In this document: positions 1 to 64,000 of the stretch, piece by piece
Numbering within the stretch: position 1 is the first letter of the stretch
How the letters are laid out: every line of letters begins with the position of its first letter
NCBI RefSeq assembly: GCF_032191835.1
Contig: NC_083236.1
Coordinates: 33,046,001 to 33,110,000, forward strand
DNA from: Heteronotia binoei
Taxonomy: Eukaryota
Direction of reading: 5' to 3'
Length of the DNA: 64,000 nt
Program-made: the position numbers and the translations under genes
The notes under the pieces: generated by a model
Database searches by the model: none
Told to the model about the DNA's origin: nothing
The model's input: the letters and a program-made list of their open reading frames with translations, nothing else

Positions 1-240
1 CCTATAGTTTTTAGAAACAAATGCCCTCAGTGGTCATTGCTAGGAAAGTTTTGCCAGCCTTCAAACATTGGTTTTTATCGGTAAAAGTCAGGGGTGAGGG
101 CAGGGCCCTTTTGAGGGCTGTTCTGGCCCTTGAGGGAGGTCCCAAACCTGACATCAGCCACCAGGTGGCTTGCTATACCTGATTTTCATGACTCACCCAG
201 ACCTGGCTGCTTGCTACTGTTCAACAGCAGCTATCCCATG

Positions 241-465
241 AAAGCCATTGTGGGGTAGTGGTTACAGTTCAGACTAGGATATGGAAGATCCCGATTCAAA
301 CAACCAGTCTGCCATGGAAACTCACTGGGCGACCTTGGGTCAGTTCCATGTCCTCTCATCCTAACACACACCACTGGGTTTCTGTGAGGATAAAATGAAG
401 ACAAGGGGAATGATGCAAGCTACCTGGATCCCCATTGCGGAGAGAGGTGGGGTATAAATTAAGTA
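241..465 (+). mobile_element. Older tRNA-derived SINE
   Basis: A/B boxes, GCCATGGAA..CTCACTGGG.GACCTTGGG core and GGGGTATAAAT tail. Related copies at about 8083-8262, 17128-17345 and 43518-43750 (+), and 31590-31805, 51475-51685 and 56340-56510 (-). Confidence 0.7.
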
Positions 466-2070
466 AATATATAATCTATATATAGCTGAAAATGATGGGC
501 AGATAAAGGGTGTGTTGGTTGGTGGGTAGCAAAGAAGGAAACGAAAGTTGAAGATATGGAAAATGCCAGGAAAAAGGAAATGGAACAGGGACAAATGAGG
601 TGTCCCCTGCAAGCCCTTGCAGATTCCACACTACACAAATGGGCCTGGCCTCATGGCTAATACTGTACAACTCGTCCATAGTATTCCTGGGGACAGGGTA
701 CCAGGAGAAGGAAGGAGGGAAAGCTGAAGATGGGGCAGTGGGTAGGCTGTCCAAAGGGGTGGGAAGGAAGGGAGAAAGCAGCAAAAGACTGTGGGGGCTG
801 TTAGCGAATTCTGTTTATGCACAGGTCACCAAAACTGTTGGGGGATTTCTATTGCACAAATCCCAAACCAACCTCCAGGAACCAAAACAACCTGCAGTTA
901 TCAGAAGGCTAATACATACTCACTAATAAATTTTAAGACCTCATAGATAAACTTTATTAGACTCCAAGTTTAGAAAAGCAAACAGTTTACTAGACTTCAA
1001 GTTTCTCCTTTAGACAGAAGGCTTAAAATATAGCTAGAAAGGCAAAACAAGAGATTACATTAGTACAGTTGCACATACAGTTCCTTTAGACAGAAGGCTT
1101 AAAATATATGGATAGAAAACAAAACAGTTGGATAAACTTAGCACATTTAAGAAAACAATCACACAGTTAGAATTCAGAAGTTAGAAGTATAAAGCATAGT
1201 TCTACCATAAAAATGTAAGTCCCAACAGGGACTTCCCCTATTAGTAACATCTTCCCATTTAAAATCTAAGTCCCATTCTAGCAGAGCAATGCTCTATATT
1301 CTAAATTTGAACATGTTTGAGCATTTACACTATGTTTGAGACCTAAAACTGGAGATAACTTAAAATCAGCAATGGCTGTCTATCCTCTTAGGTTGTCCAG
1401 CAGAGAAACTGTCTCTGCAGAGCAACCTAAGAGTCTAAGTTTCAAGTAGTTTGACATGATCTGACACAGAGGCAGTGTAGTGCAGATCAGCAGCTTGTGC
1501 CCAACAATCCACAGCTTTTAAAGGCTCCAACCGATCCCATATTAGATCTACTGGGTCACTTACTGTAAATAATTTTACAGCCAAATGTAAACAATTAGAG
1601 CCCAGCTTGGCCGCAGCTCACTTTGACCTTTGAACCACTTAGCAGGCTTCCTCCATCTTGTTTCCTGCCATATCATATATGGAGAGGCAGCTTGCCCCCC
1701 CCCTCATCCACTAACCCAATTTAGCCCAGATATAGATGCTCTATGGTGCTGAAAGACTGAGACCTCTAGTTGCCAAATTCCATAACTGCAGCCAAAATAA
1801 TTGTGAGGGCCAACGCGAAGAGAAATATAGGCCGCGGTCACACTCACCATTAAATCCATCCCTAATCCATCGCTATTATACCCTGCAGCTTTTTTACAAC
1901 GAATTTCCTGATCAGACATCCCTCCATCCTTCAGTTCTAAGCAGCGTTGCTCCCATTGCTGGTTGATCAGAGGTCTCAACCGGACCTCATTTTTTGAGAT
2001 GGCATTCCACACTCGCGCAAGCGCGGTACCGTGGGATATCATGCTTGGCTTTTTTTTTAAAGATGCCAGA

Positions 2071-2470
2071 AAAGGTGGGCGATCTGCCCCCCCCCCCCCA
2101 TTTAAACACCCAGAAAGGAAGGGGAAGCCCAGGAGTTCTCTTTGCTGTCTCTCCGCCTGGCGGGGAGACAGCAAAGGTGGGTCATCTTCCTCCCCCCTCA
2201 TTTAAACACCCTGCCATGGTGTTTAAATGGGGGGGGGGGAGCATGGCAACTCTCTTTGCTGTCTCTCCAACTGGCAGGGAGACAGCAAAGGTGGGTGATC
2301 TTCCTCCCCCCCCATTTAAACACCCCGACGTAGTGTTTAAATGGGGGAGGGGGTAGCACGGCAACTCTCTTTGCTGTCTCTCCGCCTGGCGGGGAGACGG
2401 CAAAGGTGGGTCATCTTCCTCCCCTGGCAGGGAGACAGCAAAGGTGGGCGATCTGCCTCCCACCCCATTT
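2071..2470. repeat. Tandem array of ~114-bp units, each containing two hairpins
   Basis: Unit starts at 2141, 2255 and 2370 (periods 114 and 115 bp), plus partial units at both ends. Confidence 0.9.
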
Positions 2471-2473
2471 AGG

Positions 2474-2655
2474 AAAGGTCCCCTGTGCAAGCACCAGTCG
2501 TTTTCGACTCTGGGGTGATGCTGCTTTCACAAAGTTTTCACGGCAGACCTTTTACAAGGTGCTTTGCCATTGCCTTCCCCGTTCATTACACTTTCCCCCC
2601 CAGCAAGCTGGGTACATATTTTACCAACTTCGGAAGGTTGGAAGGCTGAGTCAAC
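2474..2655 (-). mobile_element. Sauria-type SINE 3' fragment
   Basis: AAAGGTCCCCTGTGCAAGCACCAGTCG...GCCATTGCCTTCCCC...CAGCAAGCTGGGTAC..ATTTTACC.AC.TCGGAAGG.TGGAAGGCTGAGTCAAC matches the recalled reverse-complement Sauria SINE consensus. Confidence 0.8.
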
Positions 2656-3353
2656 AATTGCTGGCGCAATGATATCATTTGGAGTGGGCTCTCATAGGGA
2701 AGTGGATGTACACTTGAGATGAGTCGGCTACAATGGAGCGTTCAAATATAGAAAATACGCGCGGGAGTCGTCGGAAGCATTCTTATTCTGGATTTAATGT
2801 ACTATCAAAAAAGTCCGTGTCTCAGTCGTGGCAGTTTGGGACACGAACGAGCCAACGACCATTGCCAGATGCTGATGTTTGGACAACCGCATAAAATCCG
2901 ACATGCATCTGGCTTTCATCCATGCCCATCTCGTCAGTTTATGTTCGTCTGACCTCGGCCATAGAAACTTAAGAAACTTTGAAGAGCTTAGTGCCCATTT
3001 CATAAGAGGCCCAACCCAAAATTCTGTGACAGGGACTTTCAAGAAAGAGAAAGAAGAAATAGTGGTGGAAGAGAAATGAGATGCCCTCTGCAAATCTTTG
3101 TAGGTCCCCTGCTTGTAAACAGATATATTATAAAATGATGGGTAGAATCCATCTCCATGAAAGCTCAGCAGCACATGTCAAAAATAGCAGACATACAGAT
3201 CATTTGAACTTTCTTCTCTTCCCTGGTTTGCCATGTGCATGACTACAGCCACTTCTTACAATGGGGAAGTAGGAAAGTCTTGCCAGCCTTCTGAGACCCC
3301 ATTTGTGTACACCACCCCTCCTTTCCCTGGAGGCCCCTGCCAGCAACTCCTAC

Positions 3354-3484
3354 CTTCAAATCACCTGAAATGTTGGCTCCTGCCAAGATGCCAGTAGCAG
3401 ATGGGAAAAAGATTGAAAACAAACCAAAAAAGCTGCCATCAGGCCCACGCCAGTGGGGCACGAAGTTCTGAGCAAATATATCCG
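3354..3484 (-). CDS. SLC12A3: NCC exon 8 (131 bp); the gene continues beyond the window start
   Basis: [43 protein letters not shown]; cag acceptor, gtagga donor. Exon 9 (DPAxAIPKGT...) was not found in 1-3353. Confidence 0.97.
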
Positions 3485-3839
3485 CTGCAACAGAAGAAAG
3501 GGTTTATCCTTGTAGTGAGTTCAGGTTAACCATACTTTTTCATGGTATTTTCTTCAATGTACTAGCAAGGCTTCCCCACCACCCCTCCTCTTTTTCTTTA
3601 ACCAATAAACATGTTGGGGAATTGGCTCTAACGCACCAGGACATGGAGAAGGTGACTCCCCCCAGCTGAAGGGATGGAGCAGGCAAGTGTCTGTGTGAAT
3701 AAAAGTAGCTTAGATTTTGGTAAAGAGAGAAATGAACAGAGACCGTTGGAACTCAGCTGAAGCATTTTGGGGTGAGTTTCCTTCTCCCCCTAAGGATCTG
3801 ACATGGGATAGTAGATTTTTTGTCTTGTAGGATTACCTT

Positions 3840-4277
3840 CAGGGGTGGCCAAACTGTAGCTCAGGAACCACATGTGGCTCTTTCACACACATTGTGTGGC
3901 TCTTGAAGCCCCCACTGCCCTGCTGGCTGGCAGCTTGGAGAATAAATGTAAAGTTGCTTTCTTTCCTCCTCTTCTTCCCTNNNNNNNNNNNNNNNNNNNN
4001 NNNNNNNNNNNNNNNNNNNNNNNNNNNNNNNNNNNNNNNNNNNNNNNNNNNNNNNNNNNNNNNNNNNNNNNNNNNNNNNNNNNNNNNNNNNNNNNNNNNN
4101 NNNNNNNNNNNNNNNNNNNNNNNNNNNNNNNNNNNNNNNNNNNNNNNNNNNNNNNNNNNNNNNNNNNNNNNNNNNNNNNNNNNNNNNNNNNNNNNNNNNN
4201 NNNCATGTGTTGCGGCTCTCAAACATCTGGCATTTATTCCATGTGGCTCTTACGTTAATCAAATTTAGCCACCCCTG
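3840..4277. mobile_element. hAT-type non-autonomous element spanning the assembly gap
   Basis: CAGGGGTGGCCAAA...TTTAGCCACCCCTG terminal inverted repeats; 8-bp TSD ATTACCTT/ATTATCTT. Confidence 0.85.
3981..4203. other. Assembly gap (223 N)
   Basis: Run of N inside the hAT element. Confidence 0.99.
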
Positions 4278-4471
4278 ATTATCTTTATTCCTCCACCCAT
4301 GCTCTAGCTGTCAATAAAACAAATGCTAGGAAAATGTTGTCAGTTCCTCTTTCTTTCTCATGCTAACAAACCAACCAAGCTAAGAGCTGACCCTGGACCT
4401 TAGCTGAACTCTGATTTTTTTTTTTTTTTTTAGGATTTGAAGAATTGAAATGATGTGTTGTTGCTATTGCC

Positions 4472-4800
4472 TGTGCGTGTGTGTATGTGTAAAGTGCCAT
4501 CAAGTCATAGCTGACTTATGAAGACCCCATAGGTTTTTCAAGGCAAGAGATGTTCAGAAGTGGTTTGCCATTACCTGCCTCTAATAGTGTTGTATCCAGG
4601 GTTTTGTGCACACATGCGCTTGTACAGCAGCTCATTGGAGCCAGTATCTGATCATGATCAGCACCTCTTCCTATATCAGACCCAGTATTTAACAAATTAA
4701 CCTGCATTTTCTTGGTGGTCTCCCATCCAAGTACTAACCAGGGCCAGCCCTGTTTAATTTCCAAGATCTGATGAGATTGGGCTAGCCTGGGCCCTCCAGG
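4472..4800 (-). mobile_element. 5S rRNA-derived SINE (SINE3) with BovB/Sauria-type tail
   Basis: The minus-strand head ...GATCTTGGAAATTAAACAGGGCTGGCCCTGGTTAGTACTTGGATGGGAGACCACC resembles 5S rRNA; tail GGCAAACCAC...CTTGCCTTGAAAA..C..TGGGGTC..CATAAGTCAGC. Other copies at about 12760-12930 (+), 26306-26482 (-), 41992-42160 (+) and 50119-50310 (-). Confidence 0.8.
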
Positions 4801-4969
4801 CTATTGCTTAGAGAAGTATTAACTTGTTGATTTGAAAGTCTCATCAGTTACCTCAGCTCTGTGAGGCCTTTGAGTTTCTCTTGCTTATTTGTCATATTAC
4901 TTTTTCTGGGGGCCTGCAATTCACAAAGATTCTCTTCTGTATCATGCATTCATGCCAGCAGCTGCTTAC

Positions 4970-5081
4970 CTCTGTAACTGAAGAATCCTTTTGCTTGTTT
5001 TTCCACGCTTGCTGGGATTATTGTCCCAACAACATAGTTTACAAAGGAGATCATGATGACTATGAAGAAGAGAACCTGGGC
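4970..5081 (-). CDS. SLC12A3: NCC exon 7 (112 bp)
   Basis: [37 protein letters not shown]; cag acceptor, gtaagc donor. Confidence 0.97.
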
Positions 5082-6218
5082 CTGCAAGAAGAAGCAAATA
5101 TAGTGTGAGAAGTGTATGGGTCCAGGGGAAGGGCTATTGCTCAGTGGTGGAACATCTGCATTGCAATCCAAAGGTTTTAGGTTCAGTCCCCGGCATTTTA
5201 GTTAAAAGAATGTGGGTGATGTGGAAGACCTCAACTGGGAACTTTGGAGCTCTTCCACTTCATACACACCTTGATAAGCCAATGTCCTAGGTTTGGACAG
5301 CATGTAAAACAGTGCATGATGGAGTCAGAAGCACACAAGAGCCTGTATGCTTAGATGGCATCAAATGTACAACAGAGGTGACACAGCAATAACCTACATT
5401 TATTTCCAGGTGTATAATAAAAGGGGAGGAAAGATTACATCCCTCAAAATTAGGATATATTCTAAGTAGACAACTACCCACCAATGACTTCTATCTCCAA
5501 CACACAGAGAAAGGGTGTAATCAGATGGGGAGTTAACCACAGCAATCTTTTGGCTTTCAGACAGAATCCACCTGGCTGGCAGCTGACACACAGGTCATAC
5601 ACACACAGGGCGGAGCAATCACACTACCCCTGCACAGGCATGGTGAGTCCAAGCCAATCACGCTGCCAGGAATGTGCCATGGAAGTGCCAGAAGGCCTTT
5701 GCTTTACTCTGTTCCTGGGCCAACTGACCACAAGGTAAGGATGAGTGGGTTGCAAGGAACAGGTGTGCATGTGTGATCATGCAAATTAAATCAAGGGGTG
5801 GGGATAGCTATGGCAGGCCAAAATGCCCTTCTGATCACAACCAAACATATTTATTTTAAAATTCTGGTCCAGCAGACTTTGAAGCAACATAGCAGAAATT
5901 TGAAGAAGGGGTGGGGCCAGCACTGATAAGTCAAGCCCTGATCTGATTCAGGGAGTGGGAGGATCACTAGAACTGGACTTAAAGCAGGTCAGGTCTGTGT
6001 CCACTCATATAATAAGCAAGGAGCTGATGAACAGGATCAAACAAAGGGGATGAAGGGTCCCTTGGACATTTAAATACTGAATTTGGAGATGGTGTTTGGA
6101 GAGACTGGGGCAGAACATTGAAGCCTTTTTTACTTGCCTGGAATCTCCAACCAAATCAGCTTTGGTTTCTTCCCCATTGTGTGTATGTATGTCCATACAC
6201 ACACATAAAACTTCTCAC

Positions 6219-6329
6219 CTTAGCTTCCCATTCCATTCCAGCCAAGGAAATGCCGAGCAGCACAGTCACGGTGATAACTCCAATAATTCGGATGTCATTT
6301 GTGGGGTCTACAATTGGAGAATTGTATTC
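6219..6329 (-). CDS. SLC12A3: NCC exon 6 (111 bp)
   Basis: [37 protein letters not shown]; tag acceptor, gtgaga donor. Confidence 0.97.
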
Positions 6330-8693
6330 CTAAGAAAAGAAACTCAGCCTTCAGTGTTTTGCAAGCTTGCTGTCAGAATGAATAAAGAATGGACAATGAC
6401 TTGGAATAACTCCAGGTATGGGAATCCACAGGAAACAGAAAATAAGAAGTCAGCTAACTTAGTGGACACTTGCATACCTCTAAGGAGAGATAAAATTTAC
6501 CTGTCTCTTCCTTAACCAGATGGTCTGTGTCCCTAAAGCTGTTATACATTACAGAAAGGTTTTACAGTCTCCCTCTCATTGCTGAATCCTTCTCATAGAT
6601 GAGAATTTCTTCCTCATATTCATCATTTCATCCCCAGGTGACAGAAAGGACAATTGTGTCTAAAGAGGTTATTGAATTTTGTGACAACTCTGGTTCAGTT
6701 GGAAAGCTCAGGTTTTTTCAGATGATGTTACCATACTCAGAACAAAGCCACATTTATCTTTTTTTCTTGACTATATCAACAAAAATCAGTAGGAATATTG
6801 CTGTAAATGCTGATGCCTGTTTTTATACAAAATGGTGTATAAATGGCAAATCATACAAAAATGTCATAAAAAACAAAACTAACAAAAGAAAGAAATATAA
6901 TGGGAAACTCCCCCTCCACTACCCTCCCCCCCCCCCAACCAGGCTGGACAAAAGTGGACTTCCCCATCATGGATAAAAGTGAACAAAAAATGAAAATATA
7001 CATATTCATGCATTTCAAATTGCATATCTCCCTCCAATTACTTAAAATGGCTGTAATATCTTCTCACCTTAGCTGTTTAATCAGGCAAAAGTAGATACTT
7101 CATTTCCCTGTATAATCTAGTTTATATTATGCATACATGTTAAGGGCCTCAGGCACTGATCCAATAATCTGGATATAGTAATCTGACAAAATTACATGCT
7201 GCAATCCAAAGAGCACATTTTTGGAAATAAGGCCCACTGAATAAAACTGCACTGACTTCTGATTATACCTGCTTAGTGTCCTGTTAGCTGGTTAATTGGT
7301 GGAAGCATATTTTAACAGATGTGTGTGTCAGATTTAAACAAATTCTTGTTCATTTTTGGAAGCTATTTTGGCTCTGGTGTGTTAATGCAGCAGGGGTTTC
7401 TTCTCCTTTTAGATAATATTGCTTTCCTCATCCTTCCCTCATTCTCAAGAGGCCCCTATTCTGAGGTTTCAGTAACATGTACATTTATTTAAATTGAACC
7501 CATAAGTGATATGTACAGCCCTTAAGGAGGGGGGGGGGGGATTGTGAAGACTCTCTGTGAGGTGTTGCTTAGCAACAGGGCAGAGGGAGACCTGACTAGC
7601 TGGTTCCCTCAGGGGAGAGTAAAAAGACTGGGAAGCAGGGGAGTAGCTATAGGAGTGAGGGAGAATTTGCCCTGAGCTGTAGTGCAGTTGGATGAAGAGA
7701 AGCTGATTGAAACTACACCTATTGAGGAGTAGTTCACATTCTGGGGTGTGTGGGGGGGGAGTGTTTTCTCATTGACAGGAAAGGATGGCAGGCTCTCAGA
7801 ACCCTAAGAGGGAAAGACCTCCACATGCACACCAGCTCAACAGTAACTCTCCAAGGGCATGCTTTTCCTTTTGGCCCCAGAAGAGGAGAGCAATGCATCC
7901 TGATTGCCCTCATGCAATTCTGAATAAGTCCCAAAGACCAACAGGACACATTTCTCCCATGCCTTGACCCTGTCTTTTCCCTCACACAGTGCCTTTGAAC
8001 AGTGATTATTGGGTTACCCTTTTATTCGGATGAAGTGAGTCCTAATTCATGGAAGTTTATCCTTGAATATATTTTGTTGAAAGCCAGCATGGTATAATGA
8101 TTAGAGCGTCAGACAAGGATCTAGGCGACCCAAGTTTGAGTCTCACTCTACTATGGAAACTCGCTGAATTACTTTGGACCAGACATACACTGGAAGAGAG
8201 GAGAATGATGTTGGCTGCTTTTCATCCTCACTAGGGAGAAGGCTGGGTATAAATGAAGGAAATAAATCAATAGTTTTTAAGGTGCCACTGGAGTCCTGAC
8301 TTTCATTTTGCTACCACAGACTACTATGGCAACCCTCCTGGGATCTTTTGGCTCTGCCTTTAAAGCCTAGAAATGACTAAGCCTTTAAAAGAAAAATTCT
8401 GCTAGCATTTGGTAGAATGAAATTTTAAGTCTTGCAAATAACAATTCAACCCAATATATGGCTGCCAGACCTCCAGTTGGGGCTTGGAGATCTTTGGGAA
8501 TGACAACTGATATACAGACTACAGATAGCACTTCCCCTGGAGAAAATAGCTGCTTTGGAGGGTAAGTCTATAAAAATAAAATCTCAAGGAATTTCCTAAA
8601 CTGGAATTGGCTAACCTTAGCTAATAGAGCTTTGGTATACCAGCACCAAATCACTTCACAATAAATAATTTTTTTTAAAAAACCTTTCTTTTA

Positions 8694-8906
<213 letters not shown>

Positions 8907-9467
8907 TTACTTCATTTCCAACAATACACAAATGTGCACGATCACACATGCACATCCCCCCCCCCCCCACGTCTTCCCTCTCCTTGCTTTGTGTTAGGAT
9001 GGGCTGGGTCTGGAAGTTCCCGGTAGCAAATCTCTAAAATGCATACAGGACACATTTCCTAGCTGTCTGAATGGCCGGGGTGAACAATGTACCCGGCCTG
9101 CATATGCAGGAGCAGTCCAAGTGCTCCTCTTGTGCATGTGCAGTCCATGTTGGCAGCAGGGCAGCGGCTGTGTGATTGCTGTGGCATGCATCAAAGAGAA
9201 CTGGCTTTTTCAAAGCCAGTATACAGCCATGCCAAATTCCCATTATCTGAAGACAAAGAATGAAACCATCTTGTGGAAGCTAAGCAGATACAGATTTGGA
9301 CAGCACCAGGCTGGGAAACCCTATAGAACTCCTTGAACTTTCATGGGAAGACAGGCCAGATAAAAATACCATCAATAAAAACATGTTTGTGAGCATAACT
9401 AAAGACATGTAATGAGAAAGATTCTGTGGAACTTTGCCAAGTTTTACAGCTAGGCATAAAACACTAC

Positions 9468-9563
9468 CTGATTTGACTTTGCCATTCGTAGAAATTGCTG
9501 AGATTGAAAGTCCAGTGATGGTGGTCACTGTCACAGATATCAGTATGATCACCCATGTCAGTG
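9468..9563 (-). CDS. SLC12A3: NCC exon 4 (96 bp)
   Basis: [31 protein letters not shown]; cag acceptor, gtagtg donor. Confidence 0.96.
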
Positions 9564-10479
9564 CTGTTGAGAAAAGTAATTATTTTAAATTATACTGTAG
9601 TATATAGTATAAACTCAGTTACACTGAATTTTCTCCTATGTGACCCCCATCAGTAATACAGCACCTACTGATATGTTTCTGGGTGCCCTCCCCAAAGCTT
9701 TCACTTCTCCAAATCAAAAAGCCAGTCCTCATTTTCTTTTGCCACATCAGAACAGGTTTTCCAGAACAGACCAGTATTTCCCATGTGTCTGAAATCTGAG
9801 GCATACCTTTCCTGAATTAAAACTGAAGATACTCTTAACTCTTGCCCCTGAAAAGATTTAGTTGCAGAGCATGTCAGAATACAAAGTGCCTGTCCTCAAA
9901 AGAGCCTATCCTCAGTGTTTCTGCAGGAATCACTGTTCTGTACTTCTGCTGCATCAGAAGTGCAGCCATTCTGCACCCAGGATATGCTGACTGGAAGGCA
10001 GGCAACTCCAGACTTGTGTATCATACAGAGATATAACAGGCAACCTCCTCAAGGGTGGGAATTCTGTAGTACTGAGTGACTTAATGATTCAGTGCAGTAG
10101 AATTTCCAACCCTTTAAAAGAGACAGATTGGAAGGAGGCCAGTACAGAACAGTAAATCAAGTAGAGATGCAGGAGACAATCTTCTCTCTGACTGTGCAAT
10201 TTACTCTAAATTTGTAATTAATTTATTTTCTCATGGCAAATTAATAGTTTTCCCATGGCACATAATTTTTTGCAATTCTGTTTGTAAGGCACACTGAGGG
10301 TATCTTTGCCTGTGGGCCATTTACTGTCCTAGTTTTCCCTGACATATTAAAACTAGCAGTGTTTGTAAGAGATTACATTTATGATTCCAGAATAATTTAC
10401 ACTGGAGTCAGTGCCCTCCTGATTTCACTGTTCTGTAAAACTGGTATAAAAGGAAGTAAGATATTTAAAGGTACATTAC

Positions 10480-10555
10480 CTATCCCTGCTTGTGCAGTGA
10501 TCCATGGCAGCCGGAGGTAAAGAATGACGCCCCAAATATTAAGCATGCACCGAAT
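10480..10555 (-). CDS. SLC12A3: NCC exon 3 (76 bp)
   Basis: [25 protein letters not shown] (TM1); tag acceptor, gtaatg donor. Confidence 0.97.
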
Positions 10556-11458
10556 CTAGAAGGGAAAGCAACAGTAATAGCTGGACAGAATCACTACAAC
10601 TTAGCCAGAACAAAACCTCAGGAACAGGGAAGTAACTCAGATGTCGGGACAAATTCAGTCAGCACCTGAATGAAGGTGTCAAAGCCTGAAGCTGTAAGGT
10701 CCTGCACTCATCTGACAACAGAGCCTGGGATTAGTCCTGGATAGGAGAACAATTGGGAGGCTTGTTTGGCAGAATCAAAATGGGTGAAGAGACAGAGGTG
10801 GCATGCACTGATGTGTATATGCATGCTTAAATATTCTCTCATGGGGGGGGGGGGGGATTCCTGAAGATTAAAAAATAGCATGACAAGAGAAAGTACCAGA
10901 CTTTATGCATTCACAGCCCCTCCAATAGAGTTCTAGATTGATCCACTAAATCTTTGAATCCAATTTGATGGTGCTCCTCACCAATTTTGTTTGTCATAAA
11001 AGGAAGGATTCTGCAAGAAACCACCATAGTGTTTCCTGGTTCATCTCCTCCCTGATTCTGATTCTGGCTGTCTTCCTCCAGTTTATGTTGCCCTCTCATA
11101 CCATGGGGTTAGTGAAAGTCTGTGAGTTGGTAGAACTTATTCCCTCTGATGCTTGATGTTATTGCTGCTTGCATGGTTTCATAACGGCCAAAACTATTAC
11201 AAGAGTTGCCTTTTAAAAACAGTTTTCACAGGGGAACCGGAGAAACCTGTGCTGGAAGAGTGGAGGAGCGCTCAGCAACAGGTCCAGTTGCATTGTCAAG
11301 CTGAGATCTTGAAGTGGGTTGCCTTGAGAAGCCCACTGTGGCTTTGGCCATGTACTTGTCATCCTGTCTCAGATAGTGGGAATAGTGTTAGGCCAGAAGG
11401 CCTGAAATCTGTTGCACCCCGCCCCCCCCCAACAAAATGTAGTTCTTAAATGAAAATG

Positions 11459-11580
11459 AAATCATAGAATCATAGAGTTGGAAGGGACCTCTAGAGTCAT
11501 CTAGTTCAACCCCCTGTACAATGCAGGAACTTCATAAATGCCTTCTCCACACATGTACATCCCCAGTGACCCCTGCTTCA
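11459..11580 (-). mobile_element. CR1 LINE 3' end fragment
   Basis: AATCATAGAATCATAGAGTTGGAAGGGACC.CTAGAG.TCATCTAGT.CAACCCC is the reverse complement of the typical CR1 (ATTCTATG)n terminus. Confidence 0.75.
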
Positions 11581-13066
11581 TGCCGAGGAGGAGCTCCGTG
11601 CAGTCCCTGCTGTAGTCCGAACATCGGGGCGGGGGGGGACACAAGTAGGTAGCCTCACCTACAGCACCTGGCACCAGTCCTGCTCATTCCCATCTTTGTT
11701 CCTGCCCTGAATTTCTAGCTGACCTGCAAGCCACCTCCACCTGGCCTCCTTGGAAACTAACATCAGCAGAAGAAGGGCTCTTTTTGGATGATCATGGGAC
11801 TTTTAAAAAAGCCATTTTCTTGACTGAGTTGTGCACCAGATGAATAACATCTGATTAAGTCTGAGAATGGCTTCCAGATGTTGGGGGTGCTGGTTAATCC
11901 CACATACCTCACATAACTTTTTCTTCCTTGTTGAATGGTTATGGTTCTTACCCCTGCTTTTCTCGTTCTACAGTCTGAGATCCAAACCTTTATACTTTTC
12001 CTTCCATCAATCCTCTCCCATCAACATTTTAAAAACTGGGAGAATTTGAATTTTGAAAGTAGAATAAATCATTCAAGTATTAGGCAAATTTTCTGAGCCC
12101 TCTGATGTTGCCAAAACTATTTGATTGATCTAAAATAGGCCGAGGTTAATAAATAATTCAACTGTTAGGTGTGACAAAATAATTTTATTGATTCAAAATA
12201 GACCTAATTTGTGGTTTTTAAAATTCTGTATTTTACAGTGAAATGAAACTCAGTTATAGTAAGGATTATTGCTTACAGTTAAGGAGTACAGCAATACAAC
12301 TGACCTGAAAGAAATATAAAATAAGTAGTTGTGCTATAAAATAAGAGCCTTTAATGTGTTACGAGGAGGGAGGTGTCATTTTTGGCTACTGTTTTTTTCA
12401 TTCAAGGTACTGGAGTCTAATAAACCCCCATGCTTTTAAAATAAAAACTCATTTTTTAAAATGGTTGAATACAATCAGATCCTATCTGCTGTCTTCACTG
12501 TAGTCCCCCTGCCACATGGCTTTTGTTCATATAGTCCCACAGTCCTTTGCATAGGTTTTTTTGGTGATCAAAAGAGGCTGCTCCTCCCTCTCTTGCCAAT
12601 AGAAAAGTCAGCAGCACCCAATCAACACCAATGAGATCAACCATTTGAACCCAACAGTTTCCCCTTTTATTATACGTGAATATACAGAATCTCATGCGGG
12701 CACAGGTTAGAAGGAAAGGTTTTACCTATTTATTTAATATTTGGGGGTGGGAGGAGGTGGGAGTCTGTTCTCGTCACATCTCAGAAGCTAAACAGGGTCT
12801 ATTTGGATGAGAGACCACCAAGGAAGACTCTGCAGAAGAAGGCAATGACAAACCACCTCTGCTCACTTGCCTTGAAATGCTATTGGCTGGGGCTGCCATA
12901 AGTCATTTGAGAGCCTTGTCAGCACTTACATATGTTTAGGAGGTGGGTTAAATTCCTCTGACATAATGCATCTAGTTTGCAGAAAATGAGTTTCCCCATC
13001 ATAACAAAATAGAAGATTTACAAGCAGGCCTAGCATCACTGTGCTACATTGCAACTGTCAACTTAC

Positions 13067-13213
13067 CATCACCCCTTTAACCCACCCAAAACGAACAGGC
13101 TCGCTCTGGGGGTTCTCGGCCCCCTCACTGGCCACTTCTTCCGTTTCTTCTTCAGAAAGGCCATCGTTTCTGTGAAGTTCATATGCTGGGGGACGGATGT
13201 GGATACTTTCTTG
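13067..13213 (-). CDS. SLC12A3: NCC exon 2 (147 bp)
   Basis: QESIHIRPPAYELH...EPVRFGWVKGVM; acceptor ttacag, donor ATG|gtaagt; same length as the human exon as recalled. Confidence 0.95.
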
Positions 13214-14339
13214 CTGTAAGGGTGGGGGGGAGCCAGTGGTGAAAAAGAAGGAAGTCAGGACAAGACAGTGATTAAGAACACAATTCAGCACTGGAGTGTC
13301 TACAACAAGACCGTGTGAGGGGATCTGAAGGCAAGCTGGAGCTTTAAACACAACTGCTTGGGATGCAAGTGGGGAGAATTGAGGCAATTTCATAAAAAGG
13401 TGCACGTATAACCTCCATAGCTGATACAATAGGCACATGTTGCACACATGTCTTGACTCTTAACTCTCACCAAGTAGAGAAGCATACTGCTAAATTCACA
13501 AGGAGTGCTGTATATGGGGGAAGCAGGATTGGTACTTCACCTCCCAGCTCTGCCAAGATATAGTTTTAAAGTAACATTTCCCTGCATTTTCTTCTGTGAC
13601 AACTTTGCTTCAAAGGCCCAATGCTTTGTCAGTATAATAAGAGCTCAATGTTCTAGTGGTCCCTCCAGCTGGGAACCTCAACTTAATGCATCTCCTGAGC
13701 TCTCAGAAGATGGGACCTGAGAGGGTTGAGTATGATTCATTATTGGGGAAGGAATGCTCTATACATATGCTCATTGGTATTCTCTTTTTTATCATGAACC
13801 TCTTATGTTCAATGGAGACGAAGCCTGGCACTCAAAACTGTTCCCTTATAACCCCTATCTCAAACTGATGCATGTTCAGACTCAAATATGAGAGGGAAAA
13901 CTTACAAAGCTTCAAAGACCCTTAGCGCAGTTCAGGTATCTCCTGCTCAGTCTGAACATTCTGGTGTTATCAAGGTAATTGGCAGGTGGATCCACTTCCC
14001 AAAATGCAAGCAAGGAAGTGTAAGATAAGGAACAGTTCTGTTTTTCAGAGCTGCTTTCCTGCATTGTTCTTTTCATTAGAGTCAGGAGAAGAGAGGAAAG
14101 CAGTGGTGCTAAAGACTCTGAAGGAATATCCCTGGGCAAGGGGGGAAAGTTGCATTAAAATGTTTGGCAAACAATACAAGAGAATAAATAACATTGACTT
14201 CCTCTTGCTAGGATAGGAAATGGAGAACAGTCAATGCTGCCTACTAGCTCAAGATATTACTAAGTTTGGAGGACAGATAAGAGGAAAGCCACCCAATTTT
14301 GCCAAGACGGCATCAGAGAGCACCCTTGTTTGCCTTTAC

Positions 14340-14642
14340 CTTGAGGAATGAGTGCAGATCAGCAAGGGTGGGTCTGGGATTCTTGGTTTCATTGGTGATC
14401 TTTGTGTTGGCATAGTGCTCGTAAGCCGGCACAACGTCAATTGTATTGTAGCCGAAGGTCCGCATATAGAAAGTGCTGTTGGTGGTGAGGTGGTTGGCTT
14501 GGGTGGTGTCGTATGGGGCCGTATCTGTCTGCCCGTAATGCATCCTGCCGTTGTCCTCAGTGCCGATCAGGGTGCTGATAGTGAACCTCCCGTTGGAGCG
14601 TGCTGGGTCAGTATTTCGTTCTGACACTGGCAATTCAGCCAT
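14340..14642 (-). CDS. SLC12A3: Na-Cl cotransporter NCC, coding exon 1 (303 bp)
   Basis: Translates MAELPVSE...GRFTISTL...[24 protein letters not shown]...[12 protein letters not shown], matching the NCC N-terminus (RFTI SPAK/OSR1 docking motif and TFGYNT phospho-cluster). ATG at 14642-14640; donor AAG|gtaaag. Confidence 0.97.
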
Positions 14643-14739
14643 TTCATTTCCTTGGATGTTGTTTGTGACTCTCTTCCGACAGGTATGGGGTGGTGTAGGT
14701 TTGGGGCATATAGTGCAACATAATAAGAACCATGAGAAC

Positions 14740-14745
14740 TTTATA
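14740..14745 (-). promoter_or_regulatory. Candidate TATA box of SLC12A3
   Basis: Minus strand gggTATAAAgtt, about 98 bp upstream of the ATG. The position is plausible but this is inference only. Confidence 0.45.
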
Positions 14746-15155
14746 CCCGGCAAAACCAGAAAGAACTGACTGACCCTCTATTCAATTAACTCCCAACAGA
14801 GGGAATGAATTGGTTTGAACCATCTTAAGCTGGTTGTAGGAAATAATAGCCTGGAGGAATATCTAAATACTTACTCACCAACTTCTAGTTCCAGATCAAG
14901 CATATGATAACAGATTTGGCATTAAGTCCTCAGGACAGACCTGCTAAAAACACCAGGTTGATAGGAGGCTGGGATGGAAGAACTTCTCTGATTCATTTTG
15001 TGTGGGTACATTCTGTTTCTTCTGTAGATTCGTTAGGTAGGACAAAAACAAGCCATGCCTTGCTGGAAAGGAGATGATTCATGGAAAGGAGATGATGAAT
15101 TTACAAAGCCACCTCAAACTGAGTTTGACCATTGGTTCAATAAGCCCAGTACTTA

Positions 15156-15159
<4 letters not shown>

Positions 15160-15231
<72 letters not shown>
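15160..15231. repeat. (AAT)24 microsatellite forming the tail of a reversed L2 3' fragment (15232-~15360)
   Basis: 72 bp of perfect AAT adjacent to TTTTTATCCCGCCCTCCCCACCTCGGCAGGCTCAGGGCGGCT. Confidence 0.95.
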
Positions 15232-15232
<1 letters not shown>

Positions 15233-15564
15233 TTTTATTTTATTTTTATCCCGCCCTCCCCACCTCGGCAGGCTCAGGGCGGCTGACAACATTTCATAAA
15301 AACATACAATAATAATCAAAACAGTTAAATTTAACAATATAATTTAACAATATATTACAGGCAGTGGCTCACCAAGGTTTCAGATGTCTGTTACTACTAC
15401 CTAACAGAATTTAAAATGGAGATGGCTAAGAACTGAACATAGCACTCCTCATGGCCAAGTATTAAACTACAGCCCTTTTCTGTACATGTGCATGGAACTA
15501 AAAGAAGACATGGGCCCCAGTAGGTCTAACTTGAGAAATAGGGTGTAGCAGACATCTGGGGGCT

Positions 15565-16020
15565 ACTGTGTGTGTGCTAAGTGCTGTCAAGTCACTTCCG
15601 ATTTATGACCCTATGGATTAATGATCTCCCAAACATCCTATCATGAATAACCTGTTCAGGTCTTGCAAATTGAGGGCTGTGGTTTCCTTGATGGAGGAGG
15701 AGGAGGAGATTGGATTTATACTCTGCCCTTCACTCAGAGTCTCAGAGCAGTTTACAATCACCTTCCCTTCCTCTTTCCACGACAGACACCCTGTGAGGTA
15801 GGTGGGGCTGAGAGAGCTCTGAGAAAACTGTGACTGGCCCAAGGTCACCCAGCAGCTGTATTTCGAAGAGTGGGGAATCAAACTCAGTTCTCCACCATTC
15901 TTAACCACTAAACCAAACTGGCTCCCCAGTTGAATCAATCCATCTCATGTTGGGTTTTCCTCTTCTTCTTCTGCCTTCACCATTTCCTACCATTATTTTC
16001 CCCAGGAACTTTTGCCTTCT
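15565..16020 (-). mobile_element. RTE/BovB-like LINE 3' fragment interrupted by a Squam3-like SINE (15693-15926)
   Basis: Minus-strand peptide RRRRGKPNMRWIDS (the RTE C-terminal GRPxxRW motif) resumes on the far side of the SINE and ends in a (CA)n tail. Confidence 0.7.
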
Positions 16021-17567
16021 TGAGAGTGCTATTATAGATGTATTATCTTTGGATGACCTCTTCTGTGGATCCAAAGACCAGAAAGGTATAGAGGCTTTAT
16101 TTTCTCTCTCTCTTTTCCTCACTGACATACATGTACACACACTAAATCTTGCCTATTCCCTTTGGCCAAGGTGTGCGTGCATGGGGGAGCCACCTCCTCC
16201 AATCCCAGACTGCCGCTAAGACCCATAGAGGGAATATCCACAATCATGAAGAAGCACTACCATTCCCTTTGCCATGTAGCCATGGTGAACAGAACCAAGC
16301 TTATGACAGTAGGCAAGTTATTTTATCTTTCTTCAGCGAAGGCTTTAAAGAGCAAAGATTTTTTTTTTTAAAGTTGCATAAGAAAAGGCAGAGGATCTAC
16401 ACTCCAGACTTCCACAAGTTTCACTGCTTTTTCCCTTTCTACAGGGAGCTCTGTGAACTGTAGCTGTCTGAGGGTATCTTGGGTTCTTTAAAGCAAAGAA
16501 TTCATTATTTTAATATTATTTATTCGGAACACCAAACAACAGTTTCCAGCATTAGAGAGGCACATAATCCATCTTGGAGCTCAGATATACTATCAATCCA
16601 GCTTGGAGTGCCAATATACATTCAAGTTTTAACTAGGTTTTTTTTTGTTATGTGTTTCAATTAAGTCGTATTACTGTGTATGCTTACATTTCAAAAGCCA
16701 CCTTGAGCTTTGTGGAAAGGAGGGATATAAATATTTGAACTAAATAAATAAATGTAAGAGATCCTGGAAAAAAATCTGCTACTGTACGCAGTTTCAAACC
16801 GTGGTTTTCCATTGAAATTCCCTTCCCTCCTTCAACTCAGCATTGGCTGATATACATACCTACCACTTGAACAAGGGGCTAACCTTAGACCACCAGTCTG
16901 TGTGATTTTAGATTTATGAAGCATTGAATTTTTAAAAAAATTTACTTCCATTAATTTTGACAAATTTGGAAATGCAAAATGTTGAGTTTACTTTTTAATA
17001 TTTTGACCATTACTTGCTTTGGGTCAAAACTCAAATGGTTTAAATTTTTATTACCAGACATGAAATCTCAAACTGGCAGCTGTCCAGATATGCTGAACAC
17101 TAAATAGTATTGCAGTTTCAAAAAAGCAGCCTGGTGTAGTGGTTCCAGTGCTGGGCTAAGACCTAAGAGACCCAGGCTCCAATTGCCCAGCAAGCTCCTA
17201 TGGAAACTTGCAGGGCAACCTTGGTACAGTCACATGCTCTTCGTCTCACCTACCTCATAGGATCCTTGTGATGATACAATGGAGTCGGGGAGAATATTGT
17301 GTAAGTCACTTTGGGTCACCTTCGGGGAAGAAAGGTAAATATTGTAAATATGCAAAGTAAATATTGCATATCCTCTTTCAGTATCATTAGCTAGTAAATA
17401 CCATTACATATCAAATACAGTAAAATGATGAATATTATTGCCAAAATCAGATACGAAATATGTTGCTGGGGTGGGGGAGCGTTAATAACAGCAGAGGCAC
17501 TTTGTACTTTGCATGTTGTTTTGGGGATTTTCTAAAAGCCCACTGGTTGGTCATTCTAGGTAAGAGA

Positions 17568-17788
17568 TAGGGTTGCCAGCACTAGGCAGGGAAATATCTG
17601 GAGATTTTTGGGGAGCAGAGCCTGAAGAGGGTGGAGTTTGGGGAGGGGAGAGACTTCAATGTGGTATAATGCCATAAAGTCCACCTACCAAAGTGGTCAT
17701 TTTCTCCAGTGAACTGATCTCTGTTGCCTGGAAATCAGTTGTAATCCCAGGAGATCTCAAGCCACCACCTGGAGATTGGCAACTCTAG
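17568..17788. mobile_element. MITE of the TAGGGTTGCCA family
   Basis: TAGGGTTGCCAG...TTGGCAACTCTA inverted ends; internal GAAATATCTGGAGA shared with 20933. Confidence 0.75.
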
Positions 17789-19639
17789 GAAGGTAATGCT
17801 GGAGTACATCTTTGGTCTGAACCTGCTGGGCTATTTACATTCTTGTAAACAAGGTAGTTAGAAGTCACCTCTTTGTTTGAGGCAGTTTGTCTCTTGAGTA
17901 TCAGATACTAGGTTGCAATACTTTTGGGCTTCTGTGGGGTGGGGGGGAGCATCTCATTAGCCATTGTAGGAGACTTCTAGACTACTTGGACCTTTGGTCA
18001 GATTTAGCTGAGATCTGTTTCCATTCTTATGAGATGTCCTTGCATGTCAGCTGTCAAACACCTTCAGAGACTGATTACCTACTTCCCCTTTCACATACTG
18101 TTTGACATAACCAATTAAAATGTCAATTCCAGATATAAAGTATTCACTCAAGAATTTAAAGTGCATTTGACATTGAGCTCCACAACAGAGACATTTGTAG
18201 AGGATCTTTGGGAATAAATTTGTTTCCACACCACCTCGAGTCTGTCCATCGTACACTCCAACTTTCAGCCAGTTTTGAAATAATTAGTTTAAATTATTGA
18301 CTTATTTACTTCGCGTAACCCTTGCCTTTCCCCCAGTGGGAACTCAAAGGGCAAATTGCTGTACCCAGAACAAGGAAATGTGTTATGAGCCCATTATGAA
18401 AAAGAATTCACCATTGGGGAAAACAAACCACCTCAAAGTGTTGAAGGCTTACTTTCCCGTCATTCTGGGAGTCTGGTGCTCCAAAAATCACATGCCAATT
18501 TAAAAACAGTGACAGATTGCAATCTTGGGAGACAGTGAGTAGAAGACCAGCCATAAAATTCAGGTACAACCCGGGAAAGGCCATTTGAAATTCAGTACAG
18601 CTGCTCATTTTAGTCAGGTTAATGGGAAAACTGGTCTTTTTTTTTTTTTTGCAGTGCCTCTGGGGTGTCTGTTGAATAGCATTAGGCTTTAACTGCAGTT
18701 TTGTTCCCCCAGACTTAGATCCAGCACAATCCCTGCTCTTAGATATTCATAGAGGCCCCTCCAATAGCTGATGGAAACTCTCTTTGGCTTTTCTCTGTCC
18801 TACATTTTAAGATTGGTTTAGTTCCTCATCTAAGACACCTACCTACTCACCTGCTCTTCTCTTCTTGCCTGCCTTGGCAGCCCCAACCTCCCTCCTGCTC
18901 TGATGTGCACAAGTTTATCTGTTGTGCTCCCACCACTGTCTCTTCCTCACTGTTCTGCACACCAGAGTCCTGGCATTGCCTGTCTTTAATGAGAAAAGAA
19001 CCAAAGGAATCTATGAGCAGAAGTGCAAAGTATAATTGACACCTGGCCTATAGTAAAATAATAATAATAATAATCAAAGGCCAGTTGCCAGAAATACTTT
19101 TAAATGATCACTGAAAAGCTAATTTTAGAGCTTCCTGATAAATCATTTAATTATTGTAATTTCACAAGGGTTATTTTAATAATTGGCACTATCCCCCCCT
19201 CCCATTGCAGGCATCATGTGAGGCGGTGACCATTTCCAGAATGTGACTGGGAATAAGAGAGATGGCACCTCCCTAGAGGCCACGGTATGTAAGAGGGCCA
19301 GAAAGTGCCATCAGCTGTTCCCCCCTTAAAACATCTGGATGCCCAGTTGGGGCTGGGCCCCATGTGACATCTATTCAAAGGCAAACCCTCATCCCTCATA
19401 ATACAGCCCACATGCAGGATTGATCCAAATCAGCTAGCCTATAGGGTATTTAAAAGGACAGACATTTTTACATGGTCGCTGAGCCATGCCCTTTAGTGGG
19501 TTCTGCCTCTTGTTAGAATTTTGCCTTCTGAGAATTGGAGGCTGTTGCATAGAGTGAGGTGGTTCTGCAGCCCACCAACTGCTATCCAGGACAGTACTGC
19601 AGCTATGCTGAGTTCAGTTGTAGCAAGAACTCACACTGC

Positions 19640-20675
19640 TGAATAAAACAAAGCAGTAGACAAGTTGTACCTTTAAGACCAACTAAGTTTTATTCAGAAT
19701 GTAAGCTTTTGTATGCTCTAAGCAGACTTCATCAGACAAAGTTGGAATGGCAAGCAGCAGTTCTTAATATAAGTTGGCAGTGAGTTGGTATGTAGAAGCA
19801 TGGGAATGTTTTTAGCAGATTAAAAGAATCACAAATAGGGGTCTGTGTTTGTTAGTTAATGTTGTTAACTGGGCTGAAAAACATTGGAGGGTGATAAAAA
19901 GCAGATTGATGTCCTAGGTCAGGTGTGAAGTGCCATAAATCTGGGTAACATTCTGGCTTTGTTAGTATTGGGTTTAAATAGAGGGCATAGTTACTCAAGA
20001 GGTTATAACATCATTATAGTTTGCCATTAGAAAAAAAGGAATGCATTAAAATACAGTGGGTTAGTATATGTAATAAGATATTACATATCTTATTATGGGT
20101 TAGTATATGTAATAAGATAAACAGCCAATATCCCTTGAGTATGTCAATACAAAAAATCCCCCAATATTCTGATGTTCTGTTCTAAAAGAGAAATATGGTA
20201 CATATTAGTTAGCCATTAGAAAAACAGGATACATTAAAATATAGTGGAAGGTGGGTTAGTATATGTAATGAGATAAACAGCCCATATCCCTTATTTGAGT
20301 ATGTCAATACAAAAAATAAATTATTCTGATACACTGTTCTAAAAGAGAAATACATTGGAATATTGTGGATGTATAGTGACTCAGTGCGAATTGGTTTAGC
20401 ATATGTAACAAGATAAAAAACCAATATCCCTGTTCAGTCCTAGGGAGGTATTCGTTCCAAGTTTCATAACAATTTGTAATTCAGCAATTTCTCTCTCCAT
20501 TCTATTCTTGAAGTTCCTTTGCAGTAAAACAGCTACTTCGAGGTCACCCATTGAATGCTCAGGAAGATTAAAATGTTCTCCGACAGGTTTCTCAGTTCTG
20601 TAATTCTTGATGTCAGATTTGTGTCTATTTATCCTTTGGTGTAGGGTTTGTCCTGTTTGCCCTATGTAGAATAAA
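19640..20675 (-). mobile_element. Penelope-like element 3' remnant with GIY-YIG endonuclease C-terminal part
   Basis: 20671-20396 translates without stops: FYIGQTGQTLHQRINRHKSDIKNYRTEKPVGEHFNLPEHSMGDLEVAVLLQRNFKNRMEREIAELQIVMKLGTNTSLGLNRDIGFLSCYIC*. It is followed by a pseudo-LTR-type tail. Outer boundaries approximate. Confidence 0.85.
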
Positions 20676-20932
20676 GGTTATTTGCTCCGCCCTTCAGTGG
20701 CATCACTTTAAAAAAATGACAGTAAATATGACTCTGCATCTCTCCATTTGTCAAGCTCCTTCTCTCTGCCATGTAGATTACTTCTCAGGAGCCACCAACT
20801 TCAACATTAAAGGACTTTGTTATTTTTCAATTAATTAGAATCTCATGTTACACTATTCTCAGTTTTTTTTGCTTTGTAGACTTACCATTTCCACTTCGCA
20901 ATTATCATCCATGCTCCTATGTGCTGACAAAA

Positions 20933-21420
20933 TAGAGTTGCCAGGTCTGACTCAAGAAATATCTGGGGACTTTGGGGCTGGATCCAGGAGATTCTGGGGG
21001 CAGAGCCAGGAGCAAGGTTGTGACAAGCATGATTGAACTCCAAAGGGAGTTCTGGCCATCACATTTAAAGGGACTGCATGCCTTTTAAATGCCTTCCCTC
21101 CATTTGGAAATAATGAAGGATAGGGGCACTTCTTTGGGGGCTCATAGAATTGAACCCCTGGTCCAATCTTTTTGAAATGGGGGGGGGGGTGAGGAGAGGC
21201 AACAGATGCTATGCTGAAAATGTGGTGCCTCTATCTCAAAAAAAGCCAATAACCACGGCTCAATTCTCCATTATACCCTATGGGAACTGGCCTCCAAAGG
21301 GTATAATGGCATGCCTAGCAGGCATTTCCTTCCCTGTCCTGCTTTCTGATGACCCTGAAGCAGGGGGAGGGCCTTCAAATTAGGGGTACCCTTGCCCCCA
21401 ACTGGGGATTGACAACCCTA
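20933..21420. mobile_element. hAT-type MITE (TAGGGTTGCCA family)
   Basis: TAGAGTTGCCA...TGACAACCCTA inverted ends; 8-bp TSD TGACAAAA/TCACAAAA. Confidence 0.8.
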
Positions 21421-21929
21421 TCACAAAATTACTCAAGCTTCACATACTGCCCCTGATATATGCATCTGTCACATTCCCTCCTCAACATGCATGTTCACAA
21501 TTGCATGTGAAAATGTTAGCACAGCCCAATTTATTCAAATGTGTTCCAGCAACAATCATGGGAAGTGTTGTGACTGTATCTTTAGACTGTTTCATGTTGA
21601 AGTTTCCTTCTGTCACCTGTGGACACTCAAATGGCCAAGGAGATGCTGGGAATGCTGATATGTAAATAAAATCCACCTATGTGAGGCAGTCAACCTTAGA
21701 GGATGAAGTGGTTGAGGGTCAGGAAAGACACACTCAGAATGGCAGGACAGAGAATTCCAGAGCCACTGGAGAAGACTGTTATTAAGAGATGAAGTCAGAA
21801 AAAAGGAAAGCATGTAAGTGCTGACCAGCATTTATGAGGAAGGCACCGTTCTCAACCAGTGATTTTGTGATAATTGATTTTCAAACACATTATTAACCAA
21901 CTCACCTTGCTTATGATACCAAGTTGCAC

Positions 21930-22083
21930 TGAGCATCCCACATGCTTTGCATTGATGATTTATTTACAATTCAAAATGTATTTTTTTAAAAATATTTTCT
22001 GCTTAGTGAGCATCCCACATGCTTCGCATTGGTGATTTATTTTCAATTCAAAATGTATTTTTAAAAAAATATTTTCTGCTTAT
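21930..22083. repeat. ~77-bp tandem duplication
   Basis: TGAGCATCCC(C)ACATGCTT.GCATTG.TGATTTATTT.CAATTCAAAATGTATTTTT...ATATTTTCTGCTTA occurs twice with a few differences. Confidence 0.85.
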
Positions 22084-22438
22084 CTGATAGCATTTATTTT
22101 TGGTAGGCGGCTGGCTAGTTGGTACAGGTGACACGAGCTCAGACCTCACAGGATTTCAGGGGTTGAGGAAAATCATAGTTCTCTTGGGTTTTTTATTCAC
22201 AGAGGCTACGAAAACAATACCCATCAATGCTGACATGAACTCATGCTAGGGAGGTTTAGAAAGAGTAAAATGAACCCTGATTGGAGCTATATTCTATTTA
22301 AAGAGCCATTCCATTCAATGAGTTTCTCCTCCCATCAAAGGTTAAGTTTATAGTTTTGGGAGGGTTTGTATAGTTTGTATACGTGGGTATAGCAGTACAC
22401 TTTGTGAGTATTCCACATATGTGTAAAATGTTTTTGAC

Positions 22439-22732
22439 CAGGGGTGGCCAAACTTGCTTAATGTAAAAGCCACACAGAATGTTTGAGAGATGCAAGACAT
22501 GAAAGCCTAATGTTTGAGAGCTGCAGGCAGGCAGGAAGATGGGGGAGGGGTGAGAGAGGGAGATGGAGAAAGAAAGCAATTTTAACTGTAAATGCTGGCT
22601 TGGCTTGGAGAAGTGATTTAAAGAGACAAATGCATTCTACAAGCTGGGCAATGAAGCAGTGGGAGCTTCGAAAGCCACATAATATGTGTGAAAAAGCCAC
22701 ATGTGTCTCCTGAGTTGCAGTTTGCCCCCCCT
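22439..22732. mobile_element. hAT-type MITE (CAGGGGTGGCCAAAC family)
   Basis: Same left end as 3840 and a degenerate right end GCAGTTTGCCCCCCCT; right boundary approximate. Confidence 0.65.
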
Positions 22733-23330
22733 CCTCCATTTCTGACTGCTGGATCGAGTATTTGTAAAAACAAAATGCTGGCAAATTTGGGCTCGCCTTA
22801 GGATAGCTCAGCCTTCATTAACCTCATTTTCAGTAAGATATCTTCTTCAGGGAAATATTCAATCACAGCCAAGCTCAGATCTAGGCCTAGGGATCCTAGT
22901 TAGAAGATTCTGCAGACAGACCTCTACACAAAACATCTTAAATCAGCACACACCGCTGATTTAAAGGAGCTTTCAGCAAAACACAGCAGAGGCAAGCCAC
23001 AAATGGTAATATCAGAAGCCCAAAGATTTTTTACCCGGGTCTACACTCTTGATGTGAACTAGCCCACACTCTTCTCATTCACAGCATCCCACCGACTGCA
23101 TCAATTTACACTGCATAATCTGCTTTGAGTCTGAGAAAGGCTCATACATTTAAAAAAAAAAATCTAGACACACACACGCCTGAAGTAATCGGTTTTATTT
23201 CTAGAACCACACATCCCAATAGGCGTAAGAAACAGCCAACTGCAAAACAAAGCACAATTTTAAAGAAGGCCATGGAAACAACAAATCTGCAGCCTCTCCA
23301 GAGCTGGATGTGCAGGGAAGGCGAGTGGTA

Positions 23331-23414
23331 TGATGCAACCCTGGTGTAGTGAAATAGCCGGATAGTAAGATGCGCTTTTTGTCGGCCTGATTCACAACAC
23401 CAGCTGCAGCAACA
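23331..23414 (-). ncRNA. MIR138-2: microRNA precursor mir-138-2 (mature miR-138-5p at 23383-23405)
   Basis: The minus strand contains AGCTGGTGTTGTGAATCAGGCCG, an exact miR-138-5p. It is followed by a loop ending GCGCATCTTACTATCCG and the 3p arm GCTATTTCACTACACCAGGGT. The position between NUP93 and SLC12A3 matches known human synteny. Confidence 0.97.
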
Positions 23415-25677
23415 ATACCGTGACTTCGGCCAGGGTAGGGCTGCATGGCCTCTTTCCGCTTCGGAACACAGCTTCTCAGACGTTTCCCTTCCAAAGTGTG
23501 TTGTGTTGCAGAGATGCATTTTCCCAGTGGAAAGATTCTTCTCCTTCAGGGTAATTTTATTCAACAGCCCAATCACGCTGGGGCCCAATGCCTCGTCCCA
23601 GGCCAATGCTGATAACCCACAAGAATCAACAGGCAAATTCTGCATCTTATTGATATACAAAAAGTAGTCTTGACATACAAAAAGGTGATATTTAGGGCTA
23701 TCAACATATAATACTATTAAGATTATTGACCAACTGCCTTTTAACACTTGGATGTTAATAAAATTGTATATTACCAAAGTTGCAACACAGGAATCTTTTT
23801 TTGAAATAGCAAAAGAAGCTATCAGTCTGGGGGGAGGGGGGACCCTCATAATTGCTTATTAAAAAAATCTGTGTGGTCTTAAAAAAAAATCCGTAAGAAT
23901 TGGTTCTCACTGATAGATCAACATGTAGCTGGTCCAGTGATGCTTATTTAGAAGGCCCAATGAGTGAAATGGGACATTCCAGACAAAAGCACAGTCGCCT
24001 CAGAATGAAGTACTTCTGTGTCACATTGGTTTGAATGGGAGAGATTTACACACATCTCTAACTTCACCAATCAAAATCAACATGATTTAAAAGTGCCTAA
24101 CTTTGGTTGAGTTGTACCCAAAGTATGGCTAAGTATTTAGTACAAAGCACAAAGTCTTGAAAGTGTTTGAAACATATAAAACAGCCCAGTTTTATTGGCA
24201 ACTAGCGCAGGGCCATCTAGTTCCCTCTCTTCTCCCCTGTTCAGGTAGGTGTCCTGAAAGCAGAAGATGGATGATTGAAGAGTTTTACTGCTGCTATGTG
24301 AATGTCCCTTTCTCTTTCCCATTCCTTGCGTTCTACCAGGCAGTATGGAGGAAAGAGGGAGAGAGAAACAAATGGGCTGCCTAGCTATTTGAGGAAATTT
24401 GGCCCACATCTCTGACTAAAGCCACCATAGTTCCCTCTAAGCTGTGTTAGGGAGCGCTGGTGCACAAATTTTCAACAGATTGCTCACAGACATTGGAAAC
24501 AATGGAGGATGGGGATACTTCCTTCTGAGTCTCATTGAATTGAACCCCCTGGTCCAATCTTTTTTAAACCTGGGGGGTGGGGTTGAGGAGAGGCACCCCC
24601 CCCCCCTCATCAAAGCATCACCTGCTCTTAGGTTTGCCACATCCACACAATGAACAAGGGTGTTGTACAGATGCCAGTTCTGTGCAGGGAGTCTCTGGTC
24701 AGCCTATTTCTGTGTTCCTAACAATATGTGCTAGGGTCTGGCCAGCTGTTTTATTTACTTACTTGAGACTCAAGGAAGATTTTGAGGGGTATATGGAACA
24801 AAGGTTGCTCGCAGCTGTTGGCAGTCACAAAGCACATCTTGAGGAGGAGGGAGGAAAACAGAGGCACAATATGGGACAGAACTATGACATACAAATCTCG
24901 TGTGGTCATGTGCCTACACCAGCAAAGAGATGTTTTATCTACTTATTCCTTGTTCCGTTTCAATAGCTAAACCAGATAACCTCACAATCCATCCAAAAAC
25001 CAAACTATTTCAGAAGTGCTTCCTTTTGTTCCAGTATCTGGCTGGGTCACCATGTCAGGTTAGAGACAGGGGCACAAGGACATTTGATGGTGAATGTGAT
25101 TAAAGGTTAATAGGCATATTCTAGGATAGGGATATGCCACATATCCCTGTGTAAGATTCCTCTAAACTGCACCCCTCCTCCTGCCAATCCATAGACACAT
25201 TTTTATCTCACCTTTCTTCCAAGGACCTCAGGATGGTGTACACTATTCTTCCTTATTTTGGCCTCACAACAACCCTGTGAGGTAGGTTAGACTTAGAGAG
25301 AATGCAATTGCCAAAAAGCTTTGTAAAGCTTTATTACTCAGCTTCATTACCATTACTATCTTTGGCTTTTAAGCCAAGTCTACCCCATTCTAGTCTAACA
25401 TTCTTTAGCACCATTCATTTGTATCCTGCCATAACACAAAGAACATGTCCTTGTCCTGAGAAATTTACAATCTAAAATGTGGCACAGGGAAAGTAAAAGA
25501 CAGAAGGGAAGGCAAAGATGAAAACGTGCATCCGTTTAGCTACACACACCTAAGCCTAGTTTTGGTGTTAGGTGAAAATGAAAGTTTCCAAAAATAATCC
25601 AAACCCATCTGTCCTTCAAGGAGCTTGCTCTGGGAATACATGACTCCTGCCGCCCCTCATTCATTCTCTGAAAAACA

Positions 25678-25858
25678 CTGGGGTTTCTTTGTAGCAGGAA
25701 CTCCTTTGCATATTAGCCCACACACCCCCATGTAGCCAATCCTCCAAGAGCTTACAGGGCTTTTCTCTCAGGACCTACTGTAAGCTCTTGGAGAACTGGC
25801 TACATCAGGGGTGTGTGGCCTAAAATGCAAAGGAGCTCCTGCTACAAAAAAAGCCCTG
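25678..25858. mobile_element. Fully palindromic MITE related to the CAGGGCTTTT family
   Basis: The left and right halves are inverted copies (GTAGCAGGAACTCCTTTGCATATTAG...CTAAAATGCAAAGGAGCTCCTGCTAC; inner AAGAGCTTACAG/CTGTAAGCTCTT). Confidence 0.75.
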
Positions 25859-28800
25859 TGAACAAGCATTAGGACAAGACAGTAACAGGCCCCAGGTTCT
25901 CCTCAGAAGAAAATCTCCCTGGACAAAACTTGATGTCCTATCCACAATGGCTCTCACTAGTAGGCTATTGAGAGACCCACACAAATCAACAGCTCTGCAA
26001 AGAACATTTTAGTTCCCACCCCACTCCCACAGGATGGAATGCTTTGCTAGAGCATCCCCTCTGAACGCATACCCAGGAGACTCTGTAGGTGGGCAGCAAA
26101 AAACTAGATTTCCCCGCCCCCCAAGTTCCCACTCCCTCCCAAACCTATCTGAGCATGTTCACTACCCCAAAACGTTCAGAGAAGTCACAAGTGTATTAGA
26201 GAAGAAAACAAAGAGAATGGAGGAAGGGATTAACCTGTTCAAGCTCAGAAGAGCCGCCTGCTGGAAGACCTTTTGGACTGGACAGGAGGGAATTTGCTAT
26301 TGTGGCCCTGTAGGGTTTTCAAAGCAAAATTTGTTCAGAAGTGGTTAGTGATTGCATGCCTCCGTGTAGCCACCCTGGACTTGCTTGATGGTCTCACATC
26401 CAAGTGCTAAGTACAGGGCCAACCCTGCTTACCCTTTGAGATCTGAGGAGATGGGGCTAGCCTGGGCTATCCAGGTCAGGACATAACGTTCACGTTTGCA
26501 CAAGAATAAATCACTAGATGGAGCCAGTGCTGCTGGACCTCCCTGTCTTTGCAGAATTCATAAATAAAGACAACAAACTGATTTTCCAGTACGAAATATA
26601 CACTACTTTGGTATCTGTTGAAGTGTACCTTTGGGTGTTTCTGCGTGGAAATAAATGGGCAGGAAGTCTGAAGGCACTGAAAAGTGGGAGGGCTTTATAA
26701 ATAAAAAGGACCTTAACTCTTGATTGCTTTTTAATACTATCCCCCCCTATCATATAGGATTTTTGGTTTAGGGCTTTAAAAAGCACTATGATTCTTTTCT
26801 TGATACTACAAGTTTTTCAAATTGTTACATGTTAAGAATGCAGTTCTACTCCTTCATGCATATATTTTTTAAAAAAATCTAATCTGGAAATATCAGTAAA
26901 ATGGAGGCTGGACTTTCAGTTGACTTATTGGTTTCATTGTATAATAATAAATTCATAAAGTGATTCAACTATGCTTTTAACGGTGTATATTTTGTGAGCA
27001 GTCTTGGGCATTGTGGAAAGAGGGGAAATAAATATTTTTAATATAAAGTTTTTTACACTATAAAAACCACTTTCCCCACTCTTCTCTCATTCTGCAAACT
27101 GTAAAACAGAATTGTTCAGGAGATCTTTTCTATAAAAGGAATAAGGCTATGGTATAATGCAAGGGGGAGGGAGCTCTGAACAGAGTTTTAGTCCACTGTT
27201 TATTGTATGCACTGCTTTGCTCTTACTTTGTTTTCTACGTCTGTCATTCTGCTTTTTGCATTGTTTATGGCATGTCTGATATTTTATTTGCATGGTTTCT
27301 AATTTTTGAAATCTTAGTCCTATTGCATTGTTTGTTGAATGTCTCATATAATTTCATTGCATTGTATTGCACTGCATAATTCACTTTGTGCTTCAGCAAT
27401 AAAGGCAGCCTATAAATAAGTAATAAACACACTGATTTTCCCACTGGTACCAAACCAGATCTCTTAACTTTAAACTGCCTTTAAGTGATGTTTCTAACAT
27501 CACCTATAAGTCCTTATCAGACTTATACTAGTTTCTTACTTCCGCTGTTCTTGAAGCTTTATAATATAACACCCCCCCACCCCCACATTCACACCCTTTT
27601 GTTCAGTGGTCTGGTTGACACCTTCCTAGCTATCCTATAATATTTCCCAGCCAAATACATTTCTTAAACAATTTCTCCCACATTTTATGAACAGAGGGTT
27701 TTACCAACAGATTAATCGATGATACAGCCACCTTTAATGCAGCAGATCAACTGCATCCCTGAGAGAGGAAGTGTTTTCCAAAATGCCAATTCATTTTTAA
27801 TTTCCGGGTAAGTTTTTAGATGATTTTCTTCCATGACAGAACCAGTATTTTTTTGCTTCCAGATCCCTAAATACTGCATTGATTGAGACTTCCAAAGAAT
27901 CCAGCATATTTTAGCAATCGAGTTTTTTGTAAGCTGTTGAGACTTGTTTTTCTTCAATTAATCTTATATCCACATACAGAAGAAAACTTGACATACAGAA
28001 GTAAACCCTATTATTAATTATGTATTGCGTATCTGGTATACTGTAAACCTTGACTTGGGTCCAGGATTATTTCATTTACCCTCACTATGAGCAATGAACA
28101 GATACAGGATAGTTTTGGGGGAAGCTTTAGATATGGAGAGAAAACAAATCTTGGTATCTTAGAAACACTGATTATAGAGCAACATATTATCATATGATAA
28201 AGTTATATTTAGAATGGGTGACAGCACACCTCCGCTTTTTCAAATTAGATGTATAGTTCAGATCCTGTTACATAAGTATGGTTTCAGACAGAAAATGTCT
28301 TTTGAGCTTCTAAAGGGAAATAGCTGAAATATACTTACGAATCAATTTGGATACCAATATCCCCAATTTTACCAGTGAGTGGGAGCAAGAACTATAGATT
28401 GACATCAGCACAGAAGATGAGGGATAGAACTGGGGAAAATGACCATCTGGGGAGAGCAAAAACAAAAATACCCCGATGCTTTTCTAGGGAATTAGCAAAT
28501 CTCAATTTAAAATAAAAATAACCAGACTTTACAAAAAGTGCCCAAAATGTTTTCTTAAACTGGGTCAGAACAAAACATTTAAAGCAGCTGCTGAAGCCCA
28601 ACAGTCATTCAACTGCAAAAAAGTAAAACAATATTGAGAGTCAATAAGGAGTCAACTTAAACCCCAGGTCCCACTCCAGGGTTCTACCCTTTTCCAGCAA
28701 TGCAGTGGACATGTCACTTTAAAAAGAATTTTAATAGCTGCTGGATTCACTGACAAATCTGACACAATTTCCACAGGCTGTAACCACAAGTTAGGTTAGA

Positions 28801-30470
28801 TGATCTCTTATGTGGCGCTGAAGCCCCAGTCTGAAATGGGTGAGTACACTTGGATCCACCACCTGTGGTTGCCCCACTCTTGCTTCTATACTGCATGACT
28901 CCTTAACTCACTGAGTCATGCAGAGTCTTCCTGCTTACAGGAGGTGTTCTTGAGTCAGATCCTGTGGATCCTTTCCAATAGTATAAGCATGTTCCTCTAA
29001 TAGAGGGAGCCTTCCTTAGATGTAAGAAGTCCAGCCCTGAGGATTGGATCATGTGATAGAAGTAATCAAGTGATGGAAGATGACCCCCAACATAGCCAAA
29101 ACCCATGGGAGGTAGGGACAAAGGTAAGGAGGAGAACTAAATGAGATCAGGCATAAAAGCTAGCAGGATCCAACCCTATGTATTCATCATACTTTGTGAG
29201 ACAGCCCTCTTTATCTCCAATATCTTCTGCTCCTTGGACCTACTGAAGGCTTCATGCCACAGAACATTATTTTTAATCTTTAAGGAGACCAAAGACTATT
29301 TGCTATAAAATGGAACAGGGTGCTACATACCCCCCCTCCTGCAGCTACACCTATTCATTCAAGAATCATGTTCTAGTATTTTGTGTAATACTGCAGTACT
29401 GCCTCTCTGTTTTACAGGCATTCCTAAAATATGGCTTCTTCACTTGGTGTTGCTGGCGCAGTTGGGTCACACCTTGCAATTGAGCACAGGATTGTGGTGG
29501 GAGGGGAGGGGAACCAAGTCCTCCTCTTTCACCTATGACCGGTATCCCCTGAATCTCTAGTCTGACATTGTTTCTTTCCCACATACTATAACCTGAGACA
29601 ACACTCTTGTAATGAATTAGTACCAAACAGGCAGGAAGAGGGCTATTTACGGCATACTGGATCGCAGAATTCAGAGTTCCCAACTAAAAACATCAGAGGC
29701 TCCAAATGCAAAATGCAGCGATATAAAAAATCAGAGCTCCTGCTGAAAAAGGTAGCCTTGCATCAAATTCTTCCTCTGCCATCATACACAGTGCAACTTA
29801 CCTCAAAATACATGCATGTCTTTACCCCCCTATTCCACATCAGTGGCTGTCACTGGCAATGAAGCATTGAGCTTCATGTCAGAAGTGAATTGTCCTATAT
29901 ATTGTGAAGGGGAACATGTGTCAGAAAACTGCTGTTTTAAGTGGCAGCTCATGCTTCTTATAACATGCCATTTTCCCATTCTCCCCTAAGTTAGCATTCC
30001 ATGTTTCTGAAATAACAAGACCCCAAACCTTGGCTAAGAAGAGTCAAGAAAGAGACTGTATCTTACCCTGAAACCTCCTCACCCTCCTTCAGAGAGTCCG
30101 ACTTCATTACTTGAAAAATGACACTTTCCGGAGAGCATAAAAAAACTGAATAGAATGAAATACTGAAATGTTGAACTAAAAAATCGTATTAAAAATAGGT
30201 TTCCAATTCTCCTTATTCAGAAAGGCTGCTCATCCTATATAACTTAGGGTTACAGAACTGAACAGTAAGGGGCTTAATAAAATGCCTAGAAAAGAAAATA
30301 AAGATGCAATACCTGTCTCCATAGTTCCAGCTTGCCAATTAATAGCCTTTTCCCCCTGCTCCCCCAAGGGAAATAAATTTTGTGGGGAAGGGGGAAATTA
30401 ACAGATAAGAAAACTTAAAAAATTGGTGAACATAAAATAAAATGTCAAAAGCAAATATAAACCAAAGAAA

Positions 30471-30476
30471 TTTATT
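30471..30476 (-). terminator. Candidate NUP93 polyadenylation signal AATAAA
   Basis: AATAAA on the minus strand about 110 nt after the stop, followed by a U-rich downstream tract (TTTCTTTGGTTTATATTTGCTTTT). Confidence 0.6.
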
Positions 30477-30583
30477 GTGGTTGACAAAAATACATAATAC
30501 AAAAAAAAACCCAAACAAAAAAAAATTCAAATTGGATCCGTCCACGGAGCGCATTAAACAGTGGCAGGAGAGTCTTAAAACAT

Positions 30584-30766
<183 letters not shown>

Positions 30767-33530
30767 TCAGCAAAAGCAGAGAAACCTGGTATTCAGTCAT
30801 TCATAAATATACCAAGGTTTCTGCCTTCTCAGAGAGAAGAATGGGCTTGTCATGCAATCAGGAGCAGACATATAGAAACAAGATGTCATAATGAAGGATT
30901 CTAGCCTAGCCTGACCTTGCCCTTTTACTTTGTAACATGTGAGGGAAGTTTTTGTATGGAAGACTGGGGCGGACTGACCATTATGGGCACTGAGATGTCT
31001 TCCCATGGATCAACCCCCTCTACCTGGGCTAAGTCAGCCAAGCAGCAGAAAAGTAATGTCCAGCCTGCCCAAGCCCTATGCAAAGCAAAGGAGGTGGTGC
31101 CTGGCCAGTTTGGAAAGTAGGTGGCTGATTCCTCCCTCCTGTTCCCCTTTGGGAGGACAGGGATGGGTCAGAGACAGGTAGACTGCCTCTACCTCCCTTT
31201 TTTGGGGGGGGGAGGGAGGACCTTCCCCCCCTTGCAGCATTTCATCATGTGACACATTTAATCATGTAACACTCTTCTCAAGTGTTACAGGCCAGATGCA
31301 AGGAAACCACCTCCATTAAAGTCTCACCCAGTTGCAGGCAAGTCAAGCACAGCTCACCAGCCCCACATTCCAACCTGCCAGGACCAAAACAACCCCATCT
31401 CTTCCATTTTCTGCAGTGTCAGACAAGAAATAACAACTATACACAAGGGGTAGGCTGACAGCACACTTTTGGTTTGGCAGGCTATAAGCCCGACAGGCCT
31501 GAATTGTAGAGAGCTCAGCTTTTCTCTGGAACACATGATCCAGAGAGGCAGGTTTTATGCTTTATAGATCTCATTGTACATTTTTATCATTGATTTAGAT
31601 ATATGTGCCCTATTTTTCCATCCAAAGAAAAACAACACTGTTCCTCTCTCTGCTATCTTATCCCCACAACCACCACCCTAGGAGGCAGATGAGATCAAGA
31701 GCTTGTGTAACTGGTTCTAAGGTCTCCCACTGATGTTCTGGGGCAACGTGGGGATTCAAGCTTGGGTCTTCCAGATCCTAGTCCAACCATTATACCATGC
31801 TGGCCTTTAAGCTGGTGGATGCTTTATGCTATGTTTATGCCTTGCGTTATTACTGATCATCCTTACCTTGTTGCTTTTATGATTTTTATTGTTTTTATTT
31901 TGTGAGCTCCTTCAACCAGGTCTTTGGAGAGGCTGCAAAGAAACTATTTAAATAAGTAAAGCTGTTGTTGCTGCACCTCGAGTTCAATGCAACAATGGAG
32001 GTGGGGTGGTCATAGCTGGGATGCTCTCTGTGTAGCTATGCCAGTTTATTGTTGATTGTGTATTTTTAGCTAATGCCTCAATATTTTAAAATCTACCTTG
32101 AACTTGCCAAAGGTGGCCAGAAATCATCAAAACAAAAAACAGCCTTATGTTGTGCCTGGGGGAAAAGGTGCATTTAAATAGAACAGGGCGGAGCATTAGC
32201 CTTCTAAACAGACCAGCATGTGTAATGAGCCCCCCCTCCTCCCCCCCCCCCCCCCCCCCCGCCCCCATTTGAAAACATTCACTGTTGGTCTCTCCATAAA
32301 GGTTAAAGGAAGCCTGGAGGTGTGGGTGTTCCATTCAGGATAATTACTTAACCAAAGACCAAAAAAACAGGAACACCACACCAACTCTTTCAATAACAAT
32401 TGTTTTCTGCTTCCTCTTTTAGCCAGTAAAAAAATGCCCTTCAGCATCAATGAAAATCCCCAAACAAACCAACAATTTATGCGGACATGTGGCCAAAGCT
32501 ACCACACTGGAATTGGGGGGGGGGGACTTCTTTGATCTTAACTGTGTCTAATTAAATGATGAGGGGGTGTGGTGATGAGGATATAAAGATGTGAGGTTGA
32601 GAAGATTTTTCTAAATTTCCAAAAGGATACTTGAAAGCAAAAACAGGGTAATGGATAAGATATTGGATAAAGAAATGGATAAGATATTGTCTCTTTTGGG
32701 CCCAGAGGATGCAATGGAAGAGAGGAGAATAATCAAAGCTGCTTTGGGTCCCCCCACTGGGGAAAAAGGTGAGATATAAATGAAGTACACAAATAAAATC
32801 TCCAAACTGGTGGGACTAAAGTTTCCAAAAGAGAAAGAAACTCAGATGCTGCTTGTTCCATTCCCACCAGAGTCCCTTCCACGTGGCCATAGAGAGATAT
32901 GAATGAGAGCTTGATAGTGGACAGGCTTGGTTCCCGCATATCCGTTCCACTGCCACAGGCCCTCATCTCAAGCGGGAGGAGGACAGAGGACCTCATGTAT
33001 CAGAACAAGGCTCTTTCTGATGGAGGAAAATGCCTCTGCTAGCAGGAGAGGTCAGAAGACTGATGTGGTCCAGTGTCTAGTGCTGCCTCAACATTCTCCT
33101 CAGCCACTTTTCAATCCACAGTTCCCTCCAAAATGATGCTGCCACCCTAAGGCAAGGTGGATTGTGTAATGACTGGATTTAAATTCCAGAAGCGGCCTTC
33201 ATGTTGTGAGACAATGAGGCAGGGATCTGAGTTCCAGGTCCAGAGTTCAGACCAGGGATCTGAGTTCAGATCTCAGATTCACCCCAACCTCAGTAGGTGG
33301 CCCTTCATCCACTTTTCTCAGAACTCAGCTCCCCTCTAAAATTGCATCGATTCAAGGGTTTTCCTCACAGGACCAGTGCTGCCAGAATAAAAGGGAGGAT
33401 TCACAAAGCTCTTTTTAAATATTAACACGATTAGCATTAATTGCTAAGAATCAGAATCTTTCATGTCACCCACAGAAAGACCGTTACAAAAAACAAACAA
33501 ACCCAACAGCAGAGGGGGGGAAAATCTTAC

Positions 33531-33659
33531 CGAATCTCGATCCTCAATAACCCGCTGAGGCCTGGCAGGGGTGGCTGGGCTGGTACCTTTAAGCCTCTTG
33601 TACTGGGTAAACAAAATGTTCATTGTTGCAAGGAGAACCTCTGACAAATTGTGTCGGAT
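33531..33659 (-). CDS. NUP93: NUP93 exon (129 bp, human exon 21 equivalent)
   Basis: [43 protein letters not shown]; tag acceptor, gtaaga donor. Confidence 0.98.
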
Positions 33660-35037
33660 CTACAGGCAGGAAAGAGAAATACAAACATTATGAAGGTAGG
33701 TGGTGTTTAGGGCCTATTTTGGTTCATCACCTACCAACAGGAGAGGCAGGTGCTTAATTCTCTGCCAGTCTGTGAAATTACCTGACCAGAGACAGTCTAA
33801 GTTTGAGCCATATTATACTCACAGGAACACATGACTGCAGGTCAGTGGCTTTTCCAGGGTTCCCTCTTTAAGAACAGGGGAGCCATGAGTAGGCCTACTG
33901 GGCTTCACCAGTGTTATTCATGAGCTGAGCATTTAACCCGCTACACACTTCATACCACCCTGAGGCTGTGCATAGCAAAGGAAGACTGATAGCTGTGGGC
34001 AACTGACTTTCAGTGGGCAGTGAGTGAAGAGATGAAAGAGAGCAAAGATTAACACAGAATGCACAGGGAACTGTAGAAAATAAAATGCCTGAGTCCTTCC
34101 TTCTGCATTGGAAGCCCTGTATGGACTCTGTGTCCTCTAAGCTTTCTGCAAAACTAGCCTACAAATATTTAAACATTTTTATGAAATCTCAAAAGAACCT
34201 GACAAGCAGTTCAGATGACCACAACTTCTGCACAGGCCACCAGAAAGTGCCTGAATGCTCAGGTTTCACAATTGGACGGGCAGCTCACAAGATGCTGACT
34301 TCACAAATAATGTTCAAAGCAAGCACCAGCACCATCTCACAGATTCCTGACTATTCAGCACTTAGCTGCACAGGATTCCTGTTTCAGCAGAGGAAGTCCA
34401 AACAGTGGCTACAAAGTGAATGAAGATTAATTACAAATAAGGAGCTACTGAGACTCTCGGAGGACTTATGGAAGTCATCCTAGTGAGATGCCCACCAAAA
34501 TCTGGCCACAGGCCTGGTTTGCTCCTGAGGAGGTTGGTGCCAGCTACAGCTCCCTTCAGTAGACTGCCCTTGCCATTACCCCCATCTTGGCATCCGCATG
34601 GGTTACTACTTTTTGGTCTCTAACCTCCTGTATACTTAAAAAACCAGCATGACCGGCAGACATTTTACAAGTACAGCATTCCCCTTCTCTGCACCTTAAA
34701 ACTGCAGCAGTTGACTGGGTCAGCAAGATGTTGTGTTGCCCTTTGTGAAGGACAGGCTACAGTAGAGATGTGACCCAATCATTCACAGCGTGGTGTTCAG
34801 GGGCTCCACAGTGCCCACCCATGTGTTTCCTCATGCCCACTTCTTCCCAAAGGCACTGCAGCTTCAAAGCAAACGGGAGGTACCCTTTTGTAGAACCTTC
34901 CAATGTTCTGTGACCCGGTAGCTCCCATGCCTCACCTGCTCAACGTGACAAACTATTCTGGTATGGTGCCCATCACCTGATCTCAAAACTTCAGCAGTAC
35001 CAGCAGGTTCAATGAGGTTGGGGGCTACTGTCATAAC

Positions 35038-35229
35038 CAGGGCTTTTTTTTGTAGAAAAAGCCCAGCAGGAACTCATTTGCATATTAGGCCATACTCCCT
35101 GACATCACCATGGTTTCACACAGGCTTTTTGGTAGAAAAAGCCCAACAGGAACTCATTTGCATATTAGGCCACACACCTCGACACCAAGCCAGCCGGAAC
35201 TGTGTTCCTCCTCAAAAAAAAAAGCCCCG
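35038..35229. mobile_element. hAT-type MITE (CAGGGCTTTTTT terminal repeat family)
   Basis: Ends CAGGGCTTTTTTTT and AAAAAAAAAGCCCCG. The 8-bp TSD GTCATAAC is at 35030-35037; its right copy is split by the copia insertion. Confidence 0.85.
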
Positions 35230-35233
35230 GTCA

Positions 35234-35631
35234 TGTCGGAGCGGGAGTAGCAGAGTGAGGGAGATGACTTGCCCGACACAGGGCTTCAGGAAAGAAAATC
35301 AGGCAGACACGTGCAACTAGTGCCAAAAGGTGTATTAACATATATACACAACAAGTGCTCTCTTGTGCAGTCTATACAATATCACCTCCACGGACAAAGT
35401 GCTTCGCCTAACCACCATCTCACAGGGAGAGACCTGTGTGATGCACACACAGATCATATATAGTCCAAGCAGCCAATCCTGGCCATGCTGACTCAGCAGA
35501 TTGCATCACTTGGCTTCTGCCGGCTCAAGCCGGTCTGCTGATCAGGTCACTGTGACCTAGCCTGGCAGCTAGATCACCAGCTGTCATACTGTGGCTGTCA
35601 GACTGGGTTTATGTAGATTCTTGCTCCAACA
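35234..35631 (-). repeat. 3' LTR of the copia element (398 bp)
   Basis: Identical to the 5' LTR and preceded on the minus strand by a purine-rich tract. Confidence 0.97.
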
Positions 35632-35642
35632 CACCTCCTAAT
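35632..35642 (-). promoter_or_regulatory. Polypurine tract (short)
   Basis: Minus strand ATTAGGAGGTG directly abuts the TG of the 3' LTR. Confidence 0.75.
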
Positions 35643-35716
35643 CTATTTAAACCCAGTGCACCAAAACACTTTACACAGTTTACATACATGTCCACCAGCA
35701 ACATTACAGTTCATAT

Positions 35717-38377
35717 TTACGTAGCTCGGAACCCTTTCCGGAATTCGTTCAGGAACTCATCATGATTGTAAAACACATCATCGTGTTCCTGTTCAGCCAG
35801 CTCTTTCAGACGCTTGGCTTCAGCCTCCTTCTCCCTTGCCTCGCACTCTGCCACCCAGGCTTTCCATTTCTTAGCCTTTTCTTTTAACATTTCCTCAAAT
35901 CCGGGTGGGTCTGGATTGACAGTCAGAGTGACATAGGGACACTTGTACCTAGCGGGACGTTGGCCTTTGGTGGACCTGGCAGACACCCGTGGCCCTGTGC
36001 TTGGACCAGCTTTGTCTTCTTCGGGTTGCTCTGTTCCCACCTCCTGGGCTGGTTGCTCTGCCCCTGTAATTGGGTGTTGAACCTCCTGACTCTCACACTT
36101 TACCTCCAGTTCCTGCATTTGAGGCTCTGCCTCCTGACTCTGCTCGTCAGGCTCTGTGCCAGCATTCGGCTCACCTTCTCCAGCCCCACTGGGTGCCACC
36201 TCCTGGGCTGGAGTTCTGGGCTGCGCTCCAACATCGTTATCGCTACTTGGCAGCAGGACAAATTGTTTCTGCAAGGAGTGCAACCTTGGCCAGCTGCTTT
36301 CTTCATTGAACTGGGCACTCTTATTAAGTGTTATCTTGCTTTTGCTATTGCAGAAACGATAACACCTGGCCCTTGGCTTGTAGCCCAGAAAAATTAGGCT
36401 CTCTGCCCGGACATCCCCCTCCCCGCTACTCGTGGAGTGGATGCCAACCCGAGCCCGTGACCCAAAGACTTTTAAAGAACTCAAATCTGGGGTCTTGTTC
36501 AACAGTAACCTGTAAGGCACATTTTTCACAGTATTACACCAAACCCTGTTTTGCAAAAAAACGGCTGCATGTATGGTTTCTGCCCAATAGGTCATTGGCA
36601 GTTGTGCATCCTCTAACATGCAATACATCACATTCTGCAATACAGCCCCATGCCCATTTTCTCGGGGCGTTGCTGGGTTCGTCAGACGGTGGGCAATGCC
36701 CTTGTTTTCCAGCCAACGTTTCATCTGGTTAGATAAGAATTCCCCCCCTCTGTCGGTTTGTACAGCTAGGAGATTAACCCCTAATTGTCTCTCCACTGCT
36801 TTGACCCACTTGGTGAATGTCTTATACACCTCAGACTTATGCACCATGGTGAAAACCCACGCGTACCTCGTGTGGTCGTCGGTGGCCACCAAGCAGTATC
36901 TCCTCCCCGACAGACTCTTTGGCAATGGGCCAATAACGTCTAAATGGACTAGTTCCAGGGCTCGTGTGCTTTCCCTTGAGCTTTCTTTAGCAACAGCACA
37001 CGCCTTGCTTTTGGTCTTCTTGCAGACCTGGCAATCCAAGTAACATTTGCAAGGATTTACTTTCAAACTAGGCACGAGCTCCAGGGTTTTCTTTAACGCC
37101 CTAAATCCGCAGTGCCCAAGTCTCCTATGGAGCAAATGTATACAATTATTGTGCACAGGCTCATTCGACACCTGAGCCACCTGGGCACAATCATTCTGGA
37201 CCACATACAGTTTACCTTCCCTCTTTCCTGTCACAAGCAACTTTCCCCCACCTCCCAGGATTTTGCAGCAGGTTTTCTCAAATCTCACCTGGTATCCCTG
37301 GTCAAACAGTGTGCTAACACTCAACAGGTTAGACTGCAGTGAGGGTACATACAACACATTTTGCAACATACATTTCAGTGCAGGAAATTCCACATTGCCT
37401 GAGCAAACAGAATTGGCAGTGGTCCCATCAGCCAATCTCACATACTTATGCTCAGGACTGTCAATGTTTTTCAACAACTCCTTCTCGCAGCAGAGATGGC
37501 TCGTTGCCCCGGAGTCTAAAATCCAAGCAGACCCTGTGCTCTCTACTGCAGACGTGACCAGCCGGGTTGCTTCCTCACACGGGCTGGCGGTCCTCCGCTC
37601 TCGCCGCACACGCCCCCGCCTCTTCTCCCTCTCAGGGCAAGCTCGGAGCAGGTGCTGCGACGACCCGCATCCATAGCAGCGACGGACTGCAAACGCAGTC
37701 GGCTCCACTTCCTCCACCTTCGGACGCCTGCCAGCAGCAAAAGCTGGCTCATTCTTGGCTGTCTTCCCGGACACACCGATAACAGCACGCTGCCTGGCCG
37801 ACACCCCCGGACAGCTCACGGCCGCAATTCTCTCTTGGAAGTCAAGCATGTGGGCACAGACGTATTCCATGGTCAGGGTCGCTACGTCCACCGTCTCCAG
37901 AGAAGTTATCAGGGGAGTGTACTCAGGTGGCAACGACGACAGCAAAATGTACACTCTGTCGTCTGGAGCTACAGTCTTGCCTCTTGCCTCCAGCTCAACG
38001 AAACAGTCCGTTAGCCGTTTGATGTGATCTTTCACACACCCTCCAGCCGGCATAACGGTGCGGAACATCCTCCTTGTCAAGGCCATGAGGGAACCAGCAG
38101 TGGTGCTAACATGCACCGCACTCAACGCGTCCCAGGCAGCCTTGGGAGTGTCCTTCCCTCGCACATAAACCAGCTGGTCATCTCCTATAGATAGCACTAT
38201 GTTGGCCAGTGCCTTATCCGATAACACAGTCTCGGCAGGAGATAAGTCAGCAGGGGGGTTACTCACGAACAGCCATTGCCCTTCACGCTTGAGGTAGTGT
38301 TGCATTCTCAGGCTCCACACCGCGTAGTTGGCTGAGGTGAGCTTCTCAACGGCTACTCCAAGCTGTTGCTGAGCCAT
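35717..38377 (-). CDS. Copia polyprotein Gag-zinc knuckle-protease-integrase, 886 aa, ending where RT would begin
   Basis: KLTSANYAVWSLRM gag N-terminus; CX2CX4HX4C (C234-C247); WILDSGATSH protease (D288); HHCC H417/H422/C449/C452; integrase D480 and D542. No YVDD RT motif and no RNase H. Confidence 0.95.
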   Translation of the reverse strand: MAQQQLGVAVEKLTSANYAVWSLRMQHYLKREGQWLFVSNPPADLSPAETVLSDKALANIVLSIGDDQLVYVRGKDTPKAAWDALSAVHVSTTAGSLMALTRRMFRTVMPAGGCVKDHIKRLTDCFVELEARGKTVAPDDRVYILLSSLPPEYTPLITSLETVDVATLTMEYVCAHMLDFQERIAAVSCPGVSARQRAVIGVSGKTAKNEPAFAAGRRPKVEEVEPTAFAVRRCYGCGSSQHLLRACPEREKRRGRVRRERRTASPCEEATRLVTSAVESTGSAWILDSGATSHLCCEKELLKNIDSPEHKYVRLADGTTANSVCSGNVEFPALKCMLQNVLYVPSLQSNLLSVSTLFDQGYQVRFEKTCCKILGGGGKLLVTGKREGKLYVVQNDCAQVAQVSNEPVHNNCIHLLHRRLGHCGFRALKKTLELVPSLKVNPCKCYLDCQVCKKTKSKACAVAKESSRESTRALELVHLDVIGPLPKSLSGRRYCLVATDDHTRYAWVFTMVHKSEVYKTFTKWVKAVERQLGVNLLAVQTDRGGEFLSNQMKRWLENKGIAHRLTNPATPRENGHGAVLQNVMYCMLEDAQLPMTYWAETIHAAVFLQNRVWCNTVKNVPYRLLLNKTPDLSSLKVFGSRARVGIHSTSSGEGDVRAESLIFLGYKPRARCYRFCNSKSKITLNKSAQFNEESSWPRLHSLQKQFVLLPSSDNDVGAQPRTPAQEVAPSGAGEGEPNAGTEPDEQSQEAEPQMQELEVKCESQEVQHPITGAEQPAQEVGTEQPEEDKAGPSTGPRVSARSTKGQRPARYKCPYVTLTVNPDPPGFEEMLKEKAKKWKAWVAECEAREKEAEAKRLKELAEQEHDDVFYNHDEFLNEFRKGFRAT

Positions 38378-38523
38378 CGTGCCGACTCCTCCTCACAGCT
38401 GGCTGCCGACGTCCCTCTGGCTCTCAAACAGAGAACGGTGGTGCTTCTGTGTCCTTCACCGGCGTTCCTCGCCTCCGGCTCTTTCCAAACTCACAGTCAG
38501 CTCAACTCTCAACTCTCTCCTCC

Positions 38524-38554
38524 GCGCAGCGGAACCGCCCTGGGCCCATAACCC
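38524..38554 (-). promoter_or_regulatory. Primer-binding site complementary to the 5' half of initiator tRNA-Met
   Basis: Minus strand GGGTTATGGGCCCAG immediately after the 5' LTR (the Drosophila copia-type half-tRNA PBS), extending to a 28/31 match with tRNAi-Met nt 10-40. Confidence 0.92.
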
Positions 38555-38952
38555 TGTCGGAGCGGGAGTAGCAGAGTGAGGGAGATGACTTGCCCGACAC
38601 AGGGCTTCAGGAAAGAAAATCAGGCAGACACGTGCAACTAGTGCCAAAAGGTGTATTAACATATATACACAACAAGTGCTCTCTTGTGCAGTCTATACAA
38701 TATCACCTCCACGGACAAAGTGCTTCGCCTAACCACCATCTCACAGGGAGAGACCTGTGTGATGCACACACAGATCATATATAGTCCAAGCAGCCAATCC
38801 TGGCCATGCTGACTCAGCAGATTGCATCACTTGGCTTCTGCCGGCTCAAGCCGGTCTGCTGATCAGGTCACTGTGACCTAGCCTGGCAGCTAGATCACCA
38901 GCTGTCATACTGTGGCTGTCAGACTGGGTTTATGTAGATTCTTGCTCCAACA
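38555..38952 (-). repeat. 5' LTR of the copia element (398 bp)
   Basis: No mismatch with 35234-35631 by eye; both copies give the same 64-aa spurious ORF in the track. Confidence 0.97.
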
Positions 38953-41186
38953 GGTCATAACCTATTCCACCTTCAACTAGCTACTTCCTCTAGAACAGGA
39001 AAGCGGCATCTGGAAAAAGGGTATGACCATGCCTTTGAAGCTGACCTTCTTCCACACAAGAGAAACACAGCACAGATATGCCCGTTATCCCTTTCTCCAG
39101 AGTTAAGGCATGATGCTGAAACTAGAAGAAAACTACAACTTGGATCAAACTAAGTCCCAGTAAAACTGGACTGCCCCCCATTCCAATTTTTAATCTGAAG
39201 TCTGGATTTTTTTAAAATTTGCAGATTAAGGATTATTTCATTCTCTCCCATGGGCACAAGAGGTGGGAAATGTACCACCTTTAGACTCAGCTGAAAGTTT
39301 AGAACCAGGATTAATGTGCTGAAAAGGAGCTGGGCCCACAAAGTCAAACTGCAAGGGTCATTTCTGCAGCCAATCAGGCTGGAAACTGATAAGCAGATGC
39401 TGGCTGAAAACCTACAAAATGGATGACTCAGGAAATCAAAACGCTCCCAGACATGAAGCAAATTTGTCCATTTTCAGGCCTTTTATCTCCAAGTTTACTT
39501 TGCAGAGGGAAACAATTGCCTTATTGACAAACCTGCTTTAACGTATGTTGGAAAAATTACAAGTCATTTTTTTATTTGGCTTTTTAAAACAAGAAGATCT
39601 AGAAGATCTTCCCCTTCCCACAAGCAGTTTGCTTTCCAACAGGGACGCAACACGGTAATTAACACTGGTCCCTATTGGCTGGAAGGGTCAGCAGGATCTC
39701 AGGGAAAAAAATAATTACTGTTTTAAATGAATTTTTAATAATTCTCTGAGAGGCTGGTTTTTCAAAAGAGACACATGAATAATGAACAAACCTATTTTTT
39801 TCCTTCTCAGTATCACAGCTCTACAATATTGGCCAGACCCCGCCCTTTGGAACAAACTGAAGTGCTTGATCTTGTATGCACTTTTGGCCTGCTGTGTGAG
39901 CAGAAGCTCCAGTGGGCTCAAAATACCCTGGAGGAGGAAGTCCCATGCTCTAGAGTGCTGGACAGTGCTTCATATGCACAATGAGAATGAGCACAAGCGT
40001 TCCCCAGTGCTGCAAATAACAGGGTGCCGTCTGTGACCGTGGGGCTCTGTGTGTACATCCAAAGCCTTGAGGAACCCTGGAGAATAACAGTGTTTTTAAG
40101 AGAGGAAGCCACTTTGGGGCAATAGCTTTTCAGAGAGACAGAAATGTAGCCAACTTCCCCGAAGGTATGTCAAAAATGTAACACAGTGAGCTGGATTTAA
40201 ACTAAATTGGCAATTTCCACTGCTTCTCCTTCCTGTCACAGACTCCCCCCAAAAAACTGCTCCTCAGGGTCCCCTATCTCCCCATGAGCAGCGTTTCATG
40301 GAGATCAGTGACCTGCAGGGGGAGAGGCGAGGCAGGAAAGTTCCAGTGTGCTGATGGAAAATTTTGTCTGGACCCAGCCCAGGTTCTCTAATAGAGCTTA
40401 ATGGCATCCCTGAGGAAGGCTAAGGCTGCTCCGGTACTTTTGTCATTCCGCACAATGTGCAAAACAGTAATGTTCAGGGGGACACTTTTAAAAAGACTTT
40501 AGAAGTGTAGCAGAATGGCCGAGAGGGCACTTTTATGATAGAACAGGATTGTAGTTAATGGCAATGATTATTCTAACCGTTATCCAGCTATTACCGCAAC
40601 GTCTTCACTGTGCTTTCTTTGTAACCCCACTCACTACTTCATCTACAATATCATCTTGTCTTAGGCAGTTTGCTGTTTGCATTGTCTTTTCATTCTGTAC
40701 TAATGCACCGTTCGTTGGCTTCCTTTGCTGTATGGATACGTTGTTTTTATCTGGCAACCTGCCTCAAGTCTCGGTGAGGCAGGGTATAAATAAATAAAGG
40801 GTATAAATAAATAAAGCAAACAAATACCCCCAGTGGAATGCATCTAGCCACTGCTGAAAGGGAGCTGCAATGTGCTATTACAGTTAGGTTCAGCAGCACT
40901 TTCCATGCTCCCAGGACTGAGCTCAAAGGGGACCATGGCCACCAACTAAGAAACAGTAAGGTGCTTCTTCTCCAGCTATGGGCTGGATCCTGTTGTCTTT
41001 TCCACTGGCAGCAGTGGGAAGAGAGGCCTCTTTGGACCACTGAAACAAGCTATGCTAGTAATCACAGGACCTACATGAACAAAAGCCAGGTGGGATGGGG
41101 GCAACAGTGAGGATGATAATCGGGTGAGACCAAACAGAAAAATTGATAGGATACACCCCAGACTGTGAAGAATACATGCCTCATGT

Positions 41187-41386
41187 CAGGGCTTTTTTGG
41201 TAGAAAAAGCCCAGCAGGAACTCATTTGCATATTAGGCCACACCCTCGATGCCACCATTGTTTCACACAGGGTTTTTGTAGAAAAAGGCCAGCGGGAACT
41301 CATTTGCATATTAGGCCATGCCTCCCTGACACCAAACCAGCTGGGAATGTATACCTGCGTGTTCCTGCTAAAAAAAAAGAGTCCTG
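41187..41386. mobile_element. hAT-type MITE, same family
   Basis: Same terminal repeats and the internal duplicated GGAACTCATTTGCATATTAGGCC unit; flanks CCTCATGT/ACTCATGC (6/8). Confidence 0.8.
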
Positions 41387-41800
41387 ACTCATGCTAGTCC
41401 TAACCATTTTCCATGTTTGTAGTGTTGCCTAAGAAGGTGGATCATGCAGGCGAAAAACTCTTGTGTACGTGGAATGGCCTTTTAACCGTGTGAGACCCTT
41501 GGTCTATCAAGGTCAGTGCTGTCTATTCTGAGCGGCAGTGGCTCACCAGGATCTAGGAACTGGTTTTTCACTTCAATTGCTCCCTTGGTAACTGGAGATT
41601 CTGAGGCTGCAACCCAAGACTTTCTGCTTGTCAAACAGATTCTCTGCTGCTGCTGCTGAGCCATGGCCCCTCTCCTGAGCACAGAGAGCATGGGAAACGG
41701 GAGCCCCTACCATCAGCACCACCATCTTCTAGAATCAGCATAGCCTGGGCTGTGACCTAGATGACAGGGAAGGATGACAGACAGCACTGTGGCAACTTAC

Positions 41801-41884
41801 TTCGTCACTGAAGTTTCTGAAGGCAGCCACTCTTTCTTCCACGTAGTCTTGACTCAGGGGGACCAGCTTCAGGCGTTCGATGAT
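41801..41884 (-). CDS. NUP93: NUP93 exon (84 bp, exon 20 equivalent)
   Basis: [28 protein letters not shown]; cag acceptor, gtaagt donor. Confidence 0.97.
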
Positions 41885-43286
41885 CTGTAATGGAAGATGC
41901 ATGAATAACAGCAGATAAGATCAAGTAGAGACAGAATAGAGCTACACTGATTTGAAAAAGCCCCATACTCATGGGCGGGATGTGCAACAGTGTGGTACAG
42001 CCTGATCTCGTCAGATCTCGGAAGCTGAGCGGGATCACTACTTGGATGGGAGAAGCCACCTAGGAAGACTCTGCAGAGGAAGGACCTCTGTTTCTCACCT
42101 GCTCTGAAAGCCCCTTGCCGAGGTCACTGTAAGTCTGTTGCAACTTGTGGCCATATACATTTTACTTTATAGAGAGACAGTGAGATACAGAGAGAAGCAA
42201 GTTTTTTGTACTATACCAACATATTTATTATACCATCCTTTGCTCTGATCAAGCTGATTTCATTTTCCATTTTCCATTGTACCTTTGGATCCTGGTTCCC
42301 AACAGGTCCTTCTTGGTAACACCCCACCCACCATCTGTCCTGGGTATAAGAGATGATGGATCTTCATTCTTGTTTCTATCTGACCAAGTGAGATTTGACT
42401 CATGAAAGCTTATGCCCTAAAAAATTGTGTTGGTCTCTAAGGTGCTGCTTTAATTTTATTAAATTTTATTAAGATTCACATAGGGACCAACATCTTTCCA
42501 AGCAATACAATAAGAAAATAATCTATATCATTTAAAATATTTCAACTGTAGTCTCTTAAAAAACAGAAAAACAAATTAAAATGGACTTGCCAACAAGGGG
42601 CAGGGAGTGAGAAAGCAAAAAAAATGAGAAAAATATTTCATTAACTTTATATAGATCAAACTGATGTTGCAACAACAGCTATGAACATATGAAGCTGCCT
42701 TACACTGAATCAGACCCTCGGTCCATCAAAGTCAGTATTTCCGTGCCTATTTGCCAGGACCCTTTTTAGCTGGAGATGCCAGGGATTGAACCTGGGACCT
42801 TCAGCTTACCAAGCAGATGCTCTACCACTGAGCCACCGTTTCTCCCCTACAGTTACCAAAGATGCAATACTGACATCATTGCAGGAATTTCCTTTTGTTC
42901 TTAGAAATATTCTAAAATAGGATACCAAACTGTTATGAAATCATTATAATCAGTGTTGTCTGTGTCTTCTGTTTTTGATAAGTCATGCTGAACTCGAATT
43001 TTATATATATATATATATATATACACATATATTTGCTGCCTCTCTCTCTCTCCCTCTGATTCTTACACAAAATGATAAACCCTGAATCAAAGTTGCATAA
43101 TCCCAGTAAGAGACTCAGGCCCTCATATGATTGGACAAAGACAACCCAAGACCCAGCATCACAACGGAGACCTGGGATTACCTTCTTCATGTCTTGGCTG
43201 TGAGTGTACCAAGAGAATCGGGCTTGCAGGAGTGCTAAGCCAAGTGAAACAAGGCAACTTGCAAGGGGAAAAAATCTGAAACTTAC

Positions 43287-43404
43287 ATCAAAGGCCTTGT
43301 CAATGTGACCCGCATGATATTCATCGAAAAAAGTGATCAGGTCTAATAGAAGGTAGAACGTAGAATTGATGGGCTTCTTGGCACTTATGCCCTGAGCTTT
43401 ATAC
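43287..43404 (-). CDS. NUP93: NUP93 exon (118 bp, exon 19 equivalent)
   Basis: [39 protein letters not shown]; cag acceptor, gtaagt donor. Confidence 0.97.
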
Positions 43405-44857
43405 CTGGAAGAAACAAGAGTGATTAGACAGGTGGCAACTGCGGTTAATGAGTACATGCAATGTGGTGTCCTTGGGCAGCTCAATGGTCAGAAAAACTAT
43501 AGTCCAGAGAATACATCACAGCCAGCATGGTGTAATGGTTTAGAATGTTGGACTAGGATCTGGAAGACCCAGGTTCGAATCCCCACTCTGCCATGGAAGC
43601 TTGCTGGGTGACTTTGGGCTAGTTGCATGCTTTCAGCCTAACCTACCTCATGGGGCTGTTGTGAGGATAAAATGAAGGAGGAGAATTACGTAAGCCACCT
43701 TGGGTTCTGATTGGGGAGAAAGGCGGGGTATAAATAAAGCAAGTAGATAAATAAGAACGCTTAGCCTTTATGCAGCACTTTAAAGGGCAAGTGATTTTAG
43801 TGAAGTGTTACAATCTATCTGAAATAACTGTCCTTCTGCATGGCATTTATTGTGTATTTTATTTAGTTATTGTTGGAAGCTGCCTCATGAACGGATTGCA
43901 GGAAAGTGAACTCCAAGTATATTCAACAAAGTGTTCAAAGTGCTTCACCTGTGTTCTTCCAGCCCTTCACCTGGCACTAAGTTTATTAACTTTGGGGCCA
44001 CAGGTGTACCTTTATTCCCGAAGCTCTTTGTCGATGGGGTGCTGCCCCCCACCCCGCTGTCTTCTTTGCTTCTTCATCACATACCTGCCAAGGTGTTGTT
44101 TTCAAAGGCTGATCTGCTGCAATTCGTTCTTCTGATTATTCTAGTTCTACTGTTTATCGAGTTAACATTTTAACTGGTGTGTTTTACGGTTTTCATCATA
44201 AGAGACTGTAAACAGTCTCATGAGCAAGATGTGGTATGAACATACTAAATGGGCAAATGTTTTTTTCCAATCTTTATGATGTCTTTCTAAGGCCAGCCGT
44301 TTTAATTATTCCCAGATAGTAACAAGGAATAACTTGAGGCTTTGAGATGGCCTCTAGCACGTCCCTGGCTGAGGTAAGCTTTGAAGGACGGATTCTTTGC
44401 TTTTTACAGTTCAGTCTCTTAGCAAGTATGCTATGCTAACTCTCAGATTGTTTGGGTTTTTGTTGCGGGCGTGGTGTAATGATGCAGAGAAACAGATTAC
44501 CAGATTTGGAGGAAAGAATTTAATGTTATTTGCCCATGGTCATTTGCCCATGCCCAGAACTCTGTATGAAGGGACAGGTTTTCAAGGTCATTTTCATGGC
44601 AATTCCTCTTCATTCAAACCATGTCACAAAACTGACAGACTTTGTGCCTGCCTCAGACTCCCATGGAACAAGGTGGGCCTTGCTGGCCACTAAGAGGGGC
44701 ACAGGCAGTCTCTGCCTGTATACTAGGCCCATTCAGTGTGTAGCAAATTTCTGAGATATGTTTTTTTTAAAAAGAGACAAGCTTGACTTTTATACCTCAA
44801 TAGGTTTCTTCTCAGAGAAAGAACTGCCTGACATTAAAGGCTCCACTCTCTGTGTTT

Positions 44858-45476
44858 ATTGGTGGGAGCACATACAGCCGGGGCTGCGCGGACTGCACTG
44901 GTTGCCAGTGGCATACCGAGTTCGCTACAAGGTGCTGGTTATTACCTTTAAAGCCCTATATGGCCGAGGACCTACCTACCTAAGGGACCGTCTCTCCCCA
45001 TATGAGCCCCAGAGGGCACTGAGGTCATCTGGGAAAAACCAGCTGAATATCCCTGGGCCAAGGGAGGCCAGACTGAAAGCCACCCGGGACCGGGCCTTCT
45101 CTATTACTGCTCCACTACTGTGGAACCAACTCCCTGAGGAGGTGAGGGCCATACGATGTTTAGAGGGATTCCGTAGGGCCTGTAAGACCCACCTTTTCAA
45201 GATGGCCTTCAACTAGCGAAAAATTAGTGGAAAAACTGTGACAAAACTAGATATGCTGCTAGAAATGCTTTTATTCTTGTTTTTACTGCTGAAATTTATT
45301 GAAACCTGTTATAACGCCATACTGTTATGTGAATTTTAATACTTTGTAATTGTTTTAACCGTGTTTTATAATTGTAACTGATGTAATGTGTGTTTTATGT
45401 TGTGAGCCGCCCTGAGCCTGCTCCGGCGGGGAGGGCGGGATAGAAATAAAAAATTATTATTATTATTATTTATTAT
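44858..45476 (+). mobile_element. 5'-truncated L2-type LINE
   Basis: ORF2 C-terminus EHIQPGLRGLHWLPVAYRVRYKVLVITFKAL...LWNQLP...KTHLF*; tail GTGAGCCGCCCTGAG...(ATT)n; candidate TSD TGTGTTT at 44851-44857 and 45477-45483. Confidence 0.85.
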
Positions 45477-46002
45477 TGTGTTTCTGCAGGAGAAGCATGC
45501 CTCATGACTGGAAGAAGTCAAGCCCAGAGTCACGACTCATACAGGGTTGCAATGGTTGACCTCTTCAAAAGAGATATAGTTCTATTGCACCTTCAGATTG
45601 CTTAAATGATCTGGACATCACCAGTTTAGAGATGTGGAAGACCACCCCCCTCCCCTGGCTGTCTTGGAGGAGGCAAGGCCAGAACAGTAAATCATGCACA
45701 CATGCAGTGGGCATTAGGCACTTGGGGAACATTCATTTCCTGCGGCACATGTAGCTGGTGTAAATGTAAGCTAGCTAGATTATATCTTGCATATTTCCTC
45801 CTTTTCAACGTTTCTTGCCTCCGGCATGCTCAGTAGATGGCTGGCTTCTGAAAATGTGCAGCAATTAAAAAATAGGAGGAGACGCTTTCTAACCTCATGT
45901 CTTTTTGCTAAATACGTTCCCCAATAATCTTTCTTGAGCCAGTGCAGAAAAAGCTAGGGACCCTCTCCTTGGCTGAGCTGGCGACCCATGAACTTTTGCT
46001 CA

Positions 46003-46152
<150 letters not shown>

Positions 46153-47877
46153 TTAAAAACAAAAAAAAGCAGCCTGCCTTTGTGTGTATCTGTGTGTATG
46201 GAGGGGAAAGGGAACTCATTTCCACCTGTTAAGGAATTACACATGTATCTTGAAAGTTATACTGTCCAGTAGGATTGAGATTCTTATAATGGCTTCTAAA
46301 TTGTGAATTTATGTTCACTGGATATATTTTAAAAATGTAATATTCTTCCCTAACCGCCCCGCCACTGTAAAACTCTTCTTTGACCTGTGGATCACAAACA
46401 ACCTTATCTCAGTCAAGGGTCTGTTCCATCCTTATCTCAGATGAAAAAAATGTGTAAAGGGTTTATTTCCCTTTTCTCCCTAGAAAGAACACAGGGTGTA
46501 CTCCGTAAAGAAGTAAAAGTGAATTATGAACTTTCTTTTGGAATTCTAGACCCTGACCTCTTGTCTGTTTTATCCTACTTTAAAAAAAGACTGTTGAATC
46601 TTGTTCATAATACCAGCTTGATCTCTTGCTCCCATCAAATGATCATCTTATTAAAATGACATGCTCTAAGCCTAAAGTCTTGAGTGGATGTTTTTCTCTC
46701 TCAGATAGATTTTGGGGGAAGGGGGGGGAGTTATATTAGGATTTTGAAAACTCCCCTAGCACCACCATTATAAAGTTCTTTTGAGAAAACGATGGCTGCC
46801 CCTGCAAAAGAAGTGCTATGAGCCTTTGAGAGAAATCTTGCAGAAGAGACCAAGTATGCAACAGGATCTATATAAGAAGGTCGCTAGGTTCCAGCAAAAT
46901 CTCAAAAGTCTGAAAAAATGGCTAAATGTGATCTTCAGGGTCATTGCTCCCACTGTGACTAACAAAACAAAAATTATGCCAAAAACAGACCTCCAAAGCA
47001 GAATTACGCTAACCAAGAGCAACTGTACAAATGTGTTTAATCGGCATAATTTATGCAAATTACAAAATCCAACACAAAACATGGATTGCTTGAGAAGCAA
47101 AATTTTATTTGTTTTTGCATTCTCAGTCCAGTTCTATTTTTATTTTAAAACTTTGCCTTTCCACCTTTACAAGGTCTCCAAGTCTACAAAGCAATCAGCA
47201 TCTTCCTGTGTATCTTTCAAGGAACCCAGCTCCAGCCACATACAAGACTCCAGCAGTAATGCTGGGGAAAGTTGCATGTTGAAGGGAGATTTATGCATAT
47301 ATTCCCAAAGAGTTAAATAAAAATCAGATAAATTGTTATTTTGATGATTCACTAGACAAAGTTTGGGTGAGCTATCCTATTACAAGTCAGTGCAAACAGG
47401 AGGTGCCAACAAATGCATGTCAATTGGCTATGTAGGAAGTAGTAGAAACAGTGAAAAGGTATCAGGGTCTAAAAACAGAAGTAAATGTTGGGTATATGTT
47501 TAAAGAACATTTTAAATGCATCTTAAGGACAGAGCAGTAGAGAGCATTTTCTGATTTTAAGGCTTTTCCACATAGGGTTTTTTCATTGGTTCTAACCCCA
47601 TACTACTTTGGTGCATCCCTTGTTTTCCACATACATTTTTGTGCCTTTACTTTTCATTTCTGCTTTTCTTTTCCCCGCTTTTTTTCATTTCTTTTGAGAC
47701 CACTTTTTCTGTAAGTGGGGTTTTGAGTTGGCTTTTTCCCTTTGCTGCATTATTCGCATTGGTTTTCTTTGTCCTGCTCACTCCCACCCACCTCCTACCC
47801 ACTTTTCAATTCTACTTCCGAGTGGATCTGCTAGAGACTGTTCCCTAAAGTGACCAAATAAATGCTAGCACGACAAC

Positions 47878-48039
47878 CAGGGCTTTTTTTCTGCTGGAAC
47901 TCACAGGAGCGGAGCTCTGTCTGGGGCAGCTTGCTGGCCCGACTTGCCATGCAGCAGCCATGTGCTCCCAGGCCAGGCAGTATGGCCCAATATGCAAATG
48001 AGTTCCTGCTGGGATTTTTTTCTACAAAAAAAACCACTG
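47878..48039. mobile_element. hAT-type MITE, same family
   Basis: CAGGGCTTTTTTT start and AATATGCAAATGAGTTCCTGCTGG...AAAAAAAACCACTG end. Confidence 0.7.
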
Positions 48040-48194
48040 ATGACCATGACTAACAATAGCTAAAACAGATCCTGATCAAGTGACTGGTCTTCGGCTGTTG
48101 AGCCACAAATTCAAATTCAGGAAGATCAAAATGCCTTTGAACTAATCCAGACTGACCTAAAAATCAAAGCCAGCTACTTGGACAGCAGCGATTA

Positions 48195-48365
<171 letters not shown>

Positions 48366-50743
48366 TCAGCAACAGACTGGCTAAGCATCCCTGGAACATT
48401 CTGTTAACGTAAAATAAAAAGTTTACACGCAAAACTGTAACTAGCTTTGCACACGGTCTCAGTGGGAAAAAACATAAATCCTACGGGCTTGTTCAGATGT
48501 AACAGTGGCTCTGATCTTGTAAGATTTGTTATGGTGGATTTTAATTTTAAAAAATCTGAACACTTCATTACATGATTCAGTTGGTATCAGTCCTAAATAA
48601 CAAAACAATTTATGACATGTCAAAACGTTATAATTTACATTAAAATATGGTTGACATCTTCAGCTGTAAGTCTCCAGTTGTAGAATAAGATGGTAACTCT
48701 GCTCAAATAATCAATCAATCTTTATTATCACGACCCAAGATCAGCATATATATCGGCAATCGTGTAAACATTTTGCTCAAATAAAAAGGCTAACCTTTTC
48801 CATTTAATTTATGTATACATCAAATGTTGAATTTAACAAGAAAAGAAAAAAACTTGGCTGATCTTTAACTGTAATAAATTATTGATGGATGTATATATCA
48901 ATCGCAGCAATTGTACAAACATGCGTTTTCTCTTACAAAAAAATTAGCACGTTTAAAAGGGACTGCTCCTCTACACATTACCTTGCTTTATTGCAAAATA
49001 AGATTCAAGTATCTACGATCTCTATGTTTTCTCAATGTGTCAAAAGAACAACCCGATAAGATTTGAATCTTAAGTCTGATTAATGTTTATCGCTGGCCAC
49101 TGCCAAAAAGCTCTTGGGATGTTCCAGCCCATTACTGTAGAATTTAACTACTATGTGTTTTCCTATCAGATTTTTGATACACAGGCTGGTTCCACACTAG
49201 TTGTTTAGTCTGGAAATAGCATAAATTGTTAATTTTTCTGTTCTTAATTTAAAAACAAACAAACAAAGGAATTCCAGTGCGGTTAACCTACTGTGTTTCA
49301 GTGTTTTTCTATGTTCTTTTCCTGAGTGTTTTCAGATCTGACTTCGGAATTCAGACTTCTGCTGAAGGAGATGTATTTCTAAGCATACATATATCAGGGT
49401 CTTTACTCTTGATGGGGTCCACACAGCCACATTTTTAAAGCAAATATAGCGCTATATTAAATGCAATATGGGACCCTCACTTTTGCTTGCACCTTAATGT
49501 GGAAAAGGGACCCTTTGCTGTATGAAACTACCCCTTGATTTCAGTCTAAGTGCTTCTATTCTGGTCCTCCGGCAAATAAAGCGGTTCACCACATTCCAGT
49601 AAAGGCAACCAACATCTTTCTCTCTCCAAACATTAAATGGTGTTATTCTTGCCAAGGCTAAGAGGCTGGGAGCCAGCCATGGGAAGCACATGCACCACAG
49701 CACAAATCTTACGGCTAATCCAGATTCCCATTTAACAAGTTGTGGAAGAGGCCAGATTCTTGTAAAGAATTTCAGAATCTGGGTTAAGAAGAATTCCTGG
49801 TCGGACTTAAGCATGAATTAAGGATGGCGCTAACATGTGCTTTAAATTCTCCTTAAAGTGGGAGAGGTGAATTTGTTTTCCTAGACGAGAGGGCGTATGG
49901 TGTTCCCGCAACTGACTCCTGATCTCTTAACAGCAGTTGGAAGCTATCGAAACCATTTTGTCTGTGATGGCCCAAGAGGAAAGACATTACTCCCCATTCC
50001 ATCCTAGGTATTTATTAAATATGCACACTACTGGGGAAAAGTCCTCACAATGTAACACAAACTACTGCCATTTTTTAAAAGCACAAAGACGTTATCATAC
50101 AGTGCAACAACTCTGTGCGGTGGTGGAAAGTGCCATCAAGTCAAAGCTGACTTATAGCGACCCCGTAGGGTTTTCAAGGCAAGAGATGGACAGAGGCGGT
50201 TTGCCATTGCCTGCCTCCGTGTGGTAACCTGGTATTCCCTGGAGGTCTGCCATCCATTTACTTCGCTTCAAAGACCTGACGAGATCAGGCTTGCCTGGGC
50301 TATCCCAGTCACAGCACAACAATTCAAGTAAATCATATATAATGAAAATCAAGTAAAACGATAAGGGTCAACTGTATTTGTGAGAATGGGGCAAACAAGC
50401 TTAGTTTCTATGCTTTATTTCAAAACTGGCAATTTAATTCTTTTGCAGCTGGCACATTACAATTTTATTTTAGTTTATTTTGCAAAAAGCAGTAAAGGCA
50501 GCAGGAGAGAAAGGATCTGGGTGCAGGAACATAACGCAGAGGCCACAAGGGAACAACAAAGACCAAGGGAAGGAACAGACCGGCTGCTGTCACTGACACT
50601 GCCGGCACATTCCTAAACAACTCCTCCCACTATTGACAAAGTTAAACTGGAGCTTGAAAGTCTCAGGAATCCCTACACTGGTATAATTTACAGCAAGCAA
50701 CATCAGAGATCCTGTCTCTCTTTAGGCGAGGGGAGCCTGCTAT

Positions 50744-50986
50744 GAACTGGCCAATTCACTCCCTGGGATCCACATGTGCAAGCAAGGCACTGAGACCAAG
50801 CTAGAACTAGCATTGACAACATACCAGGTGTTTGTTCACTTGGCTCCAAAGCACAAGAATTAAGAACTGGCCAATTCACTCCCTGGGATCCACATGTGCA
50901 AGCAAGGCACTGAGACCAAGCTAGAACAAGCATTGACAACATACCAGGTGTTTGTTCACTTGGCTCCAAAGCACAAGAATTAAGAA
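50744..50986. repeat. 120-bp direct tandem duplication
   Basis: Copies start at 50744 and 50864 and differ at one position (ACTAG vs ACAAG). Confidence 0.95.
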
Positions 50987-51091
50987 AATTCCCAAAATAG
51001 AACTCAGGATAGATTGGGGTGGGGGGGAAGAGATGAATAGATAGACAAACAGACAGACAGATATGCATCAATCGGTATATAGTAAACTTAC

Positions 51092-51136
51092 TTTTCTACT
51101 GCCATCACTTTCCAGTTTCCCAAGAATCATATCAAA
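51092..51136 (-). CDS. NUP93: NUP93 exon (45 bp, exon 16 equivalent)
   Basis: FDMILGKLESDGSRK; tag acceptor, gtaagt donor. Confidence 0.95.
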
Positions 51137-52512
51137 CTATCCATGCAAATAAAAAGAAAACAAAATTAAGAAGGGCACACATTACAAGGTTCTGCAAGAC
51201 CGTTTTGCTGTCACTTCTGAGTAATAAATATCTTCTTAAGACTCGCTGCAACATCAGATGTTTGTACAGTCTATCAACAAATGATACAACAGTCTATCAA
51301 CAAAGCAACAGGTAAACGTCAGATTGCCTGTTGAGAAAGCCCTGTGGACTCTGCCACAGAACCTCTGTGGTATTCCAGAGAACACGGGGACACGTTTTAG
51401 ATGCGGTGAAGTCAATCCAACAAGGCATTTACAAGGAACATATGCATTATAATGCACATACGTTTTTATTTTTTCATTTTATTTACTTCATTTATATCCA
51501 GCCTTTCTCCTAAAGGGACCTAAAGTGGCTTACATTGTTCTTCTCTCCTCTACTTCATCCTCACAACAACCCTGTGAAGTAGGTTAGGCTGGATGAATGG
51601 CCCGTAGTCACACAGCAAGCGTCCATGGCAAAGTGGGGATTTGAACCTGAGATCTTCCAGATTTTAAACAAACCACCACACCGCTTTGCCTCTCTTTATG
51701 GCAGGGATTATATGTGAAGCGCAGTCTTCCTTGTTCACAGATGGAAGACACAAAAGGCCTTTTATTGGCTTGTAGGGTAAATATCCTCTTGGAATTTTTC
51801 AGAACTGTTCATTAACATCAGAGTCAACAATATTTTACAACAATTATGACCATATTATTACCTCAAAGGAGGTTATTACTCTAGTTCAAGAAGCAGTCCT
51901 GGGTGCTTCAGTAGCCCCCACTGCTGATGAAGTCAACTATTTTCTTTATGGAACTCTCTCCCTTCTGAAATACTGACCCTATGTAATGGGATCATTTGTC
52001 CGGGATTAAATGGGGACATGTCAACATTGCTCGCTTTCAAACTTCCTTTTTTCCAGATGTGTAAACGTATCAGAACTGGCTAATTTTTAATAAATGATCC
52101 CAGTGAGGCCTTTAGTGTATCCTGGCTCATTAGTGCACCTCAGCTCAAGATCACTTGAAATAAAGTTTTGTACTTCTCAGCACTTGTGCAGGCTCCTGCC
52201 CAAAACCGTGGGACCCCCACTGACCGAGAAAGCTGGTCCTACTGCAGTGTCTGTGTGATTTTTGGGAAGACCCTGATTAAAATCTCACATCTTTCAGGCA
52301 TTCGTCATGGGCATTTCTTCCTCACATCTGCACTATCAGGGAAATAATGGCTTGCTTGGTATCCTAGGGTAGTTTTTGAGGATGCTTGGTGTTCCCTTGC
52401 ACACAGTTTTGGGGGTGGGGGACACCTCTGCTTTAGCAAGCTCTTCCAAATATGGCTAAATTGCATCCTATGGAAGGAAAAAAAGGAAGGCACAAGGCTA
52501 TTTCTGTGTTAC

Positions 52513-52585
52513 CTCTCGACTCTCGATCACTAGCTCGCTGACGCAGCGCAAGAACATGTTCTCCCCCTGGCTGTCCTTCTCATTC
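52513..52585 (-). CDS. NUP93: NUP93 exon (73 bp, exon 15 equivalent)
   Basis: [24 protein letters not shown]; cag acceptor, gtaaca donor. Confidence 0.97.
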
Positions 52586-52690
52586 CTGGAAAAATGGGAG
52601 GGGAAAGGCATTGCAGCTTTCAGGCTCGCACTCTGTGGCCATTCGAACAAAAGCAAAAATGCACAGCTTGGTAGTGGCTGCAAGAACTCA

Positions 52691-52852
<162 letters not shown>

Positions 52853-54345
52853 TTAAGGTCTCAACAACACTCAGGCTGCTTTAATACATCCAAGACAGCA
52901 TTCGTAGGAACAGCACCATGTACCTCTGAAGGGCTTTTTCAGTCACTAGAGACTTTGTGCGCAGGGCCTTATATAAAGGTTGCATGAAAGCGTATCTATT
53001 TGTGGCCAGAAGTATTCTGCCATGTTCAGAAACTAGCATGGTCTGCTTTGGAACTCCCTGAACCATCTGGCTTGATTACAGAAAAGTAAACAAAAAAAGA
53101 AAAGGGCAAGGCAAGGGCAAAGGCAAAGGCAAGAGCAAGGCAAGGCTTGGGGTCATAATGGCAGTTCCACAATTCAGATTTCCCGGTGCAGACTTTGATA
53201 TATGAATTATGAATATGACAATCCCTCTTTCCTTCCCTCCACCCAACCCAGGTATTGCTATAATAGTGTGGTTGTATGGATGACCATCAATAACCCACCA
53301 CCCTTCCTGTTCACCTTAAAATTCAGATAGCACACAATCCCTGTCTGCTGGGAAACAAAAGAGGGTCATTAAAGTGAGGGAACTGAAAAAAGCATTTCCA
53401 CCCCCCCCCAGAACTCAAGAGAGTCTCATAAGATCTGAGAATCTTTATACTCTAGGGACCTTGATTCTCACTGACTTCTCATGCAAGTAAATCAAACGGA
53501 CAGGAAAATCGTTGTGTGACACACACACACTCTTTCATTCCTTATTTGCTGACCTATTTGTCTGTCGCAATGAGTTAACAATCAGCGACTTAGATTACTT
53601 CCCGCTCCCTGCAAAAAAGGACAGCTCTATAAATGTCTTTTAGTGATGGCAACCAAAACCGGAATCTCCATGTTTAAAGGTAGAATACCTCATAATATAT
53701 GCTAGATGCTGAAAACGCTCTTATGTGCTCTTGAAGAGCATCTAGCTGAGCACTGCTGAAGACAGAACACTGGAGTGGATGTGTTGTAGGTCTGACCAAA
53801 AAAATGGTTATAGCAATTATTAATTGCTAATTGCATAGTTATACCACATAGAACATGGCACATTTGCAAAACTGTGTCATGGGGTAACTAGCTGCTGCAG
53901 ACTGATGTGTGCGTGCGTGCCCACCCTCCTTGCAAACTCTGCAACATGCACCACTGACCACCTCTCAGAAAAAAAAATCCAAACCAGGGGTTGAGCCAGG
54001 CACTGCAGTGATCCTGGCATGCTCCCACATCAAAGCATCCACAAAACTGAAACACTCTCCAAATCAGTCAAGCAAATACCCCACAGCAAACATCCCAAGA
54101 AGTCAGCAGAAGCAGCTGCTAGTCTTCTGCCCCGCCAGAAGAAAGAGGCTGTAAAGATGAAGAAGTGAAGGAGGCTTATCTGTTCTGCAGTGACTGAGGC
54201 TCTCTTTTCTCATCTGCTATCAAACTGCTAGTCAAACTCATTAACGGATGATTTCAAAGCCCTGAGTCGCACGTCTCTTCTGCTCTGGTGGCTTTGATGC
54301 AAGAGGCAAATCAGGTCACTGTGGGGAAAGGAATGCGGGACTCAC

Positions 54346-54537
54346 AAAGCTGTGCGCTCTGCCCGGAAGATTTCAGGAGCAGCTTGAGCTCGAACAGGAC
54401 CAAGGCAACGTGAATAGCGTGACAGCGCAAACGCTCGGTGCGGAAGAGGAAAGCGATGGCGGCTTCAAACTGGGCTGTTAGGAACAACACCTGGAAGTAG
54501 AGGAACGGCTGCTGGTTCACTGCAAAGTGCGACTCGC
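54346..54537 (-). CDS. NUP93: NUP93 exon (192 bp, exon 13 equivalent)
   Basis: [63 protein letters not shown]; cag acceptor, gtgagt donor. Confidence 0.98.
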
Positions 54538-55319
54538 CTGAGGGAACACAAAAGGATGACAAAAGATCTGTCAAGCTGGTTCTCGTGACTGTAGGTACTG
54601 CTTGGCAGAAGAAGTAGACATTGCTGAATGAGAGCAAAATGTGATGCATCTGTCTTCTGATGAGCCTTAAAAGCTCCTGAGTCTCTCCTAAGAGAGATTA
54701 CCAGTGCTGCTTCCAGCAGGGCCACCAGAGGGTCCCACTACTGAAGCTTCCAGCAGGTGGAAAGTGGAGGAAAGGAGGACATTGGGACAGTATCCTCCCC
54801 TCACACATCATTTTTGCCAACTAACAGTGGCAAGGTTCTGCCAGGTCCCCAGCAATGAAGCAGTATTTGATGACGCTTCTTACATTATGTAGGGGGAATG
54901 TTTAAACAACTGTGCAGCTCAGCAACAGTCTTCTAATAAAGAATGCAGATTTTAACTGCAAGTGTCTTTGGGAACCAATGGGGCTGAAAAATGGGGCAGA
55001 AACACTTCCAATCGATAATAAAATTAAAATGGATATACTACGCTACTTCTACTAATAACAATTAAAACTGGGCTGCTTGTCTCCTAGCAGACCTCACTGC
55101 ATGCGCAATAAAAAGGCAATATGCCAGTCAGGTTATTAGACTTGCAGTAGTCCCCACTATGATACGATGCATCAAGTCTGATAAGTGGATTCCTTTAAAA
55201 TCACCATGTCTTTTCAATGTGCTGAGACAAGTCTTTGCATTGGCTGCATTTCACAAAAGCCACTGGGTCACCCACATCTACGAAACCCAGAAGAGTCCTC
55301 AGAAACACACCCTGGCTTA

Positions 55320-55418
<99 letters not shown>

Positions 55419-55563
55419 CTATATATATACACACATACAGAAGATGAAGAAAGCAACGTTTAAAAATAATCCTTTCTCTTCCCAATGAAGGCTTGCAACA
55501 CCAGGCCCTTTGACAGATGCCACATTTATTTATGGCATTTATACCTCACCTATCTCCTCAGCG

Positions 55564-56315
55564 GAAGATGATGATGATATTGGATTTATATCCCACCCTC
55601 CACTCCCAATTTCAGTCTCAGAGCACCTCACAATCTCCTTTATCTTCCTCCTCCACGACAGACACTGTGATGTGGGTGGGGCTGAGAGGACAACCTCTGT
55701 CAGAGCTATGGCTGACCTAAGGCCATTCCAGCAGGTGCAAGTGGAGGAGTGGGGAATCAAACCCAGTTCTCCCGGATAAGAGTCTGCACACTTAACCACT
55801 ACACCGTCTTTCCCCATACGAAAGGGACCGTCTTTCCCCATACGAACCCCAGAGAGCACTGAGGTCAGTCGGGAAAAATCTAATGACCATCCCCGGGGCG
55901 AAGGAGATAAAATATCAGAGCACCAGAGCACGGGCATTCTCGATTGCGGCTCCTACTCTGTGGAACCGACTCCCCGAGGAGGTGCGGGCCCTGCGGAACC
56001 TTGAGCAGTTCCGCAGGGCCTGCAAGACCGTCTTTTTCAAATTTGCACACCCGGACTGTTAGGAAGATCAGAAATTAAGGAGCCGCCAACGCGGTTGAAG
56101 AACTATACCGCAGAATAACTGTATTTATTGAACTGGTTTTTAATGTTATTAAGTTTATTGTTGATGTTTTATATTGTTAAACTTAAAGGTTTTATTATTA
56201 TTGTTGTATGTTTTTATAAAATGTTGTTAGCCGCCCTGAGCCTGCTGAGGTGGGGAGGGCGGGATAGAAATAAATTAAATTAAAATTAATTAAAAAAAAT
56301 TACACCAAACTGGCT
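55564..56315 (-). mobile_element. tRNA-derived SINE (Squam3-like), split by the L2 insertion
   Basis: Reverse complement of the 56641-56912 copy; body at 55564-55805, last head nucleotides AAACTGGCT at 56307-56315. Confidence 0.8.
55806..56300 (+). mobile_element. 5'-truncated L2-type LINE nested in a SINE
   Basis: Homologous to 44990-45450 (RDRLSPYEPQRALRS...APTLWNRLPEEVR); same 3' tail; TSD TACACC at 55800-55805 and 56301-56306. Confidence 0.85.
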
Positions 56316-56640
56316 CCCAAACTGGAGATCCAAAGCAGCTCACATCATTCTCTCCTCCGTGTTATCTTCACGACAACCCTGTGAGGTAGGTTAGGCTGAG
56401 AGTGTGTGACTGGCCCAAAGTCACCCAGCAACCTTCCAAGGCAGAGTGGGGATTCGAACTTGGGTCTTCCAGATCTTAGCCTGACATTCAAACCACTACA
56501 AGACACTGGGTCCTATGACTGACAAAACTCATCTGAAAACCAATCAGGCTTTTTTTTAAAAAAGAGATATGCTTCACAAAATGGATAACTGGACCTGAAA
56601 CTGACATTCCACTTCAGCGATTAATCCAGGGGATAGTCAT

Positions 56641-56912
56641 GTTTGGTGTAGTGGTTAAGTGTGCGGACTCTTATCTGGGAGAACCGGGTTTGATTCCCCA
56701 CTCCTCCACTTGCACCTGCTAGCATGGCCTTGGGTCAGCCATAGCTCTGGCAGAGGTTGTCCTTGAAAGGGCAGCTGCTGGGAGAGCCCACTCCAGCCCC
56801 ACCCACCTCACAGGGTGTCTGTTGTGAGGGAGGAAGGTAAAGGAGATTGTGAGCCGCTCTGAGACTCTTCGGAGTGGAGGGCGGGATATAAATCCAATAT
56901 CTTCTTCTTCTT
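56641..56912 (+). mobile_element. Near full-length tRNA-derived SINE (Squam3-like) with L2-type tail
   Basis: A box TGGTGTAGTGG, B box GGTTTGATTCC, tail GTGAGCCGCTCTGAG...GGGATATAAATCC and (TTC)n. Further copies at 15693-15926 (-) and about 60915-61143 (+). Confidence 0.85.
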
Positions 56913-57547
56913 CTTTATCAAACTCAGTTCCCCGTTTGTAAAATGGGAATAACTCTGATCCATCTTGCAGGAATATTATTGGTGGAAGGCATATACCAAT
57001 CCTCAGTTTCTTCATTTGTTCTTAAACAGATACTCGACTGAAGAAAAGTGGAGTATTTCTAACAAAAACCTACAGAGCAATTTTATTCAATTAATGGTGC
57101 AAACCCAATGCAGAATGAGCCCAAAAGAAGAAGTTTGGGTTTACAGCAGTAAAAACTGTTAGCTGCATCCACTGTCACTCTTCACATGTATTGAGCAGTC
57201 ACTACAGAGGCACACATTAGTTCAAACTAGATCCCTCCCTTTTGGCCTGATACTAGAAGGCGCTGAGATTGGAATGGCTTCACTGCCCTGTATGTTGCAA
57301 GATCTTAGCAAGAACCCTGTGGGGCGTGATTGCTCTTGGCAGATCATATCCAGTAAAATGTTAGAAGGTGGATTTAAATGCACAGCAATCTTGGCTGTTC
57401 ATATCCAGTAAAAATGTTAGAAGGGGGATCTAAATATACAGCAAATGGGAGTACACTTTCAGAAGTTCAAAACTGTAACTGAAGGAAGGAGAGACAGAAA
57501 TGAGACATGCTAGCTCTGAAAATTAGGAAAGACAAAAGCAGAATTAC

Positions 57548-57713
57548 CTTCAGCCAAAGGTAATCCTCCGTTTTATCAGCAACTTCACTGTGGTTATCAG
57601 CAATGTCGCACCGGCCTATGATGCAGTAAACAGCTCTTTTGTAAGGGTCGGTGTTGTTTCTCAAGGCTCGTCTGTAATGGAGGCGAACCTTGTTCTCAGT
57701 GCCAGGAGACAAC
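57548..57713 (-). CDS. NUP93: NUP93 exon (166 bp, exon 11 equivalent)
   Basis: [55 protein letters not shown]; cag acceptor, gtaatt donor. Confidence 0.98.
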
Positions 57714-58756
57714 CTGCAATTGAAAGAAGACACATTATCAGATGGAAGGCCTGGAAAACACCAGGCTTGTAGCCTCCTCATTCCCAGCACTATCCTCCTC
57801 CAGGCAGCAGCCTGACCACCCCACTCCACCAAGGCTGAGCACAAGCAGCTTCCCTGAAACATACAGGCTGTACTGCTCCCATATGCCCCTGTGCTGGTTT
57901 TTACCCTGGTCCCCCCTGACCTTGTTAGCTGCAGAGGGCACAGCACTGGAAGGAGTCCCTAGTGAGTAAGGCAATAGGTGCAGCTCCCCAGAATAAATGC
58001 AAAATGCACACACCCTTAGCAGAATCTGCAAACAGAAATAAGCCATGAGTTCAGAAGGCACTACTCATTCATTGGCAGGATGTTGGAGAAGGCAGCGAAG
58101 TCATGGCCAGCAGAGGAAGCAGGAAGGCATACCAGCCTCTGAAATGGCATCTACAAGATCAGGGGCTCTTCAGGGCACCACAGAGCAAAGTGATTTGCTT
58201 TCTTTCCTCTGCTTCCTCCCCTTCACATGTCCTCTTGTACTTGCCTTGGGATTTTTAACTCATTATGCTTCATCACCTCTCTCTATTCTCTCTGTCTCCA
58301 AGGTGCAAAAAAGCCCAAAACGTTTGGTGCAAAAGTATTCCCGGTGTCAACACAGTGGGCACAGCTGCAACTCCCTCTCTATAACACCCAGCAGAGCATC
58401 CTCAGCATGCGGCTTCAGCAGGTCTGATGACTGCAGGGTTTGCACTAAGACTGGAATGGTGGGGTGAATTTTTTTTTTTACTGTTAATAAACCAGTTTCA
58501 TGGGGAAGTTTCTGCATGTTTTTCAGTAGGTTCTTCCCCTGTGAAAAACTCACAGCTTTGTAGTCCTGACTTCAAGATATTGCACAGAACTTAATACACA
58601 TGCAAGGCCAATGCCGCTCTCTGTTTTCACAGGAGTGTACAACGAGGCATCAGAGTTGCACGTTCTCAGCAAAACTATTTCCCCTGCTGCCGGTTGCTCT
58701 CCCCTTTTTCCCTCCCTTCCCTCAATCTCCTGCTTCTTCCAGAGACTGCCCGGTAC

Positions 58757-58914
58757 CTTTTGTCTTTGCTGTGCATGTACTCCTGAAACCAGGTCTTGAA
58801 CTCTCCCAGCTGATGCTGTGCGCGATTCACCACCTGTAAGGCTGCCACTAAGTCCCCACATCGCATGCAGTAGTAAATGAGTGCCCAGACTGGATGGCCC
58901 TCCACCTCTCCATC
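58757..58914 (-). CDS. NUP93: NUP93 exon (158 bp, exon 10 equivalent)
   Basis: [52 protein letters not shown]; cag acceptor, gtaccg donor. Confidence 0.97.
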
Positions 58915-59700
58915 CTGAAAAGCAGACAAAAAGATAAAAACTGAAGGTGACCAGGGGGAAGGGAAAGAAAAACAGAGCTTTTCTAGCAACATCATCTGTT
59001 TTTTTTACTGCAGCGGTTAACCACTATCTCGACTCCAGCACTTCAGACTGTAGGTAAGGGCTCACATGACTGTTCGCCCATTTTTTTTCTTTGTATGATC
59101 ATAAGAGTCGAAAGTCTGATCTGTGTGCCTAAATCTTTGCTTCTCCAGGTCAGCCACCTTGGCGTTAAAAGTGAAAACTCATTCCCTAAGAACCAGCAGC
59201 TCCTTGCACTGCGCACGCATCCATGACTTCTGTTCAACTGGCAGAGAGTCATACACGTTGCACTCAGTGCAATACATTGATAGCCCCCAACCCCCCTGCT
59301 GGCATTCTACCTTCATAATTGCTCTTCCCTTCTCCTTTTTTAAAAAATAAGTTTCCTATTTATGTAGCTCTGTTTGTGGAAAGTGTGCTTACTCTTCTAG
59401 GGATGTGGAGAGTCTAGTGCCCTGGCTACCTCACCCAACTGTTAAACTTGCTTGTCTGGTAAACATGCCTGTTTATTCCCTTGTTCCAAACACTTCAGCA
59501 CGGAAGCTAGGGCCTGCCCCTGCTAGGAGCCCTGAAACCTAATTTATGCAGATTGTGGAAATCCAGGCCATGAAGGTCAGACCGTCTTTTTTAACCTCCA
59601 GAATGTGCACAGTGCTGTCTGGAAGGAGTGTCACCAAAGTCTTCAAACAAATCATCCTTCTCAAGCTCTGGTTTCCTACATGCATATCACTCCCGTTTCA

Positions 59701-59922
<222 letters not shown>

Positions 59923-61270
59923 TCACTGATCAATAATGAGTCTCGCGCGTTTTGTCACAAGAGTAGTTACTGACTCAACTGCTCAGAGACTAGTCAGAGA
60001 ATGGATCTTCCAATACAAAACCGAAACCTAGCCACCAGTCAAGATGGTGGGGGCCAGACTGCTGTCTGGGGAAATCGAGACTGTGGTGGAACAGCAAGGC
60101 TTTTTGAGCAGTAGCTCTAATGCTTCTGAAATCAGCAATGAGAAGAGGTACTTTCATGTCCCCCTGCAAATCTATTTATGCAGGCATTTGGCATGTGAAC
60201 AATATTATACATCTCAACAGAACTGCTACTGGTCAGACTATTTCTGCTCTGGTCCTCAAGAATATGTTACCTGTTCAGTTTTATCTAGGGTTTTTTTTTT
60301 TGCTATGTCTGTAAATCTCAGACTGGAGGGATGATGATAAATGTTTAAAATAAACAAATAAATTGCTTTTTGATTCACAGGTCAAGAAACAAGAGTATTA
60401 TCAAGTCTTTTAAGTTAGATCCGCCTAAATATGTCTTTTGAACTCTGAAGAAAAGGGGGCAGGATCCCTCCATCAGAAAACTGCAGCAGATTATAGTACT
60501 GGCAGCATTCAAAATCAGATACCTAGCTGCAGCACAAAAACCAAAGAACCTCTTTGTCTGCCTTCCTGCACATCAGATTTCTAAGACAGGCAGCCACCTT
60601 CGTATCTGTGACTGCAAACACAATGCAACACGCAGATCAAGCTCTACGAAGCTTCCATTTGAAACAATGTGATATCCATACCCCAGAGCCTGTGGACAAA
60701 GTCTGAGCGGCTGCTTCTAACTTCTGCAGATATGCAACATTTGAACACAGTAAGTTGCCTTTTAATGAGTCAAACTATTGGCCCTCTAGTCCAAGGTCAG
60801 AAGAAGAAATCCCTTTCCCCATCCCTGGAAACCAAGGACCTTGAAATGGGAGGGGCCAGGGACTGAACCTTCTGCTTGCAAAGCGTGTTTTCCACTTTCA
60901 CTGGGCTGTGGCCCCTCTTCCCCACTCCTCCACTTGCAACTGCTGGAATGGCCTTGGGTCAGCCATAGCCCTGGCAGAGGTTGTCCTTGAAAGGGCAGCT
61001 GCTGTGAGAGCCCTCTCCAGCCCTACCCACCTCACAGGGTGTCTGTTCTGGGGAGGAAGGTAAAGGAGATTGTGAGCCGCTCTGAGACTCTTCGGAGTGG
61101 AGGGCGGGATATAAATCCAATATCTTCTATCTTCTTCTTCTTCCTGAGAGGTTCAGGCACCCAAACCATTGAAGAGTGCCTGTTACTGAAACGTTGCCTT
61201 TACTGTTTCAATGATGGAGAGCTTTCTATAAATGGGATTTTACAGACAGCAAGCTAGGAACCATCTACAT

Positions 61271-61469
61271 CAGGGCTTTTTTTTGAGCAGGAGTGCACAG
61301 GAACGCAGTTCTGGCTGGCTTGGTGTCAGTGGGTGTGGCCTAATATCCAAATGAGCTTCTGCTGGGCTTTTACTACAAAAAGGCCTTGTGAGCAACAAGG
61401 GTGATGTTGGGGGTGTGGCCTAATATACAAATGAGTTCCTGCTGGGGGTCTTCTACAAAAAAAGCCCTG
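61271..61469. mobile_element. hAT-type MITE, same family
   Basis: CAGGGCTTTTTT...AAAAAAAGCCCTG with 8-bp TSD ATCTACAT/ATCTATAT. Confidence 0.85.
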
Positions 61470-62302
61470 ATCTATATACAAAAGTTCCCATAGCTGGAAA
61501 GGGTCAAAAGGCATCTAGGACAAGACATGCCACTGATTAGCAGCTCTTCATAATCTAAATATAGTGCTGGGGGGGTCAAGATCAACAAAGTGGTAGAGAA
61601 AAGGGAGGAAGAGGTTTCCTTCTGGCACCCCAAACAGGCTGATGAAACTTCTCCCACCCAGGAAAATCCACCCAGAAGCCTCCAAAAAGAAACTACTAGA
61701 TATATTAGGCCAGTAGCATTCAACATCACTTTTGCCTAAGACATAGCAGGAAATGGGAAGGAACACAAGACCCTATAACACTCCCCACCCCTCACCCTCG
61801 CTTATGTTTTTTCTATCCAGTTTTCCACCTTAAGGAGCAATTCTTGGGGATACTTTCTATTCAGCTCTATGACAAGTATAGGAACAGACTGCAGGGTCAG
61901 AGCTTGAAGGTAGTTCTGGATGCCAAGTAGTTTCACACCGTGCTGAAGCACTGCTCACACCCCCTTCCCCACTGCAGGCATTTTCACATTGTTACAACTA
62001 CTCTGAAAGCTGCCTTTTCACAGTATTGAACTAACGACCCAGCGCCGCTCATGCAAATGCAGCTCCGGGGTCTGAAGGGATGAGGTAAGCAGCACAGATC
62101 AGAAATGATTAGGGGCTTCCATCAGTTTCAAGGGCTCGAGGGAGTTGCACAAATCATTCTTGGCGTGGAAAGTAGGTCTGTGCCTAAGGGTAAGGCAGAA
62201 TGGATGGGAGAGCCCAGTTTGCAGCATGCGGGCTGGAGAAACAGCCAGCCGAAGTTCCTGAATGCCAGTTACTCATCAGGCACACAGGAGCCAGCTTCAT
62301 AC

Positions 62303-62442
62303 CTTTGCTCAAGGTAGCGCAGAGCCTGCCTTACAAACTCCATTTGCACTTCCATGCTCGTCCGGACTTTCAGCGCATCGCTAGCAGGAACCAGCAGGAC
62401 GTCGGTCATTTGCTTCACCATAACCCATAGGTCAGAAATGTT
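62303..62442 (-). CDS. NUP93: NUP93 exon (140 bp, exon 8 equivalent)
   Basis: [46 protein letters not shown]; tag acceptor, gtatga donor. Confidence 0.97.
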
Positions 62443-63300
62443 CTAGGAAACAAACCCAGTTGTGATAAAACAGACAATAGTTACCATTCCATCCTGTCCT
62501 GAAAAAGATACACGGACAGCCTTGTGAGCATTTTAAAACAAAGGTAAGCCTCTTCTAACTATTTGCATTCACTGATGACCATTGCCCTTTCGGATGACTG
62601 TGCTAGCCCGCTCTTATTACTTTTAGGCCACAAATACATGACAAACTCACTTTTATTGCCCCACCACCATCGTGCCTGCTACACCTCGGGAATTCGAAGG
62701 TGTGGAGATCTGCAAGGGTGCTGGAAATCCTATTAGAGCTCCTTCCATCAATTTGTAACACTATGATTGTCAGGTTCCTTTGGAGGAAAGCCTGACAGTA
62801 CAATAACGTTACACAATGCTAGGCTGAAATCTGCCTTGGCAGCTTCTCTGGTTGCAGAGAGCTGGAAGAGTTTCTCAAAGCCTGGGAGCACATGAAATGA
62901 GAGGGCTGTAAGAATCACAGCAGCTTCCCAAAACCTCATTTGGGATTCATCGCCTTCTTGATTTTGGACTTAAGGGATGATTCGCTAGGACAGCACGATG
63001 CTCCAGATTTCGCAGTGCCCCCAATTTACACATGAAACGTCAGTTAATAAATTGTGTCTCTGTGGGCAAAATAGGGCCACGCAGCCTTGGAATGCCCCAG
63101 ATAGGCACAGATACACTTGAAGCAGCTGCTCGTCACAATGAATTTTCTTCCCTGTACTTCCGCAAAACAAACCCAAATGCATGGCTGTAAGTGTGAGCAA
63201 ATATTTAAAAAGCAGCTCATTTTAGCCTATGTCAGCAACCGACTAATCTCGGCTGAATTCCAAAGTACAGTCGACTCCTTTGCTAACTGGTGGGCTGTAC

Positions 63301-63390
63301 CTTATCATCCAGTTCTGCTGCAGCGGCACAGAGGTCCACCAAGTTGGGCTGCAGATATCCGTTCACAATCTTCTCATTATAAACGTAAAT
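63301..63390 (-). CDS. NUP93: NUP93 exon (90 bp, exon 7 equivalent); upstream exons lie beyond 64000
   Basis: [30 protein letters not shown]; cag acceptor, gtacag donor. The 16 exons sum to 1896 bp, or 632 codons including the stop. Confidence 0.97.
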
Positions 63391-64000
63391 CTGAAACATA
63401 TTCAGAGTAAGCGGCTTCCCACCACCAAATGCACCCCCCCCACCGGCCCCCTATTCTTCTTCCCTATCAACCCTTCTCTCCCTTAGCTGCTAGCCGCAGC
63501 GAAATCTGAACAAGCCTTCCAGATCAGATGGCCTTGGGGGAGTTTTCCAGCCGGCACAAGCCTCCCAATTCCACTGCCTTGCAGCAGCAGGAACACATCG
63601 GGGGACGGAGAGTAATATAAAATTGCTCCTTCGCATTTGTTCCACAGCTCCAGGCAGGCCCCGGGGTTAGAAGCATTATAGTATTTCCTGCTGCTCTACA
63701 TGGCAAATCCTAAATTGATCTAATGGTAGGGCAGAGGGAACCAAGTGCTGGCAGATACTCGAGCCCTGCACAAAGCTACTGGGCCTCGATGGCAAACCAT
63801 CCGCTTTGCATGCAGAAGGTGTAAGGGTCAATCCCTGACCTCTCCGCAGTTACAGAGGAAACCAGGTTTTGGTCAAGATCTTTCAGTGTCTTAGATCCTG
63901 GAGAGTCGCTGCCAATCACAGCAGACAATACTTCACTAAACACACCAGTGATTGGATTTTACTGACTGGTACCCTCTTACTTGTGGAAGATCATTAACGA

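Follow-up and report, generated by a model that had tools for sequence, protein, structure and literature searches.

A putative estrogen- and Maf-responsive LTR promoter in a semi-autonomous gecko Copia element lacking reverse transcriptase

A Ty1/Copia element of 3,719 bp, bounded by two 398-bp long terminal repeats (LTRs), can be found on the minus strand of a 64,000-nucleotide stretch of the genome of the gecko Heteronotia binoei (contig NC_083236.1, positions 33,046,001 to 33,110,000; hereafter the window, to which all coordinates refer). The U3 region of its LTRs harbors a perfect estrogen response element (ERE) and a perfect Maf recognition palindrome (T-MARE) ahead of CCAAT and TATA boxes, and its only open reading frame (ORF) is devoid of reverse transcriptase (RT) and RNase H. 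The explanation favored here, held to be moderately probable from the sequence, is that the LTR is a host-factor-driven promoter, likely responsive to estrogen and Maf, in a semi-autonomous, RT-less Copia element. The features of the element and of its host locus are as follows.

35229–35233: target-site duplication, left copy, 5 bp
35234–35631, minus strand: 3' LTR, 398 bp, with TG...CA ends on the minus strand
35632–35648, minus strand: purine-rich tract (PPT), ahead of the 3' LTR
35717–38377, minus strand: single ORF, 886 amino acids from Met (protein P0001)
38540–38553, minus strand: primer-binding site (PBS), one base past the 5' LTR
38555–38952, minus strand: 5' LTR, same sequence as the 3' LTR
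38953–38957: target-site duplication, right copy, 5 bp
30587–63393, minus strand: exons of NUP93
33660–41797, minus strand: host intron (second-last of NUP93), oriented like the element
25811–25861, 35046–35209, 41186–41333, 47974–48031 and 61299–61470: copies of a dispersed repeat

The direct LTRs with their TG...CA ends, the 5-bp target duplication, the PBS and the PPT are all those of a Ty1/Copia element, and the sequence of the PBS is presumably a match to the half of the initiator-Met tRNA used by Drosophila copia. As PBS, ORF and purine tract all point along the minus strand, the motif-bearing region would correspond to U3, an assignment drawn from this polarity rather than from a mapped start. 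The two LTRs (35234–35631 versus 38555–38952) are identical at 398 of 398 positions, which, together with the intact target duplication, suggests a very young, possibly polymorphic insertion; its arrival in the NUP93 intron was thus likely recent. Neither a further copy of the element nor a solo LTR was found within the 64-kb window. According to tblastn with three squamate NUP93 proteins, among which that of Gekko japonicus gives the top identity in most exons, the element is inserted in sense orientation between the exons 41884–41798 and 33659–33531. SLC12A3 starts at 14642 on the minus strand, about 20.6 kb downstream of the element. Splice or poly(A) signals in the LTR could interfere with NUP93.

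Within the LTR, the following features can be distinguished.

35435–35449: fourth of the perfect inverted repeats; lies immediately below the TATA box and folds into a hairpin
35457–35462, minus strand: TATA box candidate
35473–35477, plus strand (inverted relative to transcription): CCAAT box, 10 bp above the TATA box
35486–35498, second copy at 38807–38819: T-MARE in U3, a Maf-dimer palindrome with an AP-1 core
35520–35533: third perfect inverted repeat, no recognized motif; broken in diverged X7 reads
35540–35586, minus strand: block alignable in relatives, with the ERE, the E-box and the first TALE-type motif; both flanks drop out
35544–35558, second copy at 38865–38879: perfect 15-bp IR3 ERE in U3, its center 89 bp above the TATA box
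35578–35583: E-box
35581 and 35595: two TALE-type 6-base motifs

An earlier note on this DNA had listed the ERE, the Maf palindrome, the E-box, a CTGTCA pair (the TALE-type motifs above) and the CCAAT and TATA boxes, and every one of them was recovered at its place. Its reading of these motifs as a promoter-like layout on the minus strand is borne out by their order and spacing (ERE, 45 bp, MARE, 8 bp, inverted CCAAT, 10 bp, TATA) and by the direction of PBS, ORF and PPT. The gap of 10 bp between CCAAT and TATA is shorter than usual. The presence of the motifs in both LTRs had also been pointed out; reverse transcription makes both copies identical, so that the pair amounts to a single observation, and treating the LTRs as independent support was rejected. 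Within the window, neither the ERE nor the Maf palindrome is found outside these two LTRs. Dinucleotide shuffling of the LTR (20,000 shuffles) produced the 15-base ERE twice, its 13-base core eight times and the Maf palindrome four times, rates which apply to motifs named in advance and are uncorrected for the number of motif types that might be noticed. The chance near 2e-5 proposed earlier for an ERE-type match has therefore to be replaced by a measured rate of about 1e-4 (20,000 shuffles), and the Maf 13-mer, formerly believed the rarer of the two, turns out not to be rarer than the 15-base ERE. The bare AP-1 core is common (2,973 of 20,000 shuffles). The shorter motifs mean little alone, given that the E-box occurs 31 times in the window, the TALE-type motif 24 times (plus strand), CCAAT 75 times and the TATA hexamer 30 times.

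The ERE conforms to the IR3 consensus, as had been claimed, being a perfect palindrome with a preferred spacer. In the spacer data reported in PMC2853111, two of 64 spacers are found at over 40% of the EREs bound by the receptor, and this is one of them. From the same source it appears that only 51 of 2,310 human perfect EREs are bound by the estrogen receptor in MCF7 cells, and a perfect match is therefore weak evidence of use; the earlier idea that every new insertion brings along two hormone-responsive enhancers would accordingly be a conjecture. With regard to the Maf site, the consensus T-MARE is likewise confirmed, the 13-bp palindrome, the AP-1 core and the GC flanks all being present. 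The further proposal of an NRF2-type ARE, tuning the element to oxidative stress, did not survive inspection: the base preceding the AP-1 core is a C on both strands, and the NRF2-sMaf element (CsMBE/ARE) is reported to need a purine there (PMC9756947). The site is thus better described as a Maf-dimer/AP-1 site than as a consensus NRF2 site.

The U3 region is also rich in palindromes. Four perfect inverted repeats, each arm being at least 6 bases long, lie in it against a shuffle mean of 0.56, a number reached in 8 of 2,000 shuffles and, with four or more, in 2 of 150 flanking tiles; two of the four match no recognized motif. Position 35441, within the fourth, is changed in X1, X7 and X8, three of the RNA runs described below. 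As RNA, U3 folds only marginally better than its shuffles (z -1.88, 8/200; MFE frequency 0.011), and a structural role of the U3 RNA was set aside on account of this z value.

Relatives of the element can be found in RNA sequencing runs of other organisms. Four of the nine listed runs (X1, X3, X7 and X8) were compared with one LTR plus the interior, the others listed, X2, X4 (share 0.17), X5, X6 and X9, forming no part of the evidence; 40 of 535 sequence differences are listed, and counts of differences inside the motifs and the ORF refer to those listed. A contig from X1 covers the full LTR with 16 differences in 398 positions and no gaps, and runs on into the PBS. None of its 14 listed differences (16 in total) falls inside the ERE or the MARE, a sparing that is not significant (P about 0.3). 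A more diverged subfamily in X1, X7 and X8, represented by reads and one contig, aligns at 85% identity or more only over the 47-bp block 35540–35586, with loose alignment ends at 35540 (X1, X7) and at 35586 (X1, X7, X8); of the 30 letters past each alignment end, compared by eye, about 20 agree with the window beyond 35452, about 19 beyond 35540 and about 18 beyond 35586. Also by eye, the diverged flanks still keep the CCAAT context (15 reads in X7, 8 reads in X8), a TATA-like core and, in 3 of 3 cells, the second TALE-type motif. Diverged relatives from two other organisms can still be aligned over the ERE block, and the palindrome 35520–35533 is broken in them. These sequences show signs that diverged relatives retain the ERE block, the CCAAT box and a TALE-type motif; with 40 of 535 differences listed, X3, X7 and X8 may nonetheless carry changes inside the ERE or the MARE. 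The matching reads, 144 in X7 and 400 in X8, each from about 6% of the run, are mostly below 95% identity and occur in both orientations; contigs from RNA libraries can be DNA. The RNA-run reads yielded no transcription start site, strand bias, or start or end peak.

The coding region consists of copia Gag, a zinc knuckle, protease, GAG-pre-integrase, an integrase core, an SH3-like domain, a linker and a C-terminal tail of its own, and its Pfam matches (PF14223, PF22936, PF13976, PF00665, PF25597) follow the order typical of Copia, the score of PF13976 (27.9 bits) being slightly under the cut-off of 28.4. RT and RNase H are missing: PF07727 was not matched in the Pfam scan of the ORF, tblastn with the RT region of four full-length relatives found no match in the element (4/4), and the alignment of P0001 to the full-length Copia protein P0002 stops where RT begins. 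The integrase core retains both Asp and shows a four-residue gap at amino acids 581/582 of P0001; 136 of 146 homologs carry four more residues at 575–590, with a Glu in that stretch in 132 of 146. As the gap takes in the Glu of the homologs, the integrase is likely inactive. Compared with an autonomous Copia, the element therefore has no RT/RNase H after the integrase and an incomplete set of the three acidic catalytic residues. A tree built from 27 proteins on their first 760 residues, with 690 columns, places P0001 beside a Copia protein of Podarcis lilfordi with a support of 0.998. Squamates are reported to be unusually rich in Copia, chiefly of the Mtanga clade (PMC11889832). Membership in Mtanga is judged by RT/RNase H, a domain absent here, and the placement of P0001 rests on the Gag-to-integrase tree. 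No short relatives of residues 560–891 were found among 1,114 candidates, and the C-terminal tail had no match in any fetched protein.

These losses are not private to one copy. In X1, a contig covering 35628–36716 aligns with no gap across the RT-less junction as well as the integrase gap, and a contig from X3 is likewise without insertion at the integrase gap, so that the losses belong to a family. Among the 40 of 535 differences listed, 10 of the 17 in the ORF are synonymous, where 28% would be expected to be so (P 0.007), four differences upstream of the start codon being left out of the test. With RT loss family-wide and, judging from the listed differences, the remaining ORF under constraint, the RT-less, integrase-gapped element is by its sequence a semi-autonomous family. 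A candidate for its longer partner is a 2,202-nt contig of X1 (record 4), which aligns piecewise and has about 1.1 kb of additional sequence between 36150 and 35662; this contig and 11 reads of X8 (loose end 36652) depart from the window sequence exactly at the integrase gap. A protein-based search returned no relative in viral contigs (0 of 3 stretches) or metagenome contigs (0 of 85). Nine loci brought up by pattern scans (8 metagenome, 1 viral) were rejected as chance matches, with no likeness beyond the pattern and no encoded relative.

On these grounds, a mechanism can be proposed in which the estrogen receptor would bind the U3 ERE in chromatin, a large Maf or an AP-1 dimer would occupy the MARE, and both would activate transcription via the CCAAT and TATA boxes below. 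The combination of ERE and MARE may thereby time transcription to estrogen-exposed, probably ovarian, cells. The resulting RNA would supply Gag and protease, RT and integrase being borrowed from a longer partner with the same LTR signals. The benefit would fall to the element, and NUP93 or SLC12A3 would be influenced, if at all, as a side effect. The rarity of ERE and MARE in shuffles, the preferred spacer, the order of the motifs in U3, the block that remains alignable in relatives and the existence of LTR precedents argue for such a promoter. The argument is weakened by the non-significant sparing of the motifs in X1 (P about 0.3), the palindrome-rich U3 and the small fraction of perfect EREs that are bound (51 of 2,310), as well as by a corn-snake LTR devoid of both motifs, the RNA runs without a start site or strand bias, and the short CCAAT-TATA gap.

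The motifs may instead be by-products of a palindrome-rich U3, i.e., hairpins or template-switch products with no regulatory role, an alternative judged unlikely, albeit the weightiest of the rivals. Palindromic motifs could arise accidentally in a sequence prone to palindromes. The excess of inverted repeats (4 against a mean of 0.56, two of them unrecognized), the fold z value of -1.88, the P of about 0.3 for motif sparing in X1 and the lack of correction of the shuffle rates for the number of motif types all speak in its favor. However, the unrecognized palindromes are broken in relatives in which the ERE block can still be aligned, the ERE has the spacer preferred by the estrogen receptor, and the fold makes no clean local hairpins of ERE and MARE in a convincingly stable structure (MFE frequency 0.011). 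It could also be that the sites are used without being estrogen-inducible, with small Mafs repressing at the MARE, ERR or COUP-TF sitting on the ERE, and somatic damping as the outcome. ERR and COUP-TF bind ERE-like sites, and the reads of relatives in the RNA runs are of modest depth. Moreover, small-Maf homodimers are reported to prefer MAREs and to act as repressors (PMC9756947). Against this, a full palindrome whose spacer is the one preferred by the estrogen receptor would suit receptor dimers better than a monomeric ERR, and in the fly precedent described below a large Maf acts as an activator. On balance, such non-inducible use seems quite unlikely.

Tuning to oxidative stress via NRF2 would be compatible with the AP-1 core and the small-Maf half that are present, all the more as CNC-sMaf heterodimers are reported often to bind both types of element (PMC9756947). 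Set against this are the C in place of a purine on both strands and the report, from the same source, that MAREs are favored by Maf dimers and bound more weakly by NRF2-MafG (PMC9756947), which together make this route highly improbable. Co-option of the copy as an estrogen-responsive enhancer of NUP93 or SLC12A3 would fit with its position in a NUP93 intron, with the start of SLC12A3 at 14642 on the same strand and with the existence of mammalian LTR-derived ER enhancers (PMC7145552). Identical LTRs and an intact target duplication nevertheless suggest that the insertion is very young and possibly polymorphic, with no sign of fixation or of a host effect, and co-option is considered improbable in the extreme. 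A bolder extension of the favored promoter reading would have a Copia family wired to the estrogen receptor and a gonadal Maf, transcribed in follicle cells and sending env-less particles to the oocyte via pyriform-cell bridges, with the RT-less form as supplier of Gag and protease; this scenario is regarded as very doubtful. Pyriform follicle cells with intercellular bridges to the oocyte are peculiar to squamates. A soma-to-germline route has been described for env-less elements in flies (10.1101/2025.03.14.642691).

LTRs with host hormone or Maf sites are already known from other systems. ER motifs can be found in the ERV1 LTR consensus sequences MER41 and RLTR14_RN, and MER41, MER49_4D and RLTR14_RN resemble the gecko LTR in having a palindromic ER motif that is spread by retrotransposition (PMC7145552). 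These are, however, ERV1 retroviral LTRs with ChIP evidence, whereas the gecko element is a lizard Copia without env whose sites are predicted. In fly ovarian cells, the large Maf Traffic jam binds the LTRs of gypsy5 and mdg1 and activates both, and deletion of its motif lowers reporter output by 80% and 70%, respectively (PMC12094058). As in the gecko element, the Maf site lies in the LTR promoter, but gypsy5 and mdg1 are Ty3/gypsy elements with reporter-proven half-MARE cores, whereas the gecko has a full palindromic T-MARE beside an ERE, read from its letters. Among Copia elements, ONSEN/COPIA78 (PMC5059998) similarly carries host transcription-factor sites in its LTR that time its activation; unlike those of the gecko LTR, they are experimentally proven and bind a plant heat-shock factor. 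Other squamate Copia elements, such as those of the Mtanga clade (PMC11889832) and a 5,832-bp Copia of the corn snake (PMC4657000, PMC11948899), share the domain set and order and the young intronic insertion, from which the gecko element differs by its 3.7 kb, its lack of RT/RNase H and its gapped integrase. One LTR of the active corn-snake Copia, inspected by eye in the material available from PMC11948899, has the same CCAAT-TATA layout and neither an ERE nor a MARE, which means that not every squamate Copia possesses the module. With regard to the loss of RT, the wheat elements RLG_Sabrina_SA and RLG_WHAM (PMC9744471) likewise retain an intact Gag-protease ORF and depend on a partner; they are plant Gypsy elements that have wholly lost the integrase, whereas this vertebrate Copia has an open but gapped one. 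Open-access full texts yielded neither an ERE in the LTR of a vertebrate Copia or of a lizard nor, more generally, any host hormone or Maf site reported for such LTRs, and the accessible portions of the leopard-gecko, rattlesnake-W and frog LTR literature hold nothing on an estrogen-responsive Copia.

Provided that the sites are functional, a compact ER and Maf module would be carried through the gecko genome by a young, mobile family. This would be relevant to female-biased transposition and, in a group whose sex determination is labile, to the turnover of estrogen-responsive enhancers. The U3 module provides a test object of 150 bp for reporter and ChIP work, and the RT-less, integrase-gapped and constrained ORF adds a vertebrate case to the semi-autonomous LTR families. 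Should the follicle-cell route prove true, a hormone-timed path from soma to germline would be at hand, as well as a candidate reason why 66% of metazoan Copia copies, according to the count in PMC11889832, belong to squamates.

A second RT-less Copia ORF was encountered in a cluster of four members (P0240), all of 845 amino acids, in Logan contigs of 3.1–3.8 kb. It is 28% identical to P0001, has no integrase gap and is basal in the same clade; it possibly represents an independent loss of RT. The laboratory-standard ERE oligonucleotide, which we take to derive from Xenopus vitellogenin A2, resembles the gecko site beyond the palindrome. Over window positions 35539–35558 (minus strand), the ERE and five flanking bases are identical to this oligonucleotide at 20 bases (PMC3697183, PMC2266794), which may reflect chance or convergence on a strong site, capture from a host promoter being conceivable as well. 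The letters of the target duplication equal the core of the ERE half-site, likely by chance.

Around the element, Pfam scans took in 281 of 300 flanking stop-free frames and found the Nup93 and SLC12 exons; below the cut-off, the flanking ORFs matched GIY-YIG, W_rich_C and Furin-like. The weak GIY-YIG match (E 7e-4) lies beside short direct repeats at 20057–20677, a region that is possibly a Penelope-like remnant. The tRNA-Thr called by ARAGORN at 42771–42843 (minus strand), in a NUP93 intron, is likely the head of a tRNA-derived SINE. The dispersed repeat listed above, with an internal duplication of about 80 bp and an octamer-like core, directly adjoins the left end of the element.

What the first reader, a model, noticed from the sequence alone, without database searches (positions are those of the whole stretch)
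35234..38952. Very young copia retrotransposon that has no reverse transcriptase: a parasitic non-autonomous lineage in a reptile
Seen: the 398-bp LTRs show no mismatch by eye, the TSD is perfect, the interior is rich in CpG, and the 886-codon ORF has no stop or frameshift. That ORF covers Gag, zinc knuckle, protease and integrase, but only 85 bp separate its stop (35717) from the 3' LTR, so RT-RNase H is absent. Established: LTRs are identical at insertion, and copia replication needs RT and IN. Inference: this 3.7-kb structure was itself reverse-transcribed and integrated recently using enzymes from an autonomous partner, while keeping PBS, PPT and Gag. This suggests a helper/parasite copia pair active in this lineage. 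Copia elements are a minor, poorly characterised class in amniotes. A one-off deletion after insertion is the alternative.
Basis: partly seen in the sequence, partly recalled or inferred. Interest (0 to 1): 0.85.

Follow-up and report, generated by a model that had tools for sequence, protein, structure and literature searches.

The report
Young RT-less copia element, lizard-type
This is a real, very recently inserted copia retrotransposon that has lost its reverse transcriptase/RNase H and also the catalytic residue of its integrase, so it cannot copy itself; whether it belongs to a multiplying "parasite" lineage could not be tested here.

Summary
Window 35234-38952 (minus strand) is a 3,719-bp LTR element. 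It has two 398-bp LTRs with no mismatch, TG..CA ends and a perfect 5-bp target-site duplication (TGACC). Its PBS is complementary to the anticodon stem-loop of initiator tRNA-Met, it has a purine-rich stretch (putative PPT), and its CpG content is twice the background. One open 886-codon ORF encodes copia Gag, zinc knuckle, protease and integrase.

No RT or RNase H is detectable in any frame. Homology to RT-bearing relatives stops at the first motif of the RT N-terminus.

New here: the integrase lacks four residues, including the catalytic Glu of the D,D,E triad. That Glu is present in 114 of 115 full-length relatives. The copy therefore needs RT/RNase H, and probably integrase, in trans.

The nearest relatives are lizard (Podarcis lilfordi) copia elements at only 38-44% identity; the one examined is RT-bearing.

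No tool here holds a reptile genome, so "multi-copy parasitic lineage" versus "one-off defective copy" remains open.

As proof of principle, I found in another assembly an RT-less copia of the same architecture. It has at least 4 copies with different target-site duplications (TSDs) and dN/dS of about 0.2.

Verdict: a non-autonomous deletion derivative, which is a known kind; moderate interest.

The parts
35229..35233 (-). Target-site duplication, 3' side (TGACC read on the minus strand)
   Evidence: identical to 38953-38957
35234..35631 (-). 3' LTR, 398 bp, TG...CA
   Evidence: 398/398 identical to the 5' LTR
35632..35643 (-). Purine-rich stretch read as the polypurine tract (GATTAGGAGGTG) abutting the 3' LTR
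   Evidence: The Podarcis relative L001 has AGGAGGAGTG|TGTTGG at the same place. Function inferred from position.
35644..35716 (-). Rest of the 85-nt untranslated stretch between the stop codon and the 3' LTR
   Evidence: no similarity to anything
35717..38377 (-). Single open reading frame, 886 codons plus stop: Gag, zinc knuckle, protease, integrase, linker, first motif of the RT N-terminus, 41-codon tail
37829..38341 (-). Copia-type Gag (DUF4219 + Retrotran_gag_2, aa 13-183)
   Evidence: E 1.1e-22; 0 of 6 conserved columns changed
37637..37678 (-). CCHC zinc knuckle (aa 234-247, CYGCGSSQHLLRAC)
   Evidence: C234, C237, H242, C247 invariant
37292..37525 (-). Protease region (Pol_BBD, aa 285-362; active-site motif D288-S-G-A)
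   Evidence: 0 of 10 conserved columns changed
37010..37210 (-). Integrase N-terminal HHCC region (gag_pre-integrs, aa 390-456; H417, H422, C449, C452)
36665..36964 (-). Integrase catalytic core (rve, aa 472-571); D480 and D542 present
36644..36655 (-). Codons 575-578 (G-H-G-A), which span the site of the integrase lesion. Four residues are missing, the catalytic Glu among them: the element reads NG----HGAVLQ where the Podarcis relative reads NGVAESRGGVLQ. The column holds Glu in 114 of 115 full-length relatives and Ala here.
36290..36499 (-). Integrase C-terminal SH3-like domain (aa 627-696)
   Evidence: E 2.6e-12
35843..35989 (-). Last stretch homologous to RT-bearing relatives (aa 797-845): the R.S.RS.KG..P.RY motif and the W..A..E motif that immediately precede Pfam RVT_2 in relatives
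35720..35842 (-). 41-codon C-terminal tail of unknown origin; no RT, RNase H or other similarity. The RT-RNase H deletion junction lies at or near its start.
38378..38539 (-). 5' untranslated leader between PBS and ATG
38540..38554 (-). Primer-binding site GGGTTATGGGCCCAG. It is the perfect complement of nt 26-40 (anticodon stem-loop) of initiator tRNA-Met, the 'half-tRNA' type of Drosophila copia and Ty5.
   Evidence: tRNA sequence as printed in PMC8216282 and PMC8274982. Same PBS in the Podarcis relative. Priming mode.
38555..38952 (-). 5' LTR, 398 bp
38953..38957 (-). Target-site duplication, 5' side (TGACC)

Best explanation
The element is a non-autonomous deletion derivative of an active lizard copia family.

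It keeps every cis signal needed to be copied:
- identical LTRs;
- a PBS for the initiator tRNA-Met half-molecule;
- a purine-rich stretch in the PPT position.

It keeps an apparently sound Gag, zinc knuckle and protease. It has lost all of RT-RNase H and the catalytic Glu of integrase.

Proposed mechanism (inferred):
1. Its 3.3-kb RNA was packaged into particles that contained RT/RNase H and integrase made by an autonomous relative in the same genome.
2. The RNA was reverse-transcribed from the tRNA-iMet half primer.
3. The cDNA was integrated with a 5-bp duplication very recently.

I take both lesions to have been on the template RNA already.

Shown: the structure, its youth, the missing RT/RH, the broken integrase, the intact cis signals.
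Inferred: trans-complementation, and that the lesions predate insertion.
Untested: copy number and the partner.
For: Anatomy and youth:
- 398/398 identical LTRs, a 5-bp TSD, CpG o/e 0.51 against 0.225 in the rest of the window.
- No RT/RH in any frame, with working positive controls.
- Integrase Glu and three neighbouring residues are absent.

Why the lesions probably predate insertion:
- There are two independent lesions in a copy whose LTRs have had no time to take a single substitution. They are more easily explained by inheritance over at least two defective cycles than by two hits in one cycle or after insertion (inference).

The rest of the ORF is sound:
- Gag and protease show 0 of 16 departures at conserved columns.
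- Integrase is otherwise conserved. Of its 5 departures, 2 are shared with the Podarcis relative.

Cis signals:
- The PBS exactly complements tRNA-iMet nt 26-40.
- The PBS and the PPT/LTR start match the RT-bearing Podarcis relative.

Feasibility:
- An RT-less copia of the same architecture is multi-copy in assembly ERZ26858995, with different TSDs.
- Its ORF is under purifying selection: dN/dS 0.14-0.23.
- Its nearest RT-bearing relative among the best 120 listed is 77% identical.
- Copia is active in lizards (PMC7561263).
Against: - No second copy, solo LTR or RT-bearing partner was seen. None is in the window and none in any reachable collection, though none of those holds a reptile genome.
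- A well-adapted semi-autonomous lineage, like the comparator, would be expected to keep its integrase. This one did not.
- Apart from the one lesion, the integrase shows no drift, so any lineage must be very young.
- The intact ORF is no evidence of selection, because the copy is too young to have decayed.
Confidence: 0.45

Rival explanations
1. One-off defective copy. An autonomous full-length element was the template, and RT jumped between short homologies during the very cycle that made this insertion, deleting RT-RNase H. The integrase lesion arose either in the same cycle or sat in an otherwise full-length parent. There is no RT-less lineage.
For: - Identical LTRs and a TSD fit equally well.
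- The comparator's deletion lies between two 8-9-nt near-repeats (CCAATTGGA / GCAGTTGGA) in its RT-bearing relative. That is the signature of template switching, so this route to RT-less copia is real.
- Apart from the single lesion, the integrase is as conserved as in autonomous elements, which suggests very recent descent from an autonomous parent.
Against: It needs two separate deletions (12 bp and roughly 1.4 kb) in one cycle, or a parent that was itself already integrase-defective and so already non-autonomous.
Confidence: 0.3
2. Deletion after insertion. A full-length autonomous copy inserted here, and the RT-RNase H region (and the 12 bp in integrase) were lost later by illegitimate recombination or replication slippage.
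For: Zero differences in 398 bp only bounds LTR-LTR divergence below about 0.75% at 95%. At an assumed 1-2e-9 substitutions per site per year that is under about 2-4 million years, which leaves time for a deletion (inference).
Against: - At that bound only one or two indels are expected in the 2.9-kb interior, and the most likely number is zero. Two are observed.
- No substitution has hit either LTR.
- CpG is undecayed.
Confidence: 0.15
3. Assembly artefact. Reads from several copies of a young repeat were collapsed or mis-joined, creating a false internal deletion or false LTR identity.
For: Young, near-identical repeats are error-prone in assemblies. The window holds one gap (N run 3981-4203), but it is 31 kb away.
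Against: - The structure is coherent: one continuous ORF across the junction, matching TSDs, no N, and no abrupt composition change inside the element.
- A chimeric join would rarely leave an open frame and perfect TSDs.
Confidence: 0.05

Closest known systems
Copia element of Podarcis lilfordi, OX395139.1:8077434-8099334 (locus L001, element 9580-14195; gene model CAI5791960.1 = P0108)
   Same: - Closest sequence relative found: 38-44% amino-acid identity.
- Same PBS (GGGTTATGGGCCCAG) directly after an LTR ending ...GACA.
- Same PPT/LTR start (AGGAGG.GTG|TGTTGG).
- Same clade-specific residues (HLLHRRL, WAE[ST]I).
   Different: - It is 4.6 kb long and carries RVT_2 (E 3.7e-56) and an RNase H/C-terminal ORF ending 10 nt from the LTR.
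- Its integrase keeps NGVAE.
- It is a different family in a different host.
RT-less 3,050-bp copia lineage in ENA assembly ERZ26858995 (P0003 cluster; loci L004-L007), found here
   Same: - Same architecture: LTR-PBS-Gag-PR-IN-SH3-linker-start of RT-short tail-LTR.
- The deletion starts at the same place, just after the W..A..E / LP..K motifs.
- The LTR pairs are identical within each complete copy.
   Different: - Shown to be multi-copy: at least 4 loci, with different TSDs at the three complete ones (AGATT, CTTGT, GAACC).
- Copies are 96.8-97.5% alike, with dN/dS 0.14-0.23.
- The integrase is intact (NGVSER).
- The deletion is in frame and keeps the last ~26 residues of the polyprotein.
- Only 32% identical to the reptile ORF.
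- The host is unknown, probably an invertebrate.
Mouse IAP I-delta-1 and ETn/MusD (non-autonomous ERV derivatives mobilised by full-length partners); from established knowledge, not tested here
   Same: - Vertebrate LTR elements with internal deletions.
- They keep LTR, PBS and PPT and are copied by proteins supplied in trans.
- They can outnumber their helpers among new insertions.
   Different: - They are endogenous retroviruses, not copia.
- I-delta-1 keeps its RT.
- ETn has no coding capacity.
Plant non-autonomous LTR retrotransposons: BARE-2, TR-GAG, LARD, TRIM (PMC13570524)
   Same: - Dependence on an autonomous partner with retention of the cis signals.
- BARE-2 is copia-type.
- TR-GAG elements keep an open gag.
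- In sugar beet, 15 families keep at least one partly decayed pol domain besides GAG/PROT.
   Different: - BARE-2 lacks Gag, not RT.
- TR-GAG keeps gag only.
- LARD and TRIM are non-coding.
- All are plant elements.
- None is described with an open Gag-PR-IN frame and a clean loss of RT-RH.
Drosophila copia and yeast Ty5 (Kikuchi 1986; Ke 1999, cited)
   Same: The PBS is complementary to the anticodon stem-loop of initiator tRNA-Met ('half-tRNA' priming). Gag-PR-IN order and a 5-bp TSD.
   Different: They are autonomous elements with RT-RNase H. Similarity to them was not measured here.

Membership tests
Ty1/copia LTR retrotransposons (Pseudoviridae) | LTRs with TG...CA ends flanked by a 5-bp target-site duplication | tested here: met
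   398-bp LTRs, TGTTGG...CCGACA, TSD TGACC
Ty1/copia LTR retrotransposons (Pseudoviridae) | Copia-type Gag and protease | tested here: met
   PF14223 E 1.1e-22, PF22936 E 1e-19; DSGA motif
Ty1/copia LTR retrotransposons (Pseudoviridae) | Integrase placed upstream of RT (order PR-IN-RT-RH) | tested here: inconclusive
   The integrase follows the protease and is followed by the motifs that precede RT in relatives, but RT itself is absent, so the order cannot be completed.
Ty1/copia LTR retrotransposons (Pseudoviridae) | Copia-type reverse transcriptase (RVT_2), the usual basis of classification | tested here: not met
   none in any frame. Membership therefore rests on Gag, PR, IN and the cis signals; this is a defective derivative.
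Ty1/copia LTR retrotransposons (Pseudoviridae) | PBS for initiator tRNA-Met | tested here: met
   15/15 nt complementary to nt 26-40 of the published tRNA-iMet sequence
Non-autonomous LTR retrotransposon (helper-dependent) | Lacks at least one enzyme needed for its own replication | tested here: met
   No RT/RNase H; integrase catalytic Glu missing
Non-autonomous LTR retrotransposon (helper-dependent) | Keeps the cis signals for transcription, priming and integration (LTRs, PBS, PPT) | tested here: met
   The PPT is identified by sequence and position only.
Propagating RT-less lineage (helper/parasite pair) | Several copies with the same deletion junction at different sites with different TSDs | not testable with these tools
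   None in the window. No reptile genome is searchable. The exact ORF, tail, LTR 30-mer and peptide patterns found nothing.
Propagating RT-less lineage (helper/parasite pair) | An RT-bearing partner in the same genome sharing LTR, PBS or packaging region | not testable with these tools
   No copia RT in the window. The closest RT-bearing relative found is in another species at 38% identity.
Propagating RT-less lineage (helper/parasite pair) | Purifying selection on the retained ORF among RT-less copies | not testable with these tools
   Only one copy is available. It was shown only for the unrelated comparator lineage.
TR-GAG | Retains gag as the only coding domain | tested here: not met
   Protease and integrase domains are also present
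LARD / TRIM | No coding capacity in the internal region | tested here: not met
   886-codon ORF with five copia domains

The most novel reading that the evidence does not exclude
The source lizard genome harbours an actively multiplying copia sub-lineage that has shed RT-RNase H, and in this branch integrase function as well, while keeping Gag and protease. It lives off an autonomous partner. That would make it the copia counterpart of mouse IAP I-delta-1/ETn-MusD, and a vertebrate parallel to the selected RT-less copia lineage found here in another animal assembly.
Probability: 0.4. Interest if true: 0.55.

Novelty: new member of a known kind. Interest (0 to 1): 0.35.

Why it matters
If the RT-less form proves to be multi-copy, it would be a vertebrate helper/parasite pair within Copia, a superfamily lost from birds and mammals. 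It would give a natural system for asking which retrotransposon proteins act in cis (Gag, protease) and which are freely shared (RT, integrase).

The insertion is young enough to be polymorphic. It sits between NUP93 exons and the mir-138 precursor, so it could serve as a population marker.

If it is a single defective copy, it is routine. It would show only that an autonomous copia family was active in this genome within the last few million years.

Tried and rejected
**Searches for other copies of this family**
- Exact look-up of the ORF found nothing.
- A word-indexed search and an exhaustive HMMER search of 5.8 and 1.84 billion proteins gave best hits of only 31-44% identity.
- The tail alone (aa 700-886) found nothing.
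- A PPT/LTR 30-mer and back-translated peptide patterns found nothing in metagenome or viral contigs.

**Searches for a remnant of RT/RNase H**
- tblastn with 60 full-length relatives found nothing significant.
- Smith-Waterman alignment against the Podarcis element in all frames gave z below 3.
- Profiles of the last 120 and 45 residues found nothing, while both controls were positive.

**Leads dropped as not significant**
- A by-eye match of one frame (...YVNMNCNVAGG..., stopping 11 nt before the LTR) to the conserved Y..T..N.AD..TK end of copia polyproteins got no statistical support.
- A recurring weak antisense hit of the RNase H 'DADWAG' motif at element position 2704-2751 (best E 0.007 among 60 queries) is judged chance, because all queries share the motif.
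- MAFFT's placement of the tail's 'HDDVF' against the RT motif 'YDEVF' is not reproducible in a second alignment.

**Splicing as the origin of the deletion**
- It cannot be tested for the reptile element without a parent.
- For the comparator, the boundaries in the RT-bearing relative are short direct repeats, not GT...AG.

**Technical**
- A first attempt at the conserved-column test timed out and was rerun with a faster alignment.
Full report
**1. The observation**

The feature is real and lies on the minus strand.
- Two 398-bp direct repeats, 35234-35631 and 38555-38952, are identical at every position.
- Read 5' to 3' on the minus strand they begin TGTTGG and end CCGACA.
- They are bracketed by the same pentamer TGACC, at 38957-38953 and 35233-35229.
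- Between them lies one open frame of 886 codons, 38377 to 35717.
- The stop codon is 85 nt from the 3' LTR.
- CpG observed/expected is 0.51 in the element and 0.225 in the other 60 kb of the window.
- No other copy or solo LTR is present in the window.

**2. Coding content**

Pfam finds the following:
- copia Gag (PF14223, E 1e-22, plus DUF4219);
- the copia protease barrel (PF22936, E 1e-19, with D288-S-G-A);
- the pre-integrase HHCC region;
- the integrase core (rve, E 1e-12);
- the SH3-like integrase C-terminal domain.

A CX2CX4HX4C knuckle sits at aa 234-247.

There is no RVT_2 and no RNase H. This was checked three further ways.
- tblastn with the RT-RNase H halves of 60 full-length relatives gave nothing significant in the element. 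A smaller probe set gave nothing in the whole window.
- Profiles were built from the last 120 and last 45 residues of 115 full-length copia polyproteins. They found the C-terminus of the Podarcis relative, which was not in the model, at E 5e-29 and 6.5e-15.
- The same profiles found the 26-residue remnant in an RT-less comparator at E 1.4e-6, but nothing in any frame of this element.

Pairwise and multiple alignments show where homology ends.
- It runs through the linker and the R.S.RS.KG..P.RY motif.
- It continues through the W..A..E motif, to about aa 845.
- In the Podarcis relative, Pfam RVT_2 starts about seven residues after that point.

Roughly 450-470 residues (about 1.4 kb) are therefore missing. 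The last 41 codons and the 85-nt trailer have no recognisable origin.

**3.

- In all three alignments the integrase reads TPRENG----HGAVLQNVMYCML. Relatives read TPQQNGVAERxNRTL....
- The closest relative reads TPQENGVAESRGGVLQ.
- The column of the catalytic glutamate holds Glu in 114 of 115 full-length relatives and Ala here, and four residues are absent.
- The two aspartates (D480, D542) and the HHCC residues are in place.

By the established D,D-35-E rule for retroviral-type integrases, this integrase should be catalytically dead. That is an inference from sequence and was not assayed.

At 46 columns conserved in at least 90% of 115 relatives, the departures are:
- Gag: 0 of 6;
- protease: 0 of 10;
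- integrase: 5 of 30.

Two of the five integrase departures (W416L, A601T) are shared with the Podarcis relative. Two more are the lesion itself. The protein is therefore otherwise in good order. It has one clean lesion and no long drift.

**4. Cis signals**

- The 15 nt after the 5' LTR are GGGTTATGGGCCCAG (38554-38540).
- They are the exact complement of nt 26-40 of initiator tRNA-Met as printed in two papers.
- This is the anticodon stem-loop, 'half-tRNA' mode of priming known for Drosophila copia and Ty5.
- The Podarcis relative has the same PBS.
- It also has the same purine-rich stretch and LTR start: AGGAGGAGTG|TGTTGG there, AGGAGGTG|TGTTGG here.
- The PPT assignment rests on sequence and position only.

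**5. Relatives**

- The exact ORF is not on record.
- The best hits in 5.8 billion clustered proteins and in an exhaustive scan of 1.84 billion representatives are 31-44% identical.
- The best two with names are gene models of the lizard Podarcis lilfordi.
- One of them lies in a 4.6-kb element with 99% identical LTRs, RVT_2 and an RNase H-end ORF.
- The family is thus a lizard-type copia clade whose normal form is RT-bearing.

**6. What could not be done**

The decisive test is to count copies with the same junction in the source genome. It is out of reach, because no tool here holds a reptile genome. The tail peptide, a PPT/LTR 30-mer and peptide patterns found nothing in the collections available.

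**7. How it most likely works**

The copy cannot make RT or RNase H, and very probably cannot integrate with its own integrase. Yet it has the hallmarks of a fresh integration. So enzymes came from elsewhere, unless the lesions arose after insertion.

Zero differences in 398 bp bounds LTR-LTR divergence below about 0.75% at 95%. At an assumed 1-2e-9 substitutions per site per year that is under about 2-4 million years. This is an inference and the rate is assumed.

Over that span, two separate deletions after insertion are unlikely but not excluded. Two deletions in a single reverse-transcription cycle are also unlikely. Inheritance from an already defective master is the simplest account of two lesions in a copy with no point divergence.

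My estimates are:
- small RT-less lineage, 0.45;
- one-off template-switch product, 0.30;
- post-insertion deletion, 0.15;
- mis-assembly, 0.05.

**8. Proof of principle found on the way**

Among the distant hits, P0003 (842 aa, no RVT_2) drew attention.
- In ENA assembly ERZ26858995 there are at least four loci of a 3,050-bp copia. Three are complete and one is cut by a contig end.
- Each complete copy has 253-bp LTRs with no mismatch within the pair.
- The TSDs differ: AGATT, CTTGT, GAACC.
- The copies are 96.8-97.5% alike.
- All have open 841-842-codon Gag-PR-IN frames with an intact NGVSER.
- Pairwise dS is 0.07-0.10 and dN/dS is 0.14-0.23.
- The nearest RT-bearing protein listed is 77% identical and comes from another assembly.
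- Aligned to that relative, the deletion lies between two near-identical 8-9-nt repeats, CCAATTGGA and GCAGTTGGA. It starts right after the LP..RK.IG motif of the RT N-terminus and keeps the last ~26 residues in frame.

So an RT-less copia of this architecture can arise by template switching and then persist under selection.

**9. Comparison with what is known**

- Non-autonomous LTR elements mobilised in trans are well known. In plants there are BARE-2, TR-GAG, LARD and TRIM.
- In mouse there are IAP I-delta-1 and ETn/MusD (from knowledge, not tested here).
- Copia is known to be active in lizards and absent from birds and mammals.
- My full-text searches found no description of a copia form with an open Gag-PR-IN frame and clean loss of RT-RH in a vertebrate. 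The library is partial, and Repbase could not be consulted.

**10. Verdict**

It is a new member of a known kind, of moderate interest.

Noticed in passing
L004:5724-8773, L005:2724-5773, L006:1-2938, L007:2724-5770 (ENA assembly ERZ26858995): A 3,050-bp RT/RNase H-less copia lineage. It has at least 4 loci; the three complete copies have identical LTR pairs and different 5-bp TSDs. All four have open 841-842-aa Gag-PR-IN ORFs with intact integrase. dN/dS is 0.14-0.23, and the deletion sits between 8-9-nt microhomologies. The nearest RT-bearing protein listed is only 77% identical. Other RVT_2-less clusters of 776-853 aa appear among its relatives (P0345, P0400, P0422, P0424, P0428). This looks like a selected 'semi-autonomous' copia type and deserves its own study.
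   Followed up: partly
window 23334-23411 (-): mir-138 precursor (Rfam RF00671, 93.5 bits, E 6e-20), about 12 kb from the element and on the same strand.
   Followed up: no
window 42936-43484 (-), 57470-57946 (-), 14316-14753 (-): ORFs with exon-like matches to Nup93/Nic96 (the 57-kb one at E 2e-21; the 43-kb one is weak, E 9.5e-4 and below Pfam's cut-off) and to the N-terminus of an SLC12-type cation-chloride cotransporter (AA_permease_N, E 1e-22). The order NUP93, mir-138, SLC12A matches what I recall of human 16q13. The copia lies between the last NUP93 exon seen and mir-138, in the same orientation as these genes. Whether it is intronic or intergenic was not settled.
   Followed up: partly
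window 42771-42843 (-): tRNA-Thr(GGT)-like sequence (ARAGORN; Rfam tRNA 47.6 bits), just downstream of the ORF with the weak Nic96 match. It may be a SINE head or a pseudogene.
   Followed up: no
window 35046-35107 and 35126-35187 (+): Two 62-nt direct repeats, 89% alike and 80 nt apart, immediately beside the insertion site. They are followed by a T10 run at the TSD and are probably part of an older repeat into which the copia inserted.
   Followed up: no
L002 (Podarcis lilfordi OX395145.1:10198201-10220146): Three separate copia-like stretches within 22 kb. One (10001-12509) is of the same clade as the window's element (31-47% identity in pieces) and is broken by frameshifts.
   Followed up: no
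   Followed up: no

Follow-up and report, generated by a model that had tools for sequence, protein, structure and literature searches.

The primer site analysed here lies in a 3,719-bp LTR element on the minus strand of the window, as we call the whole 64-kb stretch of Heteronotia binoei DNA that we studied; all features of the element are given on that strand. Its 5' LTR (38555-38952) and 3' LTR (35234-35631) are both 398 bp long, run from TG to CA and are identical to each other. A 5-bp target-site duplication flanks the element, at 38953-38957 on the 5' LTR side and at 35229-35233 on the 3' LTR side, and such a duplication was present in 86 of the 89 testable sisters from the same subfamily, A1. 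Paired TG...CA LTRs with a 5-bp duplication are as found in Ty1/copia LTR retrotransposons. A purine-rich tract before the 3' LTR (35632-35648) is the likely plus-strand primer.

The single open reading frame (35717-38377) encodes 886 amino acids from its first ATG and carries PF14223, PF22936, PF13976 and PF00665, that is, copia Gag, protease and integrase. It has no reverse transcriptase or RNase H, and the window copy is a short, non-autonomous form. Longer sisters, of about 4.8 kb, have an RT/RNase H region after integrase, and hits of that region bear PF07727; with the RT region taken from these sisters, the order is that of copia, Gag-protease-integrase with integrase before reverse transcriptase. 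Subfamily A1 occupies 643 sites in the 2.63-Gb genome and is very young, its LTR pairs showing no mismatch in 88 of 97 cases. The short form accounts for 87 of the 97 A1 copies with an LTR pair, and the other 10 exceed 4.7 kb. Most short copies keep the 886-aa frame open, and their integrase region has diverged from that of the long form. The closest named protein in our tree came from the lizard Podarcis lilfordi. With no protein-search hit exceeding 40% identity, the element could not be matched to a named one.

Elsewhere in the window we noted a 62-nt host repeat in four copies, arranged in two pairs (35046-35187 and 41194-41333), one pair about 45 nt from the 3' LTR; tandem arrays with 114-nt and 120-nt units (2121-2463 and 50741-50980); and, at 42771-42843 on the minus strand, a tRNA-Thr called by ARAGORN that looks more like the head of a tRNA-derived SINE.

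A 31-nt match to the initiator tRNA

We found five tRNA-Met(CAT) genes in the same genome: L031, L033, L036 and L037 are identical over the gene, and L032 has one difference. Positions are numbered along the gene and from nt 17 on are one below the standard numbering. Against these genes, the primer site matches nt 10-40 at 28 of 31 positions in blocks of 11 and 15 nt. The 15-nt core (38540-38554) is complementary to nt 26-40, in the anticodon arm, and the distal 11-nt block (38524-38534) is complementary to nt 10-20, in the D-arm, ending beside G9. Between them, five letters (38535-38539) hold three mismatches, at tRNA nt 21, 24 and 25 (window positions 38535, 38538 and 38539). The core directly adjoins the LTR start at 38555 and contacts the anticodon arm, not the CCA end, as in half-tRNA priming of the copia/Ty5 type. 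Inside the LTR, a 15-nt linker (38555-38569), the first template to be copied, separates the core from a U5 block (38570-38578) whose RNA is complementary to tRNA nt 1-9. All this reads as claimed in the original prediction, which had been made from the sequence of the window alone; the tRNA sequence that it used was correct, and all five genes agree with it. Its estimate of 2e-4 for finding the U5 9-mer by chance is valid only for a 9-mer fixed in advance; any tRNA 9-mer would be easier to match.

The match of the primer site exceeds chance. The pattern formed by the 11-mer, five free letters and the 15-mer occurs at 1,044 genome sites, versus 0 for a reversed control; among the pattern matches listed, 30 of 30 were element sites and 0 were with a tRNA gene. 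A broader search of the genome, for a core and an LTR start with the distal block not required, gave 1,318 sites, and the first 100, which we fetched, comprised 61 copies of family A (six subfamilies), 38 of families B-F and one of family G. Protease-integrase sequences of A and B are about 41% alike, and in the protease-integrase tree families A and G group with B-F in a single clade (FastTree support, 98). The colinear match spans nt 10-40 in families A-F. Hence the 11-nt block, whose conservation had been proposed as a check, is present across this protein distance, and it is intact in 98 of 100 A1 sisters. B-F sites match perfectly as a rule, and CpG-type decay accounts for 24 of the 34 deviations seen in nt 10-25 over 36 rows (two out-of-register rows excluded). 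Family G has just the 15-nt core, with the D-arm block at 0 of 29 sites (30 loci examined, one lacking the core), so the clade does not need the D-arm extension. The leader beside the core in family G (L313-L342) is a variable tandem array of units of about 8-9 nt, many with a 5-nt match to tRNA nt 2-6; possibly, these arrays offer the tRNA 5' end several landing sites.

How unusual is a site of this length? Scanning metagenomes for an anticodon-arm core with an LTR start gave 122 loci and 123 sites, part of about 1,700 stretches, and copia protein hits accompanied 48 of the 123 sites. The core was 14 nt long (nt 26-39) at 122 of them, and at least 12 of nt 10-25 were matched in register at only 1 of 123, a comparison based on the Heteronotia binoei tRNA with one change allowed, so that sites in hosts whose D-arm differs may be undercounted. 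The 14-nt form also occurs at 20 sites of the same genome, 5 of them with copia hits. The window site is 31 nt long and its core ends at nt 40, where the usual core is about 14 nt and ends at nt 39; it is indeed unusually extended, as had been predicted.

Shorter D-arm blocks, of 8-9 nt from nt 10 or 11, were found at 4 of 109 distinct metagenome sites versus 0.26 expected, and two of the four sites are confirmed copia. The D-arm blocks seen in L188, L206, L269, L278 and L199 are mostly one base out of register; that of L199 is colinear, at 13 of 16. Separately, L295 and L345 show a decayed colinear match to tRNA nt 1-39 abutting a TGTTG start, with no copia hit, LTR pair or tRNA call; this could be the whole 5' half captured by read-through, or else an old tRNA pseudogene into which something inserted or beside which an insertion lies. 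A scan of viral contigs gave a single hit, which was a tRNA gene.

The U5 block and the far edge of the site

The 9-mer of the U5 block occurs twice in the 64 kb, once per LTR (35249-35257 and 38570-38578). It is in place in 99 of 100 A1 copies, with a one-base shift in the remaining one, and matches at 8-9 of 9 letters in 15 of 16 other family-A copies; in families B-F we did not find it. Its conservation is 0.90 versus an LTR mean of 0.77, a value equalled by 18% of LTR windows. Perhaps the block is an ordinary strand of a stem between U5 and leader, its tRNA likeness a chance kept by descent? According to RNAalifold, seven of the nine letters pair with the leader and the far end of the primer site in 15-17 of the 17 rows of family A, and such an internal stem could explain the block. 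The leader strand predicted to pair with it in free RNA (38517-38525) itself resembles the tRNA 5' end. The alignment fold showed no compensatory change in this stem, which varies at the partners of nt 8 and nt 1. The absence of the block from B-F and the many LTR windows that are equally conserved also favour this explanation, as does the geometry: a contact with the tRNA would be non-nested, spanned by the 15-nt linker, and cofolding cannot model it for that reason. In metagenomes, moreover, a U5 match of at least 6 nt was found at 7 of 116 sites, near background.

Yet the stem retains a U.G wobble in 17 of 17 rows, at a place where pairing with the tRNA would be U-A, and the same letters, beginning at nt 1 or 2, turn up at other U5 positions (6, 13-18 and 32-33) in lineages G, H and I. 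Family G matches nt 1-6 in U5 in 27 of 29 copies versus 0 of 29 in the next 50 nt. In all, 4 of 12 confirmed copia lineages, which are not fully independent, have a U5 match of at least 6 nt to tRNA nt 1-9 (p of about 0.004 at a 6% background); two of the four have a 14-nt core and lie closer to a different copia clade. This count excludes L297 and L311 (9- and 8-nt U5 matches), which have no copia hit or LTR pair within 7 kb, and likewise other unconfirmed 14-nt sites. Lineages with a recurring U5 match usually have a weaker internal leader partner too. We give the explanation by an internal stem alone a little less than an even chance.

The predicted duplex of the U5 block with tRNA nt 1-9 reaches -14.7 kcal/mol versus -11.3 for the tRNA acceptor stem, modifications being ignored; in family A its advantage over the leader duplex is only 0.5-2 kcal/mol. 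G9 is probably methylated, by analogy with the human tRNA, and would be unable to pair with the block. We lean slightly towards a true contact of the U5 block with tRNA nt 1-8. The primer activation signal (PAS) of HIV-1 is masked by a U5-leader stem. With about the same modest leaning, we suggest that the U5 block would behave alike, sitting in the U5-leader stem in free RNA and swapping to tRNA nt 1-8 after primer binding. Complementarity and a predicted stem, as a PAS-like switch would have, are both present, with no compensatory change and with the motif in those 4 of 12 lineages. Hence the conservation predicted for the 9-nt block holds within family A, and the motif recurs in other lineages; it fails in B-F, and what is conserved fits an internal stem as well.

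Two further U5 matches were set aside. A 9-nt match to tRNA nt 37-45, seen in just 6 of 20 family-B copies and not conserved, was taken as chance. The metagenome loci L191, L218, L220, L230, L233, L236 and L239 belong to one lineage in which 7-8 nt of U5, at LTR position 9, match tRNA nt 11-18; with 6 near-copies among 110 distinct sites (shuffle, 0.7%), this single lineage is not significant.

At its other end the site stops sharply. The letter for nt 10 is matched in 60 of 61 family-A and 36 of 39 non-A copies, that for nt 9 in 0 of 61 and 36 of 39, and that for nt 8 in 0 of 61 and 3 of 39. In human tRNAi-Met, m1G9 is nearly full, and m2G10 and m2G26 were undetected by reverse transcription (PMC7293042). 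If m1G9 carries over from the human tRNA, G9 would be the first base to block pairing on the way back from nt 40, and it is there that the match ends. A retroviral primer site ends where m1A58 stops plus-strand synthesis (PMC13191261). We think it likely on balance that copying would stop at m1G9 and so fix the far edge, with the 11-nt block as a landing pad.

The border between nt 9 and 10 is also that of the D-stem, so a structural cause for the edge has to be weighed. The intact tRNA might anneal through nt 9/10-40 with its acceptor/T half still folded and be cut later, the primer being inherited all the same. A cofold of the window copy with the whole tRNA keeps the 3' part folded and is still favourable, at about -15 kcal/mol; the site edge coincides with the start of the D-stem; and G9 itself is matched in the non-A copies just counted, one letter beyond a clean m1G9 stop and odd if G9 cannot pair. 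Such annealing gives no account, however, of where plus-strand copying of the freed 5' fragment would stop. None of the 27 A1 copies converted to tRNA letters (below) has gained tRNA nt 1-9 in register, and the D-arm block starts at nt 10 or 11 in four metagenome elements. We consider a purely structural edge rather unlikely.

tRNA alleles among sister copies

Retrovirus-type inheritance of a primer is recognized by parental and tRNA alleles that occur among sister copies independently of lineage. Taking the first 100 of the 643 A1 sites as a sister set, we observed this pattern (73 versus 27). The middle five letters were of the element type in 73 copies and of the full tRNA type in 19; seven had the tRNA letter at nt 21 alone, one had it at nt 21 and 24, and no other form occurred. 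The minor alleles at nt 21, 24 and 25 (27, 20 and 19 copies) were always the tRNA letter. Elsewhere in the 31-nt site we found two singletons, both at nt 10; a reading of them as strand-transfer errors is only suggestive (p 0.08). The background minor-allele rate is 0.46% per site. Misreading of a modified G26 was dismissed as the source of the variants, which are all exact tRNA letters in the 100 copies; m2G is silent in reverse transcription.

The nt 21 allele was unlinked to 25 of 25 other markers (lowest p, 0.059). Carriers of markers 26, 46 and about 92 nt away were of the tRNA type in 2 of 5, 3 of 8 and 4 of 9 cases, each marker occurring with both site types, and D' for these three was 0.14-0.24 versus a mean of 0.81 for 27 other marker pairs less than 100 nt apart. 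tRNA-type copies did not cluster, their nearest neighbours being of the tRNA type at 0.086 versus 0.263 by shuffle. The pairs L086/L416 and L394/L403 differ at 1 position in about 1,900 nt outside the site, yet have unlike site types. Both types were also found in 4 of 4 subfamilies with at least three copies (A2, A3 and A4 besides A1). Because the mismatches switch only to tRNA letters and do so without linkage to their neighbours, the primer was likely copied into plus-strand DNA and inherited. These sequence comparisons thus make it likely that a half-tRNA primer is inherited here in the style of a retrovirus, which the A1 sisters show and the Ty1/Ty3 type, where primer sequence is not inherited, would not. 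The probable inheritance of a primer by a half-tRNA copia is the best-supported new point of this work, and the long site, whose significance the original prediction missed, is best read as the imprint of a primer copied into plus-strand DNA.

Partial types were polar, with 8 distal-only versus 0 proximal-only copies (p 0.008); the older copy L133 runs contrary to this polarity, with the tRNA letter at nt 24 only. The polarity would fit mismatch repair of the plus strand that starts upstream and leaves a C:C mismatch behind. The conversion rate is at most 27%, versus 50% under simple segregation. Linkage between A1 markers is lost beyond about 100 nt in the 100 copies, pointing to very frequent template switching in this young subfamily. 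With markers recombining so freely, the lineage tests are weakened and inheritance is a statistical inference in which no intermediate was observed. It is demonstrated to nt 21 only, as no young family has a mismatch in nt 10-20 that could report more.

What, then, maintains the mismatches? The element-type site is kept in 5 of 6 family-A subfamilies, whose proteins outside A1 are 55-82% alike to the window copy. C21 is fixed in 10 of 10 unconverted A2-A5 copies, and the nt 25 letter is C, T or A by subfamily and never the tRNA's G in unconverted copies. The mismatched type is also kept in contigs from RNA sequencing runs, one each from two other organisms, A and C (records 6 and 18), which have at most one unlisted difference each, whereas a tRNA-type site needs three; these runs, from other organisms and with at most 0.32 of words present, are silent on expression in this host. 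Conversion being one-way, converted copies must leave fewer offspring if the element-type site is to survive, and its persistence in five subfamilies suggests that a perfect duplex is likely disfavoured in family A. We consider it reasonably likely that fully matched copies would leave fewer offspring in this family and that the mismatches would thereby survive one-way conversion. As candidate causes of a cost in family A and not in B-F, the mismatches may form a hinge for the U5 contact, ease release of the primer or help the element to evade host tRNA fragments. We also considered, as a reason for the mismatches, a hairpin that joins the middle five letters to the U5 linker; it appears in some single folds, is absent from the alignment fold, shows no covariation and is not supported.

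Among these causes, the mismatches might be kept to escape host 5' tRNA fragments that silence or block the element, and for no structural reason. The same trade-off has been put forward for mouse ERVs, in which mismatched primer sites are the commonest (PMC7472051), and the free variation of nt 25 among subfamilies, short of the tRNA's own letter, would suit it. Against this, B-F spread with a perfect site, most of its departures being decay. We regard escape as the sole reason as doubtful. That the tRNA-type copies instead came from a separate master, or from template switching to co-packaged B-F RNA, and spread by recombination with no copying of the primer, could draw on the frequent recombination and on the perfect sites that are the rule in B-F, but it is very improbable: it asks for two switches within about 25-90 nt in one copy out of four, and anew in every subfamily; converted copies never have the G9 or the flanks of B-F; B-F, with no identical LTR pair among the copies fetched, are older than A1; and the unclustered tRNA-type copies and near-identical sisters of differing type in the 100-copy linkage data largely refute it.

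We return to inheritance of a copied primer, whose base is the complementarity, the sharp nt 9/10 edge across families and the unlinked tRNA alleles that 27 of the 100 sisters carry. The D- and anticodon arms of the tRNA would unfold onto the 31-nt site, with a cut after C40. The primer would need its 3' end at nt 40, in the anticodon stem. Common stress tRNA halves, with their cut in the anticodon loop, could block the site but not serve as its primer. Very probably, plus-strand synthesis would run through the primer to at least nt 21, and strand transfer would then create a three-mismatch heteroduplex resolved by host repair or replication. On the whole we regard as probable that the site belongs to a young copia element primed from a tRNA fragment cut after nt 40, that the fragment is copied into the plus strand, probably to a methylated G9, and that some copies inherit it. 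Beyond this we infer, with confidence falling in this order, that copying stops at m1G9, that selection favours the mismatches and that U5 acts as a switch. Only tentatively do we propose the full picture, of a vertebrate copia that would clamp the whole 5' half of tRNAi-Met (nt 10-40 at the site, nt 1-8 by the U5 switch), stop at a TRMT10A-type m1G9 and hold its mismatches by selection versus a conversion that rewrites about one-quarter of new copies.

If that picture is true, each genome would record on its fresh insertions where the primer was cut, how it was modified and in which direction host repair ran. Already, A1 provides a genomic read-out from hundreds of fresh copies: a likely primer 3' end at nt 40, proof of principle for copying to at least nt 21 and a candidate stop at m1G9. 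Family A would also provide a clean example of selection holding mismatches in a primer site, and a transposon now spreading in a vertebrate germ line would be tied to a tRNA methyltransferase target and to a non-standard tRNA cut.

Relation to known priming systems

In the literature that we searched, plus-strand completion in half-tRNA-primed elements is unaddressed; a 5' fragment has no m1A58 stop, and the yeast elements that have been studied do not inherit the primer. The search found no 31-nt half-tRNA site, no primer inheritance by a half-tRNA copia and no m1G9 stop, although Repbase primer-site tables may show the site. Squamates are the copia-rich vertebrates, and their copia elements are those named Mtanga (PMC11889832). 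The window family resembles Mtanga-clade elements in its high copy number and its nearest named protein, from Podarcis lilfordi; our protease-integrase tree contained no Mtanga reference, and the accessible text of PMC11889832 is without the word primer.

Half-tRNA priming itself is already known; what sets this site apart is its length and the probable inheritance of its primer. The anticodon arm of the initiator tRNA pairs beside the 5' LTR in Drosophila copia, in yeast Ty5 and in the plant elements Osser, Bryco and Gymco-II, where it is described as 1/2 tRNA-Met (PMC10886601, PMC6317226, PMC10275265); for none of these elements did the papers searched describe primer inheritance. The window site likewise contacts the anticodon arm directly beside the 5' LTR; unlike the usual half-tRNA site of 14 nt to nt 39, it takes 31 nt to nt 40. 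With such priming known in copia, and squamates rich in copia copies, the unfolding or cleavage of a tRNA in a vertebrate is not new in kind, and the weight that the original prediction placed on that step was overstated. Ty1 and Ty3 have extended or bipartite primer sites, with extra tRNAi-Met contacts outside the core (PMC5371799). The A1 site resembles theirs in having additional contacts beyond the core, and its inheritance signature is the opposite of theirs.

The U5 block invites comparison with the HIV-1 PAS, which lies upstream of the primer site and is complementary to a different part of the primer tRNA (PMC13191261). The PAS pairs with the T arm, whereas for the U5 block the partner would be the 5' acceptor strand, in a tRNA that has been cut. 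Primer sequence is inherited in HIV and MLV and not in Ty1 or Ty3 (PMC7472051, a review, and PMC5371799), and in trees of mouse ETn/MusD, scattered perfect sites have been read as primer inheritance (PMC7472051). Compared with HIV-1, MLV and mouse ETn/MusD/IAP, the element here is a copia and its primer an internal 5' fragment; and where retroviruses copy 18 nt up to m1A58, the likely stop here is m1G9, with a copied stretch of up to 31 nt.
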